Assembly: GCA_028700115.1 (NCBI GenBank)
Contig: JAQVTI010000008.1
Coordinates: forward strand, 1-32,000
DNA from: Candidatus Iainarchaeum sp.
GTDB lineage: Archaea; Iainarchaeota; Iainarchaeia; Iainarchaeales; CSSED10-239
DNA: 32,000 bases
Reading direction: 5' to 3'
How positions within the stretch are numbered: position 1 is the stretch's first letter; each line of letters begins with the position of its first letter. Under the pieces are notes generated by a model, which saw nothing but the letters and a program-made list of their open reading frames with translations, was not told the origin of the DNA and did no database searches. Made by a program: the position numbers and the translations under genes. Shown here piece by piece: positions 1 through 32,000 of this stretch.

Positions 1-710
1 GTTCTCATAGCTTGAAATCCTCTCCAAGGAATATATATCTTATATGTTCTTCTATCTAAAACAGGCTTTTGAATAACTTCATTATTTTTAAGTCTTTTAA
101 CTGTAACTTTAGGAAGCTTTTCAAAGTTTTCATCAGATAAATTTTCTCCTGTCAAAGTTATATAAAATGAACCAGTACATTCATCTGAATCTATTTCACA
201 ATTTACAACATCTAATTTTTCTCCTGCATCTAAAAACATCTGAGCTACAATTTTATTAAATTCAGATTCATTTTGAACAGTATTTACAAAAACTCTATAA
301 CCTATAGGGGATTTTGTAAATTCTAATTTATTTAAAATAGATTCAGAAAAATAACCAGTTACATTTCTTCCAAAAAATACACTATACCCCATAGAATTTA
401 CAAACTCATCCCAGGGCATATAAATTTCTTTTCTTGTAAGAGTAGTATAATTATCAGAACTAGATTTTACTTCTTCCCATTTTGTTCTAAAACCTAAAAC
501 AAATAAATTAAATGCATCTGCTTTTGATAAATCTGCAATTGTAGAAAGATCTGAATTAGAAGATTTTGATTCTATTAAATTCAAATTAGTTTCTTCAGTT
601 GCAACCATATTAAAAACTAAAACCAGACTCATAGATATAAGCATTAAAGAAACTAAAGCTGTAAAAAGATTAAATCCTTTTTCTGATTTTATAAAAATAT
701 TATATTTCAT
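1..710 (-). CDS. Type IV pilin-like protein with a class III signal peptide; partial, C-terminus lies beyond the window edge
   Basis: Absent from the ORF track because it runs off the window. My minus-strand translation from the ATG at 710..708 stays open to position 1: MKYNIFIKSEKGFNLFTALVSLMLISMSLVLVFNMVATEETNLNLIESKSSNSDLSTIADLSKADAFNLFVLGFRTKWEEV... A short basic N-terminus ends in K-G and is followed directly by a ~22-aa hydrophobic helix. That is the prepilin/archaellin-type signal pattern. It is co-directional with, and 183 bp downstream of, the giant ORF. Confidence 0.5.
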   Translation of the reverse strand, partial: MKYNIFIKSEKGFNLFTALVSLMLISMSLVLVFNMVATEETNLNLIESKSSNSDLSTIADLSKADAFNLFVLGFRTKWEEVKSSSDNYTTLTRKEIYMPWDEFVNSMGYSVFFGRNVTGYFSESILNKLEFTKSPIGYRVFVNTVQNESEFNKIVAQMFLDAGEKLDVVNCEIDSDECTGSFYITLTGENLSDENFEKLPKVTVKRLKNNEVIQKPVLDRRTYKIYIPWRGFQAMR

Positions 711-893
711 TTATAAAAAATATAAGAAGAAGAGCTTATAAATATTTTTATATATCAAAAATAAAAAAATAAAAAAAGTTTTTAAAAAAAATATTTTATA
801 AATTAAAAATTAATTTTAAAAAAATTATATTTTCTAAAATTATAATTATCTAAAAATTATTTTATTCTAAAATAATCTTTTTTAAAATAAATA

Positions 894-3800
894 TTAATTT
901 GAATTTAATCCAAAGTTTACAATTGAACAATTATCAAGTCTACTATCAGAAGTTATATTTGTATCAACTGTAGGACTAATAGTTAAAATATATCTACCAT
1001 GTGAATCATCTAAATTATTTTCTTCTAGAACAATTTGGTATAAAATATTTTTAGAAAAATCTACAGGTTCAATAATTGAAATTGAATTATTTAATAATAC
1101 AGCACCATTAGTTCTAACATTTTTAGAACCTACTATATTCCCTATAATCCCACATCCAATACCTCTTAAAAGACCTGCACCCATAGATGTTAATCTTGAT
1201 CCTCTTCTAACTGCATGATTTGTAGTATTATTTACATTTGAAATAAGTCTACTATAATCATTTGCAACATCATCTGCATAAGTATATACTCTTGTAGCTC
1301 CAGTTCCTGTAGGGGTACCTCTTTGAACAATATGTTCTAAATCTGTTAAATCTTTATTTAAATTATTTAATACATCTTTTGACTTTTTAAAATCATCTAA
1401 TGTCTTTTTTTCAACATTACTTAAATGCCTTCTATGTTCTAATTTTTTAATTTCATTTTCAACAGTATCTAAATTATTTTTCAAAATAGTCTTTTCAGTT
1501 GAAATATTATTTAATAAATCATCATATTCTGATTGGGTTAATTGCTTTACAGAAGAATTTATAGAAGACCCAGCTGAACTAGCACCAGCTGAAGCTGTTA
1601 AAATGTTTACTCTATTTTCTAATTTTAAAAATAACCCATTTCTAGAATTAAATATAGATTTATAAACTTCATCTGGACCTTTTAAAGAACCAGTTACATT
1701 AACTCCTCTAAAATTATTATTTCCACCAGTTACAATTCCCACTATTTTTTTAAACTCATCTAAATCTGCAGAAGTATTAATTTTAGTATAATCAAAACTT
1801 ACAGTTAAAGTTCCTGAATTTTTTAAAATTGAAGAATTTCTAATAATATTTAAAATTTCAGCATCACTATATATAGTTGAATTAATATATTTTATTTTAG
1901 AACCATTTGCAAATGAACTTATATACATTTTATTATTATGTAAATTATCAAATGTTGCTCTTAAATATTCATCTAAACTATGTGTGGTTTGTGTACAACG
2001 TATATTTGGAACTACTGGATTTACTGGATTTACTGGATTTGGGACAACAACTGTTGGAAGATCATCTAATAAAGATATGGTTTGAGAACTTGTTCCAATA
2101 GGTCTTGTTCTATTTAATCTAATTCCTGCAAAAACTCCAGAAATTACAGACATACTTTCGTCAAAAAAACCAGAAATATTCTCTGCAACTCTAAAAGAAT
2201 CTCCAACAGGCAAAATATCCATAATAAATTTATCAATTGCAACATCAAGTCCTTCAGAAGTATACCCATTTAATAAAATCCCAATTGAAGGAATTCCACA
2301 AGAAAATATTCCACAATCTATTAAAATATCTTTTAAAAATTTAACTTGCCCCGCAATTGGAATTAATAATAATATACCATCTACTGCAGCAGTACATGCA
2401 GAACAAGAAGCCATACATCCAACAAAATATTTTTCTGCATTATCTGTATATTTTTGTATTCTTGCTTTTTCTTGACTACTTGTAATATCTATATCACAAT
2501 CTAAAGATGCATATTCATAAAACCCAATGGCATCTGGATTATTTATATTATATTTTCTAATAACTTCACAAATATTTTCTGAATCTAGATTTGAATATGA
2601 ATTTTGCCAATCTACTAAAGCATATAATTCTAATAAATTAATCTCTTTATTTTGATTATCATAATTTTCAATTAACTCAGAAGTTTTTTCTAAAACATCT
2701 AAAGGAGTAATTCCACAACTAGATAAATGAATAATTGCTTCTGTTTTTCTTAAAGATAATTCTCCTGTTGCTTTATAAATACTATTTGCAGTAACTATAA
2801 TATCTTTTTCTACAAAAGCATTTATATTAGAATTTAATGGTACAAAACATATTTGTGTTTTAGAATAATTTTTATCAACAATATCTAATATGACATTTTC
2901 TAAAATATTATTATTATTATCTTTAAAATAAACATCTAAATTATTAGGACCTTTTACAGAAAGACTTACTCTTTCATCAATTCCAGAAGTTATTTCTAAA
3001 TCTTGACATCTTTCAAAATTATTTATTGGGATAGTAAATTCATCTTTTTTAAATTTTAATTCTCCAGCTTCTATTAATTCTAAAACTAATAAAGATTTTC
3101 TATCTTCTGTAATACATAATTTTGCAAAATCTTCTTTTGCTAAAATTCTACTAATTATTTTTACAGAATCTGAAACAACTTTTTCAGGAAGCTTATTATT
3201 TGTAAAATTTTCATATTTATTATTTATAATTAAATTAATTTGTTCGCCTTTTATTAAATTTTGAGAATAATCATAAAAACTGATTTTTGCAAGAGCTTCT
3301 TTATTTTCTGTAATTTTATCAATTGATGATTTTAAAATATTGTTTTTTAAATTTGTTTGTGAATTAAAAATAAATCTATTATCTGTATCTTTAAAATAAT
3401 TTAAAGAATCTATAACGCCTTTAGAAATTTCTTCTTCTCCAGTAAAAAGAGTAAGCCATGTTCCATAATTATATTTATTTGTAAGATCTAAATCCCATGG
3501 TATAAAATTTAAAAAATTAGAAATATTTTTAACACATTGATCTGTTTGTTTATATTCTATTAAATTTACATAAAAATAAACTCTATCTGGAAATATATGT
3601 TCATTATTTGCAGCAACAAATCCATCAACTTCAATAGTATATCTTCCACATCCTTTTATTCCATTTGTAAAAAATATTCTATTCCCAGAATTATAAAGTC
3701 CATAAACTTCTTTTGGAGTTGAGGTATATGGATTTACATCAACCATATATTTATTAAATTTATAATTTGTATTTTTTAATTCATTATATAATAAATCATC

Positions 3801-6800
3801 AGAAACATAATCATTTTGCATATAAAAAGTAAACTCAATAGGTTCAAGTGTAGATCCTAAATCAGAAATTGAACAAAACCCTTTAGCAGCATCAATAGTT
3901 GAACAACTTGTATTTGATAAAATATTTTGAGAATGTGCTGAAACTTGTAATATTTCTGAATATAATTCATTTATTTTTTCTAAAATTAATTTAGATACTG
4001 CAGAAGCATCACAATATCCATTTGTTGAACAATTTTTAGAAGATGAAATTATTGGGAATGTAATTAATTCTATTTTATTTGGATCTTGACATACAGAAAT
4101 TTCTATTTCTTTTGTTTGTTCTATATCTTTTAAATTATCTTGATCCTCTGAATAAATATTAATTGATGTAAGAATACTTTCTGAAGAAACATACCCTCCA
4201 GATGTTGTTTGTCCAACAATTGTAACTGGCATTGATGGATTTAATTTAAAATCATTAGCATATAAATCTAATGCAAATTGAGACATTCCATTTAATGGAA
4301 TTGTTTGATAACCTGAAGTAGGATATATACTAATTAAATTATTCCCAAAAGTCTCAAAATAACCAGCCCTACTTTTATCAATTCCAATAATTGTAACAGG
4401 CTCTGCACAATTATTTGTAATGGTTATATTTTTAGATCTTCTTTCTCCAATATTTAAATTATAAGAAAGCTTTTGAGGGGATATTTTTAAACAATTTGGA
4501 GATGAAATTAAAAATACAACTTTAATATAAGATACAATAGGGTCTCTTACTCCTGCAGCAGTTCCTTTTATAACAAAATACATATCATCAAAAGTAGATT
4601 TATTCATACTTACTTGAAATTTTAAATCAATTGGAACCATTTTTCCAGGTTCTAAAATTTCAATTTCTCTAGGATATTCTGTAACTGCCATATTCGATGA
4701 AACCCTTTCAGGATATTTACTAAGTTGTATATTTGATATAGGTATATTCCCTATATTTTTTATCCAAAATCTAACAGTAGTTATTGCTTGTTGTTGGGTT
4801 ATTACTTGTGTCATAGGGACAGTTACTATTTGTGGGGTTACCCATAAAGAATTACTTAAATCTAATAATTCTACATTTAATTTTGTAGGAGATAAAGAAT
4901 AATAATCATTATTCCATAAAATATTATAATTATATGTCTTTTTTTGAGTTCTATCTGAATTATTTTCAATAATTATATTATATAAAATTTCTTCTCCAGA
5001 AAGCACTGTAACATCTGTTAAAACAATATCAAGTTCATTATTAGAATTTGTTTTTTCTAAAATAAGTTCAGGATTAATTGTAACAGCTTTTTCACAGGAG
5101 TTATAAATTGTAAATCCAACTGTATTTTGAGAAGATCCTTTTGTATTTTTAAAAAGGCTTGAATAATATTTATTAAATCCATCTGAATAATAATTTATAT
5201 TATTATTAGTTTGATAAACATCTCCATAATAAGAACTTGTTTGACCTCCTAAAGAAGAATTATAAGAACTTTCATAATTATTATTATAAAAATCTGTATA
5301 ATCTGTAGAAAAATATTCATTTTGAGAATAATCATTATTTATTCCAACATAAGTATTTATTTCTTCTGGTTTAATTACTAAACAATCATCTATAACCAAA
5401 CCTTTTATTATTCTAACAGGTATTAACTTTGCAACTTGCCTATTTCCTATAAGCCCATATATAGGTATTTTTGCAATTGCAGAAGTAAATTGTGAATCTT
5501 TTGAAGCAGTTGCAATAATTTCAAAATTGGTATTTGTATTTTTTAAAATAGTCACTGGTCCTCTAATATCTAAACTTAAAGAATCTGCTTGCTCTATCCA
5601 TATTGGTTCTCCAAAACTTATATCTGTTACAATTGTATCAGATAAATTTTCAATAAAGAAAGACTTTATTTCACTTGATTGAGAATTCCCTAAATTTATC
5701 AAAATTTCCTTAGGGGTATTTAAAACCCCATCATCTGCGATAAGTATTTCTCTAGTATAAGGCTTATAACCATATGCAGAAACTGTAACATTTATTTTAT
5801 TTACTACGAAATCAACCTTTACTTTATAAACCCCTTTTTTTCCATTAAGATTATTTCCTTGAAATGAAGATATTAATTGATTATATTCATCTTCTATTTT
5901 AATAAATGCATTTTCTATAAAATTTCCATTTGTAGAATCAAATACTTCTATTTTTATATCAGAACCATATGAAACAATATAATCTGGGGTAAATAAAACA
6001 TTCATATTTCTTTTTTGGAAAATATCAAAATTTATTCTTTCGTTAATACCTTCTAAAGAATCAGAATAAATTAAAGTATCAATATAAGATATCCCAATAT
6101 TTTTTGCAATAAAAAATACATAAACTTTTTTTCTAATACCTGCATCTAATGATATTGTAGGTTGTGTAATATTATATTGAGAAATTGTTTCAAGATTAAT
6201 ATTTGTTGGATAAGAAAAATTATTTCCAGTTGAAATAAATGAAATTATAGGTTTTGTATTTGATGTAGAAACATCAAAATTAATAGTTGTATTTTTAAAA
6301 CTAAAAAATGTTGCCTCAAGAGCATATATTTCATCTTTTAATGCTATAAAATTATCTTTATCAAAATCAATTCCATCTTCAGAAATAAATTTATAAGATA
6401 CACAAACTTCATCTTTACAATTTAAAGGAATATCAAAAACATCTATTTCTATATTTTTAGATTCAGCATATAAAAATTGTTTAGAAGAATTTGATTTTTT
6501 ATCTAAAAGAACAGAATCAATTGGATCTCTATAATAAGAATTATCTATTTTATCCCAAACTCTATATTCAAAAATTGCTTTTAATTTAGAAGTATTTACA
6601 ACATTTACTTTTATTTTAATTTGCTTTGTTCCAATATCTTGAGATTGTTTCCAATAAAGTTCAACCCATTTATTTATTTGCCCAGCTTTTCCTTCATTTA
6701 AAAAATCAACATCTTGATTTCCAGGTTCTGGTAAATAATTGTATGTTGTAGAATATCTAAAATCTGTAGAATCAGATAAAAATCCAGAAATACCATAACT

Positions 6801-8810
6801 CATATTTTCAGAATCAATTTCAAGATCATCTCCAGCTCTAATATGTACCCCACCTTCTTTTACATTTTTTGGGAAAAAAACATCAAAAATAAGATAATAA
6901 TCTTTTCCTTCTGATAAAAAATTTACAGTTTTTCCAAAAGAATCTTTTATTTCTACAAATTCTATTATTGGATAATTCCCTTCAAGATCATTTTCTGGAT
7001 TTGTAATTGTAATACTTACAAACCCATCTTCATCTAAATTTTCTAAAGAAAAAGGAATTGTTGTAATATTCCCATTTTCATCATAATAATCTGCAAAAAA
7101 TTCAGAATATCCTATATTATTAAAAAATATACGACCTTGATTTAAATCATCATCAAAAAGAACAGTATTATCTTTTGTTCTAATTGTTAAATGACCATCA
7201 TCTATTAAACTACCATCTTTATTTAAAATTTCTAAATCTACTAAAATATCTGCTTTATCTATTACAAATATAATTTTATTTTCTAAATAATCACTTATTG
7301 TAATATATTCAGAAATAGTTAAATCACCTACAAACACTTCAACTGCAAATTGTGAAAAGTTTTCTAAAGGAATAGATAAACTACCAGTTAAATCTACAGA
7401 ATAAATTTCTGAATATGGGAGTATTAATTCATCTTGAATTTTATAAATTCTTATTTTTGCAGAACTTACAGGTAAATTTTTACTATCTACAACAAATATA
7501 TTTAATAAAGAACTATTGTCTATTTTAATTTTTTCTAAAAAAATATCCTCTTGATTTTTTTCTTTTAATGAAATTTTTTTAACAGAACATAAATATGAAT
7601 CTTTACATGCAGAAACAATAATATTTGAATCATTTTCTAAACCTGAAAATATAATTTTTCCAGAAAAATCAGTAATATTTGTATCTATAACATTATTATT
7701 TAAATCATAAATTGTAACTTTTGAATCTTCTAAAGGAATATATTGATCTAAATCTAATATATTTAAAGAAATTGAAGAACCCCCAACTTCTAAAATTATT
7801 GGAATAATTTTTTCTAATTCTAATATTCTATAAGAAGTTTGATTATCACTAAAATTAGTTCTATATCCTTCTTTTGAAACACTAAAATTTATTGTTTCTC
7901 CAGAATTAACTTTTATCAAAGCCTTCCCATCAATTGTTTTTGTAGTATCAATTAAATTTCCTTCAAGATTATATACATCAACAATTGCATCATTAATTAA
8001 ATTCCCAGAAATATCATTTACTATAAAAATAACATCTGACTTCCCAGAAAAAGAAATATCTGAACTAATTACTAAATTTATTTCTTTTGTTTCAGAAGGA
8101 TTTATAAGTTTAAAATTTCTAATTACAAAATCTTCATAATTATCTGCTTTTATTAAAATATCTGATGTTTTATTTAATGGAACATCTAAAATTATATTAT
8201 AATTATCTTTTTCTAAAGAATTAAAATTTTGATTAAAATCTTGACCATTTAATTTATATGAAATTGTTGCAATTGAATTAGGAATTATTTTTTTATTATC
8301 AGAATCATATATTATTAATTTTAAAGAACCATATTCTATAATTTCATCAAAAGATATAATAATTTTATCATTTTTAGAAATTATTGTAAATTCTTTACTA
8401 AAAGATACATATCCTTCTTTTTCTGCTTTTAAGGAATAAACTTTTCCAATTTTTAATTTTTTATTTGTAATCACATCTTTATTATTTATATTCCCAGAAA
8501 AAATATTGTCTTTATCAACAGAATTAATTTTTAAATAAACATCATTTATTTCAAAATTACTATAATCATAAATATTAAATTCCAAAGATACTTTTGGAGA
8601 AAAGATACCAATTAATAAAAAAATTAAAATTAAAATAATTATTAAAAAGATACCTCCAAAAACAGCAACTGGAGGAATTCCCTTATCTTCTAACTTTTCA
8701 TTAATAGAATTTAAATTAATTCCTTTTTTTGTAATCCAATCTGAAAATTTATAATAAATATTTTCAACATAGTTAAATAATTTTGAAAAAAAATTTTGTT
8801 TCTCACTCAT
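894..8810 (-). CDS. Giant (2,638 aa) membrane-anchored surface/adhesin-like protein with repeated beta-sandwich domains
   Basis: An uninterrupted 7.9-kb ORF in a genome where random ORFs are short. The N-terminus has ~47 polar residues and then a TM helix (VAVFGGIFLIIILILIFLLIGIF). At least 7 segments of ~85-95 aa follow the CarboxypepD_reg/PEGA-like pattern, for example VIFIVNDISGNLINDAIVDVYNLEGNLIDTTKTIDGKALIKVNSGETINFSVSKEGYRT and KINVTVSAYGYKPYTREILI. Later segments look CARDB-like (VRFWIKNIGNIPISNIQL, SKNITITNNCAEPVTIIG). No catalytic motif was recognised. Confidence 0.85.
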   Translation of the reverse strand: MSEKQNFFSKLFNYVENIYYKFSDWITKKGINLNSINEKLEDKGIPPVAVFGGIFLIIILILIFLLIGIFSPKVSLEFNIYDYSNFEINDVYLKINSVDKDNIFSGNINNKDVITNKKLKIGKVYSLKAEKEGYVSFSKEFTIISKNDKIIISFDEIIEYGSLKLIIYDSDNKKIIPNSIATISYKLNGQDFNQNFNSLEKDNYNIILDVPLNKTSDILIKADNYEDFVIRNFKLINPSETKEINLVISSDISFSGKSDVIFIVNDISGNLINDAIVDVYNLEGNLIDTTKTIDGKALIKVNSGETINFSVSKEGYRTNFSDNQTSYRILELEKIIPIILEVGGSSISLNILDLDQYIPLEDSKVTIYDLNNNVIDTNITDFSGKIIFSGLENDSNIIVSACKDSYLCSVKKISLKEKNQEDIFLEKIKIDNSSLLNIFVVDSKNLPVSSAKIRIYKIQDELILPYSEIYSVDLTGSLSIPLENFSQFAVEVFVGDLTISEYITISDYLENKIIFVIDKADILVDLEILNKDGSLIDDGHLTIRTKDNTVLFDDDLNQGRIFFNNIGYSEFFADYYDENGNITTIPFSLENLDEDGFVSITITNPENDLEGNYPIIEFVEIKDSFGKTVNFLSEGKDYYLIFDVFFPKNVKEGGVHIRAGDDLEIDSENMSYGISGFLSDSTDFRYSTTYNYLPEPGNQDVDFLNEGKAGQINKWVELYWKQSQDIGTKQIKIKVNVVNTSKLKAIFEYRVWDKIDNSYYRDPIDSVLLDKKSNSSKQFLYAESKNIEIDVFDIPLNCKDEVCVSYKFISEDGIDFDKDNFIALKDEIYALEATFFSFKNTTINFDVSTSNTKPIISFISTGNNFSYPTNINLETISQYNITQPTISLDAGIRKKVYVFFIAKNIGISYIDTLIYSDSLEGINERINFDIFQKRNMNVLFTPDYIVSYGSDIKIEVFDSTNGNFIENAFIKIEDEYNQLISSFQGNNLNGKKGVYKVKVDFVVNKINVTVSAYGYKPYTREILIADDGVLNTPKEILINLGNSQSSEIKSFFIENLSDTIVTDISFGEPIWIEQADSLSLDIRGPVTILKNTNTNFEIIATASKDSQFTSAIAKIPIYGLIGNRQVAKLIPVRIIKGLVIDDCLVIKPEEINTYVGINNDYSQNEYFSTDYTDFYNNNYESSYNSSLGGQTSSYYGDVYQTNNNINYYSDGFNKYYSSLFKNTKGSSQNTVGFTIYNSCEKAVTINPELILEKTNSNNELDIVLTDVTVLSGEEILYNIIIENNSDRTQKKTYNYNILWNNDYYSLSPTKLNVELLDLSNSLWVTPQIVTVPMTQVITQQQAITTVRFWIKNIGNIPISNIQLSKYPERVSSNMAVTEYPREIEILEPGKMVPIDLKFQVSMNKSTFDDMYFVIKGTAAGVRDPIVSYIKVVFLISSPNCLKISPQKLSYNLNIGERRSKNITITNNCAEPVTIIGIDKSRAGYFETFGNNLISIYPTSGYQTIPLNGMSQFALDLYANDFKLNPSMPVTIVGQTTSGGYVSSESILTSINIYSEDQDNLKDIEQTKEIEISVCQDPNKIELITFPIISSSKNCSTNGYCDASAVSKLILEKINELYSEILQVSAHSQNILSNTSCSTIDAAKGFCSISDLGSTLEPIEFTFYMQNDYVSDDLLYNELKNTNYKFNKYMVDVNPYTSTPKEVYGLYNSGNRIFFTNGIKGCGRYTIEVDGFVAANNEHIFPDRVYFYVNLIEYKQTDQCVKNISNFLNFIPWDLDLTNKYNYGTWLTLFTGEEEISKGVIDSLNYFKDTDNRFIFNSQTNLKNNILKSSIDKITENKEALAKISFYDYSQNLIKGEQINLIINNKYENFTNNKLPEKVVSDSVKIISRILAKEDFAKLCITEDRKSLLVLELIEAGELKFKKDEFTIPINNFERCQDLEITSGIDERVSLSVKGPNNLDVYFKDNNNNILENVILDIVDKNYSKTQICFVPLNSNINAFVEKDIIVTANSIYKATGELSLRKTEAIIHLSSCGITPLDVLEKTSELIENYDNQNKEINLLELYALVDWQNSYSNLDSENICEVIRKYNINNPDAIGFYEYASLDCDIDITSSQEKARIQKYTDNAEKYFVGCMASCSACTAAVDGILLLIPIAGQVKFLKDILIDCGIFSCGIPSIGILLNGYTSEGLDVAIDKFIMDILPVGDSFRVAENISGFFDESMSVISGVFAGIRLNRTRPIGTSSQTISLLDDLPTVVVPNPVNPVNPVVPNIRCTQTTHSLDEYLRATFDNLHNNKMYISSFANGSKIKYINSTIYSDAEILNIIRNSSILKNSGTLTVSFDYTKINTSADLDEFKKIVGIVTGGNNNFRGVNVTGSLKGPDEVYKSIFNSRNGLFLKLENRVNILTASAGASSAGSSINSSVKQLTQSEYDDLLNNISTEKTILKNNLDTVENEIKKLEHRRHLSNVEKKTLDDFKKSKDVLNNLNKDLTDLEHIVQRGTPTGTGATRVYTYADDVANDYSRLISNVNNTTNHAVRRGSRLTSMGAGLLRGIGCGIIGNIVGSKNVRTNGAVLLNNSISIIEPVDFSKNILYQIVLEENNLDDSHGRYILTISPTVDTNITSDSRLDNCSIVNFGLNSN
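2014..2040. repeat. Perfect 3x tandem 9-nt repeat (actggattt) inside the giant ORF, encoding a PVNPVNPV linker
   Basis: Read directly: actggattt actggattt actggattt at 2014..2040. On the minus strand this encodes ...VPNPVNPVNPVVPN... It also creates the spurious plus-strand ORF 1907..2101 (LLDLLDLLDL). Confidence 0.95.
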
Positions 8811-9172
8811 ATTTTTCGTCTCATTTTTTTTAGTTTAAAAATTTTATATTAATTACAATATATATTCTTTATTTATATATAATATATATAAAATATATAA
8901 AGATATCTATAATATATTAATTCTATAAAGTTATTTAAATATATTTTATTTTAAAAAAAAAGAAAAAAAGAAAAATTATTTTTTAAATAACTCTTTTATA
9001 CCTTTATCAAATACAATTACATAAAAAAACACATAGATTAATTAAAAATAAAACTAATTGAAACTATAAATATTTCTATTAAAGATATTAATTTTTGAAT
9101 ACATCTAAAATATACTCTTTTTAAACATTTTGAAATGAAATATAAATACATTATAATAATTAAAAGGAGGAA

Positions 9173-9517
9173 ATGAATATGATTAAACTTCAAAAAATTG
9201 GAGCTTATGCATTTCTACTTGGTATTTTAATTTCAATAATTTTTGGATTAATTAGTTCTCTTACAAATGCTTCATGGGTTCAAATTGTTCTAATTGTTTT
9301 AGGATTAGTTGTTGGATTATTAAATATTGAAGATAGAAACATAAGTTTATTTTTAATTGCAACAATTGCTTTTATTGCAACTTCAACATCTCTAAACTCT
9401 CTTCCAATAATAGGAAGTATCTTTAGAAATGTTTTAGTTAACATGATACATTTTATAGCACCAGCTGCATTAATTGTTTCAATCGTAGCAATAATTAGAG
9501 TTGCAAACAACAAATAG
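9173..9517 (+). CDS. Small integral membrane protein (3-4 TM helices), function unknown
   Basis: The ORF has a strong SD (aAGGAGGaa at 9163..9171) just upstream. ATG codons at 9173 and 9179 are both possible, and 9179 gives the better SD spacing. The protein is hydrophobic throughout (AYAFLLGILISIIFGLI, IVLIVLGLVVGLL, LFLIATIAFIA, FIAPAALIVSIVAII). Confidence 0.6.
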   Translation: MNMIKLQKIGAYAFLLGILISIIFGLISSLTNASWVQIVLIVLGLVVGLLNIEDRNISLFLIATIAFIATSTSLNSLPIIGSIFRNVLVNMIHFIAPAALIVSIVAIIRVANNK

Positions 9518-9535
9518 TTTTTATTTTAAAAAAAA

Positions 9536-9835
9536 CTATTTTTCTTTTTCTTTTTTAAAATTAATATTAATTAATTGATTAACAGAATAAATCTTTGTTG
9601 CATTTTTAATTTTAACAACAGGTATATTAATTTCTCTTAAAAATATAAAAATATGAGATAAAAAAGATCCTTTTTCTACAATAATACCATTTACTTTTGA
9701 TAAATAAGGTAAGATATTTAAATTTAATTCTTCAATAACTAAAACTTTATTATTTAAATTTACTTTATCTAAATCTTCTAAATTATTAAATAAAACACAT
9801 TTTCCAAAAATATTTCCTTTTACTAAAAATTCCAT
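9536..9835 (-). CDS. Stand-alone PEP-utilizing-enzyme mobile (swivel phosphohistidine) domain protein
   Basis: GIIVEKGSFLSHIFIFLREINIPVV matches the PEP-utilizers motif G-G-x-T/S-H-x-x-I-x-A-R-E-x-G-IP-x-V. Compare [20 protein letters not shown] in the ppsA of this same window. The candidate His is retained. I moved the start from the track's TTG (9844) to the ATG at 9835, which lies only 9 nt after the TAG of the upstream ORF. Confidence 0.6.
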   Translation of the reverse strand: MEFLVKGNIFGKCVLFNNLEDLDKVNLNNKVLVIEELNLNILPYLSKVNGIIVEKGSFLSHIFIFLREINIPVVKIKNATKIYSVNQLININFKKEKEK

Positions 9836-9844
9836 AATTATCAA

Positions 9845-10372
9845 CTACAAATATTTTATTTTTAAAAAATTAAACGTACTATTCACCATACGTTCAATAG
9901 AACCTTTATCAACTTGTTTAAAATCATAATTAGTAAAATCTTTCTTATTATCAATAATTTTAATATTTAAATCTTCTTTTAACCCTAAATTTTTCAAAAT
10001 ATTTATAATAGCATATTTAATTTTATCATTATTTGAATTAAATTTTTTTAATTCATTTATTTTAGGAAGAATACCTAAATATAAATATTCAGAAAATATT
10101 CCAGAATCTAAAAGGTGCCCTGTTATAAAAAATTTTGGAGATTCAATTATTTTTAAACAAATAATAAAAGAATAATCTTCAAATAAATATTCTTTATAAA
10201 AATAATTATTCTTTACAAAAAAATTAGAACATAATCCTCTAAAGATAGGCGATTCAATATTTAAATTAAATTCAGCGAATAATTTAAATTTTTTATAATC
10301 TTGTAAATTCATTTTTTTAAATTTAGATAAATTATATTTTTTATCATAATTTAATTCAAAATTATATTCCAA
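9845..10372 (-). CDS. Hypothetical protein with no ATG start (TTG in the track); possible remnant or frameshifted gene coupled to the swivel-domain ORF
   Basis: This is a 175-codon ORF. The frame is open for another 27 codons upstream (YRPLDTPKNIYNLVLDTLIKKRKDPT) with no ATG or GTG. A second frame further upstream (10441..10539) reads ...KCFFGIYSTNCDDWSGDDIDL* and also lacks a start. No family was recognised. Confidence 0.35.
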   Translation of the reverse strand: MEYNFELNYDKKYNLSKFKKMNLQDYKKFKLFAEFNLNIESPIFRGLCSNFFVKNNYFYKEYLFEDYSFIICLKIIESPKFFITGHLLDSGIFSEYLYLGILPKINELKKFNSNNDKIKYAIINILKNLGLKEDLNIKIIDNKKDFTNYDFKQVDKGSIERMVNSTFNFLKIKYL

Positions 10373-10720
10373 AGTAGGATCTTTTCTTTTTTTAATTAAA
10401 GTATCTAAAACTAAATTATAAATATTTTTAGGAGTATCTAAAGGTCTATATCATCTCCAGACCAATCATCACAATTAGTACTATAAATTCCAAAAAAACA
10501 TTTATCATTTTTTATTTTTTTATTTATATATAAAACAATCTAAAAATAAAAATAGGCAGAAAAGAAGAAGGAAAAAATCCTTCTAATTTTTTTGTAAAAT
10601 TTTTTAAAAAAGGGGTTTTTTAAAAAATATATTTGTTTAGTGTAAAAAGGCAGAAAAAAGGAAAGCTTAAGGAAAAAAGATATAAAAGTTAAAAGGGGTT
10701 TTTTTAAGGGGTTAAAAAAA

Positions 10721-11173
10721 TTATCTAACAATAAAGTATACCTTTCTTCCAGCTTGAACCTTTTTTAAGTATTTATCTTTGACTAGTTTATTTAGTCTCT
10801 GTGAAGCAGCGTTTGAAGCTTTATAATTAAAAGCTAACTGAACCATGCTTGCATCCACTTTTCCTTTCTCTCTAATAAAAGAGATTATCTTGTCATCAAC
10901 TTCTGGTAAAATATTAATTTCATCAGAATTATTTTCTTTGTCTTGCTTGTTTTTTAGAAGAAACTGTAATTTGTCATATTTTTCTTGCATATCTTCTAAA
11001 ATCTTATTTGTTTTTTTTCTCTCTTCTAATAGTTGATGCATGATAACAGAAAGAATCAATGGATCATTAAACTTCTCTTGGATTTGAATAATAGCATCCA
11101 AACCCAGCTCTTTACTCTTATCTTTTAAAAGAAGATCTAAGACTTCTTTTTTTGTAGTATCATTTTGTATCAT
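10721..11173 (-). CDS. Winged helix-turn-helix (MarR/ArsR-like) DNA-binding protein with an N-terminal helical/coiled region
   Basis: The C-terminal ~60 aa (DDKIISFIREKGKVDASMVQLAFNYKASNAASQRLNKLVKDKYLKKVQAGRKVYFIV) follow the wHTH pattern of helix-turn-helix followed by a beta wing. A T-run follows the stop codon. Confidence 0.55.
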   Translation of the reverse strand: MIQNDTTKKEVLDLLLKDKSKELGLDAIIQIQEKFNDPLILSVIMHQLLEERKKTNKILEDMQEKYDKLQFLLKNKQDKENNSDEINILPEVDDKIISFIREKGKVDASMVQLAFNYKASNAASQRLNKLVKDKYLKKVQAGRKVYFIVR

Positions 11174-11347
11174 AATATATCATGATAGTGTCATGAAAGG
11201 TTTAAAAGAGGTTCGTTTTAATTTTCCAAAAGAAATAGGGTTTTTGGTTTTGTTTCCAAACTAAAATTTTATAGGAAAATATACTTGGTTTTTTCCTAAA
11301 AATATATAATATATTATATATAATACATACAATTTATAAATCTTCCT

Positions 11348-12424
11348 TTAAAATATCCTAGATTCTCTTCTAAATAGCCTAAACCCATAAAATTTAGTTC
11401 TCTCAAATATACTTCTAGTAATTGAATCTATTTCATCAGGTTTTAATCTAGATCTTAAATCTGCTTCAATTAAACAAGAAGGATAAACATATTTAGGATT
11501 AAATGCAGAAACAGAAGAAATGTTTGAAGCAATAAAATCTGTATATTCTTTTAAAGATAAACCAAATTCCTTAAAATAAATAAATTCTAATCTCAAAGGA
11601 TAATCATCTTCTGAAAGCTTAAGATACATTACATATAAATTATCTGCAAATTCTTTAGGATAATCTTTTAGAATTGGATGTTCTTTATAACTATCTGTAT
11701 ATTTTATAACACAGGTTCTTTGGTTTTTCTTAAGTAGAGAAAAAACAAAAAAAGAATCATAAATTTCAGAAATATTATGTTTATTTAAAATTTTATTTTC
11801 TATAAATTTATAAAACAAATTAGCTCTGCTATCTTCAATACATCCTACAAGAAAAACGTTTTTATTTTTTGATAAATTATATAGATTATAAAATTTATCT
11901 AACAAATCATTATAACTTTTAAAAAGCTTAGAACCTTCTGTTGGTCTAGATATATATTGAGGGATAATTGAACCATCTAAAAGCATAAACTTAATTTCTT
12001 CATTTTCTATAATTTTAGAAGATAAAGAAACTTCTTTTTCTAATCTTAAAATAGAAGTATTCCACATCACTTCTTCTAGTTCAAGAGAAGAAGTTGTAAG
12101 ATATGGTTTTGCTAAGTTATATGAATTTGGATAATATATTGTTTTTTCTAGTTTAGAATCTTTATATCTAAAAACAGCTCCTGCTTCTTTAATAATTGTA
12201 ATATTTGCAAAATTAAATTGTTTGTTTACAAACCCAGAATCAGTTCCTGCAAATGAGAAGTTTTGATTTTTATTTACATCTATATTTTCAATAATGTTTT
12301 CTTCAAGATTATAAATATTTCTTTCTTTTGTAAAATCTGTTTTTTTTATATTTGAAACAATAGCGTTATTTTTTTCATAGCTAGAAACCATTTTTTTAAT
12401 AATCTCGTCCAAATTATCCTGCAT
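11348..12424 (-). CDS. nurA: NurA-domain 5'-3' nuclease
   Basis: NurA-like acidic motifs appear in the expected order: FAGTDSGF, FMLLDGSIIPQ, LVGCIEDSRAN and YPSCLIEADLRSRL. The track start GTG (12433) is part of a GTGAT SD box, so I use the ATG at 12424. Confidence 0.6.
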   Translation of the reverse strand: MQDNLDEIIKKMVSSYEKNNAIVSNIKKTDFTKERNIYNLEENIIENIDVNKNQNFSFAGTDSGFVNKQFNFANITIIKEAGAVFRYKDSKLEKTIYYPNSYNLAKPYLTTSSLELEEVMWNTSILRLEKEVSLSSKIIENEEIKFMLLDGSIIPQYISRPTEGSKLFKSYNDLLDKFYNLYNLSKNKNVFLVGCIEDSRANLFYKFIENKILNKHNISEIYDSFFVFSLLKKNQRTCVIKYTDSYKEHPILKDYPKEFADNLYVMYLKLSEDDYPLRLEFIYFKEFGLSLKEYTDFIASNISSVSAFNPKYVYPSCLIEADLRSRLKPDEIDSITRSIFERTKFYGFRLFRRESRIF

Positions 12425-12429
12425 TATAA

Positions 12430-12567
12430 TCACTTATCTAAATCTAAACCAAGATTTTTTAATAATTGTTCATGAGTTATATAATTTCCTTTTTTAAAAT
12501 TTTCTCTAGCTTCTTTTAGTTCCTTATAAACATCAATTTTTTCTAAATAATTATTATCTTTACCCAT
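12430..12567 (-). CDS. 45-aa small ORF between htpX and nurA (antitoxin-like helical peptide); hypothetical
   Basis: Not in the ORF track, presumably because it is too short. My translation is MGKDNNYLEKIDVYKELKEARENFKKGNYITHEQLLKNLGLDLDK*. The ATG lies 5 nt after the htpX stop, and its TGA overlaps the GTGAT box of nurA, so the packing is tight and operon-like. The tail ...EAREnfKKGnyiTHEqLlKnLGL resembles the C-terminal region of small type II antitoxin or accessory proteins. That similarity is from memory, not a search. Confidence 0.35.
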   Translation of the reverse strand: MGKDNNYLEKIDVYKELKEARENFKKGNYITHEQLLKNLGLDLDK

Positions 12568-12572
12568 AAAAA

Positions 12573-13484
12573 TCACATTTGTTCAAGTTTATTTATTCTA
12601 TCTTGAATAGGTGGATGTGTTGCAAATAAATTAGATATATTCTTACCTCTAAAAGGACTTGAAATATATAAATGAGCAGTTCCTTTTGTTGCACTTTTTA
12701 CTGGTTGACTAAATCCGCTTATCTTTCTTAAAGCATCTGCTAGACCTTTTGGGTTTCTTGTAATTTTTGCACCAGAGGCATCTGCTAAATATTCTCTTTT
12801 TCTAGAAATTGTCATCTGTATCATTGCAGCAACAATTGGTGAAAGAATAATAAAAAAGATAGCAACTATTAATAAAATAATATTACCATTTCCTTTTGAA
12901 TCTCTACTTCCAGAAGCTCCTCCAAAAATTAAACTTCTTAAGGCAATATCTGAAATAATAGAAATTAAACCAAACAAAACAGTTACAATTGTCATAACCT
13001 TAATATCTCTGTTTTTTATATGTGAAAGTTCATGTGCTAAAACACCTTCAAGCTCTTCTCTATTTAATATTTCTAATATACCAGAAGTTACAGCAATTGA
13101 AGAATGCTCTGGATCTCTTCCTGTTGCAAATGCATTTGGTGAAGGATCATTTATTATATATATTTTAGGTTTGGAAAGTCCAGAAGCCATAGCAAGACCT
13201 TCAACTGTATTATCTAAAAATCTATGTTTAGGAAATTTATCTGGTTCAATTGGTTTTGCTTTTGAAGTTGCAAGAACAATTTTATCTCCTGAATAATAAC
13301 TAACAAGTCCATAAACTATTGCAAAAATTCCTGCAATTATTAAAATCCCAAATCCAGTTTCTGCAAATATAAAATGCAGAGCTACTCCAATTAATCCAAT
13401 GAATACAAAAAATGCAAAAAATAATAAAAATGTTTTAAAATTATTTCTTCTGATTTCAGCATAAAAAGATTTATCATAATTCAT
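12573..13484 (-). CDS. htpX: M48-family zinc metalloprotease HtpX
   Basis: It has the HExxH motif (HELSHIKNRD), two N-terminal TM helices, two central TM helices and the C-terminal ...YLADASGAKIT...THPPIQDRI signature typical of HtpX. Confidence 0.9.
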   Translation of the reverse strand: MNYDKSFYAEIRRNNFKTFLLFFAFFVFIGLIGVALHFIFAETGFGILIIAGIFAIVYGLVSYYSGDKIVLATSKAKPIEPDKFPKHRFLDNTVEGLAMASGLSKPKIYIINDPSPNAFATGRDPEHSSIAVTSGILEILNREELEGVLAHELSHIKNRDIKVMTIVTVLFGLISIISDIALRSLIFGGASGSRDSKGNGNIILLIVAIFFIILSPIVAAMIQMTISRKREYLADASGAKITRNPKGLADALRKISGFSQPVKSATKGTAHLYISSPFRGKNISNLFATHPPIQDRINKLEQM

Positions 13485-13607
13485 AGATATTCACATTATA
13501 ATATATAATATAGAAAAAGAAACAAAGAATATAAAAATAGATTTATTTAATTAAAAATAAAAAAGAAAAAAAGAAAAAGGAGATTTTTTTGTTTTAAAAA
13601 AATCTAA

Positions 13608-14915
13608 CTATACATGTGAAATTATATTTATATAAATTGAATCTGAAGCTGAATCAATTTGTCCAACAGAATTTTCAAAAACTACAGATCTAAAAATATG
13701 ACATTCACCTAATCCACCACAATCAGAAGCAGCTATAACTATATTACCACAACTATCACTTACAATTGAATTATTTACCATCCATTTACAACTGTTAGTA
13801 GAAACCCCATTATTAGGATTAATTGTAGATTGTAAATCAATAGAATAATTATTTTCTAAAAAATCAGATCCAGTACTAGGAGAAGTAATATTTACAGTTC
13901 CAAGAGGTGTTGGATAATTTTGAGAATTACTCCAAACTAAACAATCACAACCAGAATCATATTCTAAAGTAGCACCATCTGTAGGATAATCCCCATCTCT
14001 ATTATAAACAGCTAATTTTTGAACAGAAACAGCACCGTCTTGAATTTTATTTATATTTACAGCATTATCTTGAATTTTATTTGCATCTATAACACCATTT
14101 CTTAATTTATCAATTGTAATTGCACCATCATCAATTTGATCTGTATAAACTGCATCATTATCAATCTTATCTCTAGTTATTTGTTCATCAGCAATCATAC
14201 TAGTAACAATACCATTATCTTTTACAGAAATTTGATTTATACAAGGTATACTACCACACATTTGAACAATATCAATTCCTTGACCTGCATCTAAAGCTAT
14301 ATCCCCAGATCCACTTGCTTGATCAACACATGCTAAATATAAAGAGTTATCTTCATTATTTTTTAAAACACCTAAAACTTGTCCATCAGAACAATCTAAA
14401 TATTCTGTTTCTAAATCATATAAACCAATTGTATTATTTATAATTTGATTAGAACCTACAGAATTTGTAGTAAGATTACCATTATTAATAACTCTACCAT
14501 CAACCTTATCAGCAACTAATTCTACTGACCCACTATCATCATAATTTGGGTTTGGAAGAATTAAAGTTATATCAACTAAAATACTTGAATTTTCAGTATT
14601 AAAAATTTTAACATATAATGATATAGTTTCACCGTTACCAGTAACATCATCAGTAATAGGACCTATATAAAAACCATTAGTTAAAATATTACTAACCTCT
14701 TGAGAACTTAAACTATTATTTGTAGAACCATTATAAGAATATAATGAGTCATTATTTATTTTATAAGCTATATCAAGTCCATTAGAAACAGAACTTTCAA
14801 AAACATAATCACCAGTTACTTTCATTGTTACAGGAACATCAAATGCAAATAGATTTCCTGTAAAAAATAAACTTAAAAATAAAAAGCTAAACGCTATTAT
14901 TAAATTTTTTTTCAC
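13608..14915 (-). CDS. Secreted Cys-containing protein with a block of 11-residue tail-fibre-like repeats
   Basis: GTG start with an AGGTGAT SD 3 nt upstream. The signal peptide is MKKNLIIAFSFLFLSLFFTGNLFA. Residues ~225-300 form roughly 7 consecutive 11-mers: VKDNGIVTSMI/ADEQITRDKID/NDAVYTDQIDD/GAITIDKLRNG/VIDANKIQDNA/VNINKIQDGAV/SVQKLAV. Confidence 0.7.
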   Translation of the reverse strand: MKKNLIIAFSFLFLSLFFTGNLFAFDVPVTMKVTGDYVFESSVSNGLDIAYKINNDSLYSYNGSTNNSLSSQEVSNILTNGFYIGPITDDVTGNGETISLYVKIFNTENSSILVDITLILPNPNYDDSGSVELVADKVDGRVINNGNLTTNSVGSNQIINNTIGLYDLETEYLDCSDGQVLGVLKNNEDNSLYLACVDQASGSGDIALDAGQGIDIVQMCGSIPCINQISVKDNGIVTSMIADEQITRDKIDNDAVYTDQIDDGAITIDKLRNGVIDANKIQDNAVNINKIQDGAVSVQKLAVYNRDGDYPTDGATLEYDSGCDCLVWSNSQNYPTPLGTVNITSPSTGSDFLENNYSIDLQSTINPNNGVSTNSCKWMVNNSIVSDSCGNIVIAASDCGGLGECHIFRSVVFENSVGQIDSASDSIYINIISHV

Positions 14916-15144
14916 TAAATCACCTTTTTCTTAAATTTTATAAAAATTATTCTTATTAAAATTATTTTTAATAAAATTATTAATTTTATTTTTTTAAAAT
15001 AATTTTGTTAATAAATTTATTTATATTATAAAATATAATAAATATAATTATATATATTATAAAAATATTTATAAAGGTTTCACACATAATATTTCTTAAT
15101 AATTTTTAAAAAATTACATTAAATAAATTAAATGTGAAATAAAA

Positions 15145-15849
15145 ATGGATGAATTAAATAAAATAAAAATTAAAAATGGAAGAATTGTTACTTCAGATAG
15201 TAATAAAAAATTTAAAAAATTAAATATGATTTTAATAATATCTATAGTTATAATAATAATATTAATTACAGCTATATATATTATAAAAGTAAATAAAATT
15301 GATGTAGATACACTTTGTGGAAATGGAACTTGTGATATACAAGCAGGAGAAAACAACATAAATTGCCCTTCTGATTGTAAAATAGATACTACAAATAATA
15401 ACACAAATAACAATCCACAAGATACAACAAACACAAATGATCAAAACTTAGAACAAACAACTTGTGGAAATGGAACTTGTGATAATAAAGAAACTCCTAT
15501 GAATTGTCCAGAAGATTGTATTGTCCCAACAAAACCTACTTGTGGGGATGGAATCTGTAATGGAGAAGAAAATTGTGCTTCTTGTGAAACTGATTGTGGA
15601 GCTTGCCAAGAAGAAGAACAAACAACTTGTGGAGACGGAATTTGTAACGGAGAAGAAAATTGTTCAACTTGTGAAACTGATTGTGGAGCTTGCCAAGAAA
15701 AAGAACAAACAACTTGTGGAGACGGAATCTGTAACGGAGAAGAAACATGTTCATCTTGTGAAACAGATTGTGGAGCTTGTGGAAATTTAGCTCCTAAAAT
15801 TGGAAACACTTGTGGAATTTGTTTAGAAGCATCAACTTCTATACTTTAA
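15145..15849 (+). CDS. Signal-anchored secreted protein built from Cys-rich CGxGxC...C..DC modules
   Basis: An N-terminal TM anchor (MILIISIVIIIILITAIYII) is followed by 2 modules of type CGNGTCD..GEN..NCPxDC. Three modules of type TCGDGICNGEENCxxCETDCGAC follow, separated by E/Q/T linkers. Confidence 0.75.
   Translation: MDELNKIKIKNGRIVTSDSNKKFKKLNMILIISIVIIIILITAIYIIKVNKIDVDTLCGNGTCDIQAGENNINCPSDCKIDTTNNNTNNNPQDTTNTNDQNLEQTTCGNGTCDNKETPMNCPEDCIVPTKPTCGDGICNGEENCASCETDCGACQEEEQTTCGDGICNGEENCSTCETDCGACQEKEQTTCGDGICNGEETCSSCETDCGACGNLAPKIGNTCGICLEASTSIL
15538..15783. repeat. Tandem 87-bp (29-codon) repeat, ~2.8 near-identical copies
   Basis: Unit starts (acttgtgg...) lie at 15538, 15625 and 15712, an exact 87-nt period. 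The copies differ at only a few positions. Each encodes TCGDGICNGEE(N/T)C(A/S)(S/T)CETDCGACQE(E/K)EQT. Confidence 0.9.
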
Positions 15850-15888
15850 AATAGTTTTTTTAAAAACTATTTTTTTCTTTTTCTTTTT

Positions 15889-16887
15889 TTATATAAAATC
15901 TAATAAACTTTTTTGATTAATCTCAGAAATAGGTTTTGCAACAATTCCTAGTTCATTATTTATATTTCTTGCAAATTCTTTTGAAAAACCATGCATTGTA
16001 TAAACTATTTTAGGATTTACTTTATCTACAAAGTCAATTAAAGATTTATAATCACTATGATCAGATATATGAACTAATCTAGATCCTCTTGAAAAATTCC
16101 AACCAGTCATAATATAAGATGAAACAGGTTTTCTTAATTGTAATCTTAATGAATTTAAAAAATCTTTATTTATTAAAGATAAAGGCATAATTAAAATATT
16201 TGAAAAATAAATATTATGATCTAATAATTTATATTTTAGATTTTTACCATACTTATTATAAATTTCAGAAAATTTAAAAGTTGTAGAATCAACTAAAGGC
16301 ACAACTCCTAAATATTGATTTATAAAAGAAATAATTTCTTGGTTTTTTCCTAAGGAATAACCTCCTAAAACAATAAATTTCCCATCATCTAAATCTTTCT
16401 TAATATCATTTGATAAGGTATAATATAAACTTCCTCTTTCTTTAAAATCAAAAATCTTTTTTCCAAAAGTACTTTCAATAAATAAAATATCTGAATAAAC
16501 TGGTTTTGCAGATTTAGATGTTAATGAAGGATTTGAATTAAAATCAGAAGTATACAAAATAGATTTATTTTCAATATCAAACTTAAACATACAACTTCCT
16601 AGAATATGCCCAGAATCTAAGGGTGTTAATTTAATATTTTTAGTTAAATCTATTTGTTTATTTATTTCTAAATCTCTGAAATAGAATTTAGGATTAGGCA
16701 AAATACTAATTAAAAGTTCTTGAGTTTCTTTAGTTGTATAAGTTGTTTTTGAAAGATTACAAAAATGATCTGTATGCGCATGTGAAACTAATGCAATTGA
16801 GTTATTAATTGAATTTCTAGTAGGGTCTATACATATATTTAAGCCTTCATCTTCAATTATTAAAAAATTAGAATATTTAAATTGCAT
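15889..16887 (-). CDS. Metallo-beta-lactamase fold / beta-CASP family nuclease
   Basis: MBL motifs occur in order: CIDP, HAHTDH (HxHxDH), SGHILGS and YTSDF. They are followed by beta-CASP-like motifs ESTF (A), ISDHSD (B) and TMHG (C). At ~330 aa it fits the short beta-CASP exonuclease group. Confidence 0.7.
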   Translation of the reverse strand: MQFKYSNFLIIEDEGLNICIDPTRNSINNSIALVSHAHTDHFCNLSKTTYTTKETQELLISILPNPKFYFRDLEINKQIDLTKNIKLTPLDSGHILGSCMFKFDIENKSILYTSDFNSNPSLTSKSAKPVYSDILFIESTFGKKIFDFKERGSLYYTLSNDIKKDLDDGKFIVLGGYSLGKNQEIISFINQYLGVVPLVDSTTFKFSEIYNKYGKNLKYKLLDHNIYFSNILIMPLSLINKDFLNSLRLQLRKPVSSYIMTGWNFSRGSRLVHISDHSDYKSLIDFVDKVNPKIVYTMHGFSKEFARNINNELGIVAKPISEINQKSLLDFI

Positions 16888-16932
16888 TTTAATCTATCTA
16901 TTTATTTATAAAAGTCTTTATAAATATTTATA

Positions 16933-16942
16933 TTTATAAATA
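16933..16942 (+). promoter_or_regulatory. TATA-box-like element upstream of tRNA-Trp
   Basis: tttataaata is centred ~26 nt upstream of tRNA position 1 (16963). In this AT-rich background such matches are common, so confidence is low. Confidence 0.35.
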
Positions 16943-16962
16943 TATATTAAAAACAAAATAAT

Positions 16963-17152
16963 GGGGATATAGGGTAGTCCGGTTAGCCTAACAGGCTCCA
17001 GATATTTTTTTAAATTTTTTTAAAAAAAATTTGGAACGCAAGATTATTTTTAAAAAAAATAAAATGATTGAAAAATTACAGGTCTGCTAAATTTAAATAA
17101 TTTAGAAAATAGGAGAGACCTGTTGACCTGGGTTCGAATCCCAGTGTCCCCA
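16963..17152 (+). tRNA. tRNA-Trp (anticodon CCA) interrupted by a 116-nt intron at the canonical 37/38 position
   Basis: Folded by hand. Acceptor GGGGATA/TGTCCCC (one U-G pair), D arm GGGT..GCCT, anticodon stem ACAGG/CCTGT, loop C-T-CCA-G|intron|A, T arm CTGGG-TTCGAAT-CCCAG, discriminator A. No CCA is encoded. Exons are 16963..17001 and 17118..17152. Confidence 0.9.
17002..17117 (+). other. Archaeal tRNA intron bounded by a perfect helix-bulge-helix-bulge-helix splicing motif
   Basis: The outer helix is TATTTT (17003..17008) paired with AAAATA (17106..17111). The central 4-bp helix is CTCC (16996..16999) paired with GGAG (17112..17115). Two 3-nt AGA bulges lie at 17000..17002 and 17116..17118. 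The anticodon stem serves as the inner helix. Confidence 0.85.
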
Positions 17153-17214
17153 TATTCTTATTTTAAAATAAAAAAAATTAAATAATATAAATTATTTAAA
17201 AAAAATAAAAAAAA

Positions 17215-17769
17215 TTAGAAAGAAACTTTAATATTTTTCTTTTCTAATTCAGGTGCTTCAAAAAATTCTTTTGCATCAAAATTAAACATGTTTGCAATAA
17301 TATTTGATGGAAACATCTCAATCTTATTATTAAAAATCATTACAGAATCATTATAAAATTGTCTTGCAAAAGCAATTTTATTTTCAATACCAGAAAGTTC
17401 TTCTTGAAGCATTAAAAAATTTTGACTTGCTTTTAAATCAGGATAATTCTCAAAAGCAACTTTTAATTGACCTAAAGCATTTGTAAGTTCATTATTTGCT
17501 TTTACTTTTAATGCTTGATCTTTTGCATTCATTGCTTGTGATCTAAGTTCTGTAATTTTTTGAAAAGTTGAAGCTTCATGTTTCATATAACCTTTTACAG
17601 TCTCTATAAGATTTGGTAATAAATCATATCTTTTCTTTAACTGAACATCTATTTGACTCCAAGCATTCTTTACTCTATTTCTTAGTCTTATTAGCCCATT
17701 ATATACAGTTAAAATAATTATTAAAAATAAACCAATTAAAACTAATAAAACAATTAACCAAATAGCCAT
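17215..17769 (-). CDS. lemA: LemA family membrane protein
   Basis: An N-terminal TM helix is followed by YNGLIRLRNRVKNAWSQIDVQLKKRYDLLPNLIETVKGYMKHE...YPDLKASQNFLMLQEEL...ENKIAFARQFYND, the LemA signature. The track start TTG (17784) lies inside a GGAGGT SD, so I use the ATG at 17769. Confidence 0.85.
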   Translation of the reverse strand: MAIWLIVLLVLIGLFLIIILTVYNGLIRLRNRVKNAWSQIDVQLKKRYDLLPNLIETVKGYMKHEASTFQKITELRSQAMNAKDQALKVKANNELTNALGQLKVAFENYPDLKASQNFLMLQEELSGIENKIAFARQFYNDSVMIFNNKIEMFPSNIIANMFNFDAKEFFEAPELEKKNIKVSF

Positions 17770-17866
17770 ATTATTGACCTCCAAAAATTTATAAAATTAA
17801 ATACATATATTAAAATATAATAGAAAGAAAAAGATTAAAAAGGATTGTATTATTTAATTAAAAAAA

Positions 17867-18094
17867 TTAAATAATAAATGATCTTTTTACAATACAATCT
17901 ATTGGACAATTTAAAGGATTCTCTCCAAGATCATAATCACAAGTTCCATTTCCACATAAATAATTTGAATTAACTATTGAAATTGTATCATTTATTTTTA
18001 TTTGATTATATGCTGATAAATCATTTACAAAAAAAATAACTGTAAATAAAAAAATACCCACAAATATATATACTAATAATCTATTTTGTTTCAT
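17867..18094 (-). CDS. Small secreted/anchored protein carrying one CGNGTCD...NCPxDC module
   Basis: An N-terminal hydrophobic segment (LLVYIFVGIFLFTVIFFV) is followed by CGNGTCDYDLGENPLNCPIDC. This is the same module as in 15145..15849. The ATG at 18094 is preceded by GGTGAA. Confidence 0.6.
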   Translation of the reverse strand: MKQNRLLVYIFVGIFLFTVIFFVNDLSAYNQIKINDTISIVNSNYLCGNGTCDYDLGENPLNCPIDCIVKRSFII

Positions 18095-18250
18095 AATATT
18101 CACCGTTTGCCATTTTTTAAAAAAGTATATTTAAGTTAAATTTTTTATTAAAAAAAAGTATTTTTTAAAAAATTTATTAGGATAGATATAAAGATACAAT
18201 TTATTTATATAAAGATGTATTTATTTTTCTAAAAATAAAAATAATAAAAA

Positions 18251-18293
18251 TTAGATTAATGAATTCATTATAAATTAGAATAAATTAATCTAA
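18251..18293 (-). terminator. Hairpin-forming inverted repeat just downstream of ppsA
   Basis: TTAGATTAAT (18251..18260) and ATTAATCTAA (18284..18293) are perfect reverse complements separated by 23 nt. The repeat sits 22 nt after the ppsA stop. All pairs are A/T or nearly so, making it a weak structure. Confidence 0.25.
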
Positions 18294-18314
18294 ACATAAA
18301 ATAAAAAAAGAAAA

Positions 18315-20744
18315 TTATTTATTTTTAGAAACTTCTTTTTCTTTTTTAGAAACTAAAATCTTAGTTTTTATAATTGAATCAGGATTTAAACTCATAGATC
18401 CAATTTTTTCAGAAACTAAAAACTCAGCAAACTCTGGATAATCAGAAGGGGCTTGCCCACATATTCCAATATATTTACCCTTAGCTCTTGCAACTTCTAT
18501 AACATAAGAAATTAATTCTTTTACAGCTTTATTTCTTTCATCATAAATACTTGTTAAAAGTTCTGAATTTCTATCAAGTCCTAAAGTTAATTGTGTAAGA
18601 TCATTAGAACCTATACTAAATCCATCAAAAATGTCCAAGAAGTCATGTGCTAAAATCACATTTGAAGGAACTTCACACATCCCTATAACTTTAAGACCTA
18701 GTTTTCCTTTCTCAAGTCCATTCTTTTTCATTTCTTCTAAAACTTTTTTAGCTTCAGTTGTAGTTCTACAAAAAGGAACCATAACTTCTAAGTTAATAAG
18801 ACCCATTTGTTCTCTAACTCTTTTAATTGCTTCACATTCAAGTTTAAAACCTTCTTTATAGTTACCCATATAATATCTAGAAGATCCTCTCCAACCAATC
18901 ATAGGATTTGCTTCAATAGGCTCATATTCTCTTCCACCAATTAAATTCGCATATTCATCTGATTTAAAATCAGAAAGTCTTAAAATAACAGGTTTAGGAT
19001 AGAATGCAGATGCAATTCTTGCAATTCCTTGTGAAAGCTTATCAACAAAATATTCTTGTTTATCTTTATATCCAACAGTTAATTGATCTATTTCTTTTTT
19101 AATAGACTTATCTTTAATTTTTGAATAATTTATTAAAGCTAAAGGATGTATTTTAATCCATGAATTTATAATAAACTCTTCTCTTGCAAGACCAACTCCA
19201 TCATTTGGTAAAAAAGAATATTCAAATGCTTTTTCTGGATTTCCTATATTTAACATAATATGTGTTTTTGTTTCTGGAAGTTTAGAAATATTTGTTATAT
19301 CTATTTTATATTTTAATTTCCCAGAATAAATATATCCAAAATCTCCAGAAGAACAATCCATTGTAATTTGAGAATTATGTTTTAAGTCTTTAGTTGCAGT
19401 CTTTGTTCCAACTATACAAGGTATACCTAATTCTCTTGCAATTATTGCAGCATGACAGGTCCTTCCACCTTTATTTGTAATAATTCCAGAAGCAATTTTC
19501 ATAATAGGTTCCCAATCAGGATCAGTCATTTCAGTAACTAAAATATTTCCTTTTTTAAAAGATTCAATTTCATTTGCATCTTTTATAACATCTGCTTTTG
19601 CAGAAGCTATCTTTTGACCTACACTAATTCCTTCTAAAATAGGTTTTTTATTTTTCTCTAATAAAACATAATTTTCTAAAATAGATTTGTTCTTTTGAGA
19701 TTGAACAGTTTCTGGTCTTGCTTGAACAATATATAATTTATTTGTTTTTCCATCTAAAGCCCATTCCATATCCATTGGTTTATGATAACCTGCTTTTAAA
19801 GAATAATGCTTTTCAATAATACAAGCCCATTTTGCAAGTTGTAAAATTTGTTCTTCTGTAATACAATACATATTTCTATGATTTAAATCAACTGAAATAT
19901 TTTTAACAGGAGATTTAGACCCTTCTTTATTATATATCATCTTTATTGATTTTTGCCCAAGTTTCTTTGAAATAATAGGTTTACATCCTTTTTTATCTAA
20001 TGTCTTTTTAAAAACTAAAAATTCATCTGGATTAACTGCTCCTTGAACAACATTTTCTCCAAGTCCATATGCAGCATTAATTAAAACAACATCTTTAAAT
20101 CCAGTTTCAGTGTCTAAAGAAAACATTACCCCTGATGCACCTAAATCACTTCTAACCATTTTTTGAACAGTAATTGATAAAGCTATTTTAAAATGATCAA
20201 AATGTTTATCTTCTCTATAAGAAATTGCTCTATTTGTAAATAAAGATGCAAAACATTTCTTACAAGCATCAATTAATTCTTCTGGACCTTTTATATTCAA
20301 ATAAGTTTCCTGTTGTCCAGCAAAAGACGCATCAGGTAAATCCTCAGCAGTAGCTGATGATCTTACAGCAACATCTAATTCTTTTACTTTTTCTTTTTTT
20401 GAAAGTTTATAATATGCTTCAATTATCTCTTTTTTTAAATCTTCAGGAAATTCTAAATATCTAATTAATTTTCTTACAGCTTCTCCTTTTTTTGCAAGAT
20501 CAGACAAATTATGAGTATTTAGTCCTTTTAATATTTTTTTAATTTCTTTATGTGCCCCAGATTGCTCTAATAAATATCTATAAGCATAAGCTGTAACTGA
20601 AAAACCATTTGGAACATTTACATTTTTTTGTGTAAGATTTTTATACATCTCACCTAAAGAAGCATTTTTTCCTCCAACTAAAGGTACATCTTCAATTCCT
20701 GTTTCTTCAAACCATAAAATTAATTTTTCTTCTCTTTTAACCAT
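18315..20744 (-). CDS. ppsA: Phosphoenolpyruvate synthase (pyruvate, water dikinase)
   Basis: Full-length at 809 aa with all three domains. The N-terminal ATP-grasp region reads VGGKNASLGEM...VRSSATAEDLPDASFAGQQETYLN. The swivel His domain is GGRTCHAAIIARELGIPCIVG. The C-terminal PEP/pyruvate domain carries GSNDLTQLTLGLDRN. Confidence 0.95.
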   Translation of the reverse strand: MVKREEKLILWFEETGIEDVPLVGGKNASLGEMYKNLTQKNVNVPNGFSVTAYAYRYLLEQSGAHKEIKKILKGLNTHNLSDLAKKGEAVRKLIRYLEFPEDLKKEIIEAYYKLSKKEKVKELDVAVRSSATAEDLPDASFAGQQETYLNIKGPEELIDACKKCFASLFTNRAISYREDKHFDHFKIALSITVQKMVRSDLGASGVMFSLDTETGFKDVVLINAAYGLGENVVQGAVNPDEFLVFKKTLDKKGCKPIISKKLGQKSIKMIYNKEGSKSPVKNISVDLNHRNMYCITEEQILQLAKWACIIEKHYSLKAGYHKPMDMEWALDGKTNKLYIVQARPETVQSQKNKSILENYVLLEKNKKPILEGISVGQKIASAKADVIKDANEIESFKKGNILVTEMTDPDWEPIMKIASGIITNKGGRTCHAAIIARELGIPCIVGTKTATKDLKHNSQITMDCSSGDFGYIYSGKLKYKIDITNISKLPETKTHIMLNIGNPEKAFEYSFLPNDGVGLAREEFIINSWIKIHPLALINYSKIKDKSIKKEIDQLTVGYKDKQEYFVDKLSQGIARIASAFYPKPVILRLSDFKSDEYANLIGGREYEPIEANPMIGWRGSSRYYMGNYKEGFKLECEAIKRVREQMGLINLEVMVPFCRTTTEAKKVLEEMKKNGLEKGKLGLKVIGMCEVPSNVILAHDFLDIFDGFSIGSNDLTQLTLGLDRNSELLTSIYDERNKAVKELISYVIEVARAKGKYIGICGQAPSDYPEFAEFLVSEKIGSMSLNPDSIIKTKILVSKKEKEVSKNK

Positions 20745-20772
20745 AATTTCATCTCCATTTTAAATATAAAAA

Positions 20773-21576
20773 TCATTCAAAATATTTTTTAAAATAATTA
20801 TATCTCTTAATATCTTTATTTTTTTTATAATAAATTGCACCAGTTGGACAAAAGTTATAACACCTAGTACACATTACACATTTATTTGAAAATCTTAATT
20901 CTTTTTTTTGTTTTTTAAGTACAATATTTTTAGTAGGACAAACTTTTTCACAAAGCCCACATTGTATGCATTTTATATTATCATATGACCATTTAAATTT
21001 TTTTAAGAAAAAATTTGTAAAAAAATAATTTATTAAAGAAAACACATTTCTTTTTAAAAAAACAGTTTTTGGATAAACTAAATTATTTTCAAAAATTGAA
21101 TTAAAATCTTTTAAAACATTTTCTTTATTTTTATCTAAAACTTCATTTATATTAGTAACACTTTTTATATTATCACTAAAAATCGCATCAGAATTTGAAG
21201 GCATCTTATAATCAAAACCACAAACTAAATCAAAATTTTTATTTCCTAAAATATTTTTAAAAGTTTGAAAAGATCTACCAAAATTACCTGCATGTGTTAA
21301 AACAATAAAGCATTTTTTCTTATCAACAACAGCTAATTTTTTTATAAAATCTATAACATAAAAAGGAATATCAAAAGCATAAACTGGAGTTGCAAAAACT
21401 ACAAAATCATATTTTGATAAAGATGGAACAGTTTTCATTTCTTCAATTCTTTTTAAATCTAGATTAATTTCTTTTTTCTTAAATAAATTACAATACTCTA
21501 TAGAAATAAACTCTGTATTTCCAGTTCCAGAAAAAGAAAATAAAATTCCTTTTTTTAAATCTTTTAAATCTACCAT
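20773..21576 (-). CDS. EFR1-type flavodoxin-like protein with a C-terminal 2x[4Fe-4S] ferredoxin domain
   Basis: The flavodoxin-like N-terminus is ILFSFSGTGNTEFI...YDFVVFATPVYAFDIP. Two CxxCxxCxxxCP motifs follow: CIQCGLCEKVCP and CVMCTRCYNFCP. The track GTG (21585) is a GTGAT SD, so I use the ATG at 21576. Confidence 0.7.
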   Translation of the reverse strand: MVDLKDLKKGILFSFSGTGNTEFISIEYCNLFKKKEINLDLKRIEEMKTVPSLSKYDFVVFATPVYAFDIPFYVIDFIKKLAVVDKKKCFIVLTHAGNFGRSFQTFKNILGNKNFDLVCGFDYKMPSNSDAIFSDNIKSVTNINEVLDKNKENVLKDFNSIFENNLVYPKTVFLKRNVFSLINYFFTNFFLKKFKWSYDNIKCIQCGLCEKVCPTKNIVLKKQKKELRFSNKCVMCTRCYNFCPTGAIYYKKNKDIKRYNYFKKYFE

Positions 21577-21784
21577 TAAAATCACATAAAATCAAAGATT
21601 TTTTAAAATATATTTATATATATTACAATATACTATTTAAAGATTTCTAATTTAGAAAATAAAACATAACTTTTATGGTCAAAAGCCCTGTTTATAAAAA
21701 TATAAAAATAAAAAACACTTTATTTATATAAAAATAGGTCTATTATTATATAAATAAAAATAATTATTTTAAAAAAGATAACAA

Positions 21785-23689
21785 ATGAACTCTAGAAAAA
21801 TATACTTTAGACATTCTGATTTTAGAAAGGAACAAAAAGAAATTATTATAGATATTTTAGAAAGTTTAGATAATTCCCAAAATATAATCTTTCATGCTCC
21901 AACAGGAACTGGAAAAACAGATGCATCTTTAGCTGCTGCAATAACATATGCAGTTGAAAATAATAAAAAAATACTTTTTCTAACTCCTAAAATTTCACAA
22001 CACAAACTAGCTTTAGAAGTAATTAAAGATTTAAATGAAAAATATCCAGATTTAAATTTAAAAGCAATAGATTTTGTAGGAAAAAGAAATCTATGTATTG
22101 ATCCAGGAATAAGTGAAGTTACATCTGGATTTTATGAAGTTTGTAAAAATGCAACTGAAAAAAGACAATGCCCATTCTATGAAAACATAAAACCTAAAAA
22201 AAAGCATGAAAAAGAAATAATGGAGCATCTTCTAATTAAAAAATTAAGAGATATAGATGTAATTGATAATAAAGAAATTAAAAAAATTGCACAAGAATTC
22301 AAAGATCTATCAAGAAAACCAAAACCAGTTTGTGCATATGAACTTGCAAAAATTTTTGCAAAATATGCAAACATAATAATTGCAGATTATTACCATGTTT
22401 TTTCTAAAAAAATTGCAAACAATTTACTTCCAGAAATAGGAATTGATCTAAAAGAAACAATTCTAATTATAGATGAAGCTCATAATCTAGAAGATAGAGT
22501 TTTAAACTTACTTTCAAGATCTCTTAATTTTAATATGATATCAAGAGCTATAAAAGAAGCAAATGACATAAAGGCTTATGGTATTAAAAAGTTTTGTGAA
22601 GATTTACTTTATAATTTTGAAAAACTTTCTGAAACTAAACTTAAAAAAGATAAATTTACAACAATTTATGAAGAATTTATCTTAAAAGAAGATTTAATCT
22701 CAAAAGGTTATATTGATAATATTACTGAAATTATTGCTGAAATGCAAGAAAAAGGAATAGAATATTTAGAGAAAAAAAATGAATCTAAATCTTCTCTTAT
22801 AACTGTTTCTTTATTTTTAGAAGACTGGATAATAAATATGGAAAGCCATATTAGATTTATAAAAAAAGATAATGAAAATATAAATATAAAATATAATGCA
22901 TTAGATGCATCTTTAATAACAAAAGATATATTTAATCAAACTTTTTCATCTATTATAATGTCTGCTACTTTAAAACCATTAGAAATGTATAGAGATATTT
23001 TTGGATTAGATTTTACAACAAATATAAAAGAATATAATTCTCCATTTTCTAAAGAAAATAAATTAGATTTAGTTGTTAATGATGTTACAACAAAATTTAC
23101 TCAAAGAACAGGAGACGAATATAAAAAAATTGCAGATTATATAACAAAAATAAATTCAAAAACTCCAGGAAATTCAATTATTTTTTTCCCAAGTTTTGAA
23201 ATGCTAAAAGATATAAAAAAACTTATAAAAATAAATAAACCAAGCTTTATACAAGAAGAAAATATGACTCAAGAAGATTTTGATTTAATGATAGAAGATT
23301 TTAAAAAAGAAGCAAGAAAGTTTGGATCAGTTTTATATGCTGTTATGGGTGGAAAAGCTTCTGAAGGAATTCATCTTCCTGGAAATTTGTTAATTTCTGC
23401 AATTATTGTTGGGATACCTTTATCTAAAATGGAACTATATACTAAAGCAAAAATTGATTATTATGAAAAAAAATTTAAAAAAGGATGGCAATATGCATAT
23501 ATACAACCAGCTATTCAAAAAGCAATACAAAGTGCTGGAAGAGTAATAAGAAGTGAAAATGATAAAGGGGTTATTATATATTTAGATAATAGATATACAT
23601 GGCCAAATTATAAAAAAAATATGCCTAAAGAAATAAATCTTAAAATATCTAAAAATCCAGAAAAAGATATAGAATATTTCTTTAGATAA
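21785..23689 (+). CDS. xpd: XPD/Rad3-family (DEAD_2) 5'-3' DNA helicase with a 4-Cys Fe-S domain
   Basis: Walker A is HAPTGTGKT and the DEAH box is IIDEAHNL. Four Cys lie between them (RNLC..., EVC..., RQC..., PVCAYE) as in the XPD Fe-S domain. The C-terminal helicase motifs are SATL, GGKASEGI and QSAGRVIRS. Confidence 0.85.
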   Translation: MNSRKIYFRHSDFRKEQKEIIIDILESLDNSQNIIFHAPTGTGKTDASLAAAITYAVENNKKILFLTPKISQHKLALEVIKDLNEKYPDLNLKAIDFVGKRNLCIDPGISEVTSGFYEVCKNATEKRQCPFYENIKPKKKHEKEIMEHLLIKKLRDIDVIDNKEIKKIAQEFKDLSRKPKPVCAYELAKIFAKYANIIIADYYHVFSKKIANNLLPEIGIDLKETILIIDEAHNLEDRVLNLLSRSLNFNMISRAIKEANDIKAYGIKKFCEDLLYNFEKLSETKLKKDKFTTIYEEFILKEDLISKGYIDNITEIIAEMQEKGIEYLEKKNESKSSLITVSLFLEDWIINMESHIRFIKKDNENINIKYNALDASLITKDIFNQTFSSIIMSATLKPLEMYRDIFGLDFTTNIKEYNSPFSKENKLDLVVNDVTTKFTQRTGDEYKKIADYITKINSKTPGNSIIFFPSFEMLKDIKKLIKINKPSFIQEENMTQEDFDLMIEDFKKEARKFGSVLYAVMGGKASEGIHLPGNLLISAIIVGIPLSKMELYTKAKIDYYEKKFKKGWQYAYIQPAIQKAIQSAGRVIRSENDKGVIIYLDNRYTWPNYKKNMPKEINLKISKNPEKDIEYFFR

Positions 23690-23822
23690 TTATTTTATTA
23701 TAAAACACATTCTTTTTAAACCTTTATTGTTATATAATATATTAGTGGACACTAATTTTTAATATTTAATAAAAATTAATAATTTATAAATAATAAAATT
23801 AAATTTAGAGAAGTGATTAAAA

Positions 23823-24110
23823 ATGGAAATACCAAAAGAAATTAAAGGATATTGTAAAAAATGTAAAAAACATACATTATTAAAATTAAAAGCATATAAA
23901 CCTAGAAAAGCAAGAGCAAATTCAAAAGGAACCAGAAAAAATATTGAAAAGCATAAATCTGGTTATGGTGGAAAAGCAAAATTAATTGCAACTGTTAAAA
24001 AACAAAATAAAAAACCAGTTTTTATGGCAGAATGTAGTGAATGTAAAGGAAAACAATATTTTGTAATCCCTAAAAAAATGAAAAAAGTTGAATTTAAAGG
24101 ACAACATTAA
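23823..24110 (+). CDS. rpl44e: Ribosomal protein L44e (eL42)
   Basis: A 95-aa basic protein with two CxxC Zn-ribbon pairs (CKKCKKHT...CSECKGK) and the central GYGG motif. The SD-like GAAGTGAT lies 5 nt upstream of the ATG. Confidence 0.9.
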   Translation: MEIPKEIKGYCKKCKKHTLLKLKAYKPRKARANSKGTRKNIEKHKSGYGGKAKLIATVKKQNKKPVFMAECSECKGKQYFVIPKKMKKVEFKGQH

Positions 24111-24191
24111 TTTCCTTTATTTTTTTATTTATAAATTCTAATTTTTAAAAAAGAAAAACCTTTATAAACTAATTTTATAAATATATTTATT

Positions 24192-24848
24192 ATGATAAAA
24201 ATAGATAAATATTATAAATTTATAGGAGCTACTTTTGGAATTGCATATTTTATAGGAATGATATTTGCTTTATTTTATATTTATAAAGGAATAGAAATTA
24301 CAAATACAATTAATTTCATAAATAATTTGGCTTTAAGTGGAAAAACATATTTTAGTAATATTTTCAAAACACAAATAAATAATACAATACAATTAATGAT
24401 TATACCTTTTAGTTATTTAATATATTCTGTAAAAATTGGATTTTCACATATATCTTTATTAACATCTTCTTTTTTAGGACAAATTAAATTATTAGTAGAA
24501 TTAATCCCACAAATTTTTTATTTTATAGCATATATTATATATTCAACAATTGGACTTAAAATAATTTTATTTATTATAAAAATAATTACAAATAAATTTT
24601 TAAAAAATAAAAAAATAAAATATATTTATTTATACAAAACAGATATAAAAATAGCATATATTGGTTTTATTGCAATAATAATAGGTACAATAATTCAAAC
24701 ACACCTATCTAAAATTTTATTTATATTTTTAATTAATTTAAAATCTATGGTTTATATATTTATAATAATAGTATATATATTTTTAATATTTATATGCTTA
24801 TTTACAATTTATAAAATAATTAAAAATATTTTAGAAAATAATATTTAA
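24192..24848 (+). CDS. Polytopic membrane protein (4-5 TM helices), function unknown
   Basis: A 218-aa Ile/Phe-rich hydrophobic ORF. Its TAA stop (24846..24848) directly abuts the GTGAT SD and start region of the ATPase gene. No family was recognised, and composition alone could inflate its hydrophobicity. Confidence 0.5.
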   Translation: MIKIDKYYKFIGATFGIAYFIGMIFALFYIYKGIEITNTINFINNLALSGKTYFSNIFKTQINNTIQLMIIPFSYLIYSVKIGFSHISLLTSSFLGQIKLLVELIPQIFYFIAYIIYSTIGLKIILFIIKIITNKFLKNKKIKYIYLYKTDIKIAYIGFIAIIIGTIIQTHLSKILFIFLINLKSMVYIFIIIVYIFLIFICLFTIYKIIKNILENNI

Positions 24849-24857
24849 GTGATAAAA

Positions 24858-27374
24858 ATGAGTTTAGATTTTTCAAAAAATATAATTGTTGGAAGAAAAG
24901 AAAGTCATATTGAAAAATATGGAGAAAAAGCAACAGGGTATATTGGAAAAGTTGTAGTTTCTGGGGGAGAAGATCCTGTTTTAGGAAAAAAAATATTAAT
25001 GGATTTATCTAGATCACACGTAGCAATTATATGTGGAAAACGTGGTGGAGGGAAATGCCTTCATGAAGATACATTAATAACTTTAGATGATGGAAGAGAA
25101 ATAAAAATTAAAGAATTAGAAAAAAATAAAAATAAAGTTCTTTCAATAAATAAAAATTTAAATATAATTTCTAATAAAAAAGATGAATTTTTTAAAAGAA
25201 ATGTAAAAAGTATGCTTAATGTAAAATTAAGAAGTGGAAAAGAACTAAAATTAACAAAAGAACATCCTTTATTTACAATTAATGGATGGGAACCTATTAA
25301 TAAATTAAAGAAAGGATCTAGAATAGCAACACCTAGAATAATTAATAATTTTGGAAATAAAAAAATTACTTTAGAAGAAATAAAACTAATTGCATATTTA
25401 TTATCAGAAGGTAATTTATCTAATAATTTAGTATTATTTAATAATACTGATAAAAAAATAATAGATGATTTTAAAAAAAGTATAAAAAAATTTGATAAAA
25501 ATTTACTTATAAAAAAACATAGTGACTTTGATTTCAGAGTAATTAAATCAAAAAAAAGTAAAGAAAAAAGTAGTATTAGAAAATATTTAGATAAAATTAA
25601 AATTTACGGAAAATTAGCTCATGAAAAAGAAATTCCTTCACAAATATTTCAATTATCTAAAAAAGATTTAAGCTTATTTCTAAATAGAATGTTTAGTTGT
25701 AATGGATGCATATGCTATGATATAAATAAGAAAGCATGGAGTATAAATTATTCTACATCATCTAAAAAAATGTCATTTCAAATACAAAGTTTACTTTTAA
25801 AATTTGGAATATTATCAAAAATTAGAACTAAAAAAATAAAAAAAAGACTTAATTATGAAATAGTCATATTAAAACAAGATAATTATAAATATATTAAAGA
25901 AATTAATTTTTTTGGAAATAAAAAAGAAAAATCAAAAAATATAAAAATTAAAAAAAATAATAACCTAAATATAGATACAATTCCTAAAGAATTATGGAAT
26001 ACATATAAGATTAAAAACTTTACAAAAATAGGAAAACAATTTGGATATAAAGTACCTAAATCTTTTAGAACTTGTGTAAATTATTCTCCTTCAAGACAAG
26101 AACTTAACAAAATTGCAGATATTGAAAAAAATAAAAATTTAAAAAATTTAGCAAATTCAGATATATTCTGGGATGAAATAATAAATATTAAAGAAATTAA
26201 AGGAAATTTTACTGTTTATGATATAACTGTTCCAGAAACACATAATTTTATTGCAAATAATATTATAGTACACAATAGCTACACTATGTCTGTAATTATG
26301 GAAGAATTTGCAAAACAACCATTTGAAATAAAAGAAAGACTTTCTGCAATTATAATAGATACTGTTGGAATTTTTTGGACTATGAAATATGAAAATAAAG
26401 AACTCCCACAAGACTTATTAGATAAATGGGATTTAAAAGCAAAAGGAATTGAAATTAGAAATATGATTCCTTTTGGGAAAAAAAATTTTTATGAAAAAAA
26501 AGAAATACCTTTTGACCAACCTTTTTCAATTAAGACATCTCAAGTAGACTTAGAAGATTGGCTTGCTTTATTTAGGCTTACTTGGAAAGACCAAGAAAGT
26601 TCTCTTCTATCAAGATCAATTGAAGAGATTAGAAAAAAAGTAGGAAACTTATATGATATTGATGACATTATAACAATTTCTCAGAAAGATACAGAAACTA
26701 CAAAAGAAACAAAAGATTCTTTAATTGGTAGATTAAAAGTTGCAAAATCATGGGGGCTATTCTCAAAACAAGGAACAAGTATGAAAGATTTTGCAAGAGC
26801 AGGAACAATTACAACAATTGATGTTTCTACCTATAAACAAGCAATTGGAATGGAATCAATCCAAGAATTAATAGTTGGTCTTTTAGGAAAAAGATTATAT
26901 GAAGAAAGAATGCTTTATAGAAAAGAAGAAGAAAAAAATTTACTAATAGGTAAAAAAAAAGAAAGTGAAATGCCAATTGTTTGGATGATGATTGATGAAG
27001 CACATATGTTTATGCCTCAAGACAGACCAAGTATGGCACTAGATGTATTATTACAATGGATTAGAGTTGGAAGACAACCTGGACTTTCTTTACTTCTTGC
27101 AACCCAAAGACCAAACAAATTACACTCTGAAGCAATATCTCAATGTGATTTCTTTTTAAGTATGAGAATGACTGCTCAAGAAGATATACAAGCAGTTTCT
27201 GCAATTAGACCAAGTTATTTAAAAATTCCAATGGATAAATATTACGCACAAATGCCAAAAACACAAGGTTTTGCAATCTTAGTAGATGATAATTCTGAAA
27301 AAGTTATGATGCTTAAAATAAGACCTAGAATAACATGGGATGGAGGAAAAACTGCTAATGTTTTTTCTGATTAG
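24858..27374 (+). CDS. HerA/FtsK-superfamily (DUF87-like) P-loop ATPase precursor containing an intein
   Basis: The extein sequence reads ...HVAIICGKRGGGK|intein|SYTMSVIMEEF, so splicing restores the Walker A motif GKRGGGKS. Walker B is IVWMMIDEAHMF. A HerA-like sensor region reads LLLATQRPNKLHSEAISQCDFFLSMRMTAQEDIQAV. The mature protein would be ~431 aa. The track start GTG (24849) is a GTGAT SD, so I use the ATG at 24858. Confidence 0.8.
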   Translation: MSLDFSKNIIVGRKESHIEKYGEKATGYIGKVVVSGGEDPVLGKKILMDLSRSHVAIICGKRGGGKCLHEDTLITLDDGREIKIKELEKNKNKVLSINKNLNIISNKKDEFFKRNVKSMLNVKLRSGKELKLTKEHPLFTINGWEPINKLKKGSRIATPRIINNFGNKKITLEEIKLIAYLLSEGNLSNNLVLFNNTDKKIIDDFKKSIKKFDKNLLIKKHSDFDFRVIKSKKSKEKSSIRKYLDKIKIYGKLAHEKEIPSQIFQLSKKDLSLFLNRMFSCNGCICYDINKKAWSINYSTSSKKMSFQIQSLLLKFGILSKIRTKKIKKRLNYEIVILKQDNYKYIKEINFFGNKKEKSKNIKIKKNNNLNIDTIPKELWNTYKIKNFTKIGKQFGYKVPKSFRTCVNYSPSRQELNKIADIEKNKNLKNLANSDIFWDEIINIKEIKGNFTVYDITVPETHNFIANNIIVHNSYTMSVIMEEFAKQPFEIKERLSAIIIDTVGIFWTMKYENKELPQDLLDKWDLKAKGIEIRNMIPFGKKNFYEKKEIPFDQPFSIKTSQVDLEDWLALFRLTWKDQESSLLSRSIEEIRKKVGNLYDIDDIITISQKDTETTKETKDSLIGRLKVAKSWGLFSKQGTSMKDFARAGTITTIDVSTYKQAIGMESIQELIVGLLGKRLYEERMLYRKEEEKNLLIGKKKESEMPIVWMMIDEAHMFMPQDRPSMALDVLLQWIRVGRQPGLSLLLATQRPNKLHSEAISQCDFFLSMRMTAQEDIQAVSAIRPSYLKIPMDKYYAQMPKTQGFAILVDDNSEKVMMLKIRPRITWDGGKTANVFSD
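25056..26276 (+). mobile_element. 407-aa intein with a LAGLIDADG homing-endonuclease domain, inserted in the Walker A loop
   Basis: The Cys1 codon TGC is at 25056 (block A CLHEDTLITLDDG). Block B is LTKEHPL (TxxH). LAGLIDADG motif 1 is LIAYLLSEGN and motif 2 is LSLFLNRMFSCNGC. Block F is VYDITVPETHNFIANN and block G is IIVHN, ending at 26276. The +1 extein residue is Ser (AGC at 26277). The length is in frame: 1221 nt. Confidence 0.85.
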
Positions 27375-28893
27375 CTTTTTTTCTTTTTTTATAATTAGAA
27401 TGAATTTCAGAAATTAATTTTTCTACAATTTGTTTTTCTGAAGATTTAATATCTTCAATTAGTTTATTTAATTTATTATTTTTATTATTTCTATTATTTT
27501 TATGCTTTTTTCTATATTGCTTCAATAACTTTTTTTCCTCAGAAGATAAATAAAAGAAAAAATATTTTAAAGAATAAAAAACTGGTCTTTGAAATAAAAT
27601 TTTTTTATAAATATTTATTTTATTAAGATTAGGGTCTTCTATTCTTCTTGCAAAAAAGTATGCAATTAATCTAAAAAATGCAGATATAATTAAAACTAAA
27701 ATTAATGCATTTTTTTCATTAATACTAATTTTTTCAAAAAGACTAATTAAAAAAGAACCAAACAAGGTTCCTAAAAAAACAGCAGTAGATTGAACAATTG
27801 TAAAATATGCAGAATGATCCATTAAGTCTTCTTTTATATTTCTATAAAGATAATTTATAATAGATAAATTAAAACCAGATAAAACAACCCCACTAAAAAA
27901 TGAAGTTAAAATTAAAACCCAATAATAATTATAAAACAAAGCAGGAAGCAAAACAAATAAAGGTACAAACAAAGAACATGCTCTAAATATTTTTACATTT
28001 CCATATTTATCATTAATATAACCCCAATAAAATAAACTTAAAATACCTCCAAGAATATAAAATATTTTCCACCAAATATAATGAGAATAATTCATTTTTA
28101 AAGAAGTTAAATAAAAATAAGGTAAATAATAACTACCAATATAAAATCCAAAATAAAAAATTACTACAAAAATAAGATATTTTAAAAAGACTTTATCTTT
28201 AAAAATTTCTTTTTTAACAAAAGCTAAATCTCTTTTTGGAAAATTATCTAGTTCTTCTTTAAATTCTTTTTTTGTTTGTATTTGACTAATCTTATTTAAA
28301 TATCTTCCAGATATAAATCTAGAAAATCCAGCAAACATAAAAATTAAAGTAAATCCAATAAATGCTTCTGAATAACTTTCTAAAACATTTAATAAATATC
28401 CAGAAAAAATTAAAGGAATAAATGCAAAAAGTTCAATAATTAAATTTTTTCTTGCAAAAAGAGAGCCTATTCTCTCAACTGGAAAAACTCTTCTAATCCA
28501 ATCCATATATACTGGATGAACAACAATACCTAAAGTGTGAATTATTATATAAAATAAGATAGAAAGCCAAATTGTAACTTGATTATTAAAATAAATATAT
28601 AAAACAGATAATGGAAGCCATAAAAAAGCTTGAAGTGTTACAAAAAAAACAACAGCTTGTTTTTTTGAATCAAAATGTCTTAAAACCTGATAAGATAAAA
28701 GTGAAAAAAATGAACCTATAAAAATTGGAAGTGAACTTAAAAGCCCAACTTGAAAAGAATTTGCTCCTAAAGATATTACAAAAGGAACTAAAAAAGTTAG
28801 AGCAATTGAATTCATAAAAGACCAAAAAATAGAATCTTTTAAAGAATATTTAAAGTCTTTTCTAATTTGTCTTTCTGTATTTTTAAAAGTCAT
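27355..28893 (-). CDS. MFS-like multi-pass transporter with a long Lys/Asn-rich C-terminal tail
   Basis: About 12 hydrophobic helices in two halves are separated by a charged loop (KISQIQTKKEFKEELDNFPKRDLAFVKKE). The ~75-aa basic tail reads ...KQYRKKHKNNRNNKNNKLNK...KKRKKANQKKH. A GTGAAT SD lies upstream of the ATG at 28893. The 3' end overlaps the convergent ATPase gene by 20 nt. Confidence 0.55.
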   Translation of the reverse strand: MTFKNTERQIRKDFKYSLKDSIFWSFMNSIALTFLVPFVISLGANSFQVGLLSSLPIFIGSFFSLLSYQVLRHFDSKKQAVVFFVTLQAFLWLPLSVLYIYFNNQVTIWLSILFYIIIHTLGIVVHPVYMDWIRRVFPVERIGSLFARKNLIIELFAFIPLIFSGYLLNVLESYSEAFIGFTLIFMFAGFSRFISGRYLNKISQIQTKKEFKEELDNFPKRDLAFVKKEIFKDKVFLKYLIFVVIFYFGFYIGSYYLPYFYLTSLKMNYSHYIWWKIFYILGGILSLFYWGYINDKYGNVKIFRACSLFVPLFVLLPALFYNYYWVLILTSFFSGVVLSGFNLSIINYLYRNIKEDLMDHSAYFTIVQSTAVFLGTLFGSFLISLFEKISINEKNALILVLIISAFFRLIAYFFARRIEDPNLNKINIYKKILFQRPVFYSLKYFFFYLSSEEKKLLKQYRKKHKNNRNNKNNKLNKLIEDIKSSEKQIVEKLISEIHSNYKKRKKANQKKH

Positions 28894-28966
28894 AAGTATT
28901 CACAAATATTTTTTATAAAATATAAATACAAGAATAAGTTTATAAAGAAAACATATTTTATAAAAA

Positions 28967-29040
28967 TGCTCGAAGGGGGATTCGAACCCCCGTTATCAGA
29001 GTGAGAGTCTGATGTGATTACCGAGCTACACTATCCGAGC
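28967..29040 (-). tRNA. tRNA-Glu (anticodon CUC)
   Basis: Folded by hand from the minus strand: GCTCGGA-TA-GTGT...-TCAGA-CT CTC AC-TCTGA-TAAC-GGGGG-TTCGAAT-CCCCC-TTCGAGC-A. The acceptor stem has 7 bp with one G-U pair. No CCA is encoded. Confidence 0.9.
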
Positions 29041-29062
29041 AAAAAAATAAAAAGAAAAAAAC

Positions 29063-29386
29063 CTATTTAACAAACTCAATTGCAATAGGATATTTATATT
29101 TTTCTGAATTACTTGCTTTTACACAACCAATTATTAAAAACACAATATTAGCAATACCTATTAAAAATAAAAGTAAAGCACCAATTAATACTATTAATAA
29201 AAATATAGAAACTATTACTGCAATAGTAACTGTTATTTGAAAATTTAATGCTGTTTTTGCATGTTCTCTTGCAAATTTATTTTTTTTATCAATTACTAAA
29301 TAAATAATTAAAGGAGCAACAAAACCAGTAAATATTGCAAGTAAATGAGAAAGCATTGCCATATTTTTTTCATCAGAACTAACCAT
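29063..29386 (-). CDS. DUF4870-family small membrane protein
   Basis: EKNMAMLSHLLAIFTGFVAPLIIYLV..KKNKFAREHAKTALNFQIT...KYKYPIAIEFV follows the DUF4870 pattern: N-W/M-A-M-L-x-H-L, then PLI, then E-H-x-K-x-A-L-N-F-Q-I, then Y-x-Y-P. Confidence 0.75.
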   Translation of the reverse strand: MVSSDEKNMAMLSHLLAIFTGFVAPLIIYLVIDKKNKFAREHAKTALNFQITVTIAVIVSIFLLIVLIGALLLFLIGIANIVFLIIGCVKASNSEKYKYPIAIEFVK

Positions 29387-29417
29387 AATTTTCCCTCCAT
29401 TTTATAAATTATAAAAA

Positions 29418-29490
29418 TGCCTCGAGCCAGAGTCGGACTGGCGGTCTCCAGATTATGAGTCTGGCGCTTTAACCACTAAGCTACCGAGGC
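29418..29490 (-). tRNA. tRNA with anticodon CAU (elongator Met or Ile2; not initiator-like)
   Basis: Minus strand: GCCTCGG-TA-GCTT-AGTGGTTA-AAGC-G-CCAGA-CT CAT AA-TCTGG-AGACC-GCCAG-TCCGACT-CTGGC-TCGAGGC-A. Stems are good. It lacks the A1:U72 pair and the 3 G:C anticodon-stem pairs of archaeal initiators. The T-loop reads UCCGACU, with C rather than U at position 55. Confidence 0.85.
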
Positions 29491-29594
29491 AATAAATACA
29501 AATTTATTAAAAAAAGATTAAACTCTCACAATTTATATATATCTTTGAAACATTTTATTTATATAGCTTTCTCTATATCTTTAAAAAATAAAAA

Positions 29595-30257
29595 CTACCT
29601 AGTTTTTGTTATAATTTTATCTTGTTTTTCATCATAAATAAAAACTGTTTCAGCAAGACCTATAAACAAACCAGTCTCTAAAACTCCTGGTATATTTCTT
29701 ACAGAAGATTCAAAATCTTCTAAAGATATATTATGATCTAAAGTTAGTCTTGCTAGATAATGACCAATTTCGGTTTTTATAAAATCCCCATCTAAATCTT
29801 TAACAACTCTTGCAAGTCCATAACTTTGCAAATTTAAAACAGTTCTCTGCCAAGCAAAAGTACTTATTTCTAAATAGATATCAGTATCTAAATTTTCAAC
29901 TAAATCTTTTGTAGAAACAACAACTAAATTTAAAGCAGATTGAGCAATCATTTTATCTCTTATAAAAGAAAAAGTATCTTTTTTAATAAAATTAAAAAAA
30001 GAATCTACATGATCTACAAACTCAATTGCAAGATCAATCTCTTTATCATTTAAAGAAATCATATCTTGAGATAAATCATGTAAAATTTTTGCTTGTCTTG
30101 AAGAAGTAGGTACAAAATATACTTTTAAATCTAAATTTTTTACTTTTTCAACAATATATTCTAAAAATATTTTTTCTTTCTCAAAACCACCAACTGCTAT
30201 AATATTATTATTTTTTATAAGTTTTACAAAATTAATTGCAATTAGTTCTAAATTCAT
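29595..30257 (-). CDS. rpiA: Ribose-5-phosphate isomerase A family protein (divergent)
   Basis: It is colinear with RpiA. The C-terminal IPGVLETGLFIGLAETVFI corresponds to the RpiA PGVVxxGLF...A motif. FVDHVD corresponds to VDGADE and IKKDTFSFIRDK to IKGGGGALxREK. The N-terminal phosphate loop GxGTGST is replaced by VGGFEKE. Confidence 0.6.
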   Translation of the reverse strand: MNLELIAINFVKLIKNNNIIAVGGFEKEKIFLEYIVEKVKNLDLKVYFVPTSSRQAKILHDLSQDMISLNDKEIDLAIEFVDHVDSFFNFIKKDTFSFIRDKMIAQSALNLVVVSTKDLVENLDTDIYLEISTFAWQRTVLNLQSYGLARVVKDLDGDFIKTEIGHYLARLTLDHNISLEDFESSVRNIPGVLETGLFIGLAETVFIYDEKQDKIITKTR

Positions 30258-30343
30258 AATTATCTTCTTATTTTAATATATTTAAATAAAAATAATATAT
30301 ACTATAATATTTAAAAAAACATGTATTTTGTTAAAAGAAAGAG

Positions 30344-30352
30344 TTTATATTA
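30344..30352 (+). promoter_or_regulatory. TATA-box-like element upstream of the C/D box sRNA
   Basis: tttatatta is centred ~27 nt upstream of the sRNA 5' terminal stem (30375). The AT-rich background limits confidence. Confidence 0.35.
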
Positions 30353-30374
30353 TATTTGCACATAAGATATATTA

Positions 30375-30432
30375 GGCAATGATGATATTGAACACCTGCT
30401 GATTTCATGATGATAGATGGGCGGGCTGAGCC
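30375..30432 (+). ncRNA. Archaeal box C/D sRNA (2'-O-methylation guide)
   Basis: The terminal stem is GGC...GCC. The C box ATGATGA is at 30379..30385, followed by a 13-nt guide TATTGAACACCTG. The D' box CTGA is at 30399..30402, followed by a 4-nt spacer. The C' box ATGATGA is at 30407..30413, followed by a 12-nt guide TAGATGGGCGGG. The D box CTGA is at 30426..30429. All four boxes are perfect and the spacing is canonical. It forms a GC-rich island in an AT-rich intergenic region. Confidence 0.85.
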
Positions 30433-30454
30433 TTTAGAAATTATTTTAAAAAAA

Positions 30455-30646
30455 TTATTTTTTAGATTCGATTCTAGAAATTCTATTATTTAAAATTTCT
30501 ATTTTAGACTTTAAAACATCTAATTTTGCATCAGTTGAATTAAAAGGTAAAATTTTTTTTTCAAATTTTAAAACCCTATTTAAAATAATATTACCTATAA
30601 AAAAAGAAATTATTAAAATAAATAAAATAAGAACTAAAACATCCAT
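30455..30646 (-). CDS. Small membrane-anchored coiled-coil protein, hypothetical
   Basis: MDVLVLILFILIISFFIGNIIL is a TM helix. It is followed by the amphipathic KLDVLKSKIEILNNRISRIESKK. A GTGAT SD lies 4 nt upstream of the ATG at 30646, which is 21 nt after the stop of the upstream ORF. Confidence 0.45.
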   Translation of the reverse strand: MDVLVLILFILIISFFIGNIILNRVLKFEKKILPFNSTDAKLDVLKSKIEILNNRISRIESKK

Positions 30647-30667
30647 AAAAATCACAATTTTAAAAAA

Positions 30668-31501
30668 TTATACAATTTTAAAAACTCCTTTTCTTTTTTC
30701 AATAACAAGACAATCTTCTTTTAAAATTTCAATTAATATTTTAGAAATATCTTCAGAAATATTTAAATTAGAAATAACTTTTTCAATCCCAAATTCATTT
30801 TCAAAATTAGTTTTTAAAAAAAGGTCTTTAAGATCATTATATAAATCTACAGAAATAATATAATAATTAGAATCAAAAGATTTTAAACCAATTATTTCAT
30901 TGTTCTGAATTTGATTTTTATATTTATCTAAAAATATATTTACATCTTTTTGATTTTTAATAATTAAATAATTATTTTCTTTAAATTTATTTAAAATATC
31001 AACATCTAAATAATTATTTGAAATATTATTATCTAAAATATTTAATTTATCAAAATCAATTTTATATATTCCTTTTTTATATTTATCAGATAATTTAAAA
31101 ACATTAATTTCTTTATTTTTAAGCATTTCTTTAAAAACTTTTAAATCTTTAAAATTTAAAAATTTCTCAAAACTGCCTTCAACTTTATCTTTTGAGGTTA
31201 TATTTTTATCATTTAATAAATCAAATATTTTTTTTTTAATTGATTTATCTTCAAAAGAATCATTTTCTAAAATATCAGATTTTTTATAAGATTCTTTTTT
31301 AGAAAAATTATTATAAGTAGAATTATCTAAAATAACATCATTTGATAAACCATCTAAATTATTATCTAAAGAAACAATTGCTAAAACTTCTTTTGAAATT
31401 GGTTTTAAAACTAATTTTTTATTTATAAAATTAGAAAGTAAAAAACAATCATTTCCTTCTGGATTTAAAAAATAAATATTATCTTTTTTTATAATTTTCA
31501 T
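30668..31501 (-). CDS. Hypothetical protein with probable winged-helix segments (277 aa)
   Basis: The ORF's start overlaps the stop of the upstream ORF by 4 nt (ATGA). Two segments have a wHTH-like pattern: KKIFDLLNDKNITSKDKVEG...INVFKLSDKYKKGIYKI and IEKVISNLNISEDISKILIEILKEDCLVIEKRKGVFKIV. No family was recognised. Confidence 0.5.
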   Translation of the reverse strand: MKIIKKDNIYFLNPEGNDCFLLSNFINKKLVLKPISKEVLAIVSLDNNLDGLSNDVILDNSTYNNFSKKESYKKSDILENDSFEDKSIKKKIFDLLNDKNITSKDKVEGSFEKFLNFKDLKVFKEMLKNKEINVFKLSDKYKKGIYKIDFDKLNILDNNISNNYLDVDILNKFKENNYLIIKNQKDVNIFLDKYKNQIQNNEIIGLKSFDSNYYIISVDLYNDLKDLFLKTNFENEFGIEKVISNLNISEDISKILIEILKEDCLVIEKRKGVFKIV

Positions 31502-32000
31502 AAATTATCAACAAACTCATTAATTTCTTCAAAAGAAACACTACAACCTCTAAATTTAAAAGCATAAAGACTAGCTTTAATATTTTCTTTATTTAAATAT
31601 AAATCTTTTAAGAGTTTCTTTTTATATGCAAAAGCTAAAAGATCAACTGACCTAATTGCATTTACATTCCCAATAAGTTCTTTAAATTTAATATATTTAT
31701 TTTCATCAAAAGAAATTTTATTAGTATTATTTTTTCTTTTTAAAATTTTTAATAAACCATGAGGTTGTTCAATTAACATTCTTGTTGTTCTTTCATCAAC
31801 TGCTAAATAATTTGCATTTGTTAACCCTAAAAGAGCTAAACATTCTGCCTCTCCAAGTTGTATTATTTTTAAAGGTCTATTATTTATATAAAACATATTA
31901 TTTGTTAATTCTAATATTTTTTTTGTAACTTCATCTAATTCTTTACTACCTTTAAAAATGTTAAAAACATTAAAATTAATTTTTTCTTCAATTCTAATTC
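31498..32000 (-). CDS. PIN-like (COG2405/DUF3368-style) domain protein; reading frame open to the window edge
   Basis: LGEAECLALLGLTNANYLAVDERTTRML resembles the G-E-A-E/S-x-I-A-L-A ... D-D/E-R-x-x-R core of PIN-like proteins. That recognition is from memory only. I checked that the frame upstream of the track ATG (31896) stays open to 31998 (IRIEEKINFNVFNIFKGSKELDEVTKKILELTNN-M...). No SD precedes that ATG, so the true start probably lies outside the window. Confidence 0.4.
   Translation of the reverse strand, partial: IRIEEKINFNVFNIFKGSKELDEVTKKILELTNNMFYINNRPLKIIQLGEAECLALLGLTNANYLAVDERTTRMLIEQPHGLLKILKRKNNTNKISFDENKYIKFKELIGNVNAIRSVDLLAFAYKKKLLKDLYLNKENIKASLYAFKFRGCSVSFEEINEFVDNL

What the first reader, a model, noticed from the sequence alone, without database searches (positions are those of the whole stretch)
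894..8810. 2,638-aa giant membrane-anchored envelope protein: top candidate for an undescribed cell-surface/contact system
One ORF takes up a quarter of the window in what looks like a small, streamlined archaeal genome. The predicted architecture starts with a short cytoplasmic N-terminus and a single TM anchor. An extracellular stalk follows, with at least 7 CarboxypepD_reg/PEGA-like beta-sandwiches and then CARDB-like modules. Next comes ~550 aa of Cys-containing sequence I cannot place, then a distinct C-terminal module (separate finding). I see no catalytic motif and none of the C-terminal anchor types familiar from archaeal surface proteins. An N-terminally anchored, very long, repeat-built protein fits a spacer or adhesin used to reach another cell, such as a host of an episymbiotic archaeon. 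That functional reading is inference.
Basis: partly seen in the sequence, partly recalled or inferred. Interest (0 to 1): 0.78.

Follow-up and report, generated by a model that had tools for sequence, protein, structure and literature searches.

The report
Giant surface protein of Iainarchaeota archaea
This is a real 2,638-residue surface protein, anchored in the membrane by its first segment, and it belongs to an unstudied family found across one phylum of tiny archaea; many relatives carry enzymes at their far end that cut bacterial cell walls, which suggests these archaea reach out to and attack or feed on bacteria.

Summary
The ORF (894-8810, minus strand, 2,638 aa) is real. The organism is a low-GC DPANN archaeon ("Candidatus ainarchaeum sp.", Iainarchaeota/Diapherotrites).

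- one strong N-terminal TM segment
- seven mutually homologous CarboxypepD_reg-like beta-sandwiches
- four sandwiches of a second class
- a Cys-rich module with no Pfam, PDB or viral fold match
- a helical C-terminal module

New findings:
- About 145 cluster representatives form a fixed-length family, with named members and genome hits almost all Iainarchaeota.
- A 46-aa N-terminal leader with two [KR]G[ILV]P motifs is highly conserved and shared with two paralogous giants.
- The gene order giant-1, ~550-aa prepilin-like protein (…KG|FTLFTAL…), giant-2, giant-3 recurs in every locus that extends far enough.
- In relatives, an unclassified archaeosortase-like gene and a type IV filament ATPase and platform lie upstream.
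- At least 11 of 147 relatives end in peptidoglycan hydrolases or a lipase. This protein does not.
- Eighteen near-invariant cysteines place residues 798-2166 outside the cell.

Best reading: it is the scaffold of a phylum-specific surface apparatus aimed at bacterial envelopes. Function is inferred, not shown. I rate it a new variant of the "giant DPANN contact protein" kind, interest about 0.68.

The parts
894..8810 (-). Giant-1 ORF, 2,638 aa plus stop
8673..8810 (-). Conserved 46-aa cytoplasmic leader (aa 1-46) with two [KR]G[ILV]P motifs (K29-G30-I31-N32, where the family has P, and K43-G44-I45-P46)
   Evidence: Alignment of 85 members: Y, E, D, L, [KR]G.P ... E.[KR]GIP.FP nearly invariant. 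The same leader occurs in the paralogous giants 2 and 3. No Pfam or NCBIfam hit.
8601..8672 (-). The only strong transmembrane or pilin-like hydrophobic helix (aa 47-70)
   Evidence: Kyte-Doolittle 19-residue mean 3.4; positive-inside bias
6993..8594 (-). Six tandem CarboxypepD_reg-like beta-sandwiches D1-D6 (aa 73-606)
   Evidence: hhalign all-vs-all probability 70-99 among themselves and 90-98 to D8; weak bMG3 hit at 341-403
5997..6980 (-). Unique, most conserved insert D7 (aa 611-938) with motifs HIRxGxD, NKWxE, YRxW and an invariant C798/C803 pair
   Evidence: Highest conservation in the family alignment; no similarity to the other domains; no PDB sequence hit or Pfam hit
5718..5993 (-). 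Seventh CarboxypepD_reg-like sandwich D8 (aa 940-1031)
   Evidence: Pfam PF13620 28.9 bits here (below the 32.3 cutoff); the best-scoring stretch of P0005's 66.2-bit hit lies at the corresponding position (aa 921-999)
5385..5714 (-). First sandwich of the second class, D9 (aa 1033-1142)
   Evidence: hhalign probability 90-97 to D10/D11
5136..5330 (-). N/Y-rich low-complexity linker (aa 1161-1225), specific to this sub-lineage
   Evidence: Column occupancy 0.13-0.33 across 85 members
4143..5126 (-). Three further second-class sandwiches D10-D12 (aa 1229-1556)
   Evidence: hhalign; weak DUF7507 and choice-of-anchor-D hits; conserved Cys 1239, 1440, 1468
3126..4133 (-). Cys-rich alpha/beta 'head' (aa 1560-1895) with family signatures C..GYCDA, GCGxY and NFLPxD
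   Evidence: AF2 pLDDT about 85-97 with the 44-sequence alignment; near-invariant Cys 1574, 1594, 1600, 1636, 1646, 1721, 1759; no fold match in PDB or BFVD
2718..3125 (-). Embedded Ig-like sandwich (aa 1896-2031)
   Evidence: The only fold matches of the C-terminal model are MSP/PapD-like Ig domains; I assign them to the model's one beta-sandwich stretch (model residues about 342-477), because the Foldseek table gives no query coordinates. Strand pattern in the model
2262..2480 (-). A/G/S-rich helical hairpin (aa 2111-2183) with invariant C2132 and C2166 and motifs YF..C and DCG.PA
   Evidence: Moderate hydrophobicity only (1.7-2.0); two long helices in the AF2 model; both Cys 100% conserved. 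Read as extracellular, not TM.
1548..2177 (-). Poorly conserved, probably disordered segment (aa 2212-2421)
   Evidence: pLDDT below 50; weak conservation
1107..1535 (-). Coiled-coil hairpin (aa 2426-2496) and glycine-zipper-like helix (aa 2541-2565, consensus G.CG...N.AG)
   Evidence: AF2 helices with pLDDT 66-88 over this stretch; coiled-coil-type weak hits only; C2553 and C2628 conserved to a similar degree
972..1085 (-). Small terminal beta-domain (aa 2576-2613). In many relatives a hydrolase cassette follows; here the protein ends at 2638.
1..710 (-). Downstream partner gene, cut by the window edge (236 aa visible), starting MKYNIFIKSEKG|FNLFTALVSLMLI (prepilin-like)
   Evidence: Homologous to the 470-560-aa gene directly after giant-1 in the five homolog loci compared (E 1e-20 to 1e-73). 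The same N-terminal motif appears after giant-1 in 20 of 29 species-representative loci.
9173..9517 (+). 114-aa multi-hydrophobic membrane protein upstream; possibly associated, membership uncertain
   Evidence: 69% identical homolog about 2.9 kb upstream of giant-1 in L001; no family hit

Best explanation
The gene encodes 'giant-1', the first of three paralogous giant proteins that, together with a ~550-aa prepilin-like protein, form a gene cluster specific to Iainarchaeota. The protein is held at the cell by its single N-terminal hydrophobic helix, and everything after residue 70 lies outside the cell. A stalk of fixed length is built from 11 Ig-like sandwiches and one unique conserved 330-aa domain. 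If extended it would be tens of nanometres long. The stalk carries a disulfide-rich head, a helical bundle and a small terminal beta-domain. In many relatives that far end is extended by peptidoglycan hydrolases (lytic transglycosylase, NlpC/P60, amidases, glucosaminidase) or a GDSL lipase. I infer that the apparatus brings its tip to the envelope of bacteria, for attachment, local wall breaching or feeding. The copy in this window has the scaffold but no enzyme of its own. Assembly probably involves the type IV filament machinery and the archaeosortase-like enzyme found next to the cluster in relatives. Shown here: gene reality, family, architecture, extracytoplasmic location, gene neighbourhood, and enzyme cassettes in relatives. 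Inferred: contact with bacteria, co-assembly of the four proteins, and the role of the leader.
For: The ORF is real and homologs are colinear. The family has 145 representatives at 50% identity, nearly all 2.4-3.0 kaa, with the C-module starting near aa 1500. The N-terminal 1,560 aa align gaplessly. Named members are all Iainarchaeota. All 58 species-representative genome hits are archaeal; those with a phylum label are Iainarchaeota (including Ca. Iainarchaeum andersonii and the complete AR10 genome) except one labelled Micrarchaeota, and many are labelled only 'archaeon'. Domain classes were established by hhalign. Eighteen near-invariant Cys lie between aa 798 and 2166, and there are 40 N-glycosylation sequons. 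The cluster order giant-1, pilin-like, giant-2 is seen in L001, L002, L004, L006, L007, L008, L009 and L011, with giant-3 following wherever the locus extends far enough. Pilin-like partner homology. The leader is shared by the three giants. T2SSE/T2SSF lie upstream in L002, L007 and L011. The archaeosortase-like gene is upstream in about 12 loci. C-terminal cassettes pass Pfam cutoffs: SLT, NlpC/P60, Amidase_2, Amidase_3, Glucosaminidase, GDSL, DUF2272. Published precedent for large PG-hydrolase proteins in other DPANN: PMC8204110, PMC9723730.
Against: This protein and its closest relatives (P0002-4) have no hydrolase tail, and the window holds no T4P or archaeosortase gene. Only 11 of 147 representatives have recognisable hydrolase tails. 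Iainarchaeota have been argued to be free-living (cited in PMC10936187, PMC6642349). Phylum-wide presence and fixed length would also suit a structural envelope protein. No pilin family model hits the partner gene. The C-terminal head has no structural analogue that would indicate binding specificity. No expression or localisation data exist.
Confidence: 0.55

Rival explanations
1. Giant class-III-signal (pilin-like) protein. The [KR]G|IP.FP motif just before the hydrophobic helix is cut by a prepilin peptidase, and the giants are mounted on or in a type IV filament (tip or base complex) built by the neighbouring ATPase and platform, together with the 550-aa pilin-like protein. This reading is compatible with the best explanation and refines its assembly step.
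For: [KR]-G immediately precedes about 24 hydrophobic residues in 84 of 85 members, and F at +4 is shared with the partner's KG|FTLFTAL motif. T2SSE/T2SSF and several small pilin-like genes adjoin the cluster in L002, L007 and L011. There is precedent for large non-pilin proteins with class III signals (the Sulfolobus bindosome; modular pilins), which I cite from my own knowledge.
Against: The leader is 43-46 aa long and strongly conserved, unlike known prepilin leaders. Pro at +2 is atypical. No pilin model matches. No T4P genes are in this window. Cleavage is untested.
Confidence: 0.3
2. Structural cell-envelope component. The three giants form the S-layer-like wall or sheath of Iainarchaeota and are processed by the adjacent archaeosortase-like enzyme, as ArtA processes the Haloferax S-layer glycoprotein.
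For: Phylum-wide conservation and strictly fixed length; an archaeosortase-family gene directly upstream in about half of the evaluable loci; many glycosylation sequons.
Against: There is no C-terminal tripartite sorting signal, since the only strong TM is N-terminal. No S-layer family hit appears at E<=1. Variable PG-hydrolase and lipase cassettes at the tip are hard to explain for a wall lattice. The stalk would be much longer than a usual pseudoperiplasm (my own knowledge).
Confidence: 0.15
3. Tethered exo-enzyme scaffold for scavenging. The protein only holds hydrolases away from the cell to digest free peptidoglycan or necromass, with no cell-cell contact; in this lineage it is an enzyme-less remnant.
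For: Hydrolase cassettes in relatives; fermentative, scavenging lifestyles have been proposed for DPANN (PMC10936187, PMC9723730).
Against: A 2,400-aa conserved scaffold, three paralogs, a pilin-like partner and secretion or assembly genes are far more than tethering needs. The scaffold is retained and conserved where no enzyme is attached (P0001-4).
Confidence: 0.15
4. Assembly artefact or non-coding ORF.
For: None found. The genome is AT-rich, and MAG contigs can be chimeric.
Against: P(no stop) is about 1e-107. The ORF is identical in a second assembly. There are 145 homolog clusters with the same architecture.
Confidence: 0.01

Closest known systems
[quoted passage not shown] 2021, PMC8204110; 'large lytic murein transglycosylase', Vigneron et al. 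2022, PMC9723730)
   Same: DPANN archaea; proteins up to about 3,000 aa; extracellular; a bacterial-type peptidoglycan hydrolase domain in an organism without peptidoglycan; proposed to bind or degrade bacterial walls.
   Different: Those were reported for Pace- and Woesearchaeota, whereas this family was recovered almost only from Iainarchaeota. The protein in this window has no SLT domain. Homology between the two scaffolds could not be tested, because no fam00969 sequence was available. The leader, the three-giant cluster, and the pilin-like and archaeosortase-like partners are not mentioned in the passages of those papers that I read.
SPEARE proteins of Nanohaloarchaeota (Hamm et al. 2019, PMC6642349)
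   Same: Giant (3-8.5 kaa), mostly extracytoplasmic, single-TM-anchored DPANN proteins proposed to mediate attachment to and entry into another cell.
   Different: SPEARE proteins have serine protease, laminin-G/adhesion, BC-toxin-like and cytoplasmic restriction-endonuclease domains and are usually anchored at the C-terminus. None of these domains is detected here.
Proteins with class III (prepilin-type) signals outside classical pilins: the Sulfolobus bindosome sugar-binding proteins and modular type IV pilins (own knowledge)
   Same: [KR]-G followed by a hydrophobic helix at the N-terminus of a large globular extracellular protein; dependence on a T2SSE/T2SSF-type machinery encoded nearby.
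   Different: The leader here is 43-46 aa, conserved and internally duplicated. The protein is 5-10 times larger. Processing is untested.
Archaeosortase/exosortase sorting systems (ArtA with PGF-CTERM S-layer glycoprotein; own knowledge, and NCBIfam TIGR04178)
   Same: An exosortase/archaeosortase-family membrane protein is encoded directly beside a very large surface protein.
   Different: No C-terminal motif-TM-basic signal is present in giant-1. The enzyme fits no named subfamily (all ArtA-H/Xrt models score below cutoff). It is absent from this window.
Giant Ig-repeat adhesins of bacteria (e.g. RTX adhesins) and the giant membrane proteins of the CPR predator Vampirococcus (PMC8080830)
   Same: A long string of Ig-like domains projecting a distal binding region; found in ultrasmall or host-dependent microbes.
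   Different: Here the domain number and length are fixed across a phylum rather than varying in repeat count. Anchoring is N-terminal, and there is no T1SS signal or RTX repeats.

Membership tests
CarboxypepD_reg (Pfam PF13620) beta-sandwich | Score at or above Pfam gathering cutoff (32.3 bits) | tested here: not met
   28.9 bits at aa 952-1027. In P0005 the whole-protein score is 66.2 bits (2 stretches), with the best stretch at the corresponding position, aa 921-999.
CarboxypepD_reg (Pfam PF13620) beta-sandwich | Homology of the seven proposed copies to one another and to the Pfam-positive copy | tested here: met
   hhalign on family sub-alignments: D1-D6 and D8 have pairwise probability 70-99, all but one pair (D5-D6, 70) at least 90.
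CARDB (Pfam PF07705) | Any Pfam match to CARDB | tested here: not met
   No CARDB hit at E<=1. Only weak DUF7507 (17.4 vs 27) and choice-of-anchor D (11.5 vs 45) hits. D9-D12 are homologous to each other.
Type IV pilin / class III signal peptide protein | [KR]-[GA] cleavage motif directly followed by about 20 hydrophobic residues near the N-terminus | tested here: met
   K43-G44 followed by IPPVAVFGGIFLIIILILIFLLIGIF; [KR]G conserved in 84 of 85 members.
Type IV pilin / class III signal peptide protein | Short, non-conserved leader (usually under 30 aa) and a match to a pilin N-terminal model | tested here: not met
   The leader is 43-46 aa and highly conserved. No pilin model hit in Pfam or NCBIfam.
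Type IV pilin / class III signal peptide protein | Genomic association with T2SSE ATPase and T2SSF platform | tested here: inconclusive
   Present beside the cluster in L002, L007 and L011; absent from this window and from L001.
Type IV pilin / class III signal peptide protein | Cleavage by a prepilin peptidase | not testable with these tools
   Needs N-terminal proteomics or an in vitro assay.
Archaeosortase/exosortase substrates (PGF-CTERM, PEP-CTERM and similar) | C-terminal tripartite signal: short motif, TM helix, basic tail at the extreme C-terminus | tested here: not met
   No strong C-terminal TM. The C-terminal hydrophobic helices are A/G-rich, carry conserved Cys and are followed by 75 or more residues of folded domain.
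Archaeal S-layer protein families | Match to a known S-layer domain model | tested here: not met
   No such hit in Pfam or NCBIfam at E<=1.
SPEARE proteins | Serine protease, laminin-G/adhesion and type III restriction endonuclease domains | tested here: not met
   None detected; domain list taken from PMC6642349.
Large DPANN murein lytic transglycosylase proteins (fam00969) | SLT/GH23 domain in a protein of about 3,000 aa | tested here: not met
   No SLT in this protein. SLT is present in the relatives P0006, P0022, P0023, P0063 and P0106 by Pfam, and in P0039 by phmmer similarity only.
Large DPANN murein lytic transglycosylase proteins (fam00969) | Sequence homology of the scaffold to fam00969 members | not testable with these tools
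   No fam00969 sequence was available. Named members of this family are Iainarchaeota only.
Polymorphic effector architecture (conserved scaffold with variable C-terminal enzyme) | Conserved body with unrelated, interchangeable C-terminal catalytic domains across homologs | tested here: met
   Six enzyme families in different combinations follow the same terminal beta-domain.
Polymorphic effector architecture (conserved scaffold with variable C-terminal enzyme) | Cognate immunity gene next to the effector | not tested
   The downstream gene is the conserved pilin-like protein, and no variable small gene was examined. Archaea lack peptidoglycan, so immunity may not be needed (inference).

The most novel reading that the evidence does not exclude
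The three giants and the large pilin-like protein are clients of a dedicated type IV filament machinery. Their conserved 46-aa double-[KR]GIP leader is a previously unrecognised sorting or processing signal, and an unclassified archaeosortase-like enzyme matures them. Together they build a phylum-specific extracellular 'harpoon' whose tip breaches bacterial cell walls. This would mean that Iainarchaeota, often regarded as the free-living exception among DPANN, are epibionts or predators of bacteria.
Probability: 0.2. Interest if true: 0.9.

Novelty: new variant of a known kind. Interest (0 to 1): 0.68.

Why it matters
How DPANN archaea recognise and exploit other cells is largely unknown at the molecular level, and for Iainarchaeota it is not even settled whether they have hosts. 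This work defines a concrete, phylum-wide candidate apparatus:
- a signature family (C..GYCDA, GCGxY, NFLPxD)
- a shared leader
- a fixed four-gene core
- recurrent partners (type IV filament genes and an unclassified archaeosortase-like enzyme)
- peptidoglycan-cutting tips that point to bacteria as the target

That turns a vague question about lifestyle into testable ones: which bacteria the head binds, whether the leader is cleaved, and what the fibres look like by cryo-ET. It also yields a confidently modelled ~480-residue stretch of the distal module (the Cys-rich head and a helical hairpin) with no structural relative in the PDB or BFVD, and a possible new protein-sorting signal.

Tried and rejected
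- Extra TM segments near the C-terminus (aa 2130-2185 and 2541-2560). Rejected as membrane spans. They are only moderately hydrophobic and A/G/S-rich. They carry invariant or co-conserved Cys (C2132/C2166; C2553/C2628) and sit inside confidently modelled helices. A multi-span topology would also put hydrolase tails in the cytoplasm.
- A 'fusion-peptide-like' reading of G/A-rich segments (idea). Not pursued; nothing supports it.
- The search for homologous proteins with the C-module alignment returned nothing, not even the query's own family. With a consensus leader it found only four short fragments.
I replaced it with a degenerate DNA pattern.
- First AF2 run with six sequences was poor (pLDDT 50). 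The second run with 44 sequences was good for residues 1-650 and 868-1075.
- PDB sequence-profile searches for the C-module and D7 gave nothing meaningful. Pfam on D7 from 14 members found nothing consistent.
- tblastn of the C-module against 50,697 phage records gave no match.
- Remote homology between the C-terminal modules of giant-2 and giant-1 showed only two weak colinear hhalign hits (E 0.07 and 0.14). Left open.
- Pilin, prepilin or S-layer family models for the partner gene and the small neighbouring genes gave no hits.
- The Ca. I. andersonii tail (about 250 extra aa) has no Pfam hit.
Full report
**1. Observation**

The window has about 23% G+C. Its genes are archaeal housekeeping genes: NurA, HtpX-type M48 protease, PEP synthase, XPD helicase, ribosomal protein L44e, an intein-bearing gene, RpiA, and two tRNAs.

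The ORF at 894-8810 on the minus strand starts with ATG and encodes 2,638 aa. With this composition the chance of 2,638 sense codons in a row is about 1e-107. The identical protein is on record from an NCBI MAG ("Candidatus ainarchaeum sp.", locus PHN22_02795, contig 37,460 bp) and from an independent Logan assembly. Three full-length homologs at 38-39% identity are colinear over 100% of the query. The gene is real and not chimeric.

**2. Anatomy**

*Anchor.* The only strongly hydrophobic segment is aa 47-70 (Kyte-Doolittle 3.4). There are 7 K/R in the 46 residues before it and 1 in the 20 after it, which fits an N-in orientation.

*Stalk.* I aligned the first ~1,560 residues of 85 family members and compared domain-sized sub-alignments by hhalign.
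- aa 73-606 (six units) and aa 940-1031 are mutually homologous; pairwise probability is 70-99, and all but one pair reach at least 90.
- aa 1033-1142 and 1229-1556 (four units) form a second class.
- aa 611-938 matches neither class.

The seventh unit is the one Pfam recognises as CarboxypepD_reg. It scores 28.9 bits here, below the 32.3 cutoff. In P0005 the family scores 66.2 bits overall, with the best stretch at the corresponding position. There is no CARDB hit. The second class gives only weak DUF7507 and choice-of-anchor-D scores.

The name CARDB is not.

The segment aa 611-938 is the best-conserved part of the N-terminal half (motifs HIRxGxD, NKWxE, YRxW and an invariant C798/C803 pair). 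It has no Pfam or PDB sequence relative. An N/Y-rich linker (aa 1161-1225) is an insertion specific to this sub-lineage.

*Distal module (aa 1555-2638).* With six sequences AlphaFold gave pLDDT 50. With 44 family sequences it gave pLDDT 76, about 90 for model residues 1-650 and about 85 for 868-1075. The model shows, in order:
- a Cys-rich alpha/beta head (aa ~1560-1895; signatures C..GYCDA followed by a long helix, a GCGxY beta-hairpin, NFLPxD)
- an embedded Ig-like sandwich (~1896-2031)
- a long A/G/S-rich helical hairpin (2111-2183)
- about 210 disordered residues
- a coiled-coil hairpin (2426-2496)
- a glycine-zipper-like helix (2541-2565)
- a small beta-domain (2576-2613)

Foldseek against the PDB and against viral models matched only generic MSP/PapD-like Ig domains, which I assign to the embedded sandwich. 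PDB sequence profiles and phage tblastn found nothing.

*Location.* Eighteen cysteines between aa 798 and 2166 are at least 91% conserved in the family. They include C2132 and C2166 in the two "hydrophobic" helices. C2553 and C2628 are conserved to a similar degree. I therefore read all C-terminal hydrophobic stretches as parts of an extracellular, disulfide-stabilised fold. The protein would then be a single-span, N-anchored ectoprotein.

**3. The family**

A profile of the distal module, scored against 1.84 billion representative proteins, found 145 clusters, 117 of them with E<1e-30. Nearly all are 2.4-3.0 kaa long, and the module begins near residue 1,500. The N-terminal 1,560 residues align with almost no gaps. 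This is a fixed-length architecture, not a variable repeat adhesin.

Every member that carries a source name comes from Iainarchaeota/Diapherotrites. They are annotated only as hypothetical or "carboxypeptidase-like regulatory domain-containing protein". A degenerate DNA pattern for the YCDA signature hit 58 species-representative genomes, all archaeal. Those with a phylum label are Iainarchaeota, apart from one labelled Micrarchaeota; many are labelled only "archaeon". The hits include Ca. Iainarchaeum andersonii and the complete AR10 genome. There were no bacterial or chance hits.

**4. The leader**

The first 46 residues are among the most conserved in the protein. The consensus is M.ISEKL..IY.K.EDKYY..LDFLE.KG[ILV]P......DFLE.[KR]GIP[AS]FP, followed by the hydrophobic helix. 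It contains two [KR]G[ILV]P motifs 14 residues apart. The same leader opens the two other giant proteins of the cluster. It matches no Pfam or NCBIfam model.

[KR]-G directly before a hydrophobic helix is the hallmark of class III (prepilin) signals. F at +4 is shared with the partner gene's KG|FTLFTAL. However, the length and conservation of the leader and Pro at +2 are atypical. Cleavage is possible but unproven.

**5. Neighbourhood**

In every locus that extends far enough, giant-1 is followed by a 400-560-aa protein, then a second giant, and then a third wherever the locus reaches that far.

The truncated ORF at 1-710 of the window (MKYNIFIKSEKG|FNLFTALV…) is homologous to that 400-560-aa protein in the five homolog loci compared, L001, L002, L004, L006 and L007 (E 1e-20 to 1e-73). 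Among 29 species-representative loci where the stop of giant-1 is visible, 20 show an ORF with the …[KR][GA]F[TN][LM]F[TS]A… start directly downstream. No pilin model recognises it, so "pilin-like" rests on the N-terminal motif alone.

Upstream in relatives lie:
- a FlaI/TadA-type ATPase, a T2SSF-type platform and several small proteins with class-III-like N-termini (L002, L007, L011)
- directly before giant-1 and co-directional, a 180-220-aa membrane protein that passes the NCBIfam exosortase/archaeosortase signature (35-45 bits, cutoff 23) but none of the named subfamilies

An HMM of that protein finds it at the expected position in about 10 of about 19 evaluable species loci, plus L002, L008 and L011. 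Neither gene is in this window. Here and in the close relative L001 the upstream neighbours include a conserved 114-aa membrane protein and PEP-utilizer-domain genes.

**6. The functional clue**

Many relatives continue beyond the terminal beta-domain. The tails that Pfam recognises all pass curated cutoffs:
- SLT: P0006, P0022, P0023, P0063, P0106
- NlpC/P60: P0011; P0019 (85 bits); P0031
- Amidase_2: P0063
- Amidase_3 plus glucosaminidase: P0031
- GDSL lipase: P0006, P0022
- DUF2272: P0106

A simple phmmer census finds such tails in 11 of 147 representatives. Other tails of 200-330 aa remain unassigned.

Archaea have no peptidoglycan (established knowledge). A conserved scaffold that repeatedly acquires different peptidoglycan-cutting enzymes at its distal tip is most simply explained if that tip meets bacterial walls.

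The protein in this window and its closest relatives lack any such tail, so for this copy the inference is by homology of the scaffold only.

**7. Mechanism proposed**

*Shown:* an N-anchored, extracellular, disulfide-rich, fixed-length giant with a conserved leader. It is one of three paralogs encoded with a prepilin-like protein. Relatives link the cluster to type IV filament and archaeosortase-like genes and add wall hydrolases to the tip.

*Inferred:* the four proteins form a fibre-like surface apparatus, assembled with help from the type IV machinery. The apparatus places a binding head, and in many lineages lytic enzymes, on bacterial envelopes for attachment, breaching or feeding. My confidence in this overall reading is about 0.55.

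*Rivals:*
- A true pilin-like, peptidase-processed giant. This is compatible with the main reading and refines assembly (0.3).
- An S-layer-like structural role with archaeosortase processing (0.15). It is disfavoured by the absence of a C-terminal sorting signal and by the enzyme tips.
- A mere tether for scavenging enzymes (0.15). It is disfavoured by the size, the paralogy and the conservation of enzyme-less copies.
- An artefact (0.01 or less).

**8. Comparison with the known**

[quoted passage not shown] I could not test whether this family is homologous to fam00969. The family here is essentially confined to Iainarchaeota, and this member lacks SLT.

SPEARE proteins of Nanohaloarchaeota (PMC6642349) and the giant membrane proteins of the CPR predator Vampirococcus (PMC8080830) are functional analogues with different domains. 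Class III signal proteins and archaeosortase systems are possible assembly analogues, but their defining features are only partly met (see the membership table).

**9. Novelty and score**

The gene family, its leader, the four-gene core and its partners do not appear in the passages of the papers I searched, and no model in Pfam or NCBIfam covers them. The general idea that DPANN archaea carry giant wall-degrading surface proteins does exist.

I class this as a new variant of a known kind, interest 0.68. The most novel reading that the evidence does not exclude is a new leader-dependent, type-IV-filament-assembled "harpoon" that would make Iainarchaeota bacterial epibionts or predators. I give it about 20% probability, and it would be of high interest if true.

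Noticed in passing
window 24849-27374 (+): An 841-aa ORF contains an intein (Intein_splicing 100 bits, with a LAGLIDADG homing endonuclease) at aa 77-476. Pfam does not identify the host (extein) protein.
   Followed up: no
window 9536-10372 (-); L001 1475-3340: Just upstream of giant-1 there is a free-standing 102-aa PEP-utilizers mobile domain next to an unassigned 175-aa ORF. In the relative L001 the corresponding gene is a 621-aa radical SAM/SPASM plus PEP-utilizers fusion. This may be a split or decayed gene, or a lineage-specific neighbour of the cluster.
   Followed up: partly
window 9173-9517 (+); L001 359-694: A 114-aa protein made almost entirely of hydrophobic helices has a 69% identical homolog upstream of giant-1 in L001, separated from it there by two intervening genes. 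It has no family assignment. It is unclear whether it belongs to the system.
   Followed up: partly
L002 9280-9930, L008 1896-2441, L011 9360-9896 and about 9 further loci (L025, L035, L041, L044, L048, L050, L057, L060, L069): A small (180-220 aa) exosortase/archaeosortase-family protein (TIGR04178 signature met, no named subfamily) sits directly upstream of giant-1 in about half of the relatives. Giant-1 has no recognisable C-terminal sorting signal, so its substrate is unexplained.
   Followed up: partly
P0103 (4,511 aa; Logan contig of 97 kb): One family member has a 2,263-aa extension, rich in Ala, Glu and Arg and probably coiled-coil, inserted before the terminal beta-domain region. This is a striking exception to the fixed length of the family.
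   Followed up: no
L010 9429-10964: In the sub-clade whose giant-1 carries SLT plus Amidase_2, the downstream 511-aa partner gene itself carries a GDSL lipase domain. Enzymes can therefore sit on either partner.
   Followed up: no
window 15114-15849, both strands: Several overlapping ORFs on both strands (234, 122, 106 and 89 aa) coincide with a local reversal of GC skew. No Rfam family was found there, and it is unresolved which reading frame, if any, is the gene.
   Followed up: partly
giant-2 proteins (L001 13567-20508 and orthologs): The C-terminal region of giant-2 gives two weak but colinear hhalign matches to the YCDA-helix and GCGxY-hairpin parts of the giant-1 head (E 0.07 and 0.14). 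This hints that all three giants may share a very divergent distal module.
   Followed up: partly
tool behaviour: The word-indexed homolog search returned nothing for a six-sequence alignment that included proteins it had itself returned earlier, and it found only 27 candidates for the consensus leader. Negative results from that tool for this AT-rich, low-complexity family should not be read as absence.
   Followed up: yes

Follow-up and report, generated by a model that had tools for sequence, protein, structure and literature searches.

A distal head with an apolar, cysteine-rich hairpin and a hypervariable cassette in a giant membrane-anchored protein of Iainarchaeota

Introduction

The ways in which DPANN archaea with sub-megabase genomes attach to other cells and draw resources from them are largely obscure, and so are the hosts of the Iainarchaeota. 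The closest described systems are two sets of DPANN giant proteins. In Candidatus Forterrea multitransposorum, five membrane-anchored proteins of more than 1,800 amino acids (aa) are encoded in a 42-kb region (PMC5905446). In Pacearchaeota and Woesearchaeota, the family fam00969 contains murein-like lytic-transglycosylase proteins of up to 3,000 aa (PMC8204110). A head, an apolar hairpin, a Gly-rich junction and cassette variability of the kind dealt with here are not described in these two reports.

The window analysed here, a stretch of 32,000 nucleotides, comes from an Iainarchaeota (Diapherotrites) archaeon of the DPANN group with a genome of 0.96 Mb and 23% GC. It carries a giant gene, giant-1, whose product is of a kind distributed across the phylum; the distal head is the part of this gene that varies most and recombines. 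Candidatus Forterrea (L013), a member of the window's genus, is among the homolog-bearing genomes.

Organisation and conservation of the giant gene

The gene giant-1 occupies positions 894..8810 of the minus strand, on which all the features given below are located, and consists of a single open reading frame (ORF) of 2,638 aa (table 11) that is identical under tables 4 and 11. On the opposite strand of the head region, no ORF of at least 100 aa (table 11) was found. The protein starts with a cytoplasmic motif and a single membrane anchor, continues with a beta-sandwich stalk of about 1,950 aa and finishes with a C-terminal head of about 610 residues. The anchor (aa 48-70; 8601..8669) has a Kyte-Doolittle value of 3.37 and a summed transfer value of -6.6, this and all later transfer values being computed on a simplified scale after Hessa et al. 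2005 that omits position terms. It is preceded by the KGIP motif, which is invariant throughout the phylum, with K29, G30, G44 and P46 as invariant positions. The stalk gave weak Pfam matches to CarboxypepD_reg and bMG3 and displays paired invariant Cys along its whole length (C402/C408, C798/C803, C1440/C1468 and others). A previous sequence-only reading had placed about 2,050 aa between the anchor and a C-terminal module made of a Cys-rich hairpin, a PVN linker, a coiled coil and a Gly-rich segment. The ORF positions bear out this distance, and all the peptides named for the four elements were found in the ORF, with offsets of a few bases.

Alignment showed that giant-1 is collinear from end to end with six full-length family relatives (30-47% identity) and shares about 20% identity, with invariant Cys and Gly columns throughout, with 18 members of the phylum. 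Its full-length homology and its order of KGIP motif and anchor, stalk and head make it a member of the giant-1 family. A profile of the C-terminal module matched 104 of the 215 phylum genomes (39 of 79 genera) and 20 of the 22 genomes of the family, which confirmed it as a genuine and conserved unit. Nearly always, the module stands at the end of an open frame of 2,100-3,450 aa, and the shorter frames are mostly found at contig ends. Outside the phylum the module is rare, with only 16 matches among 1.84 billion representative proteins; word-indexed homolog searches retrieved giant-1 alone or six close relatives of it.

Directly downstream lies a pilin-like gene (3..710) that is cut by the contig end and carries a class III (prepilin-type) signal, KG/FNLFTALVSLMLI. 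In relatives, a version of about 560 aa is found at the same place (548-563 aa in L018 and L022, truncated where the contig stops in L023), which identifies it as the operon partner of the giant gene. Further giant genes come next in relatives, and the window's contig ends within the partner gene, before their position. Two other associations were considered and rejected. For a radical-SAM/SPASM maturase that would modify the Cys-rich head, no conserved link emerged among the genomes compared: L022 alone has such a gene, fused to a PEP-utilizer swivel domain, upstream of its giant gene, the window retains only a swivel fragment, and G004 and G002 have nothing similar. As for a linkage to type IV pili, T2SSE and T2SSF adjoin the giant gene only in L018, and the T2SSE homologs of the window's genus are located elsewhere.

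The apolar hairpin

The head begins with a helical subdomain (aa 2025-2127; 2430..2738; SSCGITP...ALVDW...) in which Cys2032, Cys2081 and Cys2105 are conserved and helices are predicted at model residues 12-29 and 50-66. It is followed by two apolar, Cys-rich stretches. Stretch 1, YFVGCMASCSACTAAVDGILLLIPIAG (aa 2128-2154; 2349..2429), has a summed transfer value of +3.2 and is assigned to model helix 87-120 (pLDDT about 68-74); its Cys residues are invariant in eight aligned family members, and their C-x3-C-x2-C spacing brings three Cys onto one helix face. Stretch 2, ILIDCGIFSCGIPSIGILLNGY (aa 2162-2183; 2262..2327), has a summed value of +3.8 and corresponds to model helix 129-159. Its Asp2165-Cys2166 and Cys2171-Gly-x-Pro2174 are invariant, Cys2171 throughout the phylum. 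The loop between them, QVKFLKD (aa 2155-2161; 2328..2348), is deleted in half of the genus. This indel of seven residues is placed exactly between the two apolar stretches, at the predicted turn, as expected of a hairpin.

The features of the module go beyond what chance would give. Outside the N-terminal anchor region (the first 175 aa or so), no other 56-aa window of the protein is as hydrophobic as the hairpin, whose mean Kyte-Doolittle value of 1.33 compares with at most 0.76 elsewhere. The two Cys-rich stretches reach 1.84 and 2.02, above the classical threshold of 1.6, and apart from the anchor, no 19-mers other than those of these stretches and of the Gly-rich segment discussed below have summed transfer values under +6. 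Nevertheless, compared with the -6.6 of the anchor they are only marginally hydrophobic (+3.2 and +3.8 on the simple scale), and they are broken by conserved Asp, Pro and Gly. Across the phylum the hairpin measures 36-56 aa, with 2-9% charged residues (22% in the whole protein) and 28-67% Gly, Ala, Ser and Cys; in many lineages the apolar stretch has only 36-40 aa, a Gly-rich centre, or a Lys or Glu (L063, L066, L068). The number of hairpin Cys is odd and varies among lineages (5, 4, 3 or 2). Conservation of the Cys pattern, a point that the sequence-only reading had raised, was found within the window's family, whereas only three of the five hairpin Cys are conserved phylum-wide. The near-invariant Asp, the conserved Cys and the short, Gly-centred or charged versions would fit a folded and perhaps cross-linked core just as well as an element of a membrane.

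Two AlphaFold2 models, based on an alignment of 11 sequences, reached a mean pLDDT of 50 and 61. They predicted, with moderate confidence (pLDDT 68-74), a helical hairpin over both apolar stretches, formed by two helices of about 32 residues, and no confident compact domain around it (pTM 0.28 and 0.38). A compact domain that buries the hairpin would be compatible with models of such low confidence. The head gave no match in Pfam, NCBIfam, PHROG, PDB sequences or Foldseek; for both models, the Foldseek search against the PDB returned nothing at E <= 0.001, a weak test of the fold given the low model confidence. The alpha-pore-forming toxin SmhB, TolQ and complex II anchors appeared near the top of the Foldseek list at E > 1 and were given no weight. 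The head has no recognisable globular fold and its segments are kept in homologs; a known fold or the loss of the segments would have spoken against the sequence-only reading.

The remainder of the head

Downstream of the hairpin, acidic amphipathic helices (aa 2184-2256; 2043..2261) are predicted as short helices in a low-confidence part of the model. They lead into the Pro-rich PVN linker, PNPVNPVNPVVPN (aa 2257-2269; 2004..2042, previously drawn as 2004-2057), a site that in relatives is occupied by Pro/Thr-rich linkers of different sequence. The first model is most confident in the small alpha/beta subdomain that follows (aa 2274-2364; 1719..1991), with a pLDDT of 66-78 over most of model residues 250-340 and a dip to about 50 at 270-290. 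The coiled-coil region (aa 2424-2495; 1326..1541) contains charged heptads, with a/d positions running over at least 28 residues without Pro, and is predicted as an antiparallel pair of long helices, aa 2426-2459 and 2465-2496 (model residues 402-435 and 441-472). A crude a/d heptad scan of the whole protein scored only aa 1-42 and aa 2402-2547, and the weak database matches of the region were all to coiled-coil proteins.

The last element named by the sequence-only reading was a Gly-rich hydrophobic segment (about 1135-1195), here MGAGLLRGIGCGIIGNIVG (aa 2543-2561; 1128..1184). Its summed value of +5.9 and its conserved Arg/Lys and Asn contradict a membrane span and indicate a conserved motif, G-x-G-C-G-x-x-G-N-x-x-G, with the phylum-wide form G[KR]G..CG..SN.AG. 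The protein ends in a small beta domain (aa 2562-2638; 897..1127) with three predicted strands, in which F2585, N2588, Y2591, Y2607, D2626 and C2628 are invariant in the family; the chain stops 10 residues past its terminal R-x-D-x-C motif. A disulfide between Cys2553 and Cys2628, tying the Gly-rich motif to the terminal one, was considered and dropped because only one of the two Cys is present in eight lineages.

A hypervariable cassette at the distal end

Comparison of two genomes, G004 and G005, showed 93-99% nucleotide identity over 11 kb, with the exception of about 1.35 kb of around 60% identity that runs from the hairpin to the Gly-rich motif. At the protein level, identity before, inside and after this segment is 95, 34 and 97%. 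The equivalent in the window spans 1128..2429, and in nearly all of the 28 genus pairs this is the least similar part. Comparison with family members gave the same picture, since aa 2201-2500 are only 12-17% identical whereas the stalk is 32-51% identical. The span from the hairpin to the Gly-rich motif thus behaves as a swappable, recombining cassette. Hypervariability of this kind is typical of surfaces that meet another cell, and the cassette of roughly 430 residues is likely to be a determinant of specificity.

Wall-cutting enzymes behind the module in relatives

While the protein of the window's genus has no such tail, relatives continue past the terminal domain into enzyme domains. Counting only matches above the Pfam cut-offs, the module is followed by SLT in L063, L068, L080 and P0020, by Amidase_2 in L063 and L072, by Amidase_3, Glucosaminidase and NlpC/P60 in L070, by Glucosaminidase in L079 (in L072 only below threshold, 22 bits against a cut-off of 30.2), by NlpC/P60 in P0003 and by a GDSL lipase in P0020. 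Two further candidates for NlpC/P60 were set aside: the Cys/His tail of about 180 aa in relatives of genus g4, which reached E = 0.09-0.1 in Pfam/PDB profile comparisons and was not counted, and the giant-3 tail of G002, proposed by eye, since PF00877 finds nothing in G002.

In giant-1 of the window, Pfam detected no murein hydrolase domain. Five genomes of the genus gave no match to Amidase_2, Amidase_3 or Glucosaminidase, and three of those five none to SLT or NlpC/P60. As a consequence, the enzyme evidence applies to the window's genus only by homology of the scaffold. The murein hydrolases and the lipase fused directly behind the module in relatives make a passive adhesin tip unlikely, in agreement with the sequence-only reading. 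Together with the Pro/Thr-rich linkers, the downstream murein hydrolases place the region outside the cell.

Role of the head

The best explanation is that the end of giant-1 is a distal partner-contact head with a membrane-engaging apolar hairpin. The N-terminus would be anchored in the archaeon's own membrane and the protein used to engage another cell, with the stalk of about 1,950 residues holding the head away from the surface. The first part of the head would be the conserved helical subdomain with its Cys/Gly/Ala-rich apolar helical hairpin. The second, formed by the highly variable Pro-rich linker, alpha/beta domain and coiled-coil hairpin, probably sets partner specificity. The third, the Gly-rich motif with the small beta domain, would serve in most other lineages as a junction for wall-cutting enzymes; in the window's genus the junction coincides with the C-terminus, so that the head would work without an enzyme of its own. 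Contact of the head with a partner envelope is very probable. Once contact is granted, it is close to evenly balanced, if anything on the doubtful side, whether the hairpin then dips into or inserts in the partner membrane, and the chain of steps taken jointly falls a little short of being probable. The earlier proposal that the distal end inserts into a second membrane accordingly stands as far as a distal contact head is concerned, whereas insertion is weakened by the marginal hydrophobicity and by the short or charged versions. Marginal hydrophobicity would also let the stretches pass the archaeon's own translocon, as expected of segments that insert only later. Such insertion would be comparable to that of the weakly hydrophobic hairpins of colicins or to the hydrophobic segments of phage tape-measure proteins. 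A bolder version, in which the head is a self-contained envelope-penetration device, is rather improbable. The hairpin would be released, perhaps by reduction of Cys cross-links, and insert into the partner membrane; the coiled-coil hairpin would fold back and draw the Gly-rich segment and the stalk towards it; and a cytoplasmic bridge would be opened or stabilised through which the genome-reduced archaeon takes metabolites. The head would then be comparable to a fusion or translocation machine, but of cellular and not viral nature, and its allelic cassettes would each suit a different host.

In an alternative reading of the same contact head, the hairpin never enters a membrane and lies buried at the centre of a soluble helical domain that disulfides or a bound metal keep together; the head would then only recognise or adhere and, in relatives, present the wall-cutting enzymes. 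We regard this as less likely, although several features agree with it: both stretches have positive summed values, Asp2165, Pro2174 and several Gly inside them are conserved, some lineages have charges inside the stretch, and the three-Cys helix face (C-x3-C-x2-C) lies opposite a C-x4-C helix. This layout resembles that of the twin CX3C and CX9C proteins, which are disulfide-stapled helix-loop-helix proteins, and the paired invariant Cys along the stalk make cross-linking plausible in giant-1. On the other hand, the number of hairpin Cys is odd and variable, so that no fixed pattern of disulfides is kept; so low a charge (2-9%) over 36-56 residues would be unexpected in a soluble domain at the surface; the AlphaFold2 models leave the hairpin without compact packing (pTM 0.28 and 0.38); and no soluble fold was matched.

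If the two stretches instead crossed the archaeon's own membrane twice, as a hairpin, the stalk would be a loop tethered at both ends, and the coiled coil and, in relatives, the enzymes would stay near the archaeon's own surface. The weakly basic loop QVKFLKD (+1) and the acidic sequence after stretch 2 fit the positive-inside rule, and only the N-terminal anchor is more apolar than these two stretches. This arrangement is nonetheless improbable. Half of the genus does without the loop. With values of +3.2 and +3.8 the stretches are only marginal; Asp, Pro and Gly interrupt them, and many lineages have versions too short or charged for two spans. A position at the edge of a recombining hypervariable cassette is unexpected for a housekeeping anchor, and it is hard to see what a stalk of about 1,950 residues would be for if neither end leaves the cell. 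It is just as improbable that the head joins cells of its own kind or builds a lattice or sheath by coiled-coil oligomerisation, with no role towards foreign cells. The coiled coil and the small-residue helix-packing motifs do favour self-association, and the window's genus is without wall-cutting enzymes; yet in most other lineages the same scaffold carries hydrolases of the bacterial wall, and archaea themselves have no murein, and hypervariability is more typical of a changing foreign partner, although self-recognition systems can diversify too. In most lineages the head bears a complete complement of bacterial-wall hydrolases, which points to bacteria as partners or prey; the window's genus keeps the head without a recognisable wall hydrolase and offers a natural contrast for the head's own role, and the head (aa 2025-2638) is small enough for expression and for liposome or cell-envelope tests.

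Comparison with known systems

The sequence-only reading had likened the module to membrane-inserting or fusion-type modules. Class I viral fusion proteins, too, are membrane-anchored and have a distal helical hairpin or coiled coil with an apolar element on either side; their trimeric core, with two heptad regions, forms a six-helix bundle that brings fusion peptide and anchor together. In giant-1, however, the elements differ in order and spacing, with about 240 variable residues and an alpha/beta domain between the hairpin and the coiled coil, the second apolar element is no membrane span, no six-helix-bundle signature was seen, and there was no similarity in sequence or, for the low-confidence monomer models, in fold. 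With CdiA and Rhs proteins giant-1 shares a giant surface filament, a conserved scaffold, exchangeable enzymatic tips after a junction and recombination-driven variability. It differs from them in that variability is not confined to the tip but also extends inside, over the hairpin and up to the coiled coil, and in that the tips are wall hydrolases and not intracellular toxins; a sequence relationship is absent, and downstream of giant-1 no immunity gene was seen, the gene at that place being the conserved pilin-like one.

In pore-forming colicins, the diphtheria toxin T domain and Bcl-2-type proteins, a hydrophobic helical hairpin inserts into the membrane after contact. The giant-1 hairpin resembles theirs in its length of about 40-55 residues, tight turn, modest hydrophobicity, small residues and flanking amphipathic helices, but it is Cys-rich and has an invariant Asp. 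The head gave no sequence match to any of these, including the colicin-type pore-forming domain, a globin-like bundle of ten helices around a hydrophobic hairpin, and, for the low-confidence models, no Foldseek match at E <= 0.001; nothing in the results points to pore formation.

Phage tape-measure and tail-tip proteins contain the same parts as the enzyme-bearing relatives, namely long helices or a coiled coil, marginal apolar segments and a peptidoglycan hydrolase. Pb2 of phage T5 reportedly combines a coiled coil, hydrophobic segments and a C-terminal muralytic domain. In contrast to these, the head of giant-1 is carried on a cell-anchored beta-sandwich stalk and not in a tail tube, and the window's protein has no enzyme; searches for tape-measure families gave nothing in Pfam and a single unannotated PHROG family at E = 0.06. 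The giant proteins of DPANN archaea are like giant-1 in their giant size, N-terminal anchor, proposed role between cells and, in relatives, hydrolases at the tip. The DPANN murein-hydrolase giants carry the hydrolase that giant-1 of the window does without, and the likeness to fam00969 is drawn from these shared features.

Architecture of the giant protein and its head

The sequence comes from a DPANN archaeon belonging to the Iainarchaeota, whose genome of 0.96 Mb is assembled in 47 contigs; the window has a GC content of 23% and was read with genetic code table 11. All the peptides singled out by the sequence-only reading were located within a single ORF of 2,638 aa (894..8810, minus strand), and the positions first assigned to them were off by a few bases. 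The N-terminal anchor occupies aa 48-70 and is followed, far downstream and on the same strand, by the elements of the head: Cys-rich stretch 1 (aa 2128-2154, nt 2349-2429), Cys-rich stretch 2 (aa 2162-2183, nt 2262-2327), the PVN linker (aa 2257-2269, nt 2004-2042), a charged heptad region (aa 2424-2495, nt 1326-1541) and a Gly-rich segment (aa 2543-2561, nt 1128-1184).

The hairpin made up of the two Cys-rich stretches has the highest hydrophobicity of any 56-residue segment in the protein: its mean Kyte-Doolittle value is 1.33, whereas other segments outside the N-terminal anchor region reach no more than 0.76. A crude heptad scan gave signal only at aa 1-42 and aa 2402-2547. Membrane spans were estimated as a simple sum over the Hessa biological scale, with no position terms. 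This yielded -6.6 for the anchor, +3.2 and +3.8 for the Cys-rich stretches and +5.9 for the Gly-rich segment, with none of the remaining 19-mers below +5. By these values no part of the ectodomain is more apolar than the two stretches, yet they are only marginally apolar, and they are broken up by conserved Asp2165, Pro2174 and Gly. The Gly-rich segment carries a basic residue and an Asn, which makes it a conserved motif rather than a membrane-spanning segment.

Structure prediction with AlphaFold2 for aa 2025-2638, from an alignment of 11 sequences, reached a mean pLDDT of 50 and a pTM of 0.28. Both Cys-rich stretches were modelled as helical, as was the Gly-rich motif, together with a coiled-coil helix pair (aa 2426-2459 and 2465-2496), three strands at the terminus and a small alpha/beta domain (aa 2274-2364, pLDDT mostly 66-78, dipping to about 50). 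When the subdomain aa 2025-2214 was modelled alone, pLDDT was 60.6 and the two hairpin helices were its best part (68-74). Foldseek comparison of both models with the PDB returned nothing at E <= 0.001, and sequence and profile searches of the head against Pfam, NCBIfam, PHROGs and PDB returned nothing beyond weak matches of coiled-coil type.

Distribution and conservation

Used as a single-sequence query, the last 598 aa matched 16 proteins among 1.84 billion representatives, mostly at the C-terminal ends of proteins with complete lengths of 2,600-3,000 aa, and several matches fall in shorter, probably partial proteins. Carriers are Candidatus Diapherotrites, Ca. Iainarchaeum and Ca. Forterrea multitransposorum. 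The same query matched in 18 of the 21 other genomes of the family, and a profile built from 11 heads extended this to 20 of 22 family genomes and, across the phylum, to 104 of 215 genomes and 39 of 79 genera. Where the contig permits, profile matches sit in open frames of ~2,100-3,450 aa, and full-length relatives can be aligned from the first residue to the last. No instance of the module on another stalk was found among these homologs.

Nine head cysteines (2081, 2105, 2132, 2136, 2139, 2166, 2171, 2553 and 2628) are invariant in the family. The expected conservation of the Cys pattern thus stands at family level but weakens across the phylum, where three of the five hairpin cysteines are kept within the pattern Y-[LF]-G-x-C-x6-C ... 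D-C-x-x-P. Apolarity of the hairpin is retained in all homologs compared, over 36-56 residues, with 2-9% charged residues (22% overall) and 28-67% Gly/Ala/Ser/Cys. An indel of 7 residues sits precisely between the two stretches, the position expected of a hairpin turn. The best-conserved motif of the C-terminal half is the Gly-rich segment, G-[KR]-G-x-x-C-G-x-x-S/G-N-x-A/x-G.

A hypervariable cassette in the head

Two genomes assigned to different species, G004 (Ca. Forterrea; locus L101, G004:C1:232500-243500) and G005 (L102, G005:C14:2500-13500), share 93-99% nucleotide identity over an 11-kb locus, apart from a segment of ~1.35 kb within the giant gene's head, where identity is about 60%. 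This segment starts just before the hairpin, ends at the Gly-rich motif and nearly matches the span of interest; protein identity before, inside and after it is 95, 34 and 97%. The cassette is the least similar part in nearly all of 28 genus pairs. Between the window protein and family members, identity is 32-51% in the stalk, 35% in the hairpin block, 12-17% at aa 2201-2500 and 24-25% at the end. The head is thus a recombining cassette whose edges are conserved. The G004/G005 locus is a clean case of allelic replacement by recombination, and agrees with an earlier report of recombination in Ca. Forterrea (PMC5905446).

Enzyme tails in relatives

The protein ends no more than about 15 residues past the terminal R-x-D-x-C motif in the window's genus, in a relative from genus g5 (G013) and in three unplaced relatives (P0004, P0012 and P0013), and runs on beyond it in the others. 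Counting Pfam matches above curated cut-offs, these tails carry SLT (loci L063, L068 and L080, protein P0020), Amidase_2 (L063, L072), Amidase_3 with Glucosaminidase and NlpC/P60 (L070), Glucosaminidase (L079), NlpC/P60 (P0003) and GDSL lipase (P0020) domains; a Glucosaminidase match in L072 is sub-threshold (22 bits, cut-off 30.2). Proteins of genus g4 have an extra tail domain of ~180 aa with invariant Cys and His, which Pfam and PDB profile searches did not assign to NlpC/P60 (E = 0.09-0.1). Since archaea of this group are without murein, the tips would act on another cell, most likely bacterial. Five genomes from the window's genus, including a complete one, gave no match to Amidase_2, Amidase_3 or Glucosaminidase, and the three of them that were also searched for SLT and NlpC/P60 had neither, although divergent enzymes could evade the models.

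In two genomes of one genus (G002, L019 419-5533; G004, L020 9298-14901), the C-terminal ends of giant-3, the operon's third giant, are unrelated to each other: one has 'GDFIGY...GYFAIYLG', the other is Cys-rich, and neither is assigned by Pfam. Tip swapping therefore takes place on the other giants too.

Gene neighbourhood and N-terminal motif

Neighbours in the window encode NurA, an M48 peptidase, a PPDK/PEP-synthase-type enzyme, an XPD-type helicase and an intein-containing protein; the last is an 841-aa ORF (24849-27374, plus strand) containing an intein that carries a LAGLIDADG homing endonuclease (Intein_splicing E = 1e-28). Directly downstream of the giant gene lies a gene (3-710, minus strand) with a canonical class III (prepilin-type) signal, MKYNIFIKSEKG|FNLFTALVSLMLI, which runs off the contig and is matched by neither Pfam nor NCBIfam. 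In relatives a 548-563-aa version occupies the same position and is followed by two more giant genes that share the N-terminal motif and anchor and are without the apolar hairpin.

The first 70 residues of the giant protein (window 8601-8810) comprise a cytoplasmic N-terminus with phylum-invariant K29, G30 ... G44, P46. Its motif, '...EKGI...FLE.KGIP', directly abuts the hydrophobic helix (also in L019, L020 and L081-L100), a layout repeated at the start of the operon's other two giants. 'KG|IP' followed by a hydrophobic helix looks like a class III (prepilin peptidase) site whose leader, at 44 aa, is unusually long, so the giants might undergo pilin-like processing or assembly. In a distant relative, the giant gene encoding P0019 (L018 1-5930) is directly preceded by genes for a T2SSE ATPase, a T2SSF platform (weak), two small ORFs and an EpsH/exosortase-like protein; type IV pilus-type genes adjoin the giant gene only in this lineage and are located elsewhere in the window's genus.

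Just upstream of the giant gene, locus L022 (1475-3340) of one relative encodes a 621-aa fusion of radical-SAM/SPASM and PEP-utilizer swivel domains. At the same place in the window (9536-10372, minus strand) there is only a swivel ORF (102 aa; 46% identity over 54 aa, E = 3e-9), adjoined by a 175-aa ORF with no detectable similarity, and this may be what is left of a decayed gene. G002 and G004 lack the association.

Role of the head

The most likely reading is a head for partner contact, placed at the far end of a long tethered stalk. A variable specificity region would be framed by the conserved hairpin subdomain and by the Gly-rich/beta junction, which is the mounting point of wall-cutting enzymes in other lineages. 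Contact with a partner envelope is likely. Given contact, engagement of a membrane by the hairpin has roughly even chances, and the whole chain of contact plus membrane engagement falls somewhat short of that.

The main rival keeps the contact role and makes the hairpin a buried, cross-linked core, which is rather doubtful. A known globular fold burying the hydrophobic stretches would have spoken against the sequence-only reading; none was found, the models being weak and an unknown compact fold possible. Surfaces that have to keep pace with a changing partner typically show variability of the kind seen in the cassette, which fits poorly with a housekeeping anchor. A second anchor in the archaeon's own membrane is improbable, as is a role in self-association, both being less likely than the buried core.

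The literature searched contained no description of head anatomy across the phylum, of the lack of enzymes in the Forterrea genus or of cassette-type hypervariability restricted to the head. The lineage's giant genes and their presumed role in cell-cell interaction have been published as a remark (PMC5905446), and wall-hydrolase giants have been published for other DPANN phyla (PMC8204110). The enzyme tails of the relatives extend these published remarks on DPANN giant proteins.
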